From IMG/VR virus record IMGVR_UViG_3300033997_000310, positions 32,001 to 96,000 of that record: a stretch of DNA of 64,000 nucleotides. The stretch is one strand, 5' to 3'. Source of the stretch: a virus. Position numbers and translations under genes: made by a program. The notes under the pieces were generated by a model, which saw only the letters and a program-made list of their open reading frames with translations, did no database searches and was not told the origin of the DNA. Below, piece after piece: positions 1 through 64,000 of this stretch (positions are counted from its first letter, which is position 1; every line of letters begins with the position of its first letter).

Positions 1-54
1 CGACGGGCCGGACGGCCAGCCCGCGTCATGCGTCGTGAAGGGCGATGACGGCCT

Positions 55-510
55 GTGGCACGCCATCAACCTCACGCTCTGCACCATCAAGGACGGCAAG
101 GAGGCCCTGCATTGAGCGCCGAAATCATCATCCCTGCCATTCGCCCATCGTGGCAAGACTGGATTGCGCAGACCTTCGGCGCGGCCCCGGCCATCACCTG
201 CGCCGGAGGCATTGACCGCCGCATGATCGCTGAACGGATGGACAAGGGCGGGCCCTACATCGTGACCCGCTGCGTGTTTATCGTGCGCGGCCGGGCCTGG
301 TGCTTTGTGCTGGGTGGCGATCTCGACCTGACCGCCGCCTACAACGTGGGTTGCGCGGTTGAGGTGCGCGACCCGCCGGTGGCCATTCAGAGGCGGCTGG
401 CATCCATGACCGGCTCGCAGCGGGAAGCGAGCCTCATCAACGACGCGCCGTTCCCGTGGCGCTATATCGGCGCCGGGCAGAAGGTGGCGGAACTTGCGAG
501 GATGAACTAA
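55..510 (+). CDS. hypothetical protein (true start uncertain)
   Basis: ORF abutting the next gene; no recognised motif. Confidence 0.5.
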   Translation: MARHQPHALHHQGRQGGPALSAEIIIPAIRPSWQDWIAQTFGAAPAITCAGGIDRRMIAERMDKGGPYIVTRCVFIVRGRAWCFVLGGDLDLTAAYNVGCAVEVRDPPVAIQRRLASMTGSQREASLINDAPFPWRYIGAGQKVAELARMN

Positions 511-1140
511 ATGCAAATGCAGTTTAAGGCAGATCATGCCGATGCACTCGATTGGCTTCCGACAATCCAATCCCAATCAGCGAAGATTGTTGTTTTTGAT
601 CCACCATATGCGGTTGGAACTCCTGTTCGCGGAAAAGAGGATGGGGCCGCTGGCAGTGTGTTTGGTCCACTATCATTTATGTCCAAGGCTCTAACGCAGT
701 GCAGTCGTATCGTTATGCCTGGAGGTGTCGTTGTAATATTTGCCGATTGGAGAAGAATGCCGGATTTAGCATATGTTGCTACGACTGTTGGCTTGCGTGC
801 ATCAACATGCATAGCATGGACAAGAAAGCGGCCTGGAACGGGCGGAATGTTTAGATCGGCATGGGACCCAATCCTGATCGCTTCCCGCGGTGTTGCTGAC
901 GCTATTGATCGTGCGGCGATACGGAATGTAATTGAGGCAGACTACCCAACAAAACGCATTCATCCATATGAGAAGCCAGCAGAAGTCTTCCGGCACATTT
1001 TTCCCAGGATTTCTGTGCCAGGAGACCTTGTGGTTGATCCGTTTGCTGGATCTGGAGTGTCGGCAAGGGTGGCCAGAGAATTGGGGCTAAATTGGATCGG
1101 CTGTGATGTTGATCCACAGTTTGCGCAAGAGGCATCATGA
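511..1140 (+). CDS. DNA N6-adenine/N4-cytosine methyltransferase (beta class)
   Basis: DPPY catalytic motif, HPYEKP, then DPFAGSG SAM-binding motif; lower GC than its neighbours. Confidence 0.9.
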   Translation: MQMQFKADHADALDWLPTIQSQSAKIVVFDPPYAVGTPVRGKEDGAAGSVFGPLSFMSKALTQCSRIVMPGGVVVIFADWRRMPDLAYVATTVGLRASTCIAWTRKRPGTGGMFRSAWDPILIASRGVADAIDRAAIRNVIEADYPTKRIHPYEKPAEVFRHIFPRISVPGDLVVDPFAGSGVSARVARELGLNWIGCDVDPQFAQEAS

Positions 1141-2412
1141 ACCAGAACGTCCAGGCCACGACGCTGCCCAATGGCGTCACTGTCATCACCGACGAAATGC
1201 CGGGCAGCGGGATCGTGGCCATCAGTTGCGGCGTCGACGTCGGCAGCCGCGACGAATGCGACCGGCTGGCCGGGGCGAGCCACCTGCTGGAACACATGGT
1301 GTTCAAAGGCACGGCGCGCTATGCCGGCTCCGAGATCGCAGACATCATCGAGCGCGATGGCGGCTCGCTGAATGCCTGCACTGGCGAGGAAGGCACCGAA
1401 TACTCCGCCGAGGTGCTGGCGGAACCGGTCCCGGTCGAGAAAGCCATTGCCGTGCTCTCGGACATGATCTTCGCCCCGCGCCTGGATAAGGACGACCTGG
1501 AGATGGAGCGGGAAGTCGTCGTGCGCGAAATCCTGGAGGCGCAGGACGATGCGGATCGTCGCATGCACGATCTCGTAAAGCGATCCATGTTCGACGGCCA
1601 GTCCATTGGCCGCAGCGTCGCCGGCAGCGTCGAGACTGTGCGCGGCATCACCCAGGGCGACCTTCAGCGATTTCACAGCGCCCACTATCGCCCGCACCAC
1701 GTCATCTACTCCCTGGCCGGCGGGATAGACCATGCGACCGCTGTGGCACTGGTGGAGCGCGAGACGCGAAACGCGACCGGCCAGCACCAGATCAAGCGCC
1801 CGCCGGACCGGTTCAATCCGCAGTTCGTCACGGAGCCGGAAGGCCGGGATCAGATCAGCGTCAACGTGTCCTGGCCAGCACCGCACGCCACGCACCCCGA
1901 CTATCAGACGGTATTCACGATCAGTAACTATCTGGCATCGGGCTTCTCCGCGCCGCTGTGGAGGGCGCTGCGTGAAGATCGCAGCCTGTGCTACCACTTC
2001 TCCGCCCGGTATCGGCCGCACAGCGACGCGGGGTTCTTCAGATTCCATGCGCTGACGAGCGACGACTCCCTGGACGAACTGCTGCAGGTGGCTTCCGGCG
2101 AGATCATGGCCATGCTGGAGCGCGTTGATCCAGAGCGCCTGCGTCGCCAGTGCCAAGATGGAGATGTTCGGTCATCTCCAGTCCGCCTATGGCCGGGCCT
2201 ACTACACCGGGTCGCGCTATGCGGAAACCGGTCGCATCGTCACCTGCGCCGACATCATCGCTGACACGGAGGCAGTGACCCAGGACGCCATCCTGCGCGT
2301 GGCAGCCGAGATGTTTACGCAGCGCCCGGCCATGGCAGTGCAGGGGCCCTTCCGGCATGATCAGTATGCCACCGTCGAGGCGGCGTTTGGCGGGTGGAGG
2401 AAAGCGGCGTGA
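1137..2412 (+). pseudogene. M16 family zinc peptidase, frameshifted near 2140-2150 (or a sequencing error)
   Basis: TLPNG start and HLLEH inverted zinc motif; the M16-like C-terminus (AKMEM...EAVT..I.RVA..F..P.MA.QGP) lies in another frame, ORF 2125..2412. Confidence 0.75.
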
Positions 2413-2729
2413 CCAGGGTGGAATTCCCCATTCTCAAGCCAGTTGCCGGTGGATCCAAGAGCGTTCCATGGGCGTGGATCGAGCAATATCGGTCTGTCGC
2501 CATGCGCAACCATTATCAGACGCTCGAACGGCTGGCGGAAAGAGGTGGCCTAAGTCCGGGCGAAATATGGTTGCTCATCGCTGGTGTCCGTCCGTCCAGA
2601 ATGCCAAGAGATGTTTCTGCGGTACGTTTTCAGAACGTGATTGACCGGACCATAGAACGCTGGCGTCAAGATGCCAGCAGCGGTGAGCAAGGAGGCGACG
2701 ATGGCCAGCACGAACGAGCAAATTCTTGA
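2409..2729 (+). CDS. hypothetical phage protein
   Basis: GTG start overlapping the upstream stop; QTLERLAERGGLSPGE stretch. Confidence 0.6.
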   Translation: MTRVEFPILKPVAGGSKSVPWAWIEQYRSVAMRNHYQTLERLAERGGLSPGEIWLLIAGVRPSRMPRDVSAVRFQNVIDRTIERWRQDASSGEQGGDDGQHERANS

Positions 2730-3660
2730 AGAGCAGGTAAGGCACTCCATCGGCCTCCAGCGACTGGCCGGCGGCACCGTCAAGGACATCCTGGCCCTGC
2801 TGGCAAAGGTAGACACCGACATCGTTGCCAAGATGCGCGAGTACGAGATCGAGGGCCGCAGCGAGGCCGCCCGACGGCGGCTGCAACGCATGCTGGAGGC
2901 CGTGCGCGAGATCATTCAGGAAGGCCACTCCGAGCTTTACCCGCGCCTGCGTGACGACATGTTCGAGCTGGCCAAGTACGAGGCTGAGTACCAGCAGAAC
3001 CTCTTGAGCAGCACCGTGCCGGTGGCCATTGACGTCATCAAGCCGTCTGTCGAGCAACTGACGGCCATCGTCACGCAGCGCCCGATGCAGGGCCTGCTGC
3101 TGAAGGATTGGGCCGCCGGCCTGGAATCCGACAAGCTGAAGCGCGTGGAGCAGGCCATCAACATCGGGTTTGCGGAAGGCGAGACGATTGACGACATGGT
3201 CCGGCGCGTCCGCGGCACTCGGGCGAAGCAATTTCGGGATGGCGTGCTGGATATCAGCCGGCGGAATGCGGAAGCCGTGGTTAGGACGGCTGTGGCCCAC
3301 ACGGCGCAGTCGGCGCGGGATGACTTGTTCGCGGCGAATGCAGACCTCATCAAGGCGGTGGCCTGGAACAGCACCATTGACAACAGAACCTGCGTCGTCG
3401 CGGGAACGATGGTGATGACGCCAGATGGTGAAACCCCCATCGAAAGCCTCACGCCCGGTGACAAAGTGATCGGAGGATCTGGAGTTATTCGCTCCGTCCT
3501 GCATACCGACACAAAGAAGGTTTCCGAACTGATGAGGGTCAAGCTATCGAACGGCGTCACGATACTGTGCACACCTGATCATATGTTCAGAACCGAATCA
3601 GGAAATTGGCTTCCGGCACATATGATGATGTCTGGTACGAAGTTGTCAGCCAAGCTATAA
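2701..3660 (+). CDS. head morphogenesis protein (SPP1 gp7/MuF) N-extein fused to split intein N-fragment
   Basis: GGAGG RBS; MuF-like AEAVVRTA..H and STIDNRT; intein block A CVVAGT begins at 3391; block B TPDHMF; stop after 89 intein residues. Confidence 0.88.
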   Translation: MASTNEQILEEQVRHSIGLQRLAGGTVKDILALLAKVDTDIVAKMREYEIEGRSEAARRRLQRMLEAVREIIQEGHSELYPRLRDDMFELAKYEAEYQQNLLSSTVPVAIDVIKPSVEQLTAIVTQRPMQGLLLKDWAAGLESDKLKRVEQAINIGFAEGETIDDMVRRVRGTRAKQFRDGVLDISRRNAEAVVRTAVAHTAQSARDDLFAANADLIKAVAWNSTIDNRTCVVAGTMVMTPDGETPIESLTPGDKVIGGSGVIRSVLHTDTKKVSELMRVKLSNGVTILCTPDHMFRTESGNWLPAHMMMSGTKLSAKL

Positions 3661-3729
3661 TGGCCGAACCCCCACGGCGCTGGTAACGCCATGGGGGTTC
3701 ATACCAACCACGCTTTGTAGGAGCGAGGA

Positions 3730-4836
3730 ATGGCGGGACAAATAGTATCAATCTGCGCCACATGCGCAAATGAATTTGTCCGGAGTGGCGGCAAATCCGG
3801 GAAATTCTGCTCTGTTGATTGTTACAGGAAATCCCAAAGGTCTGGGGATTATAAGCGCGGCCCAGGTCCATTGAGGACGAGAAGGCCATGCGCGACCTGC
3901 GGTGAAATTACCGTAAGAAACCCTGCCACCGACAGGCACGGAAACAAGTGTGACAAGGTTTTCTGCTCTCGCGCCTGCTATGATCAGCATAGGTCCAATG
4001 CGATCAAGGCCAGAAAAGTAAACTGCGCTCATTGTGGTGTCGCATTCTCCCCAGGATCTGGCAATGGATTTAAGTATTGCTCTCATGAATGCAGGGTTGA
4101 GCACAAGCGTCCAAAGACTGTCATCTGCATAAATTGCGGGTGTGAATTTTGCGCAATAAAGCGCATGAAGAGACCAAATAACAGAATTGAGTTTATTTCT
4201 GTATCAGGCGCAAAAACCTGCTCGAAAGAATGTAATTTGGCGTGGATCAGCAACAATGAAGAGAGAAAGAAAAAGATTGGCGATGCGTTCCGTGGGCCAA
4301 ATCATCCGAACTGGCAGGGCGGGAAATCGTCACTTAACAACGTATCTAAAAGAGGTGCTAGTTGGGAGAAGATAAGGAAAAAGGCACTGAAGAGAGACAG
4401 GCACAAATGCGTTGACTGTGGCATCAGCAACGACCAGTGCATTGAAAAGTTTGGTCGCGGCCTTGATGTAGATCATGTCGTTCCATTCCACAACTTTTCA
4501 AAGTTCAAGGAAGCAAATAGATTATCCAATCTGCAATGCAGATGCAGTTCATGTCACAAGCGCGCCGAAGCCAAGCGAAAAAACGTACAAATGGTGCTAC
4601 CATTCCAGGACAGTGCGAAACGCAGACACAAGGGCGGGCATCGTATGGGCGAAAAGCATCCTAAAGCGAAACTTACATCTGCCCAGGTCATGCAAATCAG
4701 GAAAGAGCACGCTGATGGAGTTTCAGCGCAAGAGCTTTCGCAGAGTTACGGCATCAAAAAGTCAAATGTGCACGCTATAATTAAGGGGAAGACCTGGAAA
4801 TGCCTACCAATATCACCGTCGAACACGCCGAATTGA
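3730..4836 (+). CDS. free-standing HNH homing endonuclease with repeated zinc-finger motifs and a C-terminal HTH
   Basis: Several CxxC..FCS..C units, NHPNWQGG, RDRHKCVDCG..VDHVVP..N..NLQCRCSSCH, GEKHPKAKLT HTH; low GC. Confidence 0.9.
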   Translation: MAGQIVSICATCANEFVRSGGKSGKFCSVDCYRKSQRSGDYKRGPGPLRTRRPCATCGEITVRNPATDRHGNKCDKVFCSRACYDQHRSNAIKARKVNCAHCGVAFSPGSGNGFKYCSHECRVEHKRPKTVICINCGCEFCAIKRMKRPNNRIEFISVSGAKTCSKECNLAWISNNEERKKKIGDAFRGPNHPNWQGGKSSLNNVSKRGASWEKIRKKALKRDRHKCVDCGISNDQCIEKFGRGLDVDHVVPFHNFSKFKEANRLSNLQCRCSSCHKRAEAKRKNVQMVLPFQDSAKRRHKGGHRMGEKHPKAKLTSAQVMQIRKEHADGVSAQELSQSYGIKKSNVHAIIKGKTWKCLPISPSNTPN

Positions 4837-5336
4837 TAACGCTCGATGAGCCTGTTGATGTTTTCGACATCCAGGTTGATGTTGATGAAAGCTTTGTCTG
4901 TGGCGGCATTGTTCTAAGCAACTCGTCCATTTGCAGGACTCGTGACAGCCTGCAATACACACCTGTGGAGCATAAGCCAATAGGTCACAGCGTTCCCTGG
5001 CTCCAAGGCCCGGGTCGGTCTCACTGGAATTGCCGATCCAGCAGCGTCCCGATCACCAAGTCATGGCGCGAACTCGGCATAGACGAAGACGAATTGCCGA
5101 TCACCACGCGCGCCTCAATGGACGGCCAAGTGCCAGCCGACATGACCTACAGCGACTGGCTCAAAAAGCAGCCGCGCTCCGTGGTTGACGAAATCCTGGG
5201 TGAGAAAAAGGCCAAGCTGTTCCTCGACGGCGGCGTCACCCTGGATCGGTTCGAGGATCGCGCCGGGAATGAACTCTCGCTCAAGGAATTGCGCGCCCGC
5301 GAGGCTGAAGCCTTCCGCAAAGTCGGCCTGTCCTGA
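4800..5336 (+). CDS. split intein C-fragment (41 aa) fused to MuF C-extein
   Basis: Block F VFDIQV..DESFVCGG; block G IVLSN/S with Asn at 4920-4922; extein SSIC...HWNCRS MuF motif. Confidence 0.88.
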   Translation: MPTNITVEHAELITLDEPVDVFDIQVDVDESFVCGGIVLSNSSICRTRDSLQYTPVEHKPIGHSVPWLQGPGRSHWNCRSSSVPITKSWRELGIDEDELPITTRASMDGQVPADMTYSDWLKKQPRSVVDEILGEKKAKLFLDGGVTLDRFEDRAGNELSLKELRAREAEAFRKVGLS

Positions 5337-5409
5337 AAGCGCGCGTTTTTGGACAAGACAGAGCAATGGATTTCTTCCATGGTTGGTTCATCAACCACGG
5401 GAGATTTCC

Positions 5410-5703
5410 ATGCTCAATCGCATCGCCGCCTGCATCATTGCCGTCACCATCGCCGGGCCCGCCCTGGCACAGAGCGTCCAGCCGGTCACCAGCATCGGGA
5501 TCAACCAAGTCGTGGCCCCGCTGGACATGGAGACGGCCCGCCAGCTCGTGACCTACGTGCGCCTGAATGGCCTGCAATGCCGCGTGCCGGACATGATCCG
5601 GCGCTGCCTGCTGGAAAGGTGCTTTGAGGTCAGATGCGATCTGCAGTGGACTTATACACTCCGCGCTACGCCCACGGGCGGGATCAGCATCCAGGCTGAG
5701 TGA
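5410..5703 (+). CDS. small exported protein
   Basis: GGGAG RBS; signal peptide MLNRIAACIIAVTIAGPALA; four Cys in the mature part. Confidence 0.65.
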   Translation: MLNRIAACIIAVTIAGPALAQSVQPVTSIGINQVVAPLDMETARQLVTYVRLNGLQCRVPDMIRRCLLERCFEVRCDLQWTYTLRATPTGGISIQAE

Positions 5704-5857
5704 TCGCGGCGCCGTCAAATATGGACGCAGCGCCCACACTGTCTGAACAATGTGTTGTTGCGATATGTGCAGTGCGCGGTTAATGGCATTAAACCGCAGG
5801 CATTGTCCATATAAACCGGCGGTGATTTGGTTTATTCAGTCACCACCGGTCAGGCTA

Positions 5858-6385
5858 TCAGGCGGCCAAATCAAGGTTAACGTATTCGCTCCACTGAGCC
5901 ACGGCGGCTTGCCGATAGGCTTCAGCGGCATCATTGATGTCGGAAAAACAGCCAAGCTCTTTGACGCGCTTACCAATTGTAATTTGTGCGCGCCATTTAC
6001 CACTCTTTTTGTGCCAGCTAACGCCTTTGATCCCTGATTTATTTCTACTGCTTAACGTCTTATTTACCTCATTCTCTGCCCTGGACGCTGGACGAAGATT
6101 TGACCAAGCGTTGTTGCTGGGGTTACGGTCCTTATGATCAATTTCATATGGGCACGATCCAGTCATCCAGACGAAGGCCAATCTATGGGCCGAATACATC
6201 GCATCACCAATACCGATAAGCCGATAGCCGTCCGGCCTGTTATACCCGGCCACGTCGCCAGCGCTGACACGTCGACCATTGCCAGCCAGCCACCGGAACA
6301 TTCCTGTATCTGGATCGTAATGCATCAGTTTCCGCAAGTGCTCTTGCGTAGGAAGCTGGGCAGGCGTATTTCTGCGCTTAGTCAT
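5858..6385 (-). CDS. HNH endonuclease with AP2 domain
   Basis: YDPDTG, AHRLA, IDHKDRNPSNN..NLR, NKSGIKGV, W.AQI. Confidence 0.92.
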   Translation of the reverse strand: MTKRRNTPAQLPTQEHLRKLMHYDPDTGMFRWLAGNGRRVSAGDVAGYNRPDGYRLIGIGDAMYSAHRLAFVWMTGSCPYEIDHKDRNPSNNAWSNLRPASRAENEVNKTLSSRNKSGIKGVSWHKKSGKWRAQITIGKRVKELGCFSDINDAAEAYRQAAVAQWSEYVNLDLAA

Positions 6386-6507
6386 TTGCGGCTCCTATAA
6401 GCCCGGTGATCAGAAAGGCCGGACACCGCAGCAACGGTTCCGGCCTTTCGCCATTGTGCCACATGCACATAGCATCATCAACACCACGAACGAACTTACC
6501 TGCTTCT

Positions 6508-7401
6508 CTACAGCCGATAAGCCCTATCGCTGAACTTGTCCTTGCCTCCGATGCTCACCACCTGCGCACGGCACCGGCTGGCAGCCAGGAACGCTGACTC
6601 GGCCTCAGCAGCTTCAGCGGTTGTCATATCTCGGAACCACGCCTTGGGCCTTCCCGCCTCACCAGCAGACCAGCGATATCCGCGAGCCTTCAGCGCATCC
6701 TTCATCTCAAACGGGGAATGCACCGACCACACCCGATAGGAAGGCCGCCGGGCTGCGTCCAGCAGCGCCTGCATCACCGGACGGCCCGAGACGGGTAGCG
6801 TCTGCGCCAACGCATGCACGACCGCCTGGCAGTCGTTCCCGGCCCGGTGCGCATCGAAGAAAAAACCCAACCGATAGGCGATGAAGGCCAGCTTCTGCGA
6901 CTCGATGCCTTCCGCTTTCCAATCCACATCGCTGACGCTGCATGACCAGTGCTTGGCTGCGAAGCATGGAAAGCGCCGCTCTACCTTAGGCCTGTCGAAA
7001 TCGGCGTTGTGGGCGATCACCAGATCGGCGGCGGCGCACAGCGATTCCACCAAGCAGTCATCGAACCCCAGACCGCGCACCATATCGTCCGTGATGCCGG
7101 TGATGGAGACGATTTCCGGCGACAGTGGCACGCCTGGATCCTCGAACATTGATAGCGGCGTGCCCACCTCAAAGATGCGACCCGTCGTCGGACAGAACGA
7201 AAAGGGCAGGGCGCCGAACTCGATGATGGAGGCGTTTTCCTCCAGGCCGGTGGTCTCGGTGTCGATCACGAGGCCGGTCTTGAACGGTTCGCCGTCGCCG
7301 CGCTCGTGATAGCGGTCAACAGGCCGGAACCGGCGGACGACGCGGAAGTCGCCGGTCTGTTCCAGAAGGTCGATGCACTGCGGGATCGTGATGCTGGTCA
7401 T
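6508..7401 (-). CDS. DnaQ-like (DEDDh) 3'-5' exonuclease
   Basis: IDTETTG, AHNADFD, HRAGND motifs. Confidence 0.9.
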   Translation of the reverse strand: MTSITIPQCIDLLEQTGDFRVVRRFRPVDRYHERGDGEPFKTGLVIDTETTGLEENASIIEFGALPFSFCPTTGRIFEVGTPLSMFEDPGVPLSPEIVSITGITDDMVRGLGFDDCLVESLCAAADLVIAHNADFDRPKVERRFPCFAAKHWSCSVSDVDWKAEGIESQKLAFIAYRLGFFFDAHRAGNDCQAVVHALAQTLPVSGRPVMQALLDAARRPSYRVWSVHSPFEMKDALKARGYRWSAGEAGRPKAWFRDMTTAEAAEAESAFLAASRCRAQVVSIGGKDKFSDRAYRL

Positions 7402-7568
7402 GAGTCTTGATATCCCTGCCACTTGCCCTGTTCCCAGGCGCGAAATTGCGATTCCGAATAGCCGCTCGGAATTTTTGGCGATTGCCCGTCGCCAAGCTCA
7501 TGGTTCGTCGCTTGGCGATACCCATTCCAGAACGCCTCGTGTTCAGGGCTTCCGTGTTCGTAGTCCAT
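7398..7568 (-). CDS. small hypothetical protein
   Basis: 56 aa ORF overlapping the exonuclease start. Confidence 0.4.
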   Translation of the reverse strand: MDYEHGSPEHEAFWNGYRQATNHELGDGQSPKIPSGYSESQFRAWEQGKWQGYQDS

Positions 7569-7743
7569 CGCTGGTGTCCTTGATTTGATCCCATGCATCT
7601 TGCCACGACACCTCGCCGCGCCTGACCTCGCATGGTTGTTCGATATCGCCGCCGCTGAAACAGCCGGCCCCAGCATGAGAGGCAATATAGAGCGGGCAGT
7701 GGTGCATTTCAGCGTGTGGGCAGCCAATGGCCATGACTAATCC

Positions 7744-8130
7744 TCAGAATGCCGGCGCTTCGCCATTGGCGATGGCAAGCAGGGTTTCCGCGTGGCACGG
7801 AAGGCCGGGGGCGCACCAGCAGGCCAGATCGCGCCCGCGAAGATGCTTCCACACGTCGGCCGGTGTCGGAACCGGATCAATCATACGCGAGTGGTGGGGG
7901 CCGGGCGTGGTGAGATCCAGCCGATACAGCTCCACGGCCTTGGCATTGGCTTCCGCCTTGCTGGTGAATGGCCCATGGTGGCCGCTGCTGGATACCCACC
8001 ATGTCCCATCCCAGACATCTCGCCAGACCTTCCACGGGTTTCCCCATCGGCTGCCCCGCCCGACATAGATCGCATCTTCCGGCATCTGCCAACCCTTGGT
8101 GCGGCGACGCTGTATGCGTTTAGGCTGCAT
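7744..8130 (-). CDS. DUF4326 family protein
   Basis: YVGRGSRWGNP and LRGRDLACWC..PCHA. Confidence 0.85.
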   Translation of the reverse strand: MQPKRIQRRRTKGWQMPEDAIYVGRGSRWGNPWKVWRDVWDGTWWVSSSGHHGPFTSKAEANAKAVELYRLDLTTPGPHHSRMIDPVPTPADVWKHLRGRDLACWCAPGLPCHAETLLAIANGEAPAF

Positions 8131-8510
8131 TGGTAGCTCCCGTCTTGATCGACGGCAACGGCTCCACCCGCTGAAAGAACACGGCCAGCGCATGCTCTGC
8201 CCGGCTGCATCCGTCGCACCCAGGCGTGTGGTGGAGATTTGCTTTCCATGCGTCCGGATCAGCGGCGTTTCCGCACCCGCGAGCTTGATCGTATGCCCAT
8301 GACACGCGCGGCGTGGCCGGTCCTTCGGTAAAGCAGGCTGGGCTAGATGTCGGAATGTGCATCATCACTCCTTGCACGCGGCCGCCCAGATCATTATGGG
8401 CACGCAGAACCAGAGGCCGGCATAGAAAAAGGCGCGCACGCCTGTGACGGCGCCGGCCAGGATCAGCAGAACAGCGACCACGACCATGATCGTCAGGATG
8501 GTGACGCGGT

Positions 8511-9215
8511 TCACGATTTACCTTCCAGGCGGTCGGCTTCGGCGTTGATGGCCTCCTCAATTTCTTCCCACTCGCCGACGGTTTCATCGCCGTTGCCTGG
8601 ATAGACGGTTTGCCCTGTATCCCACTCAACGTGTCCGAATTCCTCCTGATAATCTTCACGTCGCTTGGTCACGATGGCGGCGGCGAGGCGCATGCCTGCT
8701 GCTTTGGCTTGCACTTCGGTCATCATCGGGGCCGGCGGGGCGGCGGCAATCATGGCGGCACACGCCGCGCTGTCGCTCATGTCCGTAGGCCGTGGCTCGT
8801 CGTGAAAATGATGCCCGTTTTTTACCCGCCAGAATGCGCCGATCATTTCCGGCGGGATTCGCGCCGGCACCAACCTCCACCCCGCCGGCAGGACCGCGAT
8901 TGGCGCGGGCTGGGGTTCGATGGCGGACAGGATGCGGCGCTCGTAGTTGGCCTGGGCGGCGGCTTTGGCTGCGTCTTGGCTTTCGCATTCCGTGATCTTG
9001 AAATCCTTCCCATATTCCAAAACCCAGACGATTGGACTTGCCCGCACTGCGCCGTAGGCATAGACCCGATAGCCCAGACCGCTGCCAGCAGCGTATTCGT
9101 ATGATCCAAAGTTTTCCCACACCAGCGACTTGACCCGAACGGCCCCGGCAAGCGCCGCGTCCCGTTCGGCCGTCAGCCGGGCAACATCTGCCCGCAGACT
9201 CTCCATCGTCTCCAT
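8511..9215 (-). CDS. hypothetical modular phage protein
   Basis: Shares AERDAALAGAVRVK and AEADRLEGK blocks with 53751..54908. Confidence 0.65.
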   Translation of the reverse strand: METMESLRADVARLTAERDAALAGAVRVKSLVWENFGSYEYAAGSGLGYRVYAYGAVRASPIVWVLEYGKDFKITECESQDAAKAAAQANYERRILSAIEPQPAPIAVLPAGWRLVPARIPPEMIGAFWRVKNGHHFHDEPRPTDMSDSAACAAMIAAAPPAPMMTEVQAKAAGMRLAAAIVTKRREDYQEEFGHVEWDTGQTVYPGNGDETVGEWEEIEEAINAEADRLEGKS

Positions 9216-9217
9216 AA

Positions 9218-9493
9218 TCAATCCCTTTCCTGTCGAGCCCAACTTTGCCGCTGGGCGTGCATCATCTTGGCGGCCTCGAAACGATCTTCGGACCAGCCGT
9301 TGCCGACCGGCGGGTTGAGCGCGTCGATTGCCAGTTGCCTGGCCGCATCCCGTTCGGCGGTCAGACCCTCGACCTGGGCGCGCAGGGCGTCGATGGTGGA
9401 TCGCAAGCGGAATAGATCATTGGAGAACGTCGGGGCAGGCCGGGAAAAGATTTCGTCCAGTTCTTCCGCCGTCAGGGGCTTGTGGTCAGACAT
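9218..9493 (-). CDS. hypothetical coiled-coil protein
   Basis: GGAGG RBS; LRAQVEGLTAERDAA block. Confidence 0.6.
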   Translation of the reverse strand: MSDHKPLTAEELDEIFSRPAPTFSNDLFRLRSTIDALRAQVEGLTAERDAARQLAIDALNPPVGNGWSEDRFEAAKMMHAQRQSWARQERD

Positions 9494-9685
9494 AGCGAAC
9501 CCTCCTATGAGGTGAAAGGCTCAACATGCACTCCAGGAAAGTCGCCAGCATCAACAGCGCGGCAACGCCTGCAATCTCCACCGCGTTGGGGGCGGCGAAG
9601 TACAGGCCGGTGAAGATCAGGAGTAAGATCCTGACGATCATGAACATGATGCGCATCATTGCTCTCCTTCGGTGATGGTGGACGA

Positions 9686-10087
9686 TCAATTGGGCTCAGG
9701 CTCGCGGCCACGTATCCCGGCAGCCCCGGCAGCGGCGATGGCGTTACGAGCTATTCCCTGCAAGTGATCTGCGCTGTTCGCTATTGAGTACGCCATCCCA
9801 GACAGCCTGTGGCCCTGCGCTTCCGCACGCCGTTTCATTGCGGTAAGCGGATTGGCGATTTCTTCCAACGCCTCCAGCGGCCCCGCCGCCGCCTTCTCGC
9901 GCTCGGCAAACAGGGCGATTACGGCGCGGGCCATGTCCTGAAACGTTGCGATGTATGAAACCGGAAATACCGAAATCGGATGATCCGGCTCCTTTGTCCG
10001 AAATGTCGAAAGCATCACTTCCGTCACCAGTTCCACCAGATCGGCGGGCGGCACCATTTTGGTGGCGTCAACAATATGGTCAGTCAT
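9686..10087 (-). CDS. hypothetical protein
   Basis: Start/stop overlap within the leftward operon. Confidence 0.55.
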   Translation of the reverse strand: MTDHIVDATKMVPPADLVELVTEVMLSTFRTKEPDHPISVFPVSYIATFQDMARAVIALFAEREKAAAGPLEALEEIANPLTAMKRRAEAQGHRLSGMAYSIANSADHLQGIARNAIAAAGAAGIRGREPEPN

Positions 10088-10725
10088 TGCTTGAACTCCG
10101 GCCATGCGCCGATTTCGGCTGCGGTGAGAAGGCGATACGATCCGTCGCTGAAACGAACCGCATCGGGCGAATCGGTGATGGTGACGTCCGGCCATACGGT
10201 GGAGACGCGGATATCGGATCCCGTTGCATCGTCGCGGTTCATCGCCCAGATCGGACTGGAGACATATTCGCCACGGCGGTCACAGTGGTCGGCGTAAAAC
10301 CGGAAGCCGATGGGCACCGGCTTTATGTCAGCAGCCGGCGGGAACTTCGCCAAATACCACGCGGCCAGGCCGGTGGCGTTCTTGACGCCGACCTTGGCGT
10401 AGGCCCGCTGTGCCGCCTGCTTCACGGTGAAGATGTTGGCGCCCAATTCCCTCGCTATCTCGTCCATATACTTGCCCTCCGCCAAAAGGCGGGCAATATG
10501 CAGGTCGCGGTCGGAAAGCTGGACGTCGGGGGCGTCTTCCATCGGCATGCTCATGATCCTGGGCAGGCAAGTGCGGCGATCGATCCCCAATTTGGCCATG
10601 GCGTTCTTCATGACCGTTTTTGCCGTGCGGACGGACCAGCCCATGCGTCGGGCGATCTCCTTGTCCATCAGGCCCCGGGCACCGAGGATTGCGACTTGGT
10701 GTTCGCTAGGCTGGAGGCGCTTCAT
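10084..10725 (-). CDS. LuxR-type HTH regulator with two tandem HTH domains
   Basis: G..DKEIARRMGWSVRTAK..AMAKLG and G...DEIARELG....TVK...AYAKVG. Confidence 0.8.
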   Translation of the reverse strand: MKRLQPSEHQVAILGARGLMDKEIARRMGWSVRTAKTVMKNAMAKLGIDRRTCLPRIMSMPMEDAPDVQLSDRDLHIARLLAEGKYMDEIARELGANIFTVKQAAQRAYAKVGVKNATGLAAWYLAKFPPAADIKPVPIGFRFYADHCDRRGEYVSSPIWAMNRDDATGSDIRVSTVWPDVTITDSPDAVRFSDGSYRLLTAAEIGAWPEFKQ

Positions 10726-11081
10726 GTCGGCACCTTCAGATATACCGCTTCCCAGGCAGCAATCAGGCGGATCTCAAAATCCTTGATCGCGCCGTCAGCC
10801 AGAAGCTGGTCTCGGGTTATGCCGTAGAATTCCAGGCTCACCCAATTATCGGCATCTGCTTGGCCAACCATCTCAACGCTGATCGACTCAATGCGGAGAT
10901 CGCCATCAATGTGGTCGTATGCCCAGACGTTGATGTAAGTCTTGTCATTGCAGTGGCATGGGCTGGCGTCTACGCTGCGCTGGAAAAGCATCGGATGAAG
11001 GTCGAAACCTTTCGTGCGGCGACCGTGATTCCGATAGCCGGCGTTGGTCAGAATGGCGGTGATTTGGTCAATGGTCGTCAT
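10722..11081 (-). CDS. hypothetical protein
   Basis: ATGA overlaps at both ends. Confidence 0.6.
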   Translation of the reverse strand: MTTIDQITAILTNAGYRNHGRRTKGFDLHPMLFQRSVDASPCHCNDKTYINVWAYDHIDGDLRIESISVEMVGQADADNWVSLEFYGITRDQLLADGAIKDFEIRLIAAWEAVYLKVPT

Positions 11082-11557
11082 GTCGGCACCTCAAAGCCCT
11101 CCGGCGGCGTCCAGTTCCAGATGCGCTGGAAACCCTTGGCGGGAATTGGGGTGGTCAGTTGTTGCACATCGCGCAACAACCAGCCAAACCGGCCATCATC
11201 CCAGTCGCCGACCGCCAATTCTTCGGCGGACAGGGTGGAGCGGATGTCTTCAGCACGATGGACGATGTCGATGATGGCGGTGGCGACCACGGCGCCGCGC
11301 GGAAGGCGATTCCAGTTCTCCAGCGCCTCAACCTCACCAAATCCAGCAGAGAGCAAGGCGTTGCCGATCACCTCAACGACTTCTGACGGCAATCGTTTCG
11401 CTCCTTTCAGAAGGTCGTCGGCGTCCCGAAGTGCCGCATGGATGGCAATCCGCTTACCGATCATGGCCTGGGGAGGCTTCCAGCCGCGCGTCTCGTAATG
11501 CTTCACGCCAGCGGCGATCAGTGAGGCGTAGGGCTGCCAGAGGGTGATTGCTCGCAT
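11078..11557 (-). CDS. ASCH domain protein
   Basis: AITLWQPYASLI..GVK..ETRGW, IAIHA, P.KG.Q.IW. Confidence 0.9.
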   Translation of the reverse strand: MRAITLWQPYASLIAAGVKHYETRGWKPPQAMIGKRIAIHAALRDADDLLKGAKRLPSEVVEVIGNALLSAGFGEVEALENWNRLPRGAVVATAIIDIVHRAEDIRSTLSAEELAVGDWDDGRFGWLLRDVQQLTTPIPAKGFQRIWNWTPPEGFEVPT

Positions 11558-11564
11558 ATCGCCC

Positions 11565-11807
11565 TCAATGCAGCAGAAAGTCAGCAGGCGTCGGCGGGCG
11601 TGGCGACAGCCGATCCGGTGAGACGTTCGTCTCGACACGACGGTCGGCCAGCAACACGTCGTAGAATTCCTTGCCATTGCCGATGGTCCTGGCGCGAACC
11701 TGGCCCGCGTGCTTGCCGTCCACCATGGTGTCGATGCACCATTCCGGCATCGCATCGAGAACCCGCATGTTTCCGTGAGTGCGCGTCTTCATCATTTTCT
11801 CCTTCAC
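11565..11807 (-). CDS. hypothetical protein
   Basis: Overlaps the ACP stop. Confidence 0.5.
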   Translation of the reverse strand: MKEKMMKTRTHGNMRVLDAMPEWCIDTMVDGKHAGQVRARTIGNGKEFYDVLLADRRVETNVSPDRLSPRPPTPADFLLH

Positions 11808-12061
11808 GCGGCCTGCCGGCCAGCGCCGTGCTTGACCGCGATGTCGATCAACTGCTTCACCGTCATCTCGGGGAAGCTCTCCATATCGCAGTCCGGGATT
11901 TCGATCCCGAACTCCACCTCCAAGGCGATGGCCAGCTCAACCGCATCCAGGCTGTCGCAGCCCAGATCGTCCACCAGCGTGTCATCGTCTTCCACGGGAC
12001 GGCGGTCGAACCCAAGTTGGGTGGAAATGACGTTCTTGATGTCGCTGGCGACGTCGGACAT
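11804..12061 (-). CDS. acpP: acyl carrier protein
   Basis: 85 aa, acidic; DLGCDSLDAVEL..ALE.EFGIEIPD with the phosphopantetheine Ser. Confidence 0.9.
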   Translation of the reverse strand: MSDVASDIKNVISTQLGFDRRPVEDDDTLVDDLGCDSLDAVELAIALEVEFGIEIPDCDMESFPEMTVKQLIDIAVKHGAGRQAA

Positions 12062-12257
12062 TGGCTGCTCCCCGTTCGTGCGTGATGATGGAAATCAGGT
12101 TATGATAAAAATCCATTATCAGCAACACGAATAATGCAAGAAATCCATAAAATTTAACGCGCGGCGCGCCTGCCTTGATGATACGCAGGACGCGCGCTTG
12201 GCTGCACAGTCAGCCTATCTCTTGAAATAAGCTTCTGTCGGCTATATACTGCCCACC

Positions 12258-12656
12258 ATGATCAGACGCTACGCCAAGAACGCAGGGGCCGTATTTTCGT
12301 TGAAGTACCACATTGTGTGGTGCCCGAAGTACAGACGCTCCGTACTCACGCCGCCTATTGATGGTCGGTTGAAAGACGTGCTCGGCGAAATAGCGTCCGA
12401 ACACGGCATGACGCTTCACGCAATGGAAGTTATGCCCGATCATGTAAGCATCTTCGTGGACGCCGACCATACTCTTAGCGTCGCCGAGATCGTCAATAGG
12501 TTTAAGGGACGATCCAGCCGCGTTCTTCGCGGCGAGTTTCCTTCGCTGCGGTCCAGACTCCCAACGCTCTGGTCTCGCAACTATTTTGCGGCAACAGTTG
12601 GCGGCGTGTCGGAAGAAACTATTCGCCGCTACATCGACAACCAAAAGGGCAAGTGA
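12258..12656 (+). CDS. tnpA: IS200-type Y1 transposase TnpA
   Basis: YHIVWCPKYRR, MPDHVS (HUH variant), KG.SSR, LWSRNYF, YI.NQ. Confidence 0.95.
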   Translation: MIRRYAKNAGAVFSLKYHIVWCPKYRRSVLTPPIDGRLKDVLGEIASEHGMTLHAMEVMPDHVSIFVDADHTLSVAEIVNRFKGRSSRVLRGEFPSLRSRLPTLWSRNYFAATVGGVSEETIRRYIDNQKGK

Positions 12657-12659
12657 CGA

Positions 12660-13805
12660 ATGCCGGTTCTGAGTTACAAGTATCGCCTGTATCCGACACG
12701 CGCCCAAGGTGATGCGTTGACGGCGATGCTCGGCTCTTTCTGCGAATTGTACAATGCGGCCTTGCAGCAACGCATAGAAGCATACCGCCGTCAGGGAAAA
12801 ACGCTTCGTTATATTGACCAGGCCGGCGAGTTGAAGTCAGTGCGCGCCGTTGACGAACAGATGGCTGGCTACAGTTACAGTGCGGAGCAGCAGGTATTGC
12901 GCCGGCTAGACAAGGCATTTTCTGCTTTTTTTGGACGGATAAAAAAGGGAAAGGCTGGCTTCCCACGCTTTCGCGCCAAGAGCATGTTTGACAGTGCCGA
13001 ATTTAGGTTCGGTGACGGACTGACGATTCGGAAGACTGGAAAGCTTAGGGTTGCCGGAATTGACGGAGAAATAAAGGTAAAATGGCACAGAGATATTCCT
13101 GTTCGAGCAAAGATTGGCGCGGCAGTAATATCCAGATCATGCGGCAAATGGTACATATGCTTTCAGATCACCATGCCAGACGCTTATGGACCTTGGCCCG
13201 ACAAGGGAGCGGTCGGCATCGACATGGGTCTGTCGAACCTGATCGCCACATCGGACGGCGAGACGGTGCGGACGCCGCAATTCACCAAGGATGCGGTCAA
13301 GAAGCAGCGCAGGCTTCAGCGTAGTCTCGCGCGCTGCAAGCGGGGCTCCAAGGGGCGGGCAAAGGCCCGGCGTAACCTTGCGCGGCACAGCGCCAAAACG
13401 GCTAATCGCCGCAGGGACTTTGCGCACAAACTTTCCCGCTCCTTGGTAGAACGCCACAGCACCATAGCGGTTGAGGACCTGAACATCACCGTATTGGCCC
13501 GTGCGATACTTGCCAAGTCGGTCCATAATGCCGCGTGGGCGCAGTTGCTGGGGATGATCGGATACAAAGCCGCAAATGCTGGTGTTCGGGTGATCGCCGT
13601 CAACCCACGGGGAACAAGCCAAACGTGCCCGGAGTGCGGAGCTTTGGCCGTCAAAAAGCTTGCGACCAGAGTTCATAACTGCGCAAATTGCGGCTGTGTT
13701 ATGGATCGAGATGTTGCGGCGGCCATGGTTATACTTAAACGGGCGCTTTCTGAAATGGGGCCGGGACACGGCCTTGAGACGATAAGTGGGCGGATTGCCG
13801 CGTAA
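12660..13805 (+). CDS. tnpB: RNA-guided endonuclease TnpB
   Basis: YKYRLYPT; RuvC GIDMG, VEDL, DRD; zinc finger CPECG..CANCG. Confidence 0.95.
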   Translation: MPVLSYKYRLYPTRAQGDALTAMLGSFCELYNAALQQRIEAYRRQGKTLRYIDQAGELKSVRAVDEQMAGYSYSAEQQVLRRLDKAFSAFFGRIKKGKAGFPRFRAKSMFDSAEFRFGDGLTIRKTGKLRVAGIDGEIKVKWHRDIPVRAKIGAAVISRSCGKWYICFQITMPDAYGPWPDKGAVGIDMGLSNLIATSDGETVRTPQFTKDAVKKQRRLQRSLARCKRGSKGRAKARRNLARHSAKTANRRRDFAHKLSRSLVERHSTIAVEDLNITVLARAILAKSVHNAAWAQLLGMIGYKAANAGVRVIAVNPRGTSQTCPECGALAVKKLATRVHNCANCGCVMDRDVAAAMVILKRALSEMGPGHGLETISGRIAA

Positions 13806-13886
13806 CTTGTCTCAGAAGCCGCTTGCTTAGGCGGGCGGAGTTGTCACGGCATGGCGCATTTTTTCGGGCGCGGCTATCATCGTGTC

Positions 13887-14132
13887 ATGACGAAACGATT
13901 CACGGTCATTGATGGGGGAGATCAGCCGCTCGCGGGAACGCGGCGGGACCGGAAAAATGATGCTGTCATGGTGCTGTGCCGCGTGTGCGAGGCTGACACC
14001 GGAGTCGCCACCGCCGTTTGGCTGCCGGCCAGGATGGGCGTCATGGAGCGCAAGGGCGTCACCGAGGGTGGCACCGACGCGCTGGTGTGCGCGCACTGTC
14101 TTTCAAGAGGCAAGGTCAGCATCGCGCCATAG
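13887..14132 (+). CDS. hypothetical zinc-binding protein
   Basis: CRVC and CAHC pairs. Confidence 0.55.
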   Translation: MTKRFTVIDGGDQPLAGTRRDRKNDAVMVLCRVCEADTGVATAVWLPARMGVMERKGVTEGGTDALVCAHCLSRGKVSIAP

Positions 14133-14219
14133 ATTTGCTGTCCAATTTTCGGCAATATCTGGACAACCATAGCGCGCCCCAACCGTGCATCATGGGATTT
14201 CCTCATTACGGAGATTCAC

Positions 14220-15020
14220 ATGCTGTCCACTTTGCTCCAGACTGAATTTCGCTGGCCAGCCGTGCCGACAACGGTGACTGTCGCCTTCATGGATGCGTCC
14301 GGACCAGACTATCCCATGGCCGGGTTTTCGCCGTTCACGGCGGCTGAGCGCGCCGCGGCGGTCAGCGCGATCGAGTATGTCGGATCTGTTTCCGGCATCA
14401 AGGTGCAACTGCTGGCCGATGGCGCCAACGCTGACATCGAAATCGGCTGGGCCACCCTGAATCAAAACGAGTGGGGCGTGACGCACCTCGACGAAACGAC
14501 GCAGCAGTCGGAAATATTCCTGTCGGCAGGCATGCGCGGCGGCCTCCAGATCGGGCCAGACCTGATGGGGACGCGCATTTTAATTCATGAGCTTGGACAT
14601 GCTGTATTTCGGTTGGCGGACATGCCTGGTGATGGAGTGTCAAACCCGCCGGCCACGCACCTTGATTATAATTGGTTGGACAGCACCAAGTTCACGCTCG
14701 GCGACCGCATGGTCATCACCAACGCCTATGGGGCACCTACGCCTGGTGCCGCGTGGTTCGATGCGGAATGGTATGTCGCCAAGTATGCAGACGTGCGCGC
14801 CGCTGTGCAGGCCGGCTACTTGACCGCTCAGGATCACTGGAACGCCTATGGCTGGGCTGAGGGCAGAGATCCGAGCGCGTTCTTTGATGCGTCGGAATAT
14901 CTTGACGATAATCCTGATGTCGCGGCGGCGCACGTCAATCCGTTGAACCACTATTTGCAGTACGGCCAATACGAAGATCGCGCGCCTATCATTGCCGCAG
15001 GATGGGACGGAATTTTCTAA
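14220..15020 (+). CDS. M10/serralysin-like metallopeptidase domain plus two Y..xNPDV-type repeats
   Basis: HELGH motif; FDAEWYVAKYADV..H...GW.EGRDP and FDASEYL..NPDV..H...G..E.R. Confidence 0.7.
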   Translation: MLSTLLQTEFRWPAVPTTVTVAFMDASGPDYPMAGFSPFTAAERAAAVSAIEYVGSVSGIKVQLLADGANADIEIGWATLNQNEWGVTHLDETTQQSEIFLSAGMRGGLQIGPDLMGTRILIHELGHAVFRLADMPGDGVSNPPATHLDYNWLDSTKFTLGDRMVITNAYGAPTPGAAWFDAEWYVAKYADVRAAVQAGYLTAQDHWNAYGWAEGRDPSAFFDASEYLDDNPDVAAAHVNPLNHYLQYGQYEDRAPIIAAGWDGIF

Positions 15021-15110
15021 TCCATGCACAATTGATATGGTACAAAGAACAAGCCGGGCGGCGCGCTAACGCCGACCCGGCTTCACTGCAACGGCATTCG
15101 GGGCCGCACA

Positions 15111-15638
15111 ATGTCCAAAGATGCTATACGTGCGTCAGGAATTACACAAGAGAAGCTTAAACAGATTATTTCATACGACCCGTCAACCGGACATTTCACT
15201 TGGCTTGTCCGCAGGTCGTGGCGCGTATTGCCTGGAATGAGAGCCGGCACGATCAATTCATCTGGTCATAGACAGATTAATATCGGGAAGTGTTTGGTAT
15301 TGGCTCACAGGCTTGCCTGGTTCTACATGACTGGAAAAATTCCAAATGGGGAAATTGACCATAAAAATAGAAACAGAGATGACAATAGGTGGGATAATAT
15401 TAGAGAGTCCACTAGATCGACAAATTGCGCAAATAAGGAAAAGCCTGCAACAAACACAAGCGGCTTCAAAGGTGTCAGCCTACATAAACGAACAGGAAAA
15501 TGGCAGGCGACAGTAAAGGTAAACGGAAAAGTGAAATATATTGGCATGTTTGCGGACAAAGTAGAAGCCGCTGCCGCTTACGCTAAAGCCGCAAATGAAG
15601 CGTTCGGCGAATTCGCATGCACTGACTCTGCCGCTTAA
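15111..15638 (+). CDS. HNH endonuclease with AP2 domain
   Basis: YDPSTG, AHRLAW, IDHKNRNRDDN, NTSGFKGV; low GC. Confidence 0.92.
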   Translation: MSKDAIRASGITQEKLKQIISYDPSTGHFTWLVRRSWRVLPGMRAGTINSSGHRQINIGKCLVLAHRLAWFYMTGKIPNGEIDHKNRNRDDNRWDNIRESTRSTNCANKEKPATNTSGFKGVSLHKRTGKWQATVKVNGKVKYIGMFADKVEAAAAYAKAANEAFGEFACTDSAA

Positions 15639-15841
15639 ATCTTCGACTCAACCAGCTTGGCCTTGCTGAACCACTCGTCATCGCAGATCGGGGCTGCGTC
15701 CGGGTCTGCGTCAATGCCGGCCTGGATTTGCTCGTCGGTGATGGCGTCAATAGCACGCAGGCGCTGCTCGCGCGTGGCCAGTTCGTCGGGCGTCATCTCG
15801 GATTGCGGCTTCAGCGTGCGGCGGATGATGGTCTCGGACAT
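15635..15841 (-). CDS. short protein resembling the N-terminal half of BrnA antitoxins
   Basis: GGAG RBS; ITDEQI..GIDADPDAAP..DEWF.KA. Confidence 0.5.
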   Translation of the reverse strand: MSETIIRRTLKPQSEMTPDELATREQRLRAIDAITDEQIQAGIDADPDAAPICDDEWFSKAKLVESKI

Positions 15842-15960
15842 AGTGTTCTCCGGTAACTGAGTGGTGCCGGGATGCAATCCCCGATCTCTTTCGCCTTGCG
15901 GCTACTCTACCGGTGAGCCGGGTGCGTGAGGTAGCTGTTCTCACCTTCACCGCTCACCCC

Positions 15961-15992
15961 AAAAGCCCCAGCCGGCGAACCGGTCTGGGGCT
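15961..15992 (-). terminator. intrinsic terminator-like hairpin
   Basis: Minus strand AGCCCCAG..CTGGGGCT followed by TTT. Confidence 0.5.
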
Positions 15993-16359
15993 GGTGCTGA
16001 TCCCGTCCGACGCCAGCGACGCCGATGGTGCGGTCAGTTGGGATTTGACATGCGCGAGTTCCGACAGGGGGTAATCTCTCGGCCTTTTTGCTCTGCACTC
16101 AAACCATGCGCCGTGTCGACCCGACGACTTCCGGCCTTTCGCGCCCGGCAGCGTCCTGTCTTGCCCCAGGCGGGTTGATGCTTTTGCCCAAAGGCACCAG
16201 CGCATCTACTGGCTCAGCCACCTCACGGTGACCTCGTAGGCTATGCCTGACCCGAAAGGCCCAGCCACGGCTTTACGTGGTCTGGGCCTGGGGCCGGCGT
16301 GGCGGGGGCTTCCGCCGGCTGCAACGCGGCGCCGGGGCAGGGCGTGTACCGCGTTGTAT

Positions 16360-16437
16360 TGGTCTGTGCGAAGGGATTCGAACCCCCGGCCTCTTGCGCC
16401 CAAGGCAAGCGCTCTACGCTGGCTGAGCTACGCACAG
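16360..16437 (-). tRNA. tRNA-Pro (TGG)
   Basis: Cloverleaf CTGTGCG...CTTGC-CTTGGGC-GCAAG...GTTCGAATC...CGCACAG-A-CCA. Confidence 0.92.
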
Positions 16438-16920
16438 AAACTGAATTGGTCGGGCCGGCACTGTCCGCCGTGCGCTGCCTCAGGTTGCTCTGGAATTCAT
16501 TTATCCGGCCATACAGCCGAACCCAGCCAGTGCGTCCCCGTGAACAGATTTTCCCGCCGACCAAACTCTTGCCCGAAGGCAAAACCGTTGCAGGGCTTCC
16601 ACCTGCTGCTCGGCAACTCCTTGCCTATCTGAGGGGTTCTTTCCGTACCACCCAACAAGACGGCATCTGCGTCCGACTGCCCGACCCGGATTCCGTCACC
16701 ATTAATACCAGCGGATTGGATACCGCATGAATGGGCCGTGCTATCCCCCGGCGAGGATGCGAGTTGCCCATGCGGGCGAAAACAGAAGGCATTTTACCGT
16801 CATACCCAGGACGTTAGAGAAGCGCGGGTAGCTACTGAGACCGCCAGCCATTCTCTATTTGTTGTGGCCGTTCCCGAGAGGTAATTGCCACTTGCCATAG
16901 ATAGCGCTCCATGGCGGCGT

Positions 16921-16997
16921 TGGTAGCAGGGGCCAGATTTGAACTGGCGGTCTCGTGGTTATGAGCCACGCGAGATGGGCCGCTTCTCTACCCTGCT
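16921..16997 (-). tRNA. tRNA-Met (CAT), initiator-like scaffold
   Basis: AGCAGGG...CGTGG-CTCATAA-CCACG...GTTCAAATC...CCCTGCT-A-CCA. Confidence 0.92.
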
Positions 16998-17005
16998 TCA
17001 GACCT

Positions 17006-17075
17006 AAAAGACCGGTCGACGACCTGTCGAGCGCCGACCGGTAAGTTTTAGGGAGGAACGTCCAAAGACGCTACG
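17006..17075 (-). ncRNA. suhB/MmgR-like alphaproteobacterial small RNA
   Basis: CTTTGGACGTTCCTCCCTAAAACTT core with anti-SD CCTCCC, then a GC hairpin and TTTT. Confidence 0.7.
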
Positions 17076-17081
17076 CAACGG

Positions 17082-17110
17082 AAGGTATGAAATGACCACA
17101 TAAAGCGCAA
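17082..17110 (-). promoter_or_regulatory. sigma70-like promoter for the sRNA/tRNA cluster
   Basis: Minus strand TTGCGC-17 bp-TACCTT. Confidence 0.6.
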
Positions 17111-17413
17111 GGATAAAAATTCATCACGGCGCGATTTTTTGGGATGGACGCTCGAGGCCGGCTGTGATCGCGGATTTCTTGCCGCCGCTCACGCCATGCG
17201 CACAACCTTCCCGTAATGAACAAAGTCAATATAGCCGAACGTCAACAAAATCGAGTTGTAATTGGCGAAATTTGCACTAGAGTTTGCGTGAGTTCCGAGT
17301 CGCGCCCAACTTGCGGCAAGGATAATGATAAATACTCATGACGCTTTCGGGGTGGCCCCGGCGTCAATTCAGGCTCCGGCAGGGCCGGCGCTCAACCGAA
17401 CCAGAGGTTCCTG

Positions 17414-18325
17414 ATGCTCGCTCCCAACACCACGATCTCGAAGACCAATGCTCTGCGCCACGGGGTGGCTCGGATGGCCCTGGTCACTGGCAATCCTCAC
17501 TTGCGCGCTGCGTTCTTCGATGGTGGCGACGGTGGGGAGGGCGACAAGAAGGCCGATCCGACGAACGATCCGGTCGTCCAGGCACTGATCGCCAAGGCCG
17601 TCGAGGATGCGACGAAGGGTCTGAAGGGCAGCAAGGAAGAAATCCTCACCGAGAAGAAGCAGCTCAAGAGCGAATATGATCGCATCATGGGGCTGGTCGG
17701 CGGTGATGACGGCCTGAAGCGCCTGGAGGACCTGCGCAAGAAGGCCGAGCAGGATGAAGAGTCCAAGCTGATCGCCGACGGCAAGGTTGATCTGGTCATT
17801 GAGCGCCGCACGAACGGCATGCGCGAGAAGCATGGGCAGCAAATCCAGCAACTCGAAAAGCGCGTGAAGGACGTGGAGGCCGAGCGTGACCAGGCCGTCC
17901 AGAAGCTGATTGGCTACAAGACGAACCAGCAGTTGCTGGTGGGTGCGGACGAGGCCGGCGTGAAGCCCGAATATCGGGCAGCGCTGATCTCGCTGGTTCG
18001 CGACCGCGTCAAGCTGGCCGACGAGGGCGGGTCCGATGTTTTCGAGGTCTATGGCGAAGACGGCATCAAGGCGTACAGCCCGAACAACAGCGCCAAGCCG
18101 ATGAGCGTCACCGAGTTGTTCGACAGCCTGCGCGACAAGATGAAGGACGCCTTCCATCCGTCAAGCGGTGGCGGTGCTGGCGGCGGGAGCAAGGCTGCTG
18201 TTGATGGTGCCAAGAACCCGTGGATAAAGGGCCAGCATTTCAATCTCTCTGAGCAGGCTCGCATCATCAAGCAAGACCCGGCGGCGGCAAATCGCCTGAA
18301 GGCAGAAGCCGGCATCCGGGGCTGA
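17414..18325 (+). CDS. capsid scaffolding protein
   Basis: Coiled-coil, GGGAGG linker, KNPW..NL.EQ tail; directly upstream of the capsid gene. Confidence 0.8.
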   Translation: MLAPNTTISKTNALRHGVARMALVTGNPHLRAAFFDGGDGGEGDKKADPTNDPVVQALIAKAVEDATKGLKGSKEEILTEKKQLKSEYDRIMGLVGGDDGLKRLEDLRKKAEQDEESKLIADGKVDLVIERRTNGMREKHGQQIQQLEKRVKDVEAERDQAVQKLIGYKTNQQLLVGADEAGVKPEYRAALISLVRDRVKLADEGGSDVFEVYGEDGIKAYSPNNSAKPMSVTELFDSLRDKMKDAFHPSSGGGAGGGSKAAVDGAKNPWIKGQHFNLSEQARIIKQDPAAANRLKAEAGIRG

Positions 18326-18425
18326 GTTTCGAGGGTCGCGGGGCGGCTCTCATCAAGACCACCAATTCCGGTCCCCTGGGGGGTCCGGGCAGTAGCAACC
18401 CAAAACCCCCTTTGTGGAGACCAAG

Positions 18426-19412
18426 ATGTCCGTCACGCGCATCTCGGACGTGATCGTCCCGGAAGTGTTCACCCCGTACATGATCGAGCGCACCGCCGAG
18501 CTGTCCGCCCTGTGGCAGTCCGGTATCGTCGATCCCAACCCCGAGTTCACCTCCCTGGCCCAGGGCGGCGGCAATGACGTCAATCTTCCTTTCTGGAAGG
18601 ATCTGACCGGCGACTCCGAATCGGACGATGACGATCCGTCGAACCCGGCCAACCCCGCCAACATCGGCTCCAGCTCCGAAGTCGCCCGCAAGCACTTCAA
18701 GCGCAAGGCCTGGGGTAGCGCCGACCTGGCTGCGTCGCTGGCCGGCGATGATCCGATGCGCGCCATCGCTGATTTCGTGGCCGAATGGTGGACGCGCGAC
18801 ATGCAGCGCAACGCCCTGCTGCCCGCCCTGACCGGTATCTTCGCCGGCCCGCTGGCCAGCACCCATGTGCTGACCAAGGCGACGGAAGACGCCAATACGG
18901 CGCCGGACAGCGCCTTCATCGGCAGCGACAACGTGATCGACTGCGCCAACCTGCTGGGCGACCATTGGGAGCGCGTGACCACCCTGGTCATGCACTCCAA
19001 GCCGTTCTCGCGCCTGCAGAAGCTGAAGCTGATCGAGTATGTTCCGCTGTCTGAGCAGAACATCCAGGTTCCGTTCTTCCTTGGCCGCCGCGTGATCGTC
19101 GATGACGGCTGCCCGGCCGTGAATGGCAGCGCCAGCGGCAAGAAGTACACGACCTACCTGTTTGGCGCGGGAACCATCGCCTATGGCGAGGGCACGCCGA
19201 AGGTGCCGACCGAGACCGACCGCGACTCCCTGGCCGGTATCGATTATCTGGTCACCCGTCGTCACTTCTTCCTGCATCCGCGCGGCCTGAAGTGGGTCGG
19301 CGCCGTCGCCGGCAAGACCCCGACCAATGCCGAGCTGGAATCCGGTTCGTCCTGGAGCCTCGTCTACGAGGCCAAGAACGTGCCGATCCTCAAGCTGGTC
19401 ACCAACGGCTAA
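18426..19412 (+). CDS. major capsid protein
   Basis: TRISDVIVPEVF, NLPFWKDL, MHS, GRRVIVDD, HPRG; followed by a strong hairpin. Confidence 0.9.
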   Translation: MSVTRISDVIVPEVFTPYMIERTAELSALWQSGIVDPNPEFTSLAQGGGNDVNLPFWKDLTGDSESDDDDPSNPANPANIGSSSEVARKHFKRKAWGSADLAASLAGDDPMRAIADFVAEWWTRDMQRNALLPALTGIFAGPLASTHVLTKATEDANTAPDSAFIGSDNVIDCANLLGDHWERVTTLVMHSKPFSRLQKLKLIEYVPLSEQNIQVPFFLGRRVIVDDGCPAVNGSASGKKYTTYLFGAGTIAYGEGTPKVPTETDRDSLAGIDYLVTRRHFFLHPRGLKWVGAVAGKTPTNAELESGSSWSLVYEAKNVPILKLVTNG

Positions 19413-19418
19413 GGGCCT

Positions 19419-19442
19419 GACGGCTCGCTTCGGCGGGCCGTC
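19419..19442 (+). terminator. hairpin after the capsid gene
   Basis: GACGGCTCGC-TTCG-GCGGGCCGTC. Confidence 0.65.
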
Positions 19443-19469
19443 TCCTTATCGGCACAAGGAAGTCTCGCC

Positions 19470-20012
19470 ATGACGTACCGCAACAAGACCCTGTCCGAGC
19501 GCCAGCTTGCCAATATCGAGCTGCTGACGGACTCCTCCGGTGGCACCGAGGTGACTGAAATCACCTCCAAGGTCGGCATTTATGTCGTGCCGCTGTTCAT
19601 CAACCTTGCCGAAGTTACCGGCAACGGCGACGTACTGACGACATACACGCCTGGACACAAGTTCAAGATCCTGGCCGTGGACTTTGCCGTTGCAAAGGCC
19701 GTCACCACCGCCTCCAAGCGCGCCGACTTCAATCTGGAGATCGGCACGACGAACGTGACCGGTGGTGTCGTCAGCGTCACCAGCGCCGCTGCAACGCCGA
19801 TGGGCAAGGTCATCGCCGGCACGGCGGTCACTGCCGCCAACACCGGCAGCGCCACCGATACGATCTCGGTCGAATCGGCCAGCGTCACCGCGCACGCTGA
19901 AGGCAATGGCTGGATCCTGATCAAGCTCCAGAACATGGACACGGTCGATGCCGTCGCTGCGCTGTGCGGCAAGCTGAACGACGTGATCTACGGCGCGCAG
20001 AAGACGGCGTAA
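19470..20012 (+). CDS. virion structural/decoration protein
   Basis: Position after the capsid gene; Thr/Ala/Val-rich beta composition. Confidence 0.65.
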   Translation: MTYRNKTLSERQLANIELLTDSSGGTEVTEITSKVGIYVVPLFINLAEVTGNGDVLTTYTPGHKFKILAVDFAVAKAVTTASKRADFNLEIGTTNVTGGVVSVTSAAATPMGKVIAGTAVTAANTGSATDTISVESASVTAHAEGNGWILIKLQNMDTVDAVAALCGKLNDVIYGAQKTA

Positions 20013-20048
20013 CCCACGCCTCCACCTCTTTCAGAAGGATACCGGGCC

Positions 20049-20456
20049 ATGGCCCTCGAAACCGAAGCCTCCCTCACCCAGGACATGCCCTACACCAACG
20101 GCGCCCACGAGCGGGCCCTGGTGCAGTTGGCGGGGTACGAGGATGTCACCGCGACCACGACCACCCAGGCGCTGCGTGTCGATATCTATCAGACGCGCAT
20201 CACCGCTGCTGCCGTGTCCAGCGTCGCCACGCTGCCCGCCGGCACGTTCCCCGGCCAGCGCAAGGTCGTGACCATGCCGGCCCGCGCCGGCAGCGTCACA
20301 TTTATCCTGACCCCGAGCGTTGGTGTGACCTGGAAGCAGGCGAACGGCACCGACGACAGCGCCAGCGTCACCTTCGACGCTGCCGGTGAGTATCTGGTGG
20401 TGCTGTGGGATGGCGCTAAGTGGGTGAACCAGTCCACCAACGCCACCGTCGCCTGA
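20049..20456 (+). CDS. virion structural protein
   Basis: Position; TLPAG..GQ.K...WDG..W pattern. Confidence 0.6.
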   Translation: MALETEASLTQDMPYTNGAHERALVQLAGYEDVTATTTTQALRVDIYQTRITAAAVSSVATLPAGTFPGQRKVVTMPARAGSVTFILTPSVGVTWKQANGTDDSASVTFDAAGEYLVVLWDGAKWVNQSTNATVA

Positions 20457-20516
20457 CCCTGAACAAGGGGCGCCACCCCAACATGGCGCCCCTGAATCCC
20501 AACGGAGCGGAAAGCC

Positions 20517-20882
20517 ATGTCTGCCACCGGCCATAACTATCGCCGCATCATGCTCATGCGTCGTGCGGAGCAGGAGCGCCAGCGCTTGGCGCAGGAAGCT
20601 GCCGCTGCCCAGGAAACGGAGGCGAGCGACGAAGGTGCCGGCGCTCAAGGCATTCCATTGGAGGGCGCTGATCCAGGCGTGATCCCCTCTGCGCCCGTAC
20701 AAAACAGCGGCGAGATTCAGGCCGCCGATGCTCCGCCATCCGTCAACTACGCCGAGTTCACGAAGGTCGAACTGAAGAAGATGGCAGACGAGCGCTTTGG
20801 CCTGAAGCTGGAGCCGGCGATGTCGAAGGGCGACATGATCGCCGCCATTGAGGCCGCGGCCTCGAAGTCTGAAGGCAACTGA
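20517..20882 (+). CDS. hypothetical protein with a C-terminal small helical domain
   Basis: TKVELKKMA..G....K.DMI. Confidence 0.6.
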   Translation: MSATGHNYRRIMLMRRAEQERQRLAQEAAAAQETEASDEGAGAQGIPLEGADPGVIPSAPVQNSGEIQAADAPPSVNYAEFTKVELKKMADERFGLKLEPAMSKGDMIAAIEAAASKSEGN

Positions 20883-20884
20883 TC

Positions 20885-21184
20885 ATGCCTACCGCCTACA
20901 TCGAGGAATTCGATGCCGCCTACCGGGTGAATGGGGACGTCATTCCGACCGTCCCCGGCACCCTCATGGCCAAGCAGAAGGTCGCCATCGCCGGCACGTC
21001 TGCACAGTCATCCGCGCTGGCCGCCGGCACGCGCATCGTGCATCTGTGCGCCGATACCGATTGCCTGTTCCTGGTGGGCGCCAACCCGACCGCAGACGCC
21101 AACAGCCGCTATCTGCCGGCCAAGGTTCCGCGCCTGATCTCCGTCGCTGGCGGCGAGAAGATCGCCGTTATCAGCATCTCGTAA
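20885..21184 (+). CDS. hypothetical virion protein
   Basis: Position in the structural operon. Confidence 0.6.
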   Translation: MPTAYIEEFDAAYRVNGDVIPTVPGTLMAKQKVAIAGTSAQSSALAAGTRIVHLCADTDCLFLVGANPTADANSRYLPAKVPRLISVAGGEKIAVISIS

Positions 21185-21198
21185 CCTGGGAGGCCAGC

Positions 21199-21708
21199 GT
21201 GGCGTTCACCGCGGAAGACGGCACCGGAGTCACGGGAAGCAATTCCCTCGTGAGCGTTTCCGCTGCCGACACGTACTTCAGCGACCGGAACAACACGACT
21301 TGGGCCGCCAAGACGACGGCGCAGAAGCAGGCTGCACTTCTCGAAGGCACCGCCTACCTTGAAGGCACCTATGTCGGCCAATGGCCTGGCACGATCCTGA
21401 AAGAGACCCAGGGACTCTCCTGGCCGCGTGAATACGCCTATGACCGCGACCGCCGCGAACTGACCGGCGTCCCTGTTGATGTGCAGGCGGCTGTGTGCGA
21501 GTTGGCGTTCCAGTCCTTCTCCGGTGCGCTCGCACCCTCCACCAACGGCGCCAAGCGCGTGAAGCGCATCAAGGGCGGTTCGGCTGAGATCGAGTACGAG
21601 ACCAGCAGGGGCGGCACGGCCCGCGAATATCCGTTCGTGACGCGGCTGCTGTCGCGCATCCTGTCCGGTCCCGGCGGCACCTACAACATCGCGCTGCGGA
21701 GGGTCTGA
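21199..21708 (+). CDS. head-tail adaptor (DnaT-like family)
   Basis: GTG start after GGAGG; EDGTG..SNS..SV..AD.Y, Q.LSWPR, P.DV..A.CELA. Confidence 0.8.
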   Translation: MAFTAEDGTGVTGSNSLVSVSAADTYFSDRNNTTWAAKTTAQKQAALLEGTAYLEGTYVGQWPGTILKETQGLSWPREYAYDRDRRELTGVPVDVQAAVCELAFQSFSGALAPSTNGAKRVKRIKGGSAEIEYETSRGGTAREYPFVTRLLSRILSGPGGTYNIALRRV

Positions 21709-22097
21709 TGGGCTTGCTTGCTGACTTCTCCGACGGCATGGCCGAACTGTTCACCGCGCTGGAAGACCTGGCATTCGTCGGCACGGTCACGCGCACGGTC
21801 CCTGGCACCTATGACCCGGACACCGGCCCGACCAGCACCACACTGACGTCGTCGTGCAAGATCGTCTTCGATACCAAGCCGGACACGAACGACACTCGCC
21901 TCGTTGGCCTGGAGATCCTTCCGACCGACGAAAAAATGCTGCTGCAGGGCCTGACCTTCAAGCCGAACGAAGGCGATACCGTCACCATCACGGCGCGCGG
22001 TGACGGCACCTCAGTCAGTGACCAGCCGGTGCGGCGCATCATCTTCGTCGATGACGTCATTCAGAGCGGCGCGCTCTATTCCGTGGTGGGGCGCTGA
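21708..22097 (+). CDS. head closure/stopper protein
   Basis: GTYDP.TG motif; synteny. Confidence 0.65.
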   Translation: MGLLADFSDGMAELFTALEDLAFVGTVTRTVPGTYDPDTGPTSTTLTSSCKIVFDTKPDTNDTRLVGLEILPTDEKMLLQGLTFKPNEGDTVTITARGDGTSVSDQPVRRIIFVDDVIQSGALYSVVGR

Positions 22098-22558
22098 TGC
22101 CGGGACTGGACTTCGCATATCGCCTCGGATGGAAGGCCTACATCACCCTGGTCTGGGAAATCGTCTGGGACCGGTTCTGCTTCATGTGGTGGCGTACCGA
22201 GACGAGGTCGGCAGAAATCGTGTTCGGGTCCGTCGCCGCGCTATGGGCTGCCCTACTGTTTCACGCGGATACCGCGTCCGCCAAGCATCTGTCGTCCTAT
22301 CTGGAGACCATCGCACCGGCCGGCGTCTGGCAATGGCTGCTGTTTGTCCTGGGTGGTGCGCAGTGCGCCATCGCCTGGTTCAAGCAGCGCTCGCTGATTC
22401 CGCTGCGGCTGTTGATCTGGATGGCCAGCTTCGCGACGTGGTCCTACGTCATGCTCATCAGCTTCCTCGCTGTACCGCCAGCGCTGATTACTGCTGCCGT
22501 CGCTGCTGTGCTGGTCTTCGGCTCTTTCTGGGCTGTCACTCGAACGGGGCGTGGGTGA
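22097..22558 (+). CDS. multi-pass membrane protein
   Basis: About four hydrophobic segments. Confidence 0.65.
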   Translation: MPGLDFAYRLGWKAYITLVWEIVWDRFCFMWWRTETRSAEIVFGSVAALWAALLFHADTASAKHLSSYLETIAPAGVWQWLLFVLGGAQCAIAWFKQRSLIPLRLLIWMASFATWSYVMLISFLAVPPALITAAVAAVLVFGSFWAVTRTGRG

Positions 22559-22561
22559 TGC

Positions 22562-22900
22562 ATGGAAATCCTGTCGCTCTTTCAGAAGCTCGGCCCGGAA
22601 TGGCTCACCGGCGGCCTGTTCGCGGGCGTGGCCATCTTCGCCCTGGTGCTGCAACTGAAGCGCATGAGGCAGGACGACAGCCGGAACGACGCAGAGGTGC
22701 AGTTTCGGGGCGACCTGTTCAAGCAAATCGCGGAGCAACGGGCGGAAATCAAGGAACTGAAGGAGCGCGCCGATCGGTTCGCAGACGAGCGCAACAAGGC
22801 CTTGCTGGCCGCGGCCGCCATGGAAGCATCCAACAAGGAACTGGCGGCACAGGTCGGCGGCTTGCAGGCGCTGCACGACATCCGGCGGGGAGATAAGTGA
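22562..22900 (+). CDS. membrane-anchored coiled-coil protein (holin-like?)
   Basis: One N-terminal transmembrane segment then a coiled coil. Confidence 0.55.
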   Translation: MEILSLFQKLGPEWLTGGLFAGVAIFALVLQLKRMRQDDSRNDAEVQFRGDLFKQIAEQRAEIKELKERADRFADERNKALLAAAAMEASNKELAAQVGGLQALHDIRRGDK

Positions 22901-23307
22901 TGCCGTCCGGTACTTTCGCGCTTGATGTATCTCGCTGGGTCGCCAAGGCCAATGGCAACACCGATCTGGTGTTGCGCAAGATCACTTTGGACTTGACGCG
23001 GTCGGTCGTGATGAAAACGCCTGTCGACACCGGCCGTGCCAGAGGTGCGTGGTCCGTGTCCATCGCGACCATTCCGCCATATGAGGTTAAGCCGGAAGAC
23101 AAGAGCGGCGGCAACGTGCTGAGCAAGGCTGCCGGCACAATCAACAGCGAGGTGAAGGCTGGCCAGGTCATTTACCTCACCAACACGCTGCCGTACATCC
23201 TGCGCCTTGAGGAAGGCTACTCAAAGCAGGCCCCGGCCGGCATGGTTGGGCTCACGCTGCGTGAATGGCCCGGCATCGTCCGCACCAGCACGGCGGGGCT
23301 GCCATGA
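22897..23307 (+). CDS. HK97 gp10-like neck/tail completion protein
   Basis: TPVDTGRAR..W, N.LPY..RLE.G.SKQAP.GMV. Confidence 0.88.
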   Translation: MMPSGTFALDVSRWVAKANGNTDLVLRKITLDLTRSVVMKTPVDTGRARGAWSVSIATIPPYEVKPEDKSGGNVLSKAAGTINSEVKAGQVIYLTNTLPYILRLEEGYSKQAPAGMVGLTLREWPGIVRTSTAGLP

Positions 23308-23735
23308 CCGCGCTTCGCATCGCATCCGCCATGGAAAAGCGCCTCAAGAGCCTATCGCCCGCACTGCCGACGAAGTGGGAGGGCGCGCAATACACAGCGA
23401 CCGCAGGCACCGCATGGCAGCGCGCCACCGTGATGTTCTCCGACACGCGGGCCTTGGGTGTGTTCGGCGAAGCGCCTGAGGAATGGACCGGGTATCTGCA
23501 CATCTCGCTCAACTACCCGAACGGGCAGGGCGCACAGCCGGCGCGCACGCGTGCAACGCTTCTCTGCGGAGACCGGGACAATGGCGTTCAAGGCCACTTC
23601 TATCGCGGTCAAGTGCTGATTGAGGGCAACACCAAGGTCACGATCTATCAGCCGATCATCAAGACGGGCGATGACTCTGACCCGCTCTGGTACTCGCTGC
23701 CCGTACACATCCCTTTCCTCGCTCACACGATCTGA
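23304..23735 (+). CDS. tail terminator protein
   Basis: G.L.I....P.G.G, F.RG, PV.I.F; synteny. Confidence 0.7.
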   Translation: MTALRIASAMEKRLKSLSPALPTKWEGAQYTATAGTAWQRATVMFSDTRALGVFGEAPEEWTGYLHISLNYPNGQGAQPARTRATLLCGDRDNGVQGHFYRGQVLIEGNTKVTIYQPIIKTGDDSDPLWYSLPVHIPFLAHTI

Positions 23736-23747
23736 CGGAAGGAAATC

Positions 23748-24041
23748 ATGGCCACCAAGCGCAAGCCCGTCGAGCCCGCCACCGAGATCGTCGCGCCGCC
23801 CGCCGATGTCAACATCGTCGTGAGCGCACTGAACGCTCTGTCCGAAGCGGCATCCTCCGGCAGTGCATGGACACCAGATGTAGCATCGCTGTATCAAGAT
23901 GCGGTGCAACTTGCGCAGAAGCAGGCGAAGGCGCTGGAGCGTATCGCAGGTTTCGAATTTGCATCCGACGCGCCACCGGGCCCAGCCCACGCTGCGTTGA
24001 ATGCAGTCCGCAAGATCGCCAGCGACGCCCTGGGGGCGTAA
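23748..24041 (+). CDS. hypothetical protein
   Basis: AAGGA RBS; in the structural operon. Confidence 0.55.
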   Translation: MATKRKPVEPATEIVAPPADVNIVVSALNALSEAASSGSAWTPDVASLYQDAVQLAQKQAKALERIAGFEFASDAPPGPAHAALNAVRKIASDALGA

Positions 24042-24108
24042 CGGCAACCCAACCCGCCGGTGGCAGGGCCATCGGCAGCCAACACCCCCAATCTGAAGGA
24101 CGTTCGCC

Positions 24109-25320
24109 ATGACGATCGCAAAGGGCATTGCCAAGCAGCTCATCTACAAGAAGGAAACCACGTTCGGCACGCTGGCCGGCGCGTCCAGTGCGCAGCGCCT
24201 GCGCCGCACGGAATCGACGCTGAACCTGCAGAAGGACACCTACCAGTCGGCCGAAATCCGCAGCGATTATCAGATCGCCGATTTCCGCCACGGTGTGCGT
24301 CGCGTCGCCGGCAACGTGAATGGCGAGTTGAGCCTGGGGACCTATAAGGACTTCATCGCCCATGTCCTGCGCCAGGATTGGGTGGCCGGTGTCTCCAAGA
24401 CCAACAGCGATTTCACCAGCGTGACCAGCGACAGCGGCACGAAGACCTTCACTTTCGCCAGCGGCAACCCCATCACCGAGGGCTTCCGCGTGGGCGACGT
24501 GATCCGGTGGACGGGGCTGGCGGCGACCGCCAACAACAGCCGCAACATGCGGATCACCGCGCTGACCAGCACGGCCATCACCGTGGCCGAAAGCATCACG
24601 ACCGATGCCAGCCCGGACAGCAGCTTCACGGTTGCGGTGGTCGGCAGCAAGGTCATGGTGCCTTCGACCGGCCACACCGACACCAGCTTCACGTTCGAGC
24701 ATTACTTCTCTGACCTGGACAAGACCGAGGTCTTCACGGGCGTCAAGGTCAACACCATGGAGATCGGCCTGCCGGCAACCGGCATGGCGACCATCAACAT
24801 GGCGATGATGGGCCAGAACCGCACGCTGGATCCCAATGGTGACGGCTCCGCGCCGTACTTCACCAGCCCGACCTCCGAAACGACCACGGCTATCCTGGCA
24901 GCGGTTAGCGGCGTGCTGCGTGTCAACGGCGCCGACAACGCCGTCGTGACCGGCATCACCATCAACATCTCTGGCAACATCACGGGCGATCCGGTGGTCG
25001 GCTCCAACCTGATCCCGAACATGTTCACCGGTCGCGTGAACGTCACCGGCAGCTTCACCGCCTATTTCGATGGGCAGTCGCTGGACGAGGCTTTCGACGA
25101 CGAGTCCGAGGTCTCGCTGCACTTCATGCTGACCACCGCCGATGGCGAGCCGAAGCCGTTCCTGGCTGTACATCTGCCGCGAATCAAGTTGGGCGGAAAC
25201 GACAAGAACGACGGTGAGGGCGGCCTGATCCAGACCATCCCGTTCCAGGCGCTTCTGAAGCCGACGACGAGCGGTTTCGACTCTTCAACGATAATTTTCC
25301 AGGACAGCAGCGTGTCCTAA
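24109..25320 (+). CDS. major tail tube protein
   Basis: ETTFG, S.EIR.D.Q....RHG...V.G..NGELS, SFT.E. Confidence 0.88.
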   Translation: MTIAKGIAKQLIYKKETTFGTLAGASSAQRLRRTESTLNLQKDTYQSAEIRSDYQIADFRHGVRRVAGNVNGELSLGTYKDFIAHVLRQDWVAGVSKTNSDFTSVTSDSGTKTFTFASGNPITEGFRVGDVIRWTGLAATANNSRNMRITALTSTAITVAESITTDASPDSSFTVAVVGSKVMVPSTGHTDTSFTFEHYFSDLDKTEVFTGVKVNTMEIGLPATGMATINMAMMGQNRTLDPNGDGSAPYFTSPTSETTTAILAAVSGVLRVNGADNAVVTGITINISGNITGDPVVGSNLIPNMFTGRVNVTGSFTAYFDGQSLDEAFDDESEVSLHFMLTTADGEPKPFLAVHLPRIKLGGNDKNDGEGGLIQTIPFQALLKPTTSGFDSSTIIFQDSSVS

Positions 25321-25417
25321 CCGAGATGCCGGCCCCAACCCGGCATGAGTGTCTGCGCAGACTTGGGGGCGGGGAGTTGGGCCCCGCCCCCTTCAACCCA
25401 CCCAACGGGAAATCATC

Positions 25418-25804
25418 ATGGCCTTCGACATTTCCGCTGCCAAGCAGCTCGACACCGCTGAATACACCGTCATCCACCCGGCGACGAAGGATGAGACGGA
25501 ATGGAAGATCACTTTCGCCGGCCCGAGCCATCCCAAGGCCGTCTCGCAGCGCAACGCCATGCTCCGCAAGGGCCTGGTGCGCAGCAAGAACGGCGGGCGC
25601 GATCTGAAGCCGAACGTGGTCGATGAGGAAGCCGTCGACTTCATCGTCGATCGCATCATCGGCTGGACCGGCGCGTCGCAGGAGTTCGAAGAGGAATACG
25701 CCAAGTCGCTGCTGATGAAGCCGGAATATAGCTGGCTGCGTGGCCAGTTGAACGTGTTCCTGAACGACGACGCGTCTTTTATCGGCAGCTCCGCGACGAA
25801 CTGA
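25418..25804 (+). CDS. tail assembly chaperone (G-like)
   Basis: HP.T, I.GW, Y.W...Q...F; lies between tail tube and tape measure. Confidence 0.8.
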   Translation: MAFDISAAKQLDTAEYTVIHPATKDETEWKITFAGPSHPKAVSQRNAMLRKGLVRSKNGGRDLKPNVVDEEAVDFIVDRIIGWTGASQEFEEEYAKSLLMKPEYSWLRGQLNVFLNDDASFIGSSATN

Positions 25805-26175
25805 TCGCCTACGCGGAGCACGAGTTTGCCCTGTCGGTGGAAACCGATGGGGCAACCCTCCGGAAGCACCTGGAGAGCGTGGAAGCGCAGACAGGCAAGC
25901 GACCGGCACAGTTGGATGGCCCCGAGTTCCCAACCGGGGTGGAGTATCTGTGGGAGTGGTACTGGCAGCTGCGTCGCCACAACGGCGGCAATGGTTTCGG
26001 GCCCGGCCCGATATCGTGGAGTGAAATCGACGCTTGGGCGAGAAGAACCGGGGCAGACCCGGCCCCCTGGGAGTTGGAAGTGATCTCTGAACTGGACGCC
26101 GCCTATCTGAAACAGCAGGCGGTTGAACGGAAAAAGAATGACGACCGACATCGCAACGCTCGGGATCAAGGTTGA
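25777..26175 (+). CDS. tail assembly chaperone extension (T-like), probably read by -1 frameshift
   Basis: LWEWYWQL..GPISWSEIDAW..WE...I..LD; -1 frame opens at TCT TTT (25775-25780). Confidence 0.75.
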   Translation, partial: FYRQLRDELIAYAEHEFALSVETDGATLRKHLESVEAQTGKRPAQLDGPEFPTGVEYLWEWYWQLRRHNGGNGFGPGPISWSEIDAWARRTGADPAPWELEVISELDAAYLKQQAVERKKNDDRHRNARDQG

Positions 26176-29100
26176 CACCACGCAAGCGGCACGCGGGGCC
26201 AGTGACCTTGAGCGCTTCGAGGAAAGCGCCGGGAAAGCCGGTCGGGCGGTCGACAAGATGGAGAACGAGGTCAACTCCATTCTGGGTCCGCTGCGTGCGC
26301 TCCAGGGCTTGTTGGCTGGTGTCACTGCGGCGCTTGGTATCCAGAAGCTGATCGAATATGCCGACACATGGAACCTGCTGAACGCGCGCATCAAGATCGT
26401 CAGCCGCTCAACGCAGGAGTTTGTCACGGCGCAGCGAGAACTGTTCCGCATCTCGCAGGAAACCAGAACGGCACTGGAGGGCACGGTCTCGCTCTATACC
26501 CGCGTCGCTGGCGTTGCGCAGCGAGCAGGTCGGTCGCAGGTCGAGGTGCTGAAGTTCACCGAGACCGTCAGCAAGGGACTCCAGGTCTCTGGCGCATCTG
26601 CGGCCGAGGCGCAGAACACCATTATCCAGCTTGGCCAAGCGCTGGCCAGCGGTGCCCTGCGTGGCGACGAGTTCAACTCCCTGCGTGAGAATGCGGGAGC
26701 CCTGGTGCAGGTGCTGGCTGATAACATCAAGGGCGTCGACGGCAACATGGGAAAGCTCCGTGAGTTCGCGGAGCAGGGCAAGCTGACGTTCGACGTGATT
26801 TTCAATGCGGCGCTGGGTGCTTCGGCCAAGATCAATGCCGACTATGCACAGCTTCCGGTAACTGTTGGCGCGGCTTTTACGGTTCTAGAAAACGCCTTCA
26901 TGAAGTTCGTCGGTGAGGTGGACAAGTCCACCGGCATCACGGCGGCTCTGTCGTCTGGACTGGTCTCGCTGTCAAAGAACCTGGATCTTGTTGCCGCATC
27001 CCTGGCAGGCTTGGCCGCCGCCGGCATCGTCGCCAGCCTGGGCACAATTATCGGCCTTATCCGGACAGCCACCACGGCCACCATCGCATGGACGGCGGCG
27101 CTGGCAACGAATCCAATTGGACTGCTGGCCGTGGCAATCTCAAGTGCTGTCGCGGCGCTGGTCTACTATCGAAATGAACTGGTGAATATCGGCAACCAGA
27201 CCGTTCGTGTCGGCAATGTGATCTCTGCCGTGTGGACGACCATTGCCGCCCCGATCGAGGCCGCTGTGAAGTGGCTGGCCGCAATGGTGCGCACACTTGC
27301 AGCGCTTGCGGCTTTCGACTTCAGCTCTGTTGGTCGCGGCCTTGGCGATGGCGCACAGGCCATGAAGGGCGCGGTATCAGATATCGAAAAGGCGTGGTCC
27401 CGTATGAACCTGCGGCCTGGACGCGATATGGGCCGCGACTCGGTCAACAACACGCCGACACCGGTCGCTGGTGTCGATCCTGCGGAGGTGAATGACAAAG
27501 AGCAACTGGTCAACGCCATCGAACGCATCATCGGCGCCTACGACAGGGAAAAGAAGATTGCCTTCGAGGTGGCCGACGCGCGCAAGCATCTGAACGCGGC
27601 GATGGAGGCCGGTTCCCAGGCACTGAAGGACCAGATCGCGGCGGCCGGGGGCGTCGATTCCATCCTGAAGCGGTACGAGGCGCAGCTTCGTAGCAACACG
27701 ACTGCGGTCAAGCAGGCCGACGCCGTCACGCAGGCATTCAAGGACCAGATCGATGACGTCAATCGTTTCTTGGCGGATCAGGCCGGCGGACTGACCGAAG
27801 CCGAGAAGGCCTACCAGCCCTATGCGGCTCAGATCGAGAAGCTGAACGACCTGCTGGCCAAGAAGGGCGTCACCGACCAACAGCGCATCGCTATCCAGGA
27901 GACGATCAACAAGCTGGAGTTGGCCGGCCGCGTCGCCATGGAAGATGCCAACGCCAAACTCCAGCGCCAGATCGATCTGCGCACCCTGGAACTGAATAGA
28001 CTGAAAGAGCGCAACGGGCTCATGTCTCGCGTCGTCGCCGGCGGCTCCGATGGACTGAAGGCTGGCGTGGAGTTGGAGGCTAAGGTCACGCAGTGGCAGA
28101 TCGACGATGCCATCCGTGGCCTCACCGATAGCCTGCGTGATGCGCGTGGGCAGATCAGCGAGACCAATCAGGCCATCATCGACGCCACCGAGGCGGAGAT
28201 GAAGCGCAATGCCGTCCTTGAGCGGCAGGCGCAGATCAACGGCCTTGCACAGACCGCAGCCGACAGCCTGGGCAACATCTTCACGCGCATCCAGTCCGGC
28301 GATTGGGGTAGCGTGGCCGAGGGCGTCGGCAAGTTCGTCACCGATTTCCAAACGCTTGAGAAGAAGACGGGCTCAACTGCCGGTGCCTTTAAGGAGTTGG
28401 GCGAAAACCTGCTGAAGTCGGCAGAGGCTGGCAACGCGCTGGGCAACATGCTGGGCAGCCTGTTCGGCCGGTCGGCGGCGGAGCAGAAGAACGCGCAGAA
28501 GGGCGGCGCCATCGGCGGCACCGTTGGCAGCTTCTTCGGAATGAAGGGGGCCGGCGCCTTCGTTGGCAACATCATCGGCGGCTTCTTCGGTACTTCCAAG
28601 GCCATGGAGCGCGCTGCGCAGAAGGCTGCCGACGTCGCCAAGCTCAACGAACAGATCGACAGCTTCCTCCAGGCCGCGTCGTCGGCCACCGATATGCAGA
28701 AGCAGCTCACGGCTTTGGATGCTCAATTCCAGTCGTTGCGGCGCGAAGCCGAGCGCTTGAAGCAGCCGGTCGACCTGCTGACGAAGGCCTATGAGGCCCA
28801 GCGCAAGAAAATCCTGGACGCCTTCGGCTCCGGCATCGACGAGCTGATCGACAAGTATTCCGGCCGGCAGGCGATGGCTGACCTGCGGGCCCTGCTGAAA
28901 GTGCAGGAGCAGCGCATCAAGGACGCGTTGGTGGCGGAATACGATCTGGGCAAGGTGCGTCGGGCCAATGCGCTGGAACTGGCTGATTTCTTCTCCAACC
29001 TGACCGAGGATCAGCTTGCCGCTTTCGGCGATCTGGTCTCCGCGCTCGACCGGGTGAAGGCCCGCATCCGCGACCTGACCACCACCATCACGGATCAACT

Positions 29101-31186
29101 CGACAAGCAGATCGACACCGCCAAGGAACTGGCGTCGGCCGCGCGCCAACAGGCGTCCGCCTTCCGTCAGCTTGCCGTGTCCCTGCGCGAACAGATCCTG
29201 GCCAACAAGACTGGTGACTTGTCGCCTCTGTCTCCGGGCGACCGCTTCTCTGCGCTCAACACCGAATTCCAGCGCCTGTTCGGCCTGGCAATGGGCGGTG
29301 ATCAGGACGCGGCCGGCAAGCTCGGTGACGCCGGGACAAGCCTTTTGGAGGCTGCCAAGGCAATGTATGCGACCGGGCCCGAGTATGTCGCCATCTTCAA
29401 CCAAGTGCAGGAAGCGCTGGCCAAGACGGCTGAGGTGGCCGATGTGCGCGCCACGGCCCTGGAGCGCATTGCCGATCTGGCGGATACGCAGGTGGTGATT
29501 CTTGAGGCCATCCGTGATGTCCTTAATACCGACCTTGGGCAGCCAACGGCCGACGCCATCGCCGCGGCGATCGCCGACGGCGTGCTGACGGTAGGGGAAA
29601 TCCAGGGTATCAACACCAAGCTGGACGAGCTTGGCCTGAAATTTGCTAACGTGACCGGCCCGGCCGCCGACGCGGTCAAGTCCGCGATCGAGACCCTGCG
29701 GCAGCAGTTGGCGCCCGGCGTGCTCACCGATGCGCAGAAGGCGGCTCTCACGACAGGTCAGCAGGCTATCGCCGACGCGCTGAACGGGTTCAAGGCCCAG
29801 CAGATCGACGAATACCGCAAGGCACTCATTGCAGCCGGCGACGCCATCGGGAAGATGCAGAACTTCCTCCTTGATCCGAACGGCAAGATCCCGGCTGCAA
29901 TCGAGGCCGCGTTCAAAGGCGCAGATATTCAAGCATCGCTGGCTACCGGCATCGAAACCCTGTTCAACGACGCCCTGGGCGATGCCTGGGAGGCGACGCC
30001 CCTCGTTGTTCGCGCCGATCAGACCTTGGCCCAGGCCGTTGGCCAGTGGACGGCGGAAAACCTGTCGACCCGCATCACCAGCCAGTTCGGGGAGGCCATC
30101 GCCAACTGGGCGACGGGTAGCGATCCGCGCACCCTGGTGCAGCGCGTGGACGAGGTATTCTCGCAGGCTATTGGTGACGAGACCGGAAATTGGCAGGGCA
30201 CGCTGAAGTCCCTGCTGGATCAACAGTCTCCGCTCGTGCTGAACCTTCAGGCGCTGACCGCACAAATTCCGCTGTTGATCGATGCCCTGAAGAATCAGGC
30301 CGCGAACGACAATGCTTCCGGCGCCTATGACGCTGCGATGCAGGCGTTCGTCAACCCGATCAAGAACGCGGCCGTCGGGGCGGTGAACAGCATCGCCAGC
30401 GTGCCGATCGACAAGCCTTCAGGCGGCAAGAACAACCGCACGGATCTGAGCGTCAATATCGCTTCCGGGCTCCAGCAGAATATCGGCGGGAACGCACAGA
30501 ACGAGGGCAGCCGCCAGCGCGCAGCAGAGCTTGGCAGCATCATGCAGACGCTTGGCCAGCAACTCGAGATGCTGACTGGCGGCACGCTGGGGACGATCCA
30601 GGTTCGCGCGGGCGAGGACACGTCCGGCTATCGCGTCGGATCGATCGACCGCATGGACGCCTATGACGGCAACGCCCATGCCCAGATCATCTCGGGGTTC
30701 ATCAACGATGCGATCAAGTCGCTGTCGGGCGGCAACGTCGAGGCGATCAAGATCCTTCAGGGCACGGACTTTACCGACATCACCGCCGGCTTCACGAACG
30801 CGGCTGCTGAAATCTACAAGCTTTTGAATCCACCAGCTTTTGCCGCTGGCGGTATGCATGCTGGCGGACTGCGTTTGGTCGGTGAAAATGGGCCCGAGTT
30901 GGAAGTCACTGGCCCTGCCCGTTATTTCAGTGCGTCGCAAACGGCATCGATGATTGATGGAGCATATGGCGCCGTAGCCGGCCGCAGCCGTGGGCAGGCG
31001 GTTACCGATCCGGCCCTGCTGTCCGAGCTGCGGGCCCTGCGCGCAAGCAACGAGGCCATGGCGGCGGAACTGTCCGCCTACCGGAAGGAGCAGGCGGAGC
31101 GAGACGGCCGGATCATCCGGAGCAACGAGGCAATGGCGGCGGACAGCAAGCGCCAAGCAGGCCAGGCAGGGGAGCGTCGCCGCTGA
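26138..31186 (+). CDS. tail tape measure protein
   Basis: About 1680 aa helical protein; QLGQALASG.LRGDEFNS tape-measure domain; FAAGG..LVGENGPE. Confidence 0.95.
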   Translation: MTTDIATLGIKVDTTQAARGASDLERFEESAGKAGRAVDKMENEVNSILGPLRALQGLLAGVTAALGIQKLIEYADTWNLLNARIKIVSRSTQEFVTAQRELFRISQETRTALEGTVSLYTRVAGVAQRAGRSQVEVLKFTETVSKGLQVSGASAAEAQNTIIQLGQALASGALRGDEFNSLRENAGALVQVLADNIKGVDGNMGKLREFAEQGKLTFDVIFNAALGASAKINADYAQLPVTVGAAFTVLENAFMKFVGEVDKSTGITAALSSGLVSLSKNLDLVAASLAGLAAAGIVASLGTIIGLIRTATTATIAWTAALATNPIGLLAVAISSAVAALVYYRNELVNIGNQTVRVGNVISAVWTTIAAPIEAAVKWLAAMVRTLAALAAFDFSSVGRGLGDGAQAMKGAVSDIEKAWSRMNLRPGRDMGRDSVNNTPTPVAGVDPAEVNDKEQLVNAIERIIGAYDREKKIAFEVADARKHLNAAMEAGSQALKDQIAAAGGVDSILKRYEAQLRSNTTAVKQADAVTQAFKDQIDDVNRFLADQAGGLTEAEKAYQPYAAQIEKLNDLLAKKGVTDQQRIAIQETINKLELAGRVAMEDANAKLQRQIDLRTLELNRLKERNGLMSRVVAGGSDGLKAGVELEAKVTQWQIDDAIRGLTDSLRDARGQISETNQAIIDATEAEMKRNAVLERQAQINGLAQTAADSLGNIFTRIQSGDWGSVAEGVGKFVTDFQTLEKKTGSTAGAFKELGENLLKSAEAGNALGNMLGSLFGRSAAEQKNAQKGGAIGGTVGSFFGMKGAGAFVGNIIGGFFGTSKAMERAAQKAADVAKLNEQIDSFLQAASSATDMQKQLTALDAQFQSLRREAERLKQPVDLLTKAYEAQRKKILDAFGSGIDELIDKYSGRQAMADLRALLKVQEQRIKDALVAEYDLGKVRRANALELADFFSNLTEDQLAAFGDLVSALDRVKARIRDLTTTITDQLDKQIDTAKELASAARQQASAFRQLAVSLREQILANKTGDLSPLSPGDRFSALNTEFQRLFGLAMGGDQDAAGKLGDAGTSLLEAAKAMYATGPEYVAIFNQVQEALAKTAEVADVRATALERIADLADTQVVILEAIRDVLNTDLGQPTADAIAAAIADGVLTVGEIQGINTKLDELGLKFANVTGPAADAVKSAIETLRQQLAPGVLTDAQKAALTTGQQAIADALNGFKAQQIDEYRKALIAAGDAIGKMQNFLLDPNGKIPAAIEAAFKGADIQASLATGIETLFNDALGDAWEATPLVVRADQTLAQAVGQWTAENLSTRITSQFGEAIANWATGSDPRTLVQRVDEVFSQAIGDETGNWQGTLKSLLDQQSPLVLNLQALTAQIPLLIDALKNQAANDNASGAYDAAMQAFVNPIKNAAVGAVNSIASVPIDKPSGGKNNRTDLSVNIASGLQQNIGGNAQNEGSRQRAAELGSIMQTLGQQLEMLTGGTLGTIQVRAGEDTSGYRVGSIDRMDAYDGNAHAQIISGFINDAIKSLSGGNVEAIKILQGTDFTDITAGFTNAAAEIYKLLNPPAFAAGGMHAGGLRLVGENGPELEVTGPARYFSASQTASMIDGAYGAVAGRSRGQAVTDPALLSELRALRASNEAMAAELSAYRKEQAERDGRIIRSNEAMAADSKRQAGQAGERRR

Positions 31187-33534
31187 TGGCCTTCTCCCCC
31201 GCCTTCCTCGACCTCATCGCCCAGCCGAACGCCGTCCGCTCCTATCTGGTGACGGTGCAGCCCTATGCAGTCGTGCGGGCCAGCATGGCGCAGGTGGCCA
31301 GCGGCAACCGCCTGACGGCCGCTGCCGGCACCTTCAGCACGATGAAGCCATGGGACACCGGCCTGACCCTCAGCCGGCCCGCGACAGGCGATGTGACCAT
31401 CGGCATCAGCGACGTGGCGGACGACGGCTCATGGGTGCAGGTCACCGGGGTGACGCTGAGCAATGTCGCCGCAGCCACCTGCACCATCAGCGGGCTGGTC
31501 GACCGGTACTTCAGCACGGGCGGCTACAACACGACGCCCACGGACACGCCGGCCAACCGCCATTACGAGGATGGCGTTGAGAACGCGCTGTCCTTCACGC
31601 GGACGATGTACGACGGCACCAAGATCGGCGGACGCTCTATCCCCGGCCGTGGCGACATTGTTCTGCATAACCTGAATGGCCGGTTTGATGGCTATCGCTC
31701 GTGGGGCTGGGCAGGGCGCCGCGTCACGGTAGAGCTTGGCGCCACCAGCTTCGCGCGCAACGAATTTGGCGTCATCTTTGTCGGCGTGACGGCCGGCGTA
31801 TCGCTCTCCGACGATCGGTTCTCCATTTCCGTCCGCGATCTGACCGAACTGCTTAACCAGGCGCTCTATGCCCCCCGCTATCGCGGGACCGGCGGGTACG
31901 AGGGCGGCATCGACCTGCTGGATCAGGTCAAGCCGATCTGCATCGGGAAGTGCCAGAACATCGAGCCCGTGCCGCTGGGCATCATCGACGGGCGGTTTAC
32001 CTACCAGTTCCACGACGGCGCTGTCGCGGCTTACGACAGCGGCTGGCATCAGGTGCGGGATGCCGGCGTGCCGCTTACCTATGTCGCCAGCAGCCCGGCG
32101 GCCGGGCAATGGACGCTCGACGCCACCAGGGGCCTGATCATCATCGGGGGCGGGGAGCCGGCACTGCTGACGGCCGACGTCATCGGCACCAGCGACGCCT
32201 CGACAGAGCCATCGGCCGCCCGAGCAATGGAATATCTGGTGCTGCGCCGGCTGGCTCTGGATAGCGGCGGGAGCATCACCAGCGTCTCCATCGGCACGGG
32301 GAGCAAGACGTTCACCGTGCGGGACACGCTGCCGTTCGGCATCGGCGGCTATGCGCTCATTTCCCGCACTGCCGCGCCCGACCAATACTGGATGCTGGGC
32401 ACGGTGACGGGCTGGACCGGCGGTTCCCTCACCGTCAACGTCACCGCGTCGGCGGGCGTCGGGACCTTCTCGGATTGGACGGTCACCAAGATCGGCCTGC
32501 TGGCGAGCGAGATCGGCCCCGGCACTGGCGGTGATGTCTTCGACGAGCTGCACACCGCCAACACCGCCCCGGTGCAAGTCTATATCCGCGACGGCGCCAA
32601 CGCGTTGGACGTGCTGGACGAGATCGCCAAAAGTATCGGGGCTTTCTACGGCTTCGACCGCGCAGGCCTGTTCGATGCCGGCCTGTTCCTGGCGCCCACC
32701 GGGACTCCCGTCCTGTCGATCGACGGCGACACCGCCATGGAGGGCCTGCAACGCGAGGACACCAGCGCCCCGGCCTGGCGCGTCTCTCTCGGCTATGGCC
32801 GGAATTTCCGCGTCGCAACCACGGACGAGTTGGCGGAAGACATCCGCAAGAACCTCGTCACCAACGGCTATTTCAATGCTGACACCGATTGGACAAAGGG
32901 CACTGGCTGGACCATCAGCAGCGGTGCGGCGCAGGCGGTGGCAGGGTCTGCGTCGGATCTATCGCAAACCATCGCCCTCAAGGTCGGACAGGAATACGTC
33001 CTGACGGCCGACGTTACTCGCAGCGCCGGCAGCGTCCAGTTCAAGCTCGACAGCACAAATCTGGGGTCGGCGGTCAGCGCCACCGGCACGCTTGAGGTCA
33101 CCTTCATCTCCACTTCGGCCAGCATGTCGCTGAAGGCGTCGAAGGATTCATCGTTCGCCGGGTCGGTCGACAACATCTCGATCGTGACCAGCCGACTCCG
33201 GTTCTTCACGACAGAATACCGATATCCTGCCGCTGCCGCAGATATGAGCGTGCGGACCATCTATGGGCCCTACGCCACATCGGAGACACGAGACACGCTG
33301 CTGCTGCGCAAGGCAGATGCTGAGACAGAACAGGCCCGACAACTGGCGCTCTATGGGGCTGCCCGCGATGTCTTCACCGTGCCTGCGAAGACGGAGCCAT
33401 TCCAGGTCGACATCGGAAATGTAGTCGAGTTGACCGATTCGCGGTACGGTCTATCCGCAGGGAAACTGATGACTGTACTGGGCATCATTGAGGACGCGAG
33501 CACCAATCGCGTCACGCTGACGCTGTGGGGTTGA
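31186..33534 (+). CDS. tail tip/baseplate protein with inserted beta domains
   Basis: Follows the tape measure; KP...G...NIEP; NLVTNG.F..DTDW.KG.GW carbohydrate-binding-like insert. Confidence 0.75.
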   Translation: MAFSPAFLDLIAQPNAVRSYLVTVQPYAVVRASMAQVASGNRLTAAAGTFSTMKPWDTGLTLSRPATGDVTIGISDVADDGSWVQVTGVTLSNVAAATCTISGLVDRYFSTGGYNTTPTDTPANRHYEDGVENALSFTRTMYDGTKIGGRSIPGRGDIVLHNLNGRFDGYRSWGWAGRRVTVELGATSFARNEFGVIFVGVTAGVSLSDDRFSISVRDLTELLNQALYAPRYRGTGGYEGGIDLLDQVKPICIGKCQNIEPVPLGIIDGRFTYQFHDGAVAAYDSGWHQVRDAGVPLTYVASSPAAGQWTLDATRGLIIIGGGEPALLTADVIGTSDASTEPSAARAMEYLVLRRLALDSGGSITSVSIGTGSKTFTVRDTLPFGIGGYALISRTAAPDQYWMLGTVTGWTGGSLTVNVTASAGVGTFSDWTVTKIGLLASEIGPGTGGDVFDELHTANTAPVQVYIRDGANALDVLDEIAKSIGAFYGFDRAGLFDAGLFLAPTGTPVLSIDGDTAMEGLQREDTSAPAWRVSLGYGRNFRVATTDELAEDIRKNLVTNGYFNADTDWTKGTGWTISSGAAQAVAGSASDLSQTIALKVGQEYVLTADVTRSAGSVQFKLDSTNLGSAVSATGTLEVTFISTSASMSLKASKDSSFAGSVDNISIVTSRLRFFTTEYRYPAAAADMSVRTIYGPYATSETRDTLLLRKADAETEQARQLALYGAARDVFTVPAKTEPFQVDIGNVVELTDSRYGLSAGKLMTVLGIIEDASTNRVTLTLWG

Positions 33535-33535
33535 G

Positions 33536-35734
33536 ATGGCGCTGACGGGACGCAGCCGGAATGTGGTGCTGGCATGGCAGAACTTCGTGGACGAGAGCAT
33601 CACAGTTCTGACCAGCCCGACATCGTTTGTTTCTGGCATGCCGCTGAGCAACGTCAAGAACGACAGGCTCAAGAAGGTGGCGCGCACCACCGGCAACTCC
33701 GTGATTTTCGACTTCGACTTCGGCCAGGCCGTGCCCATCAGCATGGCCGCGATCCTGGGGCACAATCTCACCGAAAACGCGACCATGCGCATCCAGGCGG
33801 CAAACGCTCGCAGCGGCACGGCCAGCGCGCCGGGCGGCTACACGCTTGCATTGCCTGATCTGGTCTACGACACGCGTCAGACCCTGCGTAGCGGCACCGC
33901 GCGCGGGGCCTACACCTGGACCAGCAGCATGCTGGACCATGATTTCACGACGGGCACACTGCCGGCCGGGTCCAGCTTCAGCCGGGCCAGCCCGGCGACC
34001 TATTTCGACTATACCGGCACCATGCGCACGGCGGCGACCGGGGAGCCGCGGTACGACTACGACCCGGTGACCAAGACGGCGCGCGGCATCCTGATCGAGG
34101 AGGCGCGGACGAACCTGCTGCTGAACAGCGAGGCGCTGTCCACCCAGAGCGTCGTGGTCACCGCGCAGGCATACACGCTGTCATTCTACGGGACTGGTAC
34201 GATTACGCTGTCTGGTGCATCTACCGCGGGCCCGCTGGTGGGGGGCGGCGCCTTTCCGGCGCGCACCACGCTGACCTTCACGCCGGCCGCCGGCACGCTG
34301 ATGCTGACCGTCACCGGCACGGTGCAATATGCCCAGCTGGAAGCCGGTGCTTTCCCGACCAGCTACATCCCAACCACAGCCACCACCGTCACTCGGGCCA
34401 CAGATTTCCTGAATATGCCGACCAGCGTGCTGCCTTTCAATTCGGCGGCAGGCACGTTGTTGACCTCATTCAAAATGCCATATGTGGGCGGCGCCGGTTA
34501 TCCAGGTGCGGCCTTTTTCGATGATGGAACCGTAAACAATTACATTGGCTCGTTCGTGGCTGATGCCGCATCCGATGCGACGTATTTTGAGGTAAAGACG
34601 GGCGGGGTACAGCAATTTTACGGCTCGGTAGGAACATATGTGGCGGGTACGTCTGTTACCGTAGGCGGGGCGTGGTCTGCCGCAAATTTTGCCGCATCCC
34701 TAAATGGTTCTACACCGGCGACGTCATCATCAGGGACAATTCCGACTGTGAACGTGCTCCGCGTCGGCACGTTGTTGGCAAACCTGGCCCCCCTCAACGG
34801 CTGGATCAGTCGCCTGACCTATATCGCCTCCCGCGTCAGCAATGCCGACCTCCAGACCCTGACCAATCCCGCCACGTCGGCAGCCACGCGCGCGGCCACG
34901 CTGGCGCCCTATGCCGGCACGGCCGGCACGGCGGCCATCACCCTGGGCACTGGCAGCAAGACCGTCTATGTCGACGACGCTGACATGCGCTTCTATGCCG
35001 GCACGACCGTGCGGCTGTCTATCGACGACAGCAACTATATGTCCGGCACGGTGACCTCCTATTACCGCCCCTCGCGCCGCTTGGTCATCAACTCGACCAC
35101 CGTCGTCGGGTCCGGCTCTGCAACGACCATGGCCGTCACTCGCGAGACCGACGACATCAAGGTCTGGCCGGATGTGACTCCTTTTGGTGAGGGCGGGTAT
35201 TGGGGGCGGTTCACGTGGGGTGGCCTGCTGTCGCTCGTCGGGAGGGATTACCTCCCGCCTGGCATCCACATGCCGGCGCTATTCACAGGCGATGACGAGC
35301 CGATCTACGCGCGGTATCTGAAGCTGGAAATCACCGACACCAGCCTGAGCTATATCGACATCGGCCGGCTGTTCCTGTCGGCCGCATATCAGCCGACGCG
35401 GAACCTGGAGTTTGATTGGTCGCTTACCCAGGTCGACCCCAGCCCCAAGGAGCGGTCACGGGGTGGGCAGGTCTATGTCGACGGCCGTCCGCAGTATCGA
35501 CGCATCGCACTTCGGCTGTCCGGCATCTCCCGCGACGAAATCATGTCACAGGTCTACGAGATGCAGCGCGAGCTTGGCGTGCGCCGGCCCTTCCTGCTGA
35601 TCGTCGATCCCACGGACCCCATCAACCTGCATCGCCTTACGCTTTATGGCTCGCGGCCAGACGATGCACCCATCAGCAACCCGCTGACCAACAACTATTA
35701 CGCCGTCGAAATCGTCTCAGAGGAGTGGCTGTAA
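33536..35734 (+). CDS. tail protein with inserted spike/fibre (LamG-like) domain
   Basis: FSRASPATY..G.LIEE.RTNLL...QLEAG.F.TSYIPT block. Confidence 0.75.
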   Translation: MALTGRSRNVVLAWQNFVDESITVLTSPTSFVSGMPLSNVKNDRLKKVARTTGNSVIFDFDFGQAVPISMAAILGHNLTENATMRIQAANARSGTASAPGGYTLALPDLVYDTRQTLRSGTARGAYTWTSSMLDHDFTTGTLPAGSSFSRASPATYFDYTGTMRTAATGEPRYDYDPVTKTARGILIEEARTNLLLNSEALSTQSVVVTAQAYTLSFYGTGTITLSGASTAGPLVGGGAFPARTTLTFTPAAGTLMLTVTGTVQYAQLEAGAFPTSYIPTTATTVTRATDFLNMPTSVLPFNSAAGTLLTSFKMPYVGGAGYPGAAFFDDGTVNNYIGSFVADAASDATYFEVKTGGVQQFYGSVGTYVAGTSVTVGGAWSAANFAASLNGSTPATSSSGTIPTVNVLRVGTLLANLAPLNGWISRLTYIASRVSNADLQTLTNPATSAATRAATLAPYAGTAGTAAITLGTGSKTVYVDDADMRFYAGTTVRLSIDDSNYMSGTVTSYYRPSRRLVINSTTVVGSGSATTMAVTRETDDIKVWPDVTPFGEGGYWGRFTWGGLLSLVGRDYLPPGIHMPALFTGDDEPIYARYLKLEITDTSLSYIDIGRLFLSAAYQPTRNLEFDWSLTQVDPSPKERSRGGQVYVDGRPQYRRIALRLSGISRDEIMSQVYEMQRELGVRRPFLLIVDPTDPINLHRLTLYGSRPDDAPISNPLTNNYYAVEIVSEEWL

Positions 35735-37081
35735 ATGCCTGTCGTCAATGGAAACGAATACACCGCAGACGGCAACTTCAATGGCAACAAATACGCCGAC
35801 TCTGCACTGGGGCTGATCCCGGCGCTGACGGACGTGGTTGCGCACTGCGAAGGCATCTTCCGCGGCACCAGCACCAGCAGTGTGACGGTGGGCAATGGCA
35901 CCAAGACGCTGACCATCAGCCTGAACCGGCCGATCTACATCGGCTCGTGGGTGCGCATTGAGGCGCAGGCGAACAGCGCCATCTCGATGGAGGGTACGGT
36001 CACCGCCTACGACAGCGGCACCGGGGTGCTGTCCGTCTCGGTTGACCCCTCTGACGTCAGCGGAGCCGGCACGCTGGCGGCCTGGTACATCTTCACGATG
36101 GGCCGGCGCGGCAAGGACGGCAATGCGGGAACTTTGGCGACGAACAGCGTGGCGGGCGTGGCTGCGCTGGCAACGCAGGCGGAGGTGGACGGCCGCACCA
36201 TCACGGGCAAGATCGTGGCCCCGTCCACGCTGGCGGAAGGGCTGGGCCTGAAGGGCACCGACATCGCCAGCGCATCCACGCTGACGCTGCCCACCATCGG
36301 CGACTATTTTAACGTGACTGGCACCACTGGCATCACCGCCATCAGCACCAGGGCAGCCGGGCGGGACGTTACCCTGGTGTTTGCCGCATCCCTGACTGTG
36401 ACACATAACGGCACCTCGCTGATCCTGCCGGGCGGCGCAAACATCACTGTCGCGGCCGGTGATGTCATGCGCCTGAAGTCCGAGGGAAGTGGAAATTGGA
36501 GGTGCGTCAGCTTCAATAGGGCAAGCCTTGCTGCTGGAGCGCCGGCCCCCGGTGAGTATCTCCTGTCCTATCAGGCCGTGACCGGCTCCCCGTCCCAGAT
36601 CGATATCACTTCAGGAATCACCTCGGCGTATGATCTTTATGTGGTGCGGTTCCTTCTGGTAACGTTTAACAGCATCGTGTCAATCGGGTTGCAGATCGGA
36701 AGCGGCTCTTTCACCACCACGAACTATTTGTATGGCTCCAGTATCAGCCGTAGTTCTTCCGGATCAGTCAGCGCCGCCAATTCAACTTCAGCGTCGGCAA
36801 TTATGTTGACCGCTGCGGGTGACGTTGTGAGCGGTCGTGACGTGATTGGCGAGGTGATTATCAACCGTGCTGATAGCGGGTCTAGTTCCGGTGTGCTTGC
36901 GCGATTCTGGAGCATGTATAGCTATACAGCGGCATCACCAGCGGAAATTGTGCATGTCGTAGGCGCTGGTTGGCGCGCGCCGACACCGATCACTGTCATC
37001 GACCGAATCCGCCTTCTTCCTTCGTCCGGCACATTCCAGAACGCTGGTTACGTCAACCTCTATGGCATCAGGAAGTCGTAA
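35735..37081 (+). CDS. tail fibre / receptor-binding protein
   Basis: ATQAE repeat, DIASA.T.., LILPGGANIT..AGD, C-terminal LYG. Confidence 0.8.
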   Translation: MPVVNGNEYTADGNFNGNKYADSALGLIPALTDVVAHCEGIFRGTSTSSVTVGNGTKTLTISLNRPIYIGSWVRIEAQANSAISMEGTVTAYDSGTGVLSVSVDPSDVSGAGTLAAWYIFTMGRRGKDGNAGTLATNSVAGVAALATQAEVDGRTITGKIVAPSTLAEGLGLKGTDIASASTLTLPTIGDYFNVTGTTGITAISTRAAGRDVTLVFAASLTVTHNGTSLILPGGANITVAAGDVMRLKSEGSGNWRCVSFNRASLAAGAPAPGEYLLSYQAVTGSPSQIDITSGITSAYDLYVVRFLLVTFNSIVSIGLQIGSGSFTTTNYLYGSSISRSSSGSVSAANSTSASAIMLTAAGDVVSGRDVIGEVIINRADSGSSSGVLARFWSMYSYTAASPAEIVHVVGAGWRAPTPITVIDRIRLLPSSGTFQNAGYVNLYGIRKS

Positions 37082-37534
37082 ATGAACGATATTGAAGACA
37101 CCCAGGCCCCTGGCGAGCTACAGAATGCAACGCCAGATGCCAGCGAAAATGATCCGGAGATCTTCACATTCCCGGAAGGTGCGATCACTGTGTTGGAGAA
37201 CGGTATTCCGCGGCTTGCTACGCCGGATGAGGAAGCCGAAATCCTGGCCCGCCAGCAGCCCGCACCGCCGGTCAAGCTCCCGAACATCAGCAAGCTGGCG
37301 TTTCTGGAGTTGTTGGTGGCTGCCCTTGGCGAACACAGGGCGTTGGCGCTATTGCAACCAACGACGCGCTTCGGTCTGATCTTCCTGGCGGCATCGCAGG
37401 TCGATTATGACGACCTGTTCATCGGCATCGACGGAGATCCGGAGCAGGCGTGCTACACGGCCCAGCTTCTTGCGGCCGAAGTGGTGACGCAGGCCGAAAT
37501 TGAGGCCCTGGAAGAATCATGGCCAACGACCTGA
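37082..37534 (+). CDS. tail fibre assembly-like protein
   Basis: Acidic; R..TPDEEAE; follows the fibre gene. Confidence 0.55.
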   Translation: MNDIEDTQAPGELQNATPDASENDPEIFTFPEGAITVLENGIPRLATPDEEAEILARQQPAPPVKLPNISKLAFLELLVAALGEHRALALLQPTTRFGLIFLAASQVDYDDLFIGIDGDPEQACYTAQLLAAEVVTQAEIEALEESWPTT

Positions 37535-37809
37535 TGCACGAAACCATCCGGCGGGCGAAGGAGGTGCTGTCTCTTTTGTCCTGCGCCGCCAACGTCATCG
37601 TCGGCACAGGTGATCGAGAGGTCACCCTGTCCGCCGGAAGCTGGGAATTGCGCGTGAACGGGCGCAACAGGGCCGTCCGCTGCTATGGCGTTGCCTTGGT
37701 CACTGTAATCGACGCCATGAATCTGCCATTCGACGGGCGAAATCACTGTTCACGAGCCTGGATAGAGCACGCGCCCATTTGGGCAAAGGTCGCGGACGAC
37801 CGCGCCTGA
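37519..37809 (+). CDS. hypothetical protein
   Basis: N...G....TLSA..W...ID...NHC pattern seen in phage tail regions. Confidence 0.55.
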   Translation: MANDLMHETIRRAKEVLSLLSCAANVIVGTGDREVTLSAGSWELRVNGRNRAVRCYGVALVTVIDAMNLPFDGRNHCSRAWIEHAPIWAKVADDRA

Positions 37810-37895
37810 GTTGTCCATTTTCCTTTGGAAATTGGACAAGAAACAAATCCGATTTCCAGTACCATGTACGCACAAAATCCCGCTGGAGGTGCGAC

Positions 37896-38192
37896 ATGGC
37901 ATATGCCCTTGTGTCTGGCGGCACGGTCGTCAACGTCACCGTGGTCGAGCTTGATGATCCTGAGGCCGATGGCTGGATAGAAATTCCAGACGGCCTACCC
38001 GTGGTTCCGGGCTGGACTTACGCCGATGACACATTCACCGCACCAATTCCATCGCAGGATCAGATAGACGCGCGCAACGCCCCGCTGGTGAAGCAGCAGG
38101 TGAACGCGCGCTTGGAACGTCGGGCTAAGGCCCTGGCTGCTGACGGGGACCGCATCGGTGCCCTTGAACTTCGCATCCAGAAGGAGACATGA
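37896..38192 (+). CDS. hypothetical tail-associated protein
   Basis: GGAGG RBS; YALV..G.VVN...GWTY....FTAP. Confidence 0.65.
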   Translation: MAYALVSGGTVVNVTVVELDDPEADGWIEIPDGLPVVPGWTYADDTFTAPIPSQDQIDARNAPLVKQQVNARLERRAKALAADGDRIGALELRIQKET

Positions 38193-38193
38193 C

Positions 38194-38478
38194 ATGGCAA
38201 CGGGATACCGCCGCCTCAATGACGGTGATGGCGCAACGCTGGCCAAGGACGCATGCGCCTTGCTGCTGGCGGCACAGAGCAAGCTGGCCCAGGCCGCAGC
38301 GATGGCTGGTGCCGTCCTGGCGCGCGGAACGGCCGCCGAACTGGAGGGCGCTGAATTCGGCGCACAGTCTGGTGAAGGGCAGGCCGTGCATGACGAGATC
38401 GCTGGCCTGAGCAGCGCGCTTGACACCTTCATGTCCACCAATGCGACCAACATCGCCCGGTACAATCCGGGCGGCTGA
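38194..38478 (+). CDS. hypothetical protein
   Basis: AAGGAG RBS. Confidence 0.55.
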   Translation: MATGYRRLNDGDGATLAKDACALLLAAQSKLAQAAAMAGAVLARGTAAELEGAEFGAQSGEGQAVHDEIAGLSSALDTFMSTNATNIARYNPGG

Positions 38479-38494
38479 TCCAGCTATGAAAGAC

Positions 38495-38531
38495 AAAGGC
38501 GCTCACGGTCAAAAGCCGTAGAGCGCCTTTT
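38495..38531. terminator. bidirectional terminator
   Basis: AAAGGCGCTC..GAGCGCCTTT between convergent genes. Confidence 0.65.
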
Positions 38532-39155
38532 CTATTCTTCGTAAGCAGTCATCGAGAAAGCCAGCGTTTTCGCGGCCCCGGCGCGGTTTGTCATGCGGAT
38601 CAGGTAATTGGTCGATGCCTTGAAAATGATTTCGTTGTCGAACCGGAAGTCACCACCAACGGCAGACGATTTCGTCCCGCCTGGATTGAAGCCGGAGTAA
38701 AGCAACGTGCCCGTGGCTGATATGGTCGGTGTGTAAAATGTGTCCGTATCAGGCATGGCCGCGCTGGAGCGGTTGCGATTATGCACCGTCACTGCCGTGC
38801 CATCACCGCTCACTGTAGTGCCTTCGTAGATCAGAATTTCAAAGTTTCCACCGCCGACAACGTCGCAAATGGCGTGGCACTCAATTCCAGCCGGCACCTT
38901 GATCAGGATGTCGGCGTTCGCGTCATCGGCAACCGAAGAAAATACATGGCTGAAGGTGAAGACCTGACCCAGATGGATCCGCTGGTGCACGATCGGCATC
39001 GTGACCAGGGAAGCGCCGATGGCGTCGCTGCCGTTGCGCGATTCGGAGTTGGTTAACTCCACCGGCATTGGCGTAGCCGGCTTGACGACTGTCCGGTTCC
39101 CGCCGGCACTGGCGAACGCGGCAACGTGGATTGGTTCAACGAGCGGTTCGGTCAT
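38532..39155 (-). CDS. hypothetical beta-rich (virion-like) protein
   Basis: 207 aa ORF, no firm family. Confidence 0.6.
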   Translation of the reverse strand: MTEPLVEPIHVAAFASAGGNRTVVKPATPMPVELTNSESRNGSDAIGASLVTMPIVHQRIHLGQVFTFSHVFSSVADDANADILIKVPAGIECHAICDVVGGGNFEILIYEGTTVSGDGTAVTVHNRNRSSAAMPDTDTFYTPTISATGTLLYSGFNPGGTKSSAVGGDFRFDNEIIFKASTNYLIRMTNRAGAAKTLAFSMTAYEE

Positions 39156-39268
39156 GGCGGCTCACCGGGCTTGAGGTGAGCGCATAATACCGCATCCGGT
39201 CGATTGCAGGAATGGCCAACCTATAAGCATGACTTACAGGTTGCTATCGGCCCGCTGGTCAAGTGCTA

Positions 39269-39435
39269 TTTTTCGTCCACGCTCATTTGCGTGGTGAGTG
39301 AATCCAGCCCCAGGTAAACGAGATTCTGCCCCTCATTGCCGCTCCCACTAAGTGCGGGGTGAGTGATCCAGCGCGATGCCATTCATATAAGGCTGTCATG
39401 TTGTCACCCCCGCCCAAATGCGGGGTATGTGAACC
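39269..39435 (-). CRISPR. mini-array 3: three degenerate 35-36 nt repeats, two spacers
   Basis: Repeats at 39269, 39335, 39400 (period 65-66); the 39400 repeat shares 28 nt with the repeat at 42677. Confidence 0.75.
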
Positions 39436-39493
39436 GATCCAGCCACAAAGCACTGACATGGAAAGAAAACCAGCGCCTGTGACCAGGGAAAAA

Positions 39494-41707
39494 TCACGCT
39501 GCGACCTCCTGTTTCACCGCATACGGGAACACTTCCGCGTAACCGTACACATCATCAAACCCCGACCGGAACCGTTCCGGGATGCAGTCGGAGAAGCCGG
39601 CGAACGAGGCGTCGTTGTAAGCCCGCGCCCGGCGGTTGCTGGTGATGCTCTGCGGCAGCGGGAACCGTGGATCGAGCATCCAAACCCGCACGTCGTCGCT
39701 GGCCTGACGGATGCCGCGACCGAAGCCCTGTTTCAGCCGCTTCTTGGCCCCCAGGGCGACGCTGGAGAAGTCGATAGCCCGGATGGCATCTTCCGACAGC
39801 CCGCGCGCACGCAGGGCCGCCGCACGGGCCCCAGAGCGGGCATTATCGAGCGATCCGAACGGCAGTCGGGTGACGACGAGGTTCTGCACCATGCCGGGCA
39901 GATCGACGCCTTCCCATGCCGCCGGGGAAATCAGCAGAGCGTTCGGCGTTTCGCGGTACTTGGCCAGCGCATCAACCAGCTTCGTGCCGCGCACATGCTC
40001 AATCACGTCAACCCCAGCCGCACGGACGCAAGCGGCAATTGCCTGCGTGTCGACATAGCTCGTGGTCAGCACCAGCGTGCGCCCGCCGGCGGCATGGGCC
40101 GCAACGACGCCATCAGCGGCATATTCAACCCAGGCCGGGTTGGTGGTGACGATTTCCTCATCGTCGACCTTGGCCGTGGGGCGGGGAGCGGCGCGATCCG
40201 CCAAATGCAGGGAAGACCAGCGCCCGAACACTTCCGGCGCGAACCGCTGGCACCGATCCGGCGACACGTTCTTGACCTTCTCCGGGTTGGACCGGTCGTA
40301 ATAGATGCCGACCTCGCTGCGGAACGACCGGAAGTCGGCATCGCTTTCCGACTGGCTCCGAGCCGGCGCGTCCAGGGTGGCGCTGGTGAAGACCAGCGAA
40401 CGCAGGAACGGCGCATATTCCGTGCCGTCCGACGACTTGCCGGGCTTGAACAGGCGCGCGGCCAGCCGGCCAGGATAGACCGGCACGATGCTGAGGGACG
40501 GATAGGAGCGTACCGGAGACCAGCGCAGCAGCGGGCACTGAATGGCCGAATGCTCGCCTTCCTTGGCGTCCAGCGTGCCGTTGGCGAAGCTGCGCAGTTC
40601 CTCCACCATGTCACGCATCTCCGCGACGACACCGGCATCAACGCCGGCTTTCTTGCCGCGCGTGGAAGCCTCCAGCAGCAGACCGCTGAGATAGACCGCG
40701 TGCCCCACGGCTTCCTTGCGCAGATCGGCCATGTTCGGGGCCGAAAGCAGGACATGCCCGCCACGATCATCGCGCGTGAAGCCGGGGCGATGCTCCATCT
40801 TCTCGAAGGTGGCCCCCATCCATGCTTCCCAATCCTTCAGGGCGGCGAACGCCTTGATGGTGTCGATACCGGCGTCACTGACGGCGGTGAGCGTGCGGCG
40901 CATCATCGGGGCAGAGACGCGAGTGTCAAAAACCGATTCGGCGGCGTGCGGGATGCGGTCGGCCTCATCGATCACGCCGATATCGAATCCGTCGCTTTCA
41001 CCGGCCAGCAGCCGGTTCCACCGGATGGCGGAAATCATGGTCAGGGCATGGTTGGTGACGACGATATCGGCGGTATGACTGCCAACAACGTGGTCCTTGT
41101 ACCGCTGCTGGTCATCGTCGCTGCACACGGCGGTGAGGCACACGTCTGCCTCGGAAATGCCGCACGGCAGCGGGCCGAACGTCTCTTTCCACTCCGCGAT
41201 ATCGCCGCTGGCCTCTGCGAAGCTGCGCAGCGCCTCCAGGCTGATCCGGGCATCGTCCGTGAGCGCGCCATCGGTGGCCATGGCAGCCATCAGTGCAACG
41301 ATGCGGGACGGTGACAGGAAGTTGCGGCGACCCTTGCGCACGGCGGCGCTGATCTGGATTCCGGTGATGGCCTTGGCGACCGCGATGGCGACCGGCACGT
41401 CCTTGCCCATCAACTGCGTCTGCAGATTGATGGTGTATGTGCTGACCAAGCCGCGCTGCCCGGTGCGGGCGCAATGCACGGCCATGGGAACCAGATAGCC
41501 CAGCGACTTGCCGACGCCGGTTTCGGCTTCATAGAGCGACACTTCGCCGATGCCGGGTGTGGCGTTCTCGAAGCTGTTGGCAACCGCCTTGGCGTAGGCG
41601 ATTTGCTGGGGATTGGGGCGATACGCCTTGCCCAGCTTCTTCATTTCGGCATCAACGGGACCGCCAGCGGCGAACGCGGCGGCGACGATTTCAGAGAGAG
41701 TCGGCAT
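39494..41707 (-). CDS. csf4: CRISPR-associated DinG helicase (Csf4/CasDinG)
   Basis: EAETGVGKSLGYL, ST.TI.LQ.Q, IDEAD, TSATL, WEGVDL, QG.GR.IR; next to csf2 and arrays. Confidence 0.9.
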   Translation of the reverse strand: MPTLSEIVAAAFAAGGPVDAEMKKLGKAYRPNPQQIAYAKAVANSFENATPGIGEVSLYEAETGVGKSLGYLVPMAVHCARTGQRGLVSTYTINLQTQLMGKDVPVAIAVAKAITGIQISAAVRKGRRNFLSPSRIVALMAAMATDGALTDDARISLEALRSFAEASGDIAEWKETFGPLPCGISEADVCLTAVCSDDDQQRYKDHVVGSHTADIVVTNHALTMISAIRWNRLLAGESDGFDIGVIDEADRIPHAAESVFDTRVSAPMMRRTLTAVSDAGIDTIKAFAALKDWEAWMGATFEKMEHRPGFTRDDRGGHVLLSAPNMADLRKEAVGHAVYLSGLLLEASTRGKKAGVDAGVVAEMRDMVEELRSFANGTLDAKEGEHSAIQCPLLRWSPVRSYPSLSIVPVYPGRLAARLFKPGKSSDGTEYAPFLRSLVFTSATLDAPARSQSESDADFRSFRSEVGIYYDRSNPEKVKNVSPDRCQRFAPEVFGRWSSLHLADRAAPRPTAKVDDEEIVTTNPAWVEYAADGVVAAHAAGGRTLVLTTSYVDTQAIAACVRAAGVDVIEHVRGTKLVDALAKYRETPNALLISPAAWEGVDLPGMVQNLVVTRLPFGSLDNARSGARAAALRARGLSEDAIRAIDFSSVALGAKKRLKQGFGRGIRQASDDVRVWMLDPRFPLPQSITSNRRARAYNDASFAGFSDCIPERFRSGFDDVYGYAEVFPYAVKQEVAA

Positions 41708-41822
41708 GTTTGAGTTCCTGTTTGCAGATGGTGATGGGAAAGGTACATCATGGCGGGCAATGAGAAAAGTGCATAATTTGACCGGCCCCGGCAGGCGGGG
41801 GGATTTTTGCGTTCATCACTCA

Positions 41823-43108
41823 GTTGACGGACCCGCAGCGGCGGGTGGCGGCATGAACGAGAAGCCGCAGTTGCGCACCTCTTTTTCGTCCCCGCGCTGG
41901 CGGGGAAAGGGGCGTTGCCGAATCCGTCCTTTATCAATTTCCATACCCGCAACTGCGTGGTCGCTTGGTCGGCGGTCGTGACCGCTCCACCACCGAGTTT
42001 TCACCCCCGCGTGTGCGGGGAAGGCCACGGCTGTCTTGCGCGTCGGTCTACGGAGCCATTTTTCATCCCCGCGCGTGCGGAGCAGCATTGGCGCTGGATA
42101 TCATCGCGGACCTGAACCAATTTCCGTCCCCGCACGTGCGGGGGAGGCCTGGACGGCAGAGACCTACCAGCGCCTCGATTGTTTTCGTCCCCGCGCGTGC
42201 GGGGGATACCCCGCCACCTATCGCCGCAATGGCGTGTTCCTGTTTTCGTCCCCGCGCGTGCGGGGGAGGAATGAACATCCAATCAATGTGCAAGCCCTGC
42301 CACTTTCCGCCCCCGCCCATGCAAGGCTTCCCATTTTATCAAGCAGTCGTCATTGGCCGCTCTTTCCACCCCCGCCATGCAGGGAACCGTCCGCCCGATG
42401 TTGGCTCCATCCATCTGGTTGTCGTCCCAACGAGTGCTGGGAAAGTGATTCTGCCACGGGTTGAAATGGTGGCGTCGATATTTTCACCCCCACTGGATTG
42501 CGGGGTAGGTGAGGCATCGTATCGGTTTCGTCAGACCCGGCCAAGTTTCCGTCCCCACCAGAATGCGGGGCAAGAGAGACGAAGGCTGGCACGTTCAAGG
42601 TGGTGTTCGTGTTTCCGTCCCCACCAGAATGCGGGGTAAGCAAAACGCTGTCCTTGCCGCTGGTACGTCGCCTCACGTTTCCGGCCCCGCCCAAATGCGG
42701 GGTATGTGAACCCTCATTTTTCCGATTTCGTACCCATCAAACGTTTTCGTCCCCGCCCAAATGCGGGGTAAGAGAGACACATGCACAAGGCTGGCCTGAT
42801 AACCGGTTGTTTCCGTCCCCACCTAAATGCGGGGTAAGAGAGACCGGCGCCCGGGTGAAGCGGATGGCCCGCCAGTTGTCGTCCCCACCTAAATGCGGGG
42901 TAAGAGAGACACATCGGGGGGTGAATCCGAACAGCGATCTGTTGTCGTCCCCACCTAAATGCGGGGTAAGAGAGACGCTCGTCATCGCTCAGAAGATCCC
43001 GCTCCAGTTGTCGTCCCCACCTAAATGCGGGGTAAGAGAGACTCCCGCCGACGGCCATCGGGCGCGGTATAGGTTGTCGTCCCCACCTAAATGCGGGGTA
43101 AGAGAGAC
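41823..43108 (-). CRISPR. main array, about 21 repeats; leader-proximal repeat GTCTCTCTTACCCCGCATTTAGGTGGGGACGACAAC, about 30 nt spacers
   Basis: 36-nt repeats at 43073, 43007, 42941, 42875, 42809, 42743, 42677, 42611, 42545, 42480; shorter, diverged repeats at about 42418, 42362, 42303, 42242, 42181, 42120, 42059, 41997, 41937, 41882, 41823. Confidence 0.93.
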
Positions 43109-43200
43109 TGATCCTAACACAACTCATTGCAATCAAATACGAATTACGCATTCGCATTTGAAAAAAACCATGATGTACTTGTTCAAGAACCGGTGAAAAT
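43109..43200 (-). promoter_or_regulatory. AT-rich CRISPR leader
   Basis: AT-rich and adjacent to the most uniform repeats; junction GATCCTAACACAACTCATTG resembles GATCCAGCCACAAAGCACTG beside mini-array 3. Confidence 0.65.
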
Positions 43201-43209
43201 GCGCGCTTT

Positions 43210-44271
43210 TTACGGCGCGCGGAAGTTCAGGCTGGTCACGTCGGTGGCATCCCAGGCCGCCAGCGCGGAAGCGATGATGCCGGTATCCAGCAACTCCAGG
43301 CCACCGAACGGTTCGATCTGGACGCTGCCGACATTTGCGAAGCCGTCACCTTCCCGCACCGTCACCGTCCAGGTGCCGCTGATCACCCCGCAGCCGTGAT
43401 TCGCGTGCGCCCCGACAACCGGGTCCAGCGCCAACTCACGCAGCGCGGCCAAGAACAGGCCCAACTCCAGCTTGGTCACGTTCCGCAGAACCATGCGCTG
43501 GTTCAGCACCTTACCCTGCGGGATCACCTCGTAACCGCCCAACACCTGCTTGATGTTGACGCCGGCGGCCTCGACCTGCCCCTTCAGCGCGTCACGCTTG
43601 GCGGACAGTTCCGCGACTTCAGCAGCCGCATCGGCATTGCCCTTGGCGTTCTTCACGGCCTTGCGCAGGGCCGTCTCGATGTTCTTCAGTTCGGCCTTGG
43701 CCTTGCTGTTGCTGGCACCTTCCTCCGACATGGACAGCCACTTGTCGCGCTCGCCATCAGCCAGGGTATTGAGCGTGTCCGGGGTGCGTTCCATGTCATC
43801 GCTGCGGATGCCAGCGATCTTATCCGGTTCGGTCGGCTGTTCCGGCACGGCATGGCTCACCATCAGCTTGCCGGCGGTATGCGCGGCCATGCTGCCGAAA
43901 AGCGAGATCAGCGGGTTCGCGGCACGCAGATTGGCCGCCGCGATGATATCGGCCTTGCTGTCGCTGCCCTTGTCCTTGATGCCGCCGACCACGTTGAAAT
44001 AGTGGTCATCCAGGGTGAAGACGGGAGCGCCATCACCCTGCACCGCGCGGCGAACGACGGTGAGCGCGTGCCGACGCAGCTTTCCGCGCAAGCCGGAGCC
44101 AGGGAAATAGACGGTCTCGGCATTGCCCACGGTCATGCGGGGCAGACGCGACGGCGGGTTCTTCTCGCGTTCGGCGCGCTTCTCGGTCTCGGTCTTCGGC
44201 GGGCAGGTGGCCAGAGGCGATTCGGTGGTGATGGTGCCGTTCAGGACGACGGTATAGGTCTGGGTGTTCAT
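43210..44271 (-). CDS. csf2: type IV Cas7-like backbone protein Csf2
   Basis: PGSGLRGKLRR, NPLISLFG, G.L, GAH...GCG. Confidence 0.9.
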   Translation of the reverse strand: MNTQTYTVVLNGTITTESPLATCPPKTETEKRAEREKNPPSRLPRMTVGNAETVYFPGSGLRGKLRRHALTVVRRAVQGDGAPVFTLDDHYFNVVGGIKDKGSDSKADIIAAANLRAANPLISLFGSMAAHTAGKLMVSHAVPEQPTEPDKIAGIRSDDMERTPDTLNTLADGERDKWLSMSEEGASNSKAKAELKNIETALRKAVKNAKGNADAAAEVAELSAKRDALKGQVEAAGVNIKQVLGGYEVIPQGKVLNQRMVLRNVTKLELGLFLAALRELALDPVVGAHANHGCGVISGTWTVTVREGDGFANVGSVQIEPFGGLELLDTGIIASALAAWDATDVTSLNFRAP

Positions 44272-44321
44272 GTTCGTGTTCCATGTTGGGTAGGTGCGGG
44301 GTGGCCCGCGATCGAGTGTGT

Positions 44322-44662
44322 TTTGTCGGCCCCGCGTGGGCGGGGCATGAGCAGAAACCCACTCGACCTCTGGGCGGTGACTTTTCGCCCCCGCGTGTGC
44401 GGGGCGAGAGTCGGTCGGGATGTGGCCAATCACCTTCTCGTTATCGTACCCGCGCGGGTGCGGGTTTTGGTCTTGACTGTCACTGAACTTCGCAATCTCC
44501 ATCCTCTTGCCGTCCCCGTGCTCGTGCGGGGTGAGGGGTGCGTCGTTCGATTACTCGGATGACAACGAAGTCCTTACCGTCCCCGCGCACGTGCGAGGCA
44601 TCGGCTGTTGTGCTTTCGGATCAAGACCAGCCCTTTCCATCCCCACTCACGCCGGGAACAGC
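44322..44662 (-). CRISPR. array 2: six degenerate repeats between cas6 and csf2
   Basis: CCCCGC-loop-GCGGGG-type hairpins with 8-nt handles at 44322, 44381, 44440, 44506, 44573, 44633 (periods 59-67). Confidence 0.8.
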
Positions 44663-45222
44663 CGCAACATCCCCATGCCATAGCTCTTGGCCGGGCCGAT
44701 GCCGATCTTCATCGCATCCGTCAGTGCATCGGCATCGGTAACGCGCAACGCGCCGGTGAAGGTGGTGAAATCTAAGCCGTCCTTGCCGATCTTCGCCTCG
44801 TTGCGCATGACATGGCGGAACTCTGTGCGGAGCGCGACTTGCTCGACCACGAAGCCGTGCTTCAGCCCGCGCGCCTTGAGCCAGTCCATCCGGCCCTCAT
44901 CGTCCCCACGACGCAGCATCACGCGCTTGCCGCGCTGCCCGCCGTTGCGCTGATCCACGCGGATGCACCGCGTCGGATGCGCCGTCAGCACGAAGCGGTA
45001 CGTGCAGCCTTCGACTGGCAATGCCACGTCGTCGGCGTGCTGGGCAACTGTATCGGGCAGGTTGTCTGAGCGAATCACGATGCCAGGCGCGGCCTCGTCA
45101 ATCGCAAACAGGAAATCCCGCGTCTTGTCGCTGCCTTCACCAAGCATGAAGGCATAGGCCATTTCATGCAGAGCATAGCGGTTGTGGGGCAGGGCGGGCA
45201 GTTGGATGGAGACTTCACGCAT
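44647..45222 (-). CDS. cas6e: Cas6e-like crRNA processing endoribonuclease
   Basis: Y.LH, F.L.A.PT, WL......GF, F.G.L.V.D, GIGPAKSYGMGML glycine-rich loop. Confidence 0.9.
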   Translation of the reverse strand: MREVSIQLPALPHNRYALHEMAYAFMLGEGSDKTRDFLFAIDEAAPGIVIRSDNLPDTVAQHADDVALPVEGCTYRFVLTAHPTRCIRVDQRNGGQRGKRVMLRRGDDEGRMDWLKARGLKHGFVVEQVALRTEFRHVMRNEAKIGKDGLDFTTFTGALRVTDADALTDAMKIGIGPAKSYGMGMLRLFPA

Positions 45223-45225
45223 TTT

Positions 45226-45903
45226 TCAGCCCTCGTTCTTCTCGCGGTCACCGCACAGCAGCGACAGCATGTTGAAATCATCGCTGCCCACGGCGGGCAG
45301 GCGGTCGATAACGGCGTCCAGCGCCGGGCACTTGACGATCATGGCGTCGATTTCTGCGTCGATCGATTCCGCCTCTGAGTGATTGCGCTTACGGCGCTCC
45401 AGGGCGCGGGCGGCGGCCCGCCATTGCATCGGCGCGATGCCGTCCAGATCGGCATAAAGGCCTGCAACCAGGGCGCGGTTGATGGTTGCGGTCTCGACGC
45501 CGGAAAGGCTGATCACATCGCTGCCGTAATTGATCCGCCAGTTGTGGATCGTGTTCCAGTCCTTGCCATGGATGACGACCATGAACGGGCTGGCCGGCGG
45601 CGACAGGACGATTTCGGCAATCCAGTTGGGAATAGTGCGCCAAGATCCATCATGGATCACAGTGCTGGCCGGCGGCTGGCGGCACGGCTTGATATCGGCC
45701 ATCAGCACGCAGCCGGTCTCAGTGACCAGCGACATGGCCTTGCCGCCACCCAGGCGAACCGCAGAACCGGCATTGGCCGCGTGCGCGTGGTTGCGGGACA
45801 GGGCAACGATGGCCGGATTGCTTTCATTACTCACGGCAGAATGAAGGTACTGGCCAATGCCGCGATACCAGAAATCCAGCGGGTCAAGGTTGATGATGTC
45901 CAT
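45226..45903 (-). CDS. divergent Csf1/Cas8-like large subunit
   Basis: Position between csf3 and cas6; L.PP.SPF...H..W block; no N-terminal CxxC finger visible. Confidence 0.6.
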   Translation of the reverse strand: MDIINLDPLDFWYRGIGQYLHSAVSNESNPAIVALSRNHAHAANAGSAVRLGGGKAMSLVTETGCVLMADIKPCRQPPASTVIHDGSWRTIPNWIAEIVLSPPASPFMVVIHGKDWNTIHNWRINYGSDVISLSGVETATINRALVAGLYADLDGIAPMQWRAAARALERRKRNHSEAESIDAEIDAMIVKCPALDAVIDRLPAVGSDDFNMLSLLCGDREKNEG

Positions 45904-45911
45904 TGCTTGCC

Positions 45912-46598
45912 TCATGCGGCCAGAAAGCGCGGGGAAATCACGGCGTCGCCAACCGGATTAGGCACGGCGCACAGTGCGTAGTCGCCTTGCCAATACGGCG
46001 GCTGAAATCGCTCCGCATTCAGCGCGGCGCGCTGATTGGACAGCTTCCCCCAGATGCTGACGGGGACAGGCCGGGCCGGACTGCCATCAGCCAGGGCCAA
46101 GCCGACGTGGTGGCCAGTCACTTCCCGCACATCAATGCGGGACACCTGACCATATCCGACGGAACGCTTGGTTCCGATGCCAGATGCGTCGGACAGCAAA
46201 TCCTTGACGGCGGCAACGTCTCCGGTTCCGCAGAACCAGACGGCATCGGCATTGATGCTGGTGTATTCCGACAGGCTGTTCTGGTAATCGCCCCGCGCGC
46301 TGTCGATGCGCGGGAGCGCCTTGCGCCCGCCGTTCGGCCGGATCATGTCCGGCGTAATTTCCATGTCGGCACGGATTGAGCCGACGATCATCACGCCGCG
46401 CAATGGAGAATTGCCATCGATGAAAGCCTGCGAACCAGCCCAGACGCCGCTGCTGCGATCCAGCGGGATTTCTGCGTGTGCGCGTTCAACGCTGCCGGTG
46501 CGCTCATAAATCAGCGCCGCAAGCAGTCCATCAAGCAGCAGCCGACGACCCGGAATGACCGGTGTTGCCATGCTGATCTTGATCACAAACGGGGTCAT
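45912..46598 (-). CDS. csf3: type IV Cas5-like protein Csf3
   Basis: TPV...LDGLLA, IPL, W..S, GD...V..LL....IG.KR..GYG.V, RPVP, PPYW; GGAGG RBS. Confidence 0.88.
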   Translation of the reverse strand: MTPFVIKISMATPVIPGRRLLLDGLLAALIYERTGSVERAHAEIPLDRSSGVWAGSQAFIDGNSPLRGVMIVGSIRADMEITPDMIRPNGGRKALPRIDSARGDYQNSLSEYTSINADAVWFCGTGDVAAVKDLLSDASGIGTKRSVGYGQVSRIDVREVTGHHVGLALADGSPARPVPVSIWGKLSNQRAALNAERFQPPYWQGDYALCAVPNPVGDAVISPRFLAA

Positions 46599-46763
46599 CC
46601 GACCTCCTGTTGTCTGCGTTTCGATGGGCTGATATTGATAAATTCCATTACGCAACGCAAGCAGGAAAATGAGAAAAGTTCATTATATTGCTGCGAGGCA
46701 TGAGATTGGACGTTTTCCAGATTCGCGGTATGATGGCGCGACTCGGGAAGCAATGGGGCCGCC

Positions 46764-47417
46764 ATGTCGATCATCACGCTTTCGCTGCTGGCAGCCGCCA
46801 TGCCGGACTCCACTACACAGAACCGCGAGCGATATGCCGATCCGCTGGGCGACGCCTGCGTTCGCTTCGGAATCACGTCCCCCAAGCAAATCGCCATGTT
46901 CATTGCCCAAGTCGGGCATGAGAGCGGCTATCTCCGTAGCGTTCAGGAAAGCCTGAACTACCGGGCCGAGGCGCTGGTTCCGACCTTCGGTTCGCATCGC
47001 ATCACCGCTGAACAGGCGGCCCGGCTTGGCCGTTCCGGTGATCGTCCGGCTGATCAACAGGGCATCGCCAACGTCGTGTATGGCGGAAGGTTCGGCCAGG
47101 ACATTCTTGGCAACACCGAACCAGGCGACGGCTGGCGGTTCCGCGGCCGCGGGCTGATCCAGACGACGGGCCGGAAGAACTATGCGACGTGCGGGGCTGG
47201 TATCGGCCTCGACCTGATCAGCAATCCTGACTTGCTTCTTGAGCCTGAACATGCCGCCGCGTCAGCCGGTTGGTTCTGGTCATCGCGTGGTCTGAACCGG
47301 TTCGCGGACGCTGGAGACCTTGAAGGTTGCACCAAGAAGGTCAACGGCGGACTGAAGGGCTTGGATGATCGCCGGGCCATCTATGACCGCGCCCGGAAAG
47401 TGTTCGGGTTGCCATGA
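46764..47417 (+). CDS. endolysin, glycoside hydrolase family 19
   Basis: AQVGHES, YGGR..GN..GDGWRFRGRGLIQ.TGR.NY, VNGG..GL.DR. Confidence 0.93.
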   Translation: MSIITLSLLAAAMPDSTTQNRERYADPLGDACVRFGITSPKQIAMFIAQVGHESGYLRSVQESLNYRAEALVPTFGSHRITAEQAARLGRSGDRPADQQGIANVVYGGRFGQDILGNTEPGDGWRFRGRGLIQTTGRKNYATCGAGIGLDLISNPDLLLEPEHAAASAGWFWSSRGLNRFADAGDLEGCTKKVNGGLKGLDDRRAIYDRARKVFGLP

Positions 47418-47689
47418 CCGATTCCGCTTACACACACACCGAAGGCGCTTTCCCGAACACCCCGCGCTGGTCTGCTCGGCGCTTTGGCATGATCCTGGCC
47501 CTGTTTATGTCCGGCGTCATCATGATCGGCCTTGGCGTGCATCCAGGTATTGCGGAAGCGCGGGCACTCCGCCTGATCGACGCCGGAACGGAATGCCTCA
47601 TGTTTTCGTCGCTTGGCTTTGCGTTTGCCGCGTCGGCTGAGCGCATCGGCGGGTGGTGGACTGCCAAGCGACCGGTGGCGGCATCATGA
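47414..47689 (+). CDS. holin candidate
   Basis: Two transmembrane segments, overlapping the endolysin stop. Confidence 0.65.
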   Translation: MTDSAYTHTEGAFPNTPRWSARRFGMILALFMSGVIMIGLGVHPGIAEARALRLIDAGTECLMFSSLGFAFAASAERIGGWWTAKRPVAAS

Positions 47690-47964
47690 AGCTGCTGTTC
47701 TGCCGGGAATGCGGCGATGTCCGCAAGCTGCATGTCAATCGTGAATTGCATGCGTGCGCCTGTGGTGCGTCCGCTGGCCGGTATGTCGATGGGCTGAACG
47801 CCGAAGTGACCGGCCCGTGCCTCGCTCTTGGCATCGACAACAACTCGCTGCGCCTGGCTCTCACAAACCACGAGCGGTCACCACGTATGGACGGCCTGGG
47901 TCACCGCATCGAGGCGTTCATCATCCCTGAAACGGCCCCAACCCTTCGGAGGGTGCAAAGATGA
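47686..47964 (+). CDS. hypothetical zinc-binding protein
   Basis: C..C.D...C.CG. Confidence 0.6.
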   Translation: MKLLFCRECGDVRKLHVNRELHACACGASAGRYVDGLNAEVTGPCLALGIDNNSLRLALTNHERSPRMDGLGHRIEAFIIPETAPTLRRVQR

Positions 47965-48467
47965 TTCCGTTCATTGCGCCACTGCTGGCCGGGCGCGGCC
48001 TAAAGCTGCTGCTGATCGGCGGCGCTGTCGCTGCCGTTGGCTTCGCCGGCTTCCTGGCATACCGCTACGTGGACGGCCTGACCGAAAAGGTCGCCATCCT
48101 GTCGGCCAACAACGCCAAGCTGGAACTGGCATTCCAAGAGGCACAGGCCCGTGGCGATGCGCTGCGGGACCATATCCAGCGCGTGGCCATCGAGGTGGAG
48201 GAAAACAACAAGCGCCTGTCCGATCTGGCGGTTGAAGCCGCCACCGCCCGCGCCGAAGCCAAGGCCACCGCCAACCTTTTCGCCAAGCACGACTTCAAGG
48301 GGCTCGTCAATGCCAAGCCGGAACTTCTGGAGAAGCGCATCAATGCTGGCACTGCTCGCGTGCAGCGCCTGCTCGAACAAGCCAGCACCGTTGGAGGTGA
48401 AGCTGGCTCCGGAGCCGCCGCCGGCCAAGGTGCAACTGGCGCTGCCTCCGGTTCCGGACCCCGTTGA
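47961..48467 (+). CDS. Rz-like inner-membrane spanin
   Basis: N-terminal transmembrane segment then coiled coil, KP.L.EKRIN.G. Confidence 0.8.
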   Translation: MIPFIAPLLAGRGLKLLLIGGAVAAVGFAGFLAYRYVDGLTEKVAILSANNAKLELAFQEAQARGDALRDHIQRVAIEVEENNKRLSDLAVEAATARAEAKATANLFAKHDFKGLVNAKPELLEKRINAGTARVQRLLEQASTVGGEAGSGAAAGQGATGAASGSGPR

Positions 48468-48639
48468 CCTGCCTGCCGTCAACTGGCGCGTGATTCAGAC
48501 ACCGGAAGGCAACATGATTGCCCTGGAGCCCAGCGCCTATGAGGCGCTGAGCCTGGGCTTAGCCGACGTTCTGCGGTGGATGCGGGAAGCACGATCGCAG
48601 ATCCTATACTATCGGCGCCTGGAACTCGAAGGCCAATAG
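48310..48639 (+). CDS. Rz1-like outer-membrane lipoprotein spanin
   Basis: Overlapping frame; lipobox-like LLAC/SAC; Pro-rich; ends I.YYR. Confidence 0.75.
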   Translation: MPSRNFWRSASMLALLACSACSNKPAPLEVKLAPEPPPAKVQLALPPVPDPVDLPAVNWRVIQTPEGNMIALEPSAYEALSLGLADVLRWMREARSQILYYRRLELEGQ

Positions 48640-49245
48640 CGTCGCTGCCGCCGAAACAGCGACCTTGGTCACCTTGTCGGCAACAATACCGGCTTTCTCC
48701 CACAGAGCGCTGCGCATTCTGTCAATCCTGCGTTCGACGTCGACCGGAAAGTCTAGAAACGCCCCATCTGAGGGGTTGTTGCCGCGCCCTACCGTTCTTG
48801 CCCTGGCCCTGGCCAGGAAATGCCTGTGGATTTCAGGGGTGACCACGGTGGCCTCCCCATACTCACGCTGCTCCCGCACAAACGCGATCATGCGTGCGGC
48901 GCCTTCTTTGCCAAGACGACCAAAAAGCGGATGCTGGCTCCAGGGCGACAGCTTGTCGTTCCACGATCGCTCGACATGCTTGGATGCGCGCTGTACACGC
49001 GTCTCGAAATCTGGGTCCGAAATAATGGTGGTTCCGATCGGCGGGATGTAATACTTGGCCCTCACCGAAGCCGACCCCATCACCGGGAACATCATCCTGC
49101 CTGCAATGCCGGTGATGTGACTTGGAATCCCACCATCTCTACTGTTCCAAACTATTTCCGCATCTCCGTCGTTGTTGGCATAGGGTATCAAGCAGTAAGC
49201 AAGATGATGACTGAATTCCTCTCTGTATTTTGCACTCAAGATCAA
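48604..49245 (-). CDS. hypothetical protein
   Basis: 213 aa ORF downstream of the integrase; start uncertain. Confidence 0.5.
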   Translation of the reverse strand: MILSAKYREEFSHHLAYCLIPYANNDGDAEIVWNSRDGGIPSHITGIAGRMMFPVMGSASVRAKYYIPPIGTTIISDPDFETRVQRASKHVERSWNDKLSPWSQHPLFGRLGKEGAARMIAFVREQREYGEATVVTPEIHRHFLARARARTVGRGNNPSDGAFLDFPVDVERRIDRMRSALWEKAGIVADKVTKVAVSAAATLLAFEFQAPIV

Positions 49246-49274
49246 GCCACAAGTTTGTTGCTCATTAATCTGTA

Positions 49275-50549
49275 TTACTTGATGGCGATTTTGACAATGG
49301 TACTGACTTGACCATCGAAGCCAAACTTTGGCGCGTGGTTTTCTACCATCTCATCTTTGTACGATTGCAGCAGATGGCCGTAGTGCTTCTCCACCATGCG
49401 GGTGTCCGTATGCCCAAGGTTCTGCGCCAGCACCAGCATCGGCATGCCGTTCATCAGGCTGAGGCTGGCATAGGTGTGTCGCAGCTCGTGGAAAGTGCAG
49501 CGCGGCTCGATCCGGCCATTCACGCATGCGGCTTCCACCCGGCGTGATTGGTGGTTTGGCCCCCACGGGTCGCCGTCCGGCCTGGGTAGCATCGGCGTCG
49601 TTTTATGTCGGCCGGCAACCTGTGCATCGAAGAACGCACGGCCTTCTGCTGTGAGGCTGATCCAGCGCGACTTGCCGTCTTTCGTGTCGCCAAAGAACAG
49701 CCGGCCCTGCTGATAATCGCCCACCCGCAACCGGCATAGCTCGCTGTATCGCGCGCCCGTGTGCAGGCCCGCAATGATCATGGGGCGGAAATCAGGATCG
49801 CAGGCATTCACCAGTCGGCGGGCCTCGTCCGGCTCCAGAAAACGGATGCGCGCGGCGTCGACGCCCTCAAACGGCTCGATGCGATCCCAGGCCGCGGTGC
49901 TGATGGCCTCGTTCTCGCGTGCGGCATGGTTCAGCAGCGCCTTCAACGTCGTCAGCACACCGTTCGCAGTGCTGCGCCGGGCCCTGATCTCGTCCTTCGT
50001 CTGCGGCGGCGGGGCAAATTTCTGCGCCTCACCCTTGCGCGTGCGCAGCCGGCGGCCGGAGCTGGCCACCTTGTTGAGCCATGTTCGGATCTGACGACTG
50101 GTCAGTTCGCGCACCACCAGCTTGCCCAGGTCGGGCAGGATGTGCGCGTCGATCGTTTTCTGGAACTGCTGCACCGACTTCCGCTGCGTGCGGAACCAGG
50201 CCATGTAGTCGTCCGCGGCCTCTTTCACAGTGAGGTCGGCCCGGCCCCGGCCGGCCAGCTCGTGCGCGCGGGCCTCGAACCAATCGCGCGCCGCGCCCTG
50301 CGCCTGCTGCCAGGACAGGACATGCACGCCGTCCGCGTCCAGCGTGTCGTCTGCGGCGCCAAGGCGGCGCTCCTCGTGCTTCTTGTCGCCCAGATACATG
50401 CGGGCGATCCAGGCCCCGCCGGTGGCCGTCTTGCGGTAGCCAATGCTCCGGCCATGCTCCAGGGTATGCCAGTAGGGTTTCTTCGAGGCGGAAAGCCGCT
50501 CACGGCCCTTGCGGGTCTCCAAGCGGCTGTCGCGGGTTAGCCGTGCCAT
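49275..50549 (-). CDS. int: tyrosine integrase
   Basis: TGAR.SEL, K, HELRHTYAS, LGH, HY; arm-binding-type N-terminus; AAGGAGG RBS. Confidence 0.95.
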   Translation of the reverse strand: MARLTRDSRLETRKGRERLSASKKPYWHTLEHGRSIGYRKTATGGAWIARMYLGDKKHEERRLGAADDTLDADGVHVLSWQQAQGAARDWFEARAHELAGRGRADLTVKEAADDYMAWFRTQRKSVQQFQKTIDAHILPDLGKLVVRELTSRQIRTWLNKVASSGRRLRTRKGEAQKFAPPPQTKDEIRARRSTANGVLTTLKALLNHAARENEAISTAAWDRIEPFEGVDAARIRFLEPDEARRLVNACDPDFRPMIIAGLHTGARYSELCRLRVGDYQQGRLFFGDTKDGKSRWISLTAEGRAFFDAQVAGRHKTTPMLPRPDGDPWGPNHQSRRVEAACVNGRIEPRCTFHELRHTYASLSLMNGMPMLVLAQNLGHTDTRMVEKHYGHLLQSYKDEMVENHAPKFGFDGQVSTIVKIAIK

Positions 50550-50597
50550 GGATCCTCCTTTTGAGGGTGACGGCCGCGTTTTGCGGCCCGGTGAAGG

Positions 50598-50852
50598 TCA
50601 GGTGCGGGCAATCATGCCAGCGAATGCCAGCGCCGCGGCCCGGCCCTGGATAACAATTACGTCCGAGTGAGCCGCCATCTGATCGACCACTCGGGCAGCG
50701 TGGAACTGCTTGCATTCGATCTGCACACCGCTGGGGAGCGCGAAATCAAGCTGGCCCGGCCGCTCGTTCCCCTTGCTATGGTGGCAATAGGGGATGCGTG
50801 CTGCATCAAGTGCCTCGGCGATGATGCGCTCTATGGGATCGGAAATTCTCAC
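50598..50852 (-). CDS. small PD-(D/E)XK-like protein
   Basis: LDF.L..V.IECK. Confidence 0.5.
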   Translation of the reverse strand: MRISDPIERIIAEALDAARIPYCHHSKGNERPGQLDFALPSGVQIECKQFHAARVVDQMAAHSDVIVIQGRAAALAFAGMIART

Positions 50853-51048
50853 GGACCAGCTTCCACAACATGGGTTGGGCGGAATGGCATGGTGATTCCA
50901 GTTGGACCAGGACTGAGCCAGTAGCCCTTGTCAGGGCCGGTCGGCACCCACATGCGCACCTCGTTCACGGCCATTCCGGACTGCGTGGTGCCGAACAGGT
51001 GACGGACGGCGCGGGGCGCGTGGTCGGTGTCTGTGATGGGGCGGATGG

Positions 51049-51534
51049 TCACCGCTTCCTCCACATGTCCTTGGCCTGGCGGTTCTGCCGGCGGATGTCG
51101 TGCTTGGAGAGCTTGGGGGCGCGATGCCGGGGATTCTGGGCCTGGGCGACCGCATCAGCAAGCTGGTTAAACTCGTCCACTGTCAGCGGTGTCGGTGGCT
51201 CACGGACTGACTCCATCCGCAGCACGACGTCTCCGGCTTCGTGGGCAACGGACAGGATGCGCATCGGCCCTTCGTCGTTGAACTGCAACACCGTTCCGGG
51301 TGCAGCATCCCCTCCGAATGGATCACCGGTCAGCCGGATGGTCTTGATGCCGGCAGCCTCGTCGCGACGGCGCTGGTGTTCTGCTTCGTCGGCATGCTGC
51401 ATGGCCTGGAGAGGCGGGCCCGCCATAGTCTGTCCTGCCAGCAACGCTTTCTGCGCTGGCGTCATCTCGGCCCACTGCTGGCGCAATCTGGCGGCCGTTT
51501 CTGTGATCAGGGCGTCGATTTTCTGGTCAATCAT
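51049..51534 (-). CDS. hypothetical protein
   Basis: Overlapping start/stop in the operon. Confidence 0.55.
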   Translation of the reverse strand: MIDQKIDALITETAARLRQQWAEMTPAQKALLAGQTMAGPPLQAMQHADEAEHQRRRDEAAGIKTIRLTGDPFGGDAAPGTVLQFNDEGPMRILSVAHEAGDVVLRMESVREPPTPLTVDEFNQLADAVAQAQNPRHRAPKLSKHDIRRQNRQAKDMWRKR

Positions 51535-52025
51535 TTCGACCCCAGCACGTCATGCACGATCTGTTCGATCGGCATCAGGTGTTCTTGGACGATATCCGCA
51601 ATGGCCCGGCCGTCCAGCGTGACCTTCTGCATCTGGTGCAGCAGCCCAGCCCGCACCGCGGCCCCGAAACACTCGCCGATCTGGTCCAGAGCCTTGCCGG
51701 CCGGCGTGTCGACCAGGGCGGGCTGTGCCGCCGGCGGGTCAATGGTATCTGCCAGGGTGCGCAAGAGCGACGCCATGGCCCGCATGTGCATGTCGCCGGG
51801 GTTGGACCGGTAGGCGGCGGCGAAGATGTGCCGGCCCATCAGCGCCTCAAGCTGGGCGCGCAGCAGCGGGGAATTCCAGCAGGACACCTCCTGGTCGTCG
51901 GCCACCCCGACCGCGTTGCAGCCGATCATGGTCTCCACAACCGACTTGGCGGCCTGGAAATCCGGGAAATGAAAGGTGGGTGTTTCCGGCTTGCTGATCG
52001 CGTTCACGTCGTTCCTCCGTCCCAA
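51531..52025 (-). CDS. hypothetical protein
   Basis: Operon position; start uncertain. Confidence 0.55.
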   Translation of the reverse strand: MGRRNDVNAISKPETPTFHFPDFQAAKSVVETMIGCNAVGVADDQEVSCWNSPLLRAQLEALMGRHIFAAAYRSNPGDMHMRAMASLLRTLADTIDPPAAQPALVDTPAGKALDQIGECFGAAVRAGLLHQMQKVTLDGRAIADIVQEHLMPIEQIVHDVLGSK

Positions 52026-52230
52026 TCAGATGCCCATCACGAGCAACATATTGATGTATATGAGTGATTTACATATTCTCATATGGAAAACGGAAATGCA
52101 AGGGAATAATGGGAAAAATCCATAAGAGGCGTTGATATGATGAGATTTCTGGAATTGGCCTTGTGGATCAACGATTGACAAATTATGAGTTTAATATAGA
52201 TTAACAGCGCCAAGTAACGACGAAGTAAAA

Positions 52231-52274
52231 CTCTCACGCTGAAAACGAGGATTCGAATTCCTCTGGGGTCGCCA
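52231..52274 (+). other. attP core: 3' half of a tRNA-Glu(CTC)-like gene
   Basis: CTCTCAC loop, GAGGA-TTCGAAT-TCCTC T-arm, GGGGTC-G-CCA end; flanked by the 13-bp direct repeat TCCGTCCCAATCA at 52016 and 52298 in an AT-rich gap. Confidence 0.75.
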
Positions 52275-52389
52275 ATACTTAGCTTGTTTTTGCTGAGTCC
52301 GTCCCAATCATTTCTCAATCATCTATGTTATAAGCGAATGGCGCGGACTATTGTGAAAAAATCCGTCCGCGCCATTAGCATTAAGGGCT

Positions 52390-52863
52390 TCAGGTTTTAG
52401 CTTGGTCCCGCACAGTCGCCCTAAACCAAGCCGTCACGCTCACATACCCGCAAACCTCCCGGCACGCAGCGGACCACACGCTTTTCCACCCCCGGTCTTG
52501 CTGCATCCTCACCGTCTCCCGGTGCAGCTCCGTGCCCTGCATGCGTTCCAGGAGGGCTTGTAGCCCAGCCGGGCCGGGCGTGATGGCCTCCAGCGCCGGG
52601 ACCGCATCCACGCGCTTCTGGCGCCTGCTTTTGGGCCTGCTGGACTTCGGACGGGCGCCGCTGGCCCCGATCATGCGCCGTATGTCGGACAGGGCATTCT
52701 TCACCCCGCGAAAGCTGTCCGACCCGCTGCTGGGCACGACGTAGAACTGCTCCTTGCCCTGGTGCGTGAAATAGATGCGCGGGTGGTTCTTGGACCGGAC
52801 GACGCGGCCCCGGATGCCGTGCCGCTCCAACTCGGCAAGCACGGCTTGGATTTGGTCGGTCAT
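52390..52863 (-). CDS. hypothetical protein (HicA-like N-terminus possible)
   Basis: H.R.......P.S.SD.R...N...D.RR pattern. Confidence 0.5.
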   Translation of the reverse strand: MTDQIQAVLAELERHGIRGRVVRSKNHPRIYFTHQGKEQFYVVPSSGSDSFRGVKNALSDIRRMIGASGARPKSSRPKSRRQKRVDAVPALEAITPGPAGLQALLERMQGTELHRETVRMQQDRGWKSVWSAACREVCGYVSVTAWFRATVRDQAKT

Positions 52864-52871
52864 GCTGCACC

Positions 52872-53396
52872 TCAGAACGGGATCAAGTCGTCGTCGATCG
52901 CATCGGTGGCCGGTGCGGGGCGCCCACCGCCACTCCCGCCGCCGCGCCCGCCTCTGTCGGCAGCATACCCACCACCGCTGCGTTGATTGCCGCCCCGCTG
53001 CCCGCCGCCATACCCCGCATCGCCCGGATCGTAGGCGTCACCGCCCTGGCTCTCGCGCCCGCCCAGCAGGAGGAGCTTGGCATCGAACTGCAGAACGACC
53101 TCTGTCGTGTACCGGTCCTGGCCCTGCTGGTCGGTCCACTTCCTCGTCTTCAGCTTGCCCTCGACCAGCAGCTTCGTGCCCTTTTTGACGAAGCGTTCGA
53201 TGACGCCCACCAGGCCCTCGTTCCAGACGACGACGTTATGCCAGTCGGTGGATTCCTTCTTTTCGCCGCTCCTGTCCTTCCACGTCTCCGTGGTGGCGAC
53301 GCTGAATGTGGCGACCTTCTGGCCGCCCTGGGTATTCCGGATTTCGGGATCCTTCCCGACATTTCCGATCAGGGTGACGCGATTGAGTGATGACAT
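52872..53396 (-). CDS. ssb: single-stranded DNA-binding protein
   Basis: LNRVTLIGN.GKDPE, WH.VV, EGKL.TRKW, acidic DDDLIPF tail. Confidence 0.97.
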   Translation of the reverse strand: MSSLNRVTLIGNVGKDPEIRNTQGGQKVATFSVATTETWKDRSGEKKESTDWHNVVVWNEGLVGVIERFVKKGTKLLVEGKLKTRKWTDQQGQDRYTTEVVLQFDAKLLLLGGRESQGGDAYDPGDAGYGGGQRGGNQRSGGGYAADRGGRGGGSGGGRPAPATDAIDDDLIPF

Positions 53397-53406
53397 GGTG
53401 TTCTCC

Positions 53407-53754
53407 TCAGTTGACGGTGGCAGCCTTCGCCTCTTGCGCCTCGCCAAGCGTGGGCAAGGGCAGGGCTGCAGTGCAGGTTTCGATGATGGCAGCCAGCAGA
53501 TCGTCACGATCCGCTTCGGGCTGTTCCAGCGCCTGACGGCAAACCTGGCGGATGGCGGCCAGGGACCGGAACATCTCGTTCGATCCGGCCATGAGTTGGG
53601 CCATCAGTTCGCCGTCAGGGACCATCGGCGCTATCTGGGCGACGACGGGCGCGTATTCGTGATCCATGCCCATCACGAACTTGCCCTTGGCCGCCATGTG
53701 CCCGTCTTTGGGCCTGCGCAGGGCATCGCGCCATTCGGTGGGGATCTTGGTCAC
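53407..53754 (-). CDS. hypothetical protein
   Basis: Operon position. Confidence 0.5.
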   Translation of the reverse strand: MTKIPTEWRDALRRPKDGHMAAKGKFVMGMDHEYAPVVAQIAPMVPDGELMAQLMAGSNEMFRSLAAIRQVCRQALEQPEADRDDLLAAIIETCTAALPLPTLGEAQEAKAATVN

Positions 53755-54908
53755 TGCTTACCCTCCAGGCGGTCGGCTTCGGCGCGGGCGAGCGTTACGG
53801 CAGCATGGCCAATGCCGTAGCGCGCCTCAATAGCATCAGCATGCGCTCGCAGCGCCTTCGCCCCGGCCTGCGCTTCGGTGAGCAGCGGGGCCGGTGGGGC
53901 GGCGGCAACGGCATCGGAATAAGCAATAGCCAGTGAATAGATACGCTCGACTTCCTGCCCGGCGACATCGCACCACTGAACGCCGCTTCCCGCCCATGCC
54001 GCTTCATTCATTTCATCGGTCAGCGTCTCCGGCAGCAACCTGTACCCCGCCGGCACGACCGCTACGGGCCTTTCCGCAATCTCTTGCCGCAATTGATGCA
54101 CTACCGTGATTGCATCCGCAGCGGCCTTTTCCAACCCGTGCGCATCCTGGTAATGGCCGCCGTCGCCGTGGATCACGGCCAGCAGGTTGCCGACGGACCG
54201 CGGCACGACCTCCACGGGCGCGGGCTGATCTTTGCGCTCAATTGCTATGTCGATTTCGTGGCCCAGCATGAACAGGCCAAGATCGTTCAGCGCATCAGCC
54301 GGCCCGGACGGTTTAAGCGTCATGCCATCGCTTTGCGTCCACTTCAGTCGCCGAAGAATTGACAGCAGCCGGTGAAGACGGGCCGCGTGGCTTGGGTCAA
54401 TGGAAGCCGGCTTGACCCGCACGGCCCCGGCAAGCGCCGCATCCCGTTCGGCTTGCATTCCCGCAAGAAGTGCCTGCCCACGACCGTGCGCTTGCAAAAG
54501 CGCCGCGTCCCGTTCGGCGGTTAGACTCTCGACCTGGGCGCGCAGGGTTCCCAGTATGTCCGCCAGTTTATCGCCGGCATCTCGTAACACTTCTATGTCC
54601 CCGGAGTCCCTGGCTCCATAGTCAGGTGAGTTTTTAGCGCCATACCAAAGTGCGATCATGTCTTCCGCCGCCCGCTCCACCAGAATATGGTCCGGCACCA
54701 TCTTCCCGGCGTCGGGAGAAAGGTCATTGACCGGCTCGAATCGCCCATCATCGAATTCACCTGCTGGCCGGACGAAAACCCGCCCTTCGGCGTCGTCATA
54801 GACCACGACGGCGGTCGCGGGGTAATCGGCCTCCATATGCCCGCGCGTGATGACGCGGTACAGGCCACCAGATTTCAGATGGCGATGGGTTGGCGCAAAA
54901 GTCAGCAT
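53751..54908 (-). CDS. DUF1653-like N-terminus plus modular blocks
   Basis: H.KSGGLY.V...VVY.....VFVRP..EF.DGRF. Confidence 0.7.
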   Translation of the reverse strand: MLTFAPTHRHLKSGGLYRVITRGHMEADYPATAVVVYDDAEGRVFVRPAGEFDDGRFEPVNDLSPDAGKMVPDHILVERAAEDMIALWYGAKNSPDYGARDSGDIEVLRDAGDKLADILGTLRAQVESLTAERDAALLQAHGRGQALLAGMQAERDAALAGAVRVKPASIDPSHAARLHRLLSILRRLKWTQSDGMTLKPSGPADALNDLGLFMLGHEIDIAIERKDQPAPVEVVPRSVGNLLAVIHGDGGHYQDAHGLEKAAADAITVVHQLRQEIAERPVAVVPAGYRLLPETLTDEMNEAAWAGSGVQWCDVAGQEVERIYSLAIAYSDAVAAAPPAPLLTEAQAGAKALRAHADAIEARYGIGHAAVTLARAEADRLEGKQ

Positions 54909-54952
54909 GATGGTCTCGCAGGTGAGGGGTGGTCAGGCGGGGCGAGCCATGA

Positions 54953-55894
54953 TCAGCGCGCGAACCGCGCTTCATCCTCTGGCTTTTTGATCGGCCAGTT
55001 GCTGCCCTGAAAAAAGTAGAGCCCGATGCGCTCAAAGCTGATGCCGAAGGCGCGGAATGGCACAACGGCGCGAAAGGATTCCCCGCCGCTTTTCCACTTC
55101 CACCGTACCCACAGTTCGGAGCCGTTGAGCGTGCCGCCGCTGGCCGGCGCCAGGAGTGTCGGCCTCCACAGCAGGCCACGGCGGATACGGTACTGCACGT
55201 CACTGATCTCCCGCCGGAACCAGCGCCATGCACGATGCCAGCGCGGCTCGTGGTGCAGCATGGTGGCTGCCCATATCTGCACCGCTTCGTAGGCCCACCG
55301 GCCCTTGGGCGGATAGGACTCGTCGATCATGCTGTACCACTCGTCGATATCATCGAACATGCGGGCCATCTTGTCCGGGCACAAGTCGCCATCTTCACGC
55401 AGGCCCTTGGCGGCCTTCATCTGCACGGCGCCGCTACGGTGGTTGCCACTGCCCCACTCGTATTTCTCGACCAGTGCCTTCCAGATAGGCAGGTCTTCGT
55501 CCTTATCGCGCCACTTCATTTCGTCATCGGCCTGAGACAGGATGCGCTTGACGGTCTTTTCGCGGTCGAACTCGCGGCTGAGGTTGGACTTCTCCATCAG
55601 GTAACAGAAGTCAGCTCGGTGCGCCCACAGGATGGCATGCCAGAGGGTGGGGCAGGCCTGATAGTGCCGGAACACCACCGTGTCGAAGCCGCCATGCACC
55701 ATGATGCAGCCGGGCGTGTAGGTGATGCGGAATCCATCGCGATGGCCGTTGTAGACGCGCCATGTTCCGGGCGCGACTTTCTGCATGGTGGCGTCGGCAT
55801 AAGAGGTGCGCGCCATCCTCGCGATATCCTGGTGATCCCCGTACTCGTTGATCGGCGGCATGATCGCCGGCCGCCGCCGGCGCAGCGCCATCAT
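54953..55894 (-). CDS. hypothetical protein
   Basis: 313 aa ORF; F.I...PG...V.G. Confidence 0.6.
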   Translation of the reverse strand: MMALRRRRPAIMPPINEYGDHQDIARMARTSYADATMQKVAPGTWRVYNGHRDGFRITYTPGCIMVHGGFDTVVFRHYQACPTLWHAILWAHRADFCYLMEKSNLSREFDREKTVKRILSQADDEMKWRDKDEDLPIWKALVEKYEWGSGNHRSGAVQMKAAKGLREDGDLCPDKMARMFDDIDEWYSMIDESYPPKGRWAYEAVQIWAATMLHHEPRWHRAWRWFRREISDVQYRIRRGLLWRPTLLAPASGGTLNGSELWVRWKWKSGGESFRAVVPFRAFGISFERIGLYFFQGSNWPIKKPEDEARFAR

Positions 55895-56298
55895 TGGTGG
55901 ATGTCCGGCGATTCCACGCCGGACAGGTTCTCGACCAACTGGCCGGTGTTGAACACGACCTGAACAGCTCGGTCGTCGTAGAGACGCAACATTGCTACGT
56001 CCTTCTGGTTGGTGACCGGCAGGCGGACGCCGAAATACTTCTCCGTCCAGTCCTGAATGATTCGCACCATGCGCTCGACGTCCTGGAGGATTTCGGCGCT
56101 TGGCAAGCCCATGGCCTTACTGCCGACGCCGCCATCGACGCGGGCCGTGAAGATGCGCACTTCCTGGCCATCGGCGATCCACTGGCGCACCCGGTCGGCC
56201 ATGGCCGGCACAGGCTCTCCGATGTGTTCCTCGCCTCGCCACACGTCATACTGTGCCAGCGTCCCGTCGAGATCGACGCCGATCCATCCGTTTTTCAT
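55891..56298 (-). CDS. HAD-family phosphatase (polynucleotide-kinase-like)
   Basis: VDLDGTLA, IFTAR, T..K, YDDRA. Confidence 0.8.
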   Translation of the reverse strand: MKNGWIGVDLDGTLAQYDVWRGEEHIGEPVPAMADRVRQWIADGQEVRIFTARVDGGVGSKAMGLPSAEILQDVERMVRIIQDWTEKYFGVRLPVTNQKDVAMLRLYDDRAVQVVFNTGQLVENLSGVESPDIHQ

Positions 56299-56350
56299 GT
56301 AATCCCCCGGTGGTGCCCGCCCAGCCGAAGCCGGGCGGGGGTGATGATGA

Positions 56351-57955
56351 TCAGAGATGTTCGGCCAGGGCGGCGCGGATGTCGGCCAGCGTCTGATGAC
56401 GCTTCATCTGGCCATTCTCGAATACGACCTCCAGCACGCCGGCGTTGGCCTGCTCGCGCGTCTGCCGATCCAGCAGATGGAAGCCGAAGCCGGTCTTCTC
56501 GACACGGATCAGGCCAGCGGCCGACTTCTTCACGCCACTGTCGGTCTTCGGGTCCTTCTGCAGGACGCGCTCCTCGCCGTTGACGACGCCATAGGTGGCC
56601 TTGATCGCCGTGCCGAAGGTATCGCGGGTGACGTACTGGTAGGTGTAACTGCCGATGCCCAGCACCACGTTCGTGCTGGCAAATCCCTTGGCGGCCAGGC
56701 GCTTCAAGATGCGCTCCGCCCGATCCAGGGTGATGCTGTCGCCGTAGATCAGGCCGACGTGGCTGTCCAACTGCCGGTGACCTGTGCTTGTCTCGGTGCC
56801 GCCGAACACGTCCCACAGGCACTGGATAGCGCCGCGCTGGGCCGGAGTTGGCTCCCATATCCGATGCGTCGAAATGCTGGGCCCGTGCGCGGCACCGGTG
56901 TTGTGGGCCTCGACTTTGTAGAAGTGGCCGTCCTGGTGGAACACATCCACCCCAGCCTGCAGCATGTCCATCAGGCTGACGAACTCGCTGCGATCCGGCA
57001 CGCCGCAGATGATGTCGACCGGGTCGCCGCTATCGGGCCGGAACACCACCTTGCCGTCGCGCGCCAGGATCTCATCCTTTAGCTTGACCGTGAACTCGGT
57101 CATCACCTTCCAGAAATCCCAGGTGTCGCTGACGATGCTGACGATACCGGACGGGTAGGTGTGGATCAGGCGGCGGAAGGTTTCGACTTCGTCATCATGC
57201 CCGCCCATGCACATGACGCTGTGCTCCGTGGCCGGCACGGACCCGCCGACGAAGGTCTCGGCGCCGCTGTAATATTCCTCCAGGAAGTCGATGGCGGGGA
57301 TGGTATCGGTTCCGGTGAAGCTCAGCAGGTGGGCCGCGCCGCTCGACATGGCGTCGTGAATGCCGCTCATGCCCCGGAAGCTGAAATCGTGGCCCTGCCA
57401 CAGCGCGAAGGCGGGATCACCGCCGGTCTCGACCGCCATGCGATGGAACAGCCGGCGATACTCAAAGGCGGTAGTCGCCGTCGTCATCGGCTTCCACAGT
57501 TCGGCGCTCAGTTGCGTCTCGACATAGTTTGTCAGCCACGCGAAATCTGGGTGTGTGTTCTCGATCGTGAACATGGGCACGCGGATGTCGACGCGACTGC
57601 CTTCCGGCACGGCCTTGATGCGCAGCGGCAGATAGCCCAGGTCATGCAGCGCCGCGATGTGATCCGCGCCGACCGCTCCGGCGCCCAGATAGCCGTCCAT
57701 GCGACGCGTGTAACGGGCGACGACCGTATCCCGAGACAAGCCGAAGAACGAGCGGTCCCAGGTGTCGATCAGGAGCCACTGACACACGGCCTGGAGACCG
57801 AAGAACACGACCTTGTGGTCGAAGTCAGACAGCATCTTGGCGTGCGCATCACCGCGGCACGTCCAGTTGCTGTAGACCAGTTGGGTGCCGGGCGGATACT
57901 GCTTGCGATGCCCGGTCTTATAGCCATCGGTGGCGTGGGGTGCGAAGATGTTCAT
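56351..57955 (-). CDS. nadV: nicotinamide phosphoribosyltransferase family (Namat-like)
   Basis: TDGYK.GH..QYP, HDFSFRG, PATEHSV, SIVSDTWD, RPDSGDP, IYGDSIT, KDPKTD. Confidence 0.93.
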   Translation of the reverse strand: MNIFAPHATDGYKTGHRKQYPPGTQLVYSNWTCRGDAHAKMLSDFDHKVVFFGLQAVCQWLLIDTWDRSFFGLSRDTVVARYTRRMDGYLGAGAVGADHIAALHDLGYLPLRIKAVPEGSRVDIRVPMFTIENTHPDFAWLTNYVETQLSAELWKPMTTATTAFEYRRLFHRMAVETGGDPAFALWQGHDFSFRGMSGIHDAMSSGAAHLLSFTGTDTIPAIDFLEEYYSGAETFVGGSVPATEHSVMCMGGHDDEVETFRRLIHTYPSGIVSIVSDTWDFWKVMTEFTVKLKDEILARDGKVVFRPDSGDPVDIICGVPDRSEFVSLMDMLQAGVDVFHQDGHFYKVEAHNTGAAHGPSISTHRIWEPTPAQRGAIQCLWDVFGGTETSTGHRQLDSHVGLIYGDSITLDRAERILKRLAAKGFASTNVVLGIGSYTYQYVTRDTFGTAIKATYGVVNGEERVLQKDPKTDSGVKKSAAGLIRVEKTGFGFHLLDRQTREQANAGVLEVVFENGQMKRHQTLADIRAALAEHL

Positions 57956-57960
57956 GGTGT

Positions 57961-58767
57961 TCAGGCCTTGATGATGGTGACGAAATCGCCCGGCACCTGG
58001 CCGAACGGGTTGGCGGTGTAGATATGATCGATGTGCTTGCTCAGCTCATCGAAGCCGGCACTGAAGATGCTGTGGGTGATGTAGAGCAGCACGCGACCAT
58101 CGGTGAGCGGCTGCAGCACCTTCGCCAACTCGATGAAGGTGCGGCCGCCGTCACAGATATCGTCCACGACCAGGAAGTCAGCCTTGCCGACGTGCTCGCT
58201 GTACGCGACCGTGCCGGTGATGCTGCCGTCCCTCGGGTCACGCGTCTTGTCGGCGCGGACCATGGGACAGCCCAGCGCCTTGGCGATGCCGCTGACCTTC
58301 TTGATCGCGCCCGCGTCCGGCGCCACCAGCACGCAGTTGCCGACGTCCAGATAGCGCAGGAAGTCGAGTGCCGGCTTGTTGATGCACCGGTCCAGCAGCG
58401 CCGGACCAACATCGCTGTGGCAGTCCCAGACCGTCACGCTGGCATAGCGCTGCGCGTTGATCAGGTCGCACATCACCCGCAGCGACAGAGCCTCACCTGG
58501 CGCGCAGACGCGGTCCTGACGGGCATAGGGCAGATAGGGGCAGGTGAGATGGACCGGGATGTCTCCGAACTGGCGGCGGGCCGCATCGGTCAGCAGCAGC
58601 AGCCGCATGATGTCGGATGCGTCCGTCATCATCGCTGAGATGTACAGGTCCTTGGCAATGTGCCGGAAAGGAAACGGATTGATCCGGCAGTGAGCCTCAC
58701 CGCCGCTGAAGTTGTGCCAGACCACGTCGGCGGCATAGATGTCGACGCAGAGGGTGATGTTACCCAT
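57961..58767 (-). CDS. prs: ribose-phosphate pyrophosphokinase family (Adps-like)
   Basis: FSGGE, PYLPYARQDR, D.HS, PDAGA.K, VVDDICDGGRTF, ITH.IFS. Confidence 0.92.
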   Translation of the reverse strand: MGNITLCVDIYAADVVWHNFSGGEAHCRINPFPFRHIAKDLYISAMMTDASDIMRLLLLTDAARRQFGDIPVHLTCPYLPYARQDRVCAPGEALSLRVMCDLINAQRYASVTVWDCHSDVGPALLDRCINKPALDFLRYLDVGNCVLVAPDAGAIKKVSGIAKALGCPMVRADKTRDPRDGSITGTVAYSEHVGKADFLVVDDICDGGRTFIELAKVLQPLTDGRVLLYITHSIFSAGFDELSKHIDHIYTANPFGQVPGDFVTIIKA

Positions 58768-58815
58768 GGGGGACCTCCGGTGGTGTGGGCCAGGAGTTGG
58801 ACCTGACCCGTGGTG

Positions 58816-60606
58816 TCATGCCGCCTTGGCACCCATCTGCTTCATGGCATCGGCGCGGGTGTATGCCACCCCGTCGTCGAGCCAGTAGGTGGCCCCCATG
58901 CCAGCCGGCCCGATGTCAGGCACCTTGTCCGGCGTCGGCACCATCAGCGACACGATCCAGTGCAGGCCGGTCCCGTGCAGCATCTGGATGAAGTTGCCGC
59001 GCTCCTCAGCCGGGAGACGGTCGAAGTTGTCCACCACCACCAGGGCGGAGCCGTCCACCTTGGCGATGGCGGTCTGCATGATAATGCGGACCTTGGCGCG
59101 CTCGCCTTCCGACAGCAGGATGGACCGGCCGCCATATTCGATGCCCAGCTCATCGTTCAGCGTGACGGGCCGAACCTTCGCCGCCCGGCACAGCGGCGCC
59201 AGGACATCGCGGTTGAAGGCTTCGATGCCCTCCACCAGCTTCGTGCGGCGCACGCCCTTGTTCTCGTCCAGCAGCTCGACGATGCCGGCATTGACGACGA
59301 TGCTCTCGTGCTTGGCACGGGCCTCGTGGAACGCCTTGAACGCGGCCAGACGGTCGCGGGCGACGGTCATGGCGGCCTCGGCATCTGCCACAGACATGGT
59401 GCTGGCGGCTACAGCCTGCAGTTCGTTCAGGCGCGTCTGGGCAGCCCGTACGGACATGGCGTCGCGTTCGGCCACCTGCAGGGCATCGTAGGCATCGCGG
59501 AACTCCTTGTCGGCGGCGGCGCGGTCCCGCTCGAAAGCCGCACGCGCGGCCTTGGCGGCTTCGATGGTGGCCTCGTCGATATGCTGCGCCTTCTCCAGGC
59601 GCGGCCCGGCCAGATCGGAGACAATGCTGACACTGCCGGCGCAGTGCGGGCAGGGCGTGCCACTGGACGGGATGGCCGGCGGCGTCTTGATCTTGAACGG
59701 CTGGTCTGCCTCGCGTGCCTTGTCCATGCGCCGCTTGGCAGTGACCAGGGTGCGCTCCAGATCGGGCAGGGCGTCGACCTTGGCCTTCAGTTCCGCGATG
59801 ATCGCCTCGGAAGCGCCTTCGGCCTTGGCGGCGGCGATCTTGGCGGCGTCGGCGCGATGCACAGCACCTTCCAGATCGGAAAGGCTGGTAGCAGCCAGTT
59901 CATCATCCCAGATGGCCGGCTTCCACGATTCGGCCAACGCAGGCCCGTAATTGCCGCTGTGCCGCGTGATGGCCTTCCATTCGGCCTTCAGATCAACGCC
60001 CTTGGCGGCGGCGTCCTTGTGGGCGGTGTTCCAGCCCTTGTCGGTGATGGTTTTCCACAGCGATTTCAGAAGCCGATACAGGCCGCGGTCATTGTCATCG
60101 TCGTCATTCAGGCCGATGGTGCGCATGTCGGCAACGGCATCTATGTCAAGAGCTGCATCGCTCGGCTTGTGCAGATTGGCCTCCCGCAGAGCGGCCAGCA
60201 CGTCATCGCGCGTCGGTTCGATCTTCAGCAGCGGACCCAGGATGGCCGGGCGCTTCTTGGCATCAACCTCGGTGATGCATTCCAGGCCGGCGGCGAAGGC
60301 GGACACGGCCGGCGGCGAACCGCTGCCCTTCTCCAGCTTCATTTCGGCCTTGGGGTAGGCCACGGAGACGGCATATCCCTCGCCTTCCCAGCGGACGGAA
60401 CCTTTCTCCGCACCGCTCTTGACCAGGCGCAGGGCCTCACCCTTCTTCACCTCGCCAGTGGGCACGGTGTTACCCGTGACGGCGGCGCGCACGCACAGCA
60501 CGATGCTGCTCTTGCCCTGACCGCTGGTGCCGGCCAGGATGGCGCCACGGCTGACCTGGATATCGGCGGCGCGGCAGCCGCCCATGTTACTCACCTCGAA
60601 ACGCAT
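58816..60606 (-). CDS. SMC/RecF-like ABC ATPase
   Basis: G.SGQGKS Walker A, coiled coil with CPHC hook, LSEGE signature, VVDN Walker B. Confidence 0.85.
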   Translation of the reverse strand: MRFEVSNMGGCRAADIQVSRGAILAGTSGQGKSSIVLCVRAAVTGNTVPTGEVKKGEALRLVKSGAEKGSVRWEGEGYAVSVAYPKAEMKLEKGSGSPPAVSAFAAGLECITEVDAKKRPAILGPLLKIEPTRDDVLAALREANLHKPSDAALDIDAVADMRTIGLNDDDDNDRGLYRLLKSLWKTITDKGWNTAHKDAAAKGVDLKAEWKAITRHSGNYGPALAESWKPAIWDDELAATSLSDLEGAVHRADAAKIAAAKAEGASEAIIAELKAKVDALPDLERTLVTAKRRMDKAREADQPFKIKTPPAIPSSGTPCPHCAGSVSIVSDLAGPRLEKAQHIDEATIEAAKAARAAFERDRAAADKEFRDAYDALQVAERDAMSVRAAQTRLNELQAVAASTMSVADAEAAMTVARDRLAAFKAFHEARAKHESIVVNAGIVELLDENKGVRRTKLVEGIEAFNRDVLAPLCRAAKVRPVTLNDELGIEYGGRSILLSEGERAKVRIIMQTAIAKVDGSALVVVDNFDRLPAEERGNFIQMLHGTGLHWIVSLMVPTPDKVPDIGPAGMGATYWLDDGVAYTRADAMKQMGAKAA

Positions 60607-60724
60607 AGATGTCTCCTTTGCAGATGGTGATGGAAGCCTATTCCCGATGATGGAAAAAGACAATAAGCAATAATGGGAAAATCACATGGAACGGGGCGCG
60701 CGAAACGCCCCGCGCCGATGGTGA

Positions 60725-61141
60725 TCAGGCAGCCTGCTTCTTGCCCAGACCGTAGCTCTTCGCCAGACCGGAACGCACGGCCGCATAGTTCGGGGCCGTC
60801 ATCGGATAATCCACGGGCAAGCCCCACTTGCGCCGGTATTCATCCGGCGTCATGCCAAGCTTCGCCAGATGCCGCTTGAGCATCTTCAGCTTCTTCCCGT
60901 CATCCAGGCAGACGATGTAGTCCGGCGTCACCGACTTGCGGATCGGCACTGCGGGCTCCAGCTTGGCCGGCTCGGGCGGGCTGGTGGCGGCGGGCGGTTC
61001 CGAAGTCAGATCACTCAGCGTGGAATAAATGGTCTTCAGCAGGGCGGGCAGGTAGTCCATCGGCGTGTTGGCCGGATTGGCGGCGATGAACGCCGTGGCG
61101 ACAGCCGTAGTGCTGGCCAGCAACTCGGAGTGCGTATGCAT
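60725..61141 (-). CDS. mucR: Ros/MucR family regulator
   Basis: PAVPIRKSVTPDYIVCLDDGKK.K.LKRHL...MTP.EYR.KWGLP.DYPM.APNY. Confidence 0.95.
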   Translation of the reverse strand: MHTHSELLASTTAVATAFIAANPANTPMDYLPALLKTIYSTLSDLTSEPPAATSPPEPAKLEPAVPIRKSVTPDYIVCLDDGKKLKMLKRHLAKLGMTPDEYRRKWGLPVDYPMTAPNYAAVRSGLAKSYGLGKKQAA

Positions 61142-61196
61142 GCTCTTGTCCTTGGTTGGGAGTGGTGCAGCGGCGGTTGGGGCGCCGCTGCGTTGA

Positions 61197-62345
61197 TCAG
61201 CCGAAATTCAGGCCGTCGCCAGTGTGCGGCGGGGCACCGTCTTCGTAAATCTCACCGGTCTGCGGATCGTGCGCGGGAGGCGGCTCCGTCCGCTGGGCCT
61301 GCGCAGCCTTGCCGCCGCGCGGGCGCGTGGTGGCCTCGACCGGGCCGGCGCTGCCGCTGGCAACGACTGGTGCGGCTTCGCGCTGGTGCGTGCCTTCGAC
61401 CACAAAGGGCTTCTCGGTGGGGGAAGGCAGGGCGGCGGCCTGGGGAGATTCATCCTCATGCTCGACCGTCGGCACGCCGTCGCCGTCCTTCAGGCTCTGC
61501 GCCACGGACACGTCCTGCATCGCCGCGAAGTCGATGGTGCCGCTCTCCGCCGCCTCATCGGCCGCCGCCGCGGAGGCGAAGTTGCCGCCGATCGGCAGCA
61601 CCTTGGACAGCTTGCGGATGGCGGTCTTGGCCGCCATGTCGTCTTCCCACATCACCCAGGGCGTCTCGGCCAGCTTCTTCTCGGCCGATTCCTTCTTCCA
61701 CCCGGAATCCGCTTCGGCCGCCTGCTTGACCAGGAAGTTGTATGTCTCGGACTTGGACCGGGCCTTGTGGACTTCCTCCAGGGGCAGGACGCAGGCCAGC
61801 GTCGCCTCGGCGCCGGCGGCCGTGCGATACCGGGCGATGGCATAGGCACCGATCAGCGGGCCACGATCCGTCATGGCCGGCTGCCAGCGCAGATGCGCGT
61901 CATAGTCCTCGAAATACTCGAACTTGTCGTTCTGGTGGATCGCATGCGCCCGGAGACTGACGATGTTCGGGTTGCGATAGGCCAGTTCGATCAGGCCGCG
62001 ATAGCCGATGACCAGTTGGCATTCTGTGCCGACGACGCCCCACTTGCCGGTCTGGGGATCCTTGCCACGCTTCTGATAGGGGATCAGATAAGCGTGACCC
62101 TGCGGGGTGTTCGGCTCCAGCTCCAGGCTGGCCAGCGTCATAACGGCACCCAGGAACGACTGCTTGTCGCACTGACCGAGGGCCGGAACCTTGCGCAGGC
62201 AGTTGATGACGATCTTCAGCAGGCGCTCGGGGCGCAGGTACTTGCCGGCAACGGCGCTGATGCCGGAGACGACGGTGGGCGAACTGAGATATTCAGCCAG
62301 CTCACGGGGCTTCTGCGTTGCCGGCACTGCGGCGGGGGTGTTCAT
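61197..62345 (-). CDS. recT: RecT-family recombinase
   Basis: C...SF.GA....LEP...G.AYLIPY, Q..IGYRGL..LA.R, W...MA.KT.IR.L.K.LP. Confidence 0.92.
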   Translation of the reverse strand: MNTPAAVPATQKPRELAEYLSSPTVVSGISAVAGKYLRPERLLKIVINCLRKVPALGQCDKQSFLGAVMTLASLELEPNTPQGHAYLIPYQKRGKDPQTGKWGVVGTECQLVIGYRGLIELAYRNPNIVSLRAHAIHQNDKFEYFEDYDAHLRWQPAMTDRGPLIGAYAIARYRTAAGAEATLACVLPLEEVHKARSKSETYNFLVKQAAEADSGWKKESAEKKLAETPWVMWEDDMAAKTAIRKLSKVLPIGGNFASAAAADEAAESGTIDFAAMQDVSVAQSLKDGDGVPTVEHEDESPQAAALPSPTEKPFVVEGTHQREAAPVVASGSAGPVEATTRPRGGKAAQAQRTEPPPAHDPQTGEIYEDGAPPHTGDGLNFG

Positions 62346-62851
62346 TACTCATCTCCTTTGAAGGAAAGTGGCATGTTGGGAAAGTTGAGTGTTGCGTACT
62401 CACCGAAGAATGAAACTGCCGCAAGGTCATAAGCTCTCGCCGCCAACCTTGGAGATGCAAAGTTTCCAAGCCAAATGCGTTTGCGATTTACGGTTATCTG
62501 GGCAATGTAATTCGGTGACTTGTTCTCAGGCTGAACGCCTCTGTAGCCAGTTTGGCTTTTGCACCTGCGACGGCTTGCGTTGTTCTTGCTGCGAGTGCAA
62601 ATGCGCAAATTTTCTTTTCTGTTATCAAGGCCGTCGCCATTTATATGGTCGACATCTAATCCGTCCGGTGCATTCATGATGACTCTGTGCATCATCAGGC
62701 ATTTCCGGTTCTTTCTCCCTCCGTGGTTTTTATGCGCATACCAAACGTGAAGCGATCTGGAGCAATTCCATGCGCCGAACGACATGATGCGGTCGTAGTC
62801 ATCGTCGTCAACGATGGCGCTAATGCCATTCGGCAGCGGTATCGTCTTCAA
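62345..62851 (-). CDS. HNH endonuclease with AP2 domain
   Basis: TTG start; IVDDDD, MHR, VDHINGDGLDNRK.NLR, AARAYD.AA..FG. Confidence 0.9.
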   Translation of the reverse strand: MKTIPLPNGISAIVDDDDYDRIMSFGAWNCSRSLHVWYAHKNHGGRKNRKCLMMHRVIMNAPDGLDVDHINGDGLDNRKENLRICTRSKNNASRRRCKSQTGYRGVQPENKSPNYIAQITVNRKRIWLGNFASPRLAARAYDLAAVSFFGEYATLNFPNMPLSFKGDE

Positions 62852-63708
62852 TTTGAATGCTCCTTGAACTTCCACTCCGCACAGCCGTCCGTGCCCCACA
62901 GAGGGCAGGTCCGCTCCGCGCAAAGGAAACTGGACGGCGAACAATCGAAGGCGTTGATCGGGTCCGCGCTTCCGACTGAAACCAGCCGCCGGAACTCCGT
63001 CACGTCCTGCTTGACGCGGCGGATTCGGTTGAACGTGATGGGTTCGATGTCCCACAGTTCGTAATTTGTGACGACTGGCGGCGGCACGTCCTTATCCGCC
63101 GCCACGCGCTTGATGAAGCGTGTCCGCGCCAGCTTGATCGGTCGGCCATGCGCGCGATGGATCGTGCTGTAGGCGCCGAGCTGCGCCGCGTGCGTGCGGC
63201 TGACGACTCCAGTTTTTACATCTTCGATAGCGTCCGGCCCCATGGCGATGATATCGGTCTGGCCGGACAGGATGAACCCGTCACCAAGGTCAACGGTCAG
63301 TCGCTCCTCCAGCGACAGCGGCTCGATCTCCGGCACTGACCAATGAGCGAACACCTTCGCCATCTTGGCGATCTGCTTCTCGGCCGACGATGTGTTCGGG
63401 CTGGTCTTGTCGAACACCACGCCCTGGATCAGCAACTCACGGAACCGCTCCACCGCGCCATCGGTGGCCATGGAAACAGAACCGGTTCCGTAGCGCCCAT
63501 GCATCTTATCCAGCAGCATCAATTCGGTCCCGCGATGCACGGATGTGCCAACGGTCGATGCAACGGTGTTGGCAAAGTCGCGGATTTCATATCCGGCTGC
63601 CTTGATTTCGTCCCGCAGTATCGACGCTGCCGCCGTCCGCCGCGCCGTATCCCCATAACTGGACAGCGACGAAGGTCGAATGATCGTGCGGCCTTCCTCG
63701 TCTTTCAC
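62848..63708 (-). CDS. PD-(D/E)XK exonuclease (RecE/RecB-like)
   Basis: RPSSL, GT.VH, E..L, G..D, D.KTG, QL..Y, C..CP.W..C; GTG start after AAGGAGG. Confidence 0.8.
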   Translation of the reverse strand: MKDEEGRTIIRPSSLSSYGDTARRTAAASILRDEIKAAGYEIRDFANTVASTVGTSVHRGTELMLLDKMHGRYGTGSVSMATDGAVERFRELLIQGVVFDKTSPNTSSAEKQIAKMAKVFAHWSVPEIEPLSLEERLTVDLGDGFILSGQTDIIAMGPDAIEDVKTGVVSRTHAAQLGAYSTIHRAHGRPIKLARTRFIKRVAADKDVPPPVVTNYELWDIEPITFNRIRRVKQDVTEFRRLVSVGSADPINAFDCSPSSFLCAERTCPLWGTDGCAEWKFKEHSN

Positions 63709-64000
63709 CTGCACCTCCTTGCGATGGCCCAATCCCGAAGCGCTGCCGCTGTCATGCTGTGACACAGGTCAATGACCCGCTGGCATTGCCACTGATTGAA
63801 GAACCGGATGTGCGCTTCGTCGCGATCCAGCCCCATCTGTTCCGCCAGCCAGGCATAGGCCCTGCGTCGCGCCGAATTGGCAATTCGACATCTGGCCTTG
63901 CGCGCCGCCGGCCCACGTCCGCGCATGACTGCCTCGTGACACGGCAGATGGATGGCATCCCTCCACAGCGGGTCGAATGCATCATGAGCCTGTGCCCTGG
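63705..64000 (-). CDS. DUF3268-like protein (partial, runs off the window)
   Basis: AH.AFDPLW...R..AY.WLA..MG.....HI..F...C. Confidence 0.7.
   Translation of the reverse strand, partial: RAQAHDAFDPLWRDAIHLPCHEAVMRGRGPAARKARCRIANSARRRAYAWLAEQMGLDRDEAHIRFFNQWQCQRVIDLCHSMTAAALRDWAIARRCR

Follow-up and report, generated by a model that had tools for sequence, protein, structure and literature searches.

A CRISPR array of two repeat geometries in a predicted type IV-A operon of a putatively temperate siphovirus

The operon and its carrier

The window analysed here, a stretch of 64,000 nucleotides, belongs to a complete phage genome of 114.8 kb with a direct terminal repeat. Head, scaffold, tape-measure, tail, integrase and RecT genes were present, and from this gene content the carrier is predicted to be a temperate siphovirus of about 115 kb. 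It was found only as DNA contigs of one subsurface/soil metagenome study, where its array occurred without variants. The major head protein was less than 50% identical to that of any isolate phage, and an Atlas lookup with DinG returned 'Pseudomonadota' alone, which serves as a loose host lead.

Genes csf2 and csf3, a DinG helicase and a Cas6-family nuclease, as expected of type IV-A, were identified in the order csf3-X-cas6e-csf2-array-dinG, with arrays lying between the genes (Table 1). The X gene encodes a protein of 229 aa that had no match in Pfam or PADLOC and no obvious zinc finger; L009, a related locus, has a gene of comparable length in this slot (6619-7278; compared by position and length). 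The Cas6e-like protein could be aligned to E. coli CasE (4QYZ_K), with a conserved His (YALHE) and a GIGPAKS-type loop, and we take this His to occupy the position of the catalytic His20. Type IV Cas6e enzymes have been described as His/Tyr nucleases (PMC8175902). Judging from its genes, the locus is a type IV-A operon apparently without Cas1/Cas2 or an effector nuclease; of these, Cas1 was searched for across the complete 114.8-kb genome and was not found. Lacking cas1, the phage has to obtain its spacers from an external source.

A GC hairpin with a T run was found at the csf2 stop (hairpin at 43220), and a simple scan of the leader revealed no consensus sigma-70 promoter. The arrays are part of an operon, and its downstream gene dinG probably depends on read-through transcription unless a separate promoter serves it.

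Scans of IMG/VR with the single proteins Csf2 and DinG returned no relatives, and a profile search found L009 and L010 only. L009 (Csf2 62% identical) is the only close relative with an array, its contig stopping after 10 units. The closest Csf2 homologue (P0002, 70% identical) was located on a 23.9-kb contig; in one metagenome-assembled genome (G003) csf2 was split, with no array behind it. Two matches of a pattern scan (L018 and L027) proved to be unrelated arrays.

Table 1. Features of the locus, with stem starts of the units of array B; array coordinates refer to the minus strand throughout
Feature	Position	Strand	Description
csf3 (type IV Cas5)	45912-46655	minus	PADLOC typeIV_Cas5 Csf3_0_IV, E 2.4e-37
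229-aa gene (X)	45226-45915	minus	csf1/cas8-like candidate by position; large-subunit slot
cas6e-like endoribonuclease	44647-45222	minus	Pfam PF08798, E 9e-26; PADLOC Cas6/Cas6e
Array A, units A0-A5	44322-44666	minus	6 degenerate units; A0 overlaps cas6e stop codon
csf2 (type IV Cas7)	43210-44271	minus	PADLOC Csf2_0_IV, E 6e-53; Pfam RAMPs
Leader	43109-43209	minus	AT-rich; adjoins identical units B1-B4
Array B, block I, units B1-B11	42418-43108	minus	period 64-66
Array B, units B12-B13	42303-42394	minus	periods 57 and 58, short
Array B, block II, units B14-B22	41778-42275	minus	CCCCGC-N4-GCGGGG + ACGAAAAC, period 61
Stem starts B1-B9	43098, 43032, 42966, 42900, 42834, 42768, 42702, 42636, 42570	minus	66-nt steps
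Stem starts B10-B13 (step)	42505 (65), 42441 (64), 42384 (57), 42326 (58)	minus	
Stem starts B14-B18 (step)	42265, 42204, 42143, 42082 (61 each), 42020 (62)	minus	
Stem starts B19-B22 (step)	41960 (60), 41905 (55), 41846 (59), 41800 (46)	minus	
dinG / csf4 helicase	39494-41707	minus	PADLOC Csf4_0_IVA, E 2e-140; Pfam Helicase_C_2
Array C, units C1-C3	39269-39435	minus	3 units of the 66-nt class; downstream of dinG

Geometry and content of the arrays

The main array B consists of 22 repeat units (43108-41778). With its regular repeats, unique spacers of similar length, neighbouring cas genes and an AT-rich leader beside the most uniform repeats, it is a real and unusual CRISPR array, whose transcription and processing into crRNAs we infer. 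Repeats of block I are 36 nt long with a 6-nt loop and are separated by 30-nt spacers; B11 departs from this pattern with 34 nt, a 4-nt loop and a preceding spacer of 28 nt. The 36-nt repeat is identical in B1-B4, and the exact 66-nt spacing of B1-B9 corresponds to a 36-nt repeat plus a 30-nt spacer, the latter length being exact over 8 consecutive units. Measured from the tail end to the next stem, the distance was 40 nt eight consecutive times (B1 to B2 through B8 to B9). The original prediction of ten leader-proximal 36-nt units with a period of 65-66 nt was in agreement with these values, B10 following at 65 nt. Spacing was irregular over B10-B13, and B12 and B13 were distant from the blocks on either side, with U-containing stems and a common tail, G[CT]GGAAAG.

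In block II, B14 and B15 are identical over a 24-nt core and decay grows toward B22: units B14-B18 are spaced by 61-62 nt, and B19-B22 are decayed. The distance from the tail end to the next stem was 37 nt four consecutive times (B13 to B14 through B16 to B17), then 38. Only 24-26 nt of this older class are reliably conserved, or 29 nt counting a weak GCCTC flank. Because the 5' flanks of B14 and B15 differ at three of five positions, both the length of the old repeat (26 or 29 nt) and its 5' boundary are uncertain; its spacers measure 32 nt if the repeat is taken as 29 nt. The period of about 61 nt and the CCCCGC-N4-GCGGGG stem had been predicted correctly, unlike the repeat length of about 31 nt, and the expected spacer size near 30 nt holds in the new class and, with a 29-nt repeat, not in the old one.

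Arrays A and C are made of the same kind of unit. Loops of A0-A5 measure 4, 6, 6, 6, 4 and 4 nt and the periods 58, 67, 66, 61 and 59 nt; in array C, C1 is nearly identical to B7 and C3 displays a compensated A-U pair. No two of the three arrays had a spacer in common, and none was duplicated. Standard programs missed much of this organisation, as had been anticipated: Tandem Repeats Finder reported only 42743-43109, and a seed-based repeat finder split the units into two unrelated families.

Relatives showed comparable dimensions. The L009 repeat has 36 nt with 30-nt spacers, divided as 8+20+8 versus 10+18+8 here, and a distant type IV-A locus (L012/L013, Csf2 29% identical) has a 35+30 geometry. 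Recurrence of the 36+30 total in L009, and approximately in L012/L013, points to an external length ruler.

The origin of the spacers was searched by three comparisons. The whole array had no match among 50,697 phage records ('distant' blastn). Against 72,556 plasmids, it gave repeat-to-repeat matches to I-E arrays only and no protospacer; these matches involved only the 61-nt units and fell in Acetobacter and Roseomonas arrays adjoining cas1e-cas2e. Individual spacers had no match of at least 18 nt in the rest of the phage genome or in the related loci (blastn-short).

Conserved hairpin and likeness to known CRISPR types

Common to all 31 units, new and old, are a 6-bp hairpin (CCCCGC/GYGGGG) and, after it, a tail of 8 nt (NYGNNAAN), and the 8-nt ends ACGACAAC, ACGGAAAC or ACGAAAAC occur in both repeat classes. 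In the MFE folds of nearly every unit, from this phage as well as from L009, 8 nt separated the hairpin from the end of the repeat. A search by structure alone, for a C-rich stem of 6 bp without mismatch, a loop of 3-8 nt and the tail NYGNNAAN, retrieved 25 minus-strand sites from the 114.8-kb genome, all 25 inside the three arrays, versus one plus-strand site and none in the reversed or complemented sequence, which speaks against chance. With two geometries and a hairpin in every unit, the array does change repeat type while keeping its structure, as originally predicted. Neither repeat class matched CRISPR-DR or any other family in Rfam.

Joint MAFFT alignment of the 31 units left the two loop classes out of register with each other, and alignment and counting were therefore done class by class. 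Stem cells were paired in 97.4% and 96.2% of cases in the two classes, compared with 37-68% in slid controls. Each class contained two double compensatory changes, a number reached by only 2 and 12 of 500 shuffles, so that the covariation proposed for the folded repeats was recovered, although such events are few (n=4) and kinship among sequences can inflate shuffle statistics. The paired changes already cited, CCACGC/GCGTGG (39269-39304) and ACCCGC/GCGGGT (44440-44475), are real, and two more were found, ACCCGC/GCGGGT (41823-41856) and CCCAGC/GTTGGG (42418-42451). Positions off consensus amounted to 7-9% in stems, 26% in tails and about 50% in 5' flanks, tail positions G3, A6 and A7 being nearly invariant. 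A matching G>T partner accompanied four of five C>A changes. C>T changes, which produce G.U pairs, occurred at 13 unit-positions versus 2 for G>A changes, which produce C.A mismatches; this asymmetry is sensible only for RNA of the minus strand. Stems paired at 96-97%, double compensatory changes and low divergence of stems relative to flanks indicate that the array stems are under selection for RNA structure and not in plain decay.

Non-identical repeats with preserved hairpins were also present in L009, L012/L013 and L015. In L012 the heterogeneity was spread over the entire array without gradient; 92% of its stem cells were paired, and 171 of 500 shuffles matched its number of double-change pairs, a weak support for covariation. 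Another relative, L011, has a nearly uniform array of 23 units. In a limited full-text literature search, structure-preserving repeat heterogeneity was not found described for type IV arrays.

Block II was most comparable to the I-E arrays of Acetobacter pasteurianus pAPA01-011 and Roseomonas marmotae p1318-5, with which it shares the CCCCGC-N4-GCGGGG inverted repeats, 8 nt after the second of them, the 61-nt period, 37 nt of spacer plus flank and a Cas6e-family nuclease. These arrays differ in having 24-25 identical repeats, a GTGTT 5' flank, a ATGAACCG handle and adjacent cas1e-cas2e, uniform repeats being usual in I-E arrays with their own cas1-cas2. Here repeats vary, adaptation genes are missing, and ACGAAAAC with a weak GCCTC flank, of uncertain exact 5' boundary, stands in place of the I-E handle (ATAAACCG / ATGAACCG) and GTGTT-type 5' end. 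The proposed I-E resemblance therefore extends to hairpin, period and array matches, and not to handle or flank.

Type III arrays have spacers of variable length, and type VI-A and type II arrays combine a 36-nt repeat with a spacer of about 30 nt. Block I resembles III-A, VI-A and II arrays in its total repeat of 36 nt (36 bp in type II-A; PMC6895254) and in the hairpin near the 3' end, and its 30-nt spacers fit type II or type VI. Around the arrays, the region covered for cas10 and csm/cmr, there are only type IV-A genes and none of these other types; the nuclease is Cas6e-like and, unlike in type III, spacer length is fixed. Repeats of type III are typically 36-37 nt with a tag like ACGAGAAC or ATTGAAAG, and the ACGNAAAC tail is one base from the staphylococcal III-A 5' tag ACGAGAAC (PMC5687920); this tail, which also occurs in the 61-nt units, is not discriminating. 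A type III-like end had been put forward as the mark of the new class, a label that the sharing of the tail by old and new units and the fixed 30-nt spacers do not support. The ACGNAAAC-type tail is a constant of the type IV-A system here, not a switch marker.

Closest overall are the type IV-A systems with a Cas6e-type nuclease (IV-A2/IV-A3; PMC7038947), which likewise comprise csf2, csf3, dinG and a Cas6e-like gene on a mobile element, lack cas1, cas2 and cas3 (Cas1 alone having been searched genome-wide here) and have an I-E-like hairpin, as well as a 61-nt period matched by one block here. Unlike them, the present system is carried by a tailed and apparently temperate phage, shows the gene order given above, a ACGNAAAC handle that is not I-E-like, leader-proximal 36-nt repeats with 30-nt spacers and strong repeat heterogeneity. 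In ordinary arrays, degeneration is generally confined to the last one or two repeats. Divergence here also rises away from the leader within each block; in contrast to ordinary trailers, about two thirds of the units are off the first repeat and the repeat length shifts, with compensatory changes maintaining the hairpin.

Origin of the two geometries

Distances from the block template ran from B1 to B10 as 0, 2, 3, 5, 4, 8 and were at least 7 at B12-B13. They returned to 0 at B14=B15; among the later units the value was 3 (B16-B18, B20) or 8-9 (B19, B21). Regularity of spacer length was reset at B14 as well. In addition, the flank, loop and 3' arm of B7 match those of C1, its neighbours B6 and B8 are hybrids, and the B1 flank reappears in B9; B6-B8 carry a patch akin to array C. 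Earlier work has suggested that spacers are rearranged between type IV-A3 arrays and that recombination can supply new ones (PMC7038947). The array looks like a mosaic of two separate decay gradients with a recombination patch rather than a clean chronological record, and owing to the reset at B14 and the B6-B8 patch, position is not a reliable clock. The junction is explained by array fusion or recombination at least as well as by a temporal switch. It may also be mentioned that purifying selection, and not youth, could account for the reset at B14=B15.

On balance, we regard it as probable that a type IV-A operon without cas1, cas2 or nuclease, on a temperate siphovirus of 115 kb, has its main crRNA array in this stretch, and that this array is a mosaic of two geometries. 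If its Cas6e-type enzyme behaves like E. coli CasE and like Cas6 in type IV-A complexes, where Cas6 caps the hairpin while a 5' tag of 7-8 nt is gripped by Cas5 (PMC11519345), it would cleave every repeat at the foot of the 6-bp C/G hairpin on the 3' side, leaving an 8-nt 5' handle (NYGNNAAN) for Csf3 and remaining bound to the hairpin at the 3' end. Hairpin and handle alone would be constrained, with loop, 5' flank and total repeat length left free. Units would arrive rarely, through host integrases acting in trans or recombination between related arrays, and would be retained for long while their repeats drift apart under selection for the fold. This may have produced the order of a 36+30 block by the leader (B1-B11), aberrant B12-B13 and a 61-nt I-E-like block (B14-B22), each block with its own decay gradient. 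Two different length-setting integrases, acting in turn at the site or in arrays later joined, are the most likely source of the two geometries, and a change of borrowed integrase is a plausible source of the two classes. A more specific version is tentative: two host adaptation machineries, one of I-E type (29+32) and one of 36+30, would have fed the array in turn or at two points of entry, the leader repeat B1 and B14 as the first repeat compatible with I-E, so that the array would be a record of passage through hosts of differing CRISPR types, Cas6e and Csf proteins needing the hairpin and three handle bases only.

The recorded switch of borrowed Cas1-Cas2 put forward in the original prediction fits the two geometries and the outside origin of spacers, and its temporal order is made doubtful by the B14 reset and the B6-B8 patch. 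In the strict form of this idea, growth would occur only at the leader, first by I-E Cas1-Cas2 and later by an integrase duplicating 36 bp and inserting 30 bp, with position equal to time. The identical 36-nt units do adjoin the leader with the 61-nt units distal, no leader remnant separates the blocks, B11 with its long flank and 4-nt loop looks intermediate, and 6-nt-loop units A1-A3 likewise lie upstream of 4-nt-loop A4-A5. Borrowing of I-E adaptation by type IV-A is known (PMC7038947), and spacer uptake in trans via type I-E Cas1-Cas2 is reported in a preprint (bioRxiv 10.1101/2023.06.23.546257). However, divergence is non-monotonic, B12-B13 being at least 7 changes from B14 while B14 equals B15, B6 has the exact stem and tail of B14, and the loop of A0, which lies furthest upstream in array A, is 4 nt long. 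With one evolving first repeat, numerous changes would have to be made and later undone, and the flank series B9, B8, B7, B6 also calls for a reversal; we consider strict temporal order rather unlikely. Alternatively, a single helper could have served throughout while the repeat itself changed, by an inherited insertion of 5 nt ahead of the first inverted repeat and 2 more nt in the loop, the apparent change of spacer length reflecting misplaced boundaries in the degenerate old units. In E. coli I-E, an insertion ahead of IR1 is copied along with the repeat, which becomes longer, and the second cut is set 8 nt past a GCGGG motif (PMC5039180). Here 8 nt follow the 3' arm in both classes, the differing flanks of B14 and B15 leave the old 5' boundary uncertain, and each block includes spacers that begin with TGG. 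Yet I-E insertions between the inverted repeats are corrected to normal size (PMC5039180), while the 6-nt loop is maintained through 10 units; most new units have an altered second base in the IR2 anchor (GTGGGG), L009 reaches a 36-nt total by a different partition, and spacer plus flank is exactly 40 or exactly 37 nt without overlap. A single helper is thus improbable.

The remaining two explanations concern the heterogeneity of repeats. Non-identical repeats might be favoured as such in an element unable to re-acquire spacers, curbing recombination and spacer loss. The heterogeneous relatives with kept hairpins, the ungraded variation of L012 and the uniformity of I-E arrays with their own cas1-cas2 are in line with such adaptive diversification, which is nevertheless doubtful because the identity of B1-B4 implies that new units are not diversified on entry, and L011 is nearly uniform. 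Simple decay, in which the distal two thirds would be dead, neutrally mutating DNA with hairpins persisting as slow-decaying GC palindromes or by ascertainment, is disfavoured and very unlikely. Indels and short spacers do pile up in B10-B13 and B19-B22, and one or two stem positions are unpaired in each of B19, B22, C2, A0 and A2. However, a hairpin was found at every expected period position, with no ascertainment gap, and the contrast between stems and adjacent flanks, the four double compensatory changes and the C>T versus G>A asymmetry argue against neutrality, as does the position of the arrays within an operon whose dinG probably relies on read-through.

As type IV-A operons carry no adaptation genes, views on how their arrays are built and kept are still largely inferential. 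According to this array, the effector side may require a 6-bp hairpin and, at a constant distance from it, a handle of 8 nt in which three bases are nearly fixed, leaving loop, flank and total repeat length free. Such a rule could be used to design type IV-A guide arrays that are minimal or free of repetition, and to detect arrays missed by standard repeat finders. A complete and probably temperate siphovirus is added to the few phages known with type IV-A and, if two host integrases did set the two geometries, the host history of mobile elements would be reconstructable from their arrays.

The operon and its three arrays

The source record is a complete virus genome of 114,801 bp, 61% G+C, whose direct terminal repeat measures 127 bp. 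Since major head protein, scaffold, tape measure, tail protein, RecT and integrase genes are all present, the phage is a temperate siphovirus. It also encodes nicotinamide phosphoribosyltransferase (phrog_448, E 5e-192), an enzyme of NAD salvage; genes of this kind are associated with countering NAD-depleting defence systems. A type IV-A CRISPR-Cas operon occupies the minus strand (see table), and no Cas1 was found in a search of the whole 114,801-bp genome. The Cas6e-like protein aligns over its full length with E. coli CasE, keeping the glycine-rich loop and the histidine at the catalytic position of CasE.

Positions of features in the window and in related or compared loci
Feature	Position	Strand	Remark
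Window	32001-96000		Bases of the 114,801-bp record
csf3	46655-45912	-	First in the operon
229-aa gene	45915-45226	-	No family assignment
cas6e-like gene	45222-44647	-
csf2	44271-43210	-
dinG/csf4	41707-39494	-	Last in the operon
Array A		-	6 units (A0-A5) between cas6e and csf2; first overlaps cas6e stop codon
Array B	43108-41778	-	22 units (B1-B22) downstream of csf2, after AT-rich 100-nt leader
Array C		-	3 units (C1-C3) after dinG
A0 hairpin	44633-44666	-	TGA in loop
GC hairpin	43195-43220	-	Contains csf2 stop codon
B19	41937-41970	-
Nicotinamide phosphoribosyltransferase gene	56351-57955	-
L009, A0-like hairpin	7837-7862		Related phage contig
L015, array upstream of cas genes	5892-6942		Distant type IV-A locus
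L015, array after dinG	13536-13771
L027 array	4450-5400	-	IMGVR_UViG_2585428141_000003

The arrays lie between operon genes or after them, and their units share one plan: a 5' flank that varies, then a stem of 6 bp (CCCCGC/GYGGGG) closing a 3-6-nt loop, and last a tail of 8 nt (NYGNNAAN). Units B1-B9 have a period of exactly 66 nt, made of a 36-nt repeat (10-nt flank, 18-nt hairpin, 8-nt tail) and a 30-nt spacer. Periods are irregular in B10-B13 (65, 64, 57 and 58), settle at 61-62 nt with a 4-nt loop in B14-B18, and end in decayed units B19-B22 (60, 55, 59 and 46). A structure-only descriptor run on the whole genome returned 25 minus-strand sites, 25/25 within the three arrays, and none on reversed or complemented control sequence. 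Tandem Repeats Finder detected only about the first six units, and a seed-based finder split the units into two families. These results therefore confirm an array that changes along its length, with two unit geometries, as well as the poor detection by standard finders anticipated by the original prediction.

Five of 18 array B spacers start with TGG (B2-B3, B4-B5, B13-B14, B16-B17 and B17-B18), about 0.3 being expected from composition, and T is the most frequent first base in the old block; this start may be a signal common to both blocks, derived from a PAM or marking a boundary. Directly before the array leader, GCGCGC-N8-GCGCGC followed by ATTTT resembles a terminator or attenuator separating csf2 from the array. 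The repeat-like A0 hairpin spans the cas6e stop codon, and a single degenerate hairpin of this kind occupies the same cas6e-csf2 gap in L009; the conserved position suggests that Cas6e may cleave its own operon transcript there.

Conserved structure in divergent repeats

Stem pairing was counted after alignment by loop class. Standard pairs filled 97.4% and 96.2% of stem cells in the two classes, against 37-68% with slid partners. Both-sided changes numbered two per class, a count matched in 2/500 and 12/500 shuffles: ACCCGC/GCGGGT in A3 and B21, CCACGC/GCGTGG in C3 and CCCAGC/GTTGGG in B11. The paired changes originally cited (C3 and A3) are real.

In the full set of distinct units, 7-9% of stem positions depart from consensus, against about 50% in the 5' flanks and 26% in the tails, where G, A and A at positions 3, 6 and 7 are nearly invariant. 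Changes of C to T, which give a G.U pair in RNA of the array strand, occur at 13 unit-positions, whereas G to A (C to T on the opposite strand, which would give C.A) was seen only twice. No expected period position in the array lacks a hairpin, so stem conservation is not an ascertainment effect. Together with the four double changes, these data make neutral decay unlikely, and the proposed conservation of structure over sequence holds. The constrained element is an RNA hairpin set at a fixed distance from the handle. Such spacing would match the needs of a Cas6e-type nuclease and of the Csf complex: type IV-A complexes hold a 7-8-nt 5' tag by Cas5 and have the hairpin capped by Cas6 (PMC11519345), and type IV Cas6e enzymes are His/Tyr nucleases (PMC8175902).

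The B19 stem combines a 5' arm CCACGC (C3-type) with a 3' arm GCGGGT (B21/A3-type), is paired at 4/6 positions, and looks like a recombinant of two differently compensated repeats.

Repeat classes, relatives and the origin of the geometry

Leader-proximal (new, 66-nt) units had been likened to type III and leader-distal (old, 61-nt) units to type I-E. The geometries do differ, with the loop going from 4 nt in old to 6 nt in new units and the distance from tail end to next stem from 37 to 40 nt. However, the labels describe two modules within each repeat. The tail (ACGACAAC, ACGGAAAC or ACGAAAAC) differs by a single base from the III-A tag of staphylococci, ACGAGAAC (PMC5687920), but old as well as new units carry it, so that the type III label for new units is not supported; the dichotomy appears to misread a shared handle. 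When plasmids were searched by blastn in distant mode, only 61-nt units gave matches, all to type I-E arrays. Those of Acetobacter pasteurianus pAPA01-011 and Roseomonas marmotae p1318-5 adjoin cas1e-cas2e and have completely uniform repeats (GTGTT-CCCCGC-N4-GCGGGG-ATGAACCG, 61-nt period). They share with B14-B18 the hairpin, loop size, 8 nt after the stem and period, but handle and flank differ; the I-E likeness stands to that extent.

The type IV-A lineage to which this phage's system belongs is marked by heterogeneous repeats with a kept hairpin. The related phage contig L009, which has the same order of genes and a Csf2 with 62% identity, starts with three identical repeats, and each later one has its own stem (CCCCUG/CGGGGG, CCCCCG/CGGGGG, CCCCGG/CUGGGG, CCUACG/CGUGGG, CCCUUG/CAGGGG, CCCCGC/GCGGGG); when folded, almost every repeat has its hairpin 8 nt from the end. 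Repeats also vary in L015 and in L012/L013, another distant type IV-A locus (statistical support for covariation in L012 being weak), and are nearly uniform in the relative L011. L015, on a 264-kb metagenome contig, has 60-nt periods and a compensated stem CCGCACC/GGTGCGG. An unrelated contig of low G+C from a phage or prophage, L027, carries some 15 units in an array with 36-nt repeats ending CCCC-loop-GGGG-ACGGAAAC or ACGAAAAC and spacers of varying length; its loop differs in nearly each unit while the stem is kept, the same pattern as in the window.

The 36+30 geometry is wider than this phage: L009 has 36-nt repeats, 30-nt spacers and tail ACGACAAC, and in L012/L013 (Csf2 29% identical) repeats measure 35 nt and spacers 30-31 nt. 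The 36+30 pattern fits type II or type VI arrays. A type II-A repeat measures 36 bp (PMC6895254). Total repeat length is constant while its partition varies (8+20+8 in L009, 10+18+8 in the window), which suggests a ruler external to crRNA-processing needs, namely an integrase. In the type I-E system of E. coli, two motifs fix the second cut, which falls 8 nt past GCGGG and 16 nt past CCCCGCG; insertions between the inverted repeats are corrected, and inheritance is limited to insertions upstream of the first (PMC5039180). Such machinery would not be expected to yield 30-nt spacers, a 6-nt loop that persists, or GTGGGG, in which base 2 of the second inverted repeat is changed, and two different integrases behind the two geometries are therefore plausible.

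A probable mosaic array

Several features speak against reading position along the array as time. Distance from the block template is 0 in B1-B4, then 2, 3, 5, 4 and up to 8 (B10), and at least 7 in B12-B13. It resets at B14, whose 24-nt core is identical in B15; B16, B17, B18 and B20 each show 3 changes from this core, star-like, and B19 and B21 8-9. Tail-to-stem distances (40 eight times, 39, 38, 33, 35, 37 four times, 38, 36, 31, 35, 22) regain regularity at the same unit. B6 and B14 do not differ at all in stem and tail, so that a single first repeat passing from B14 through B12-B13 to the B6 state would need all changes undone. Fusion or recombination of arrays is more likely here than a clean temporal switch. 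B7 has the flank, loop and 3' arm of C1, B6 joins a modern flank to a C1-type 3' half, and B8 a foreign flank to the 3' half of B9, whose own flank is modern again, a pattern resembling the footprint of a recombination patch. Array B is therefore better read as a mosaic of a 36+30 array with decayed trailer, a 61-nt array with its own gradient, and smaller exchanges. Recombination as a type IV spacer route, and spacer rearrangements between type IV-A3 arrays, were noted earlier (PMC7038947). Because B14 and B15 are unlike at 3/5 positions of the 5' flank, their core identity could reflect selection, not youth; the old repeat may measure 26 nt instead of 29 nt. The two geometries remain from the original prediction, its temporal record being disfavoured by the resets; a change of borrowed integrase in any form is possible, though less likely than not.

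The stretch is a real composite type IV-A array carried by a phage, holding two acquisition geometries, its structure under selection while sequence and length are free to vary. Borrowing of integrases is an idea already in the literature; the geometry change within one array and the extent of repeat divergence with structure preserved appear to be new.
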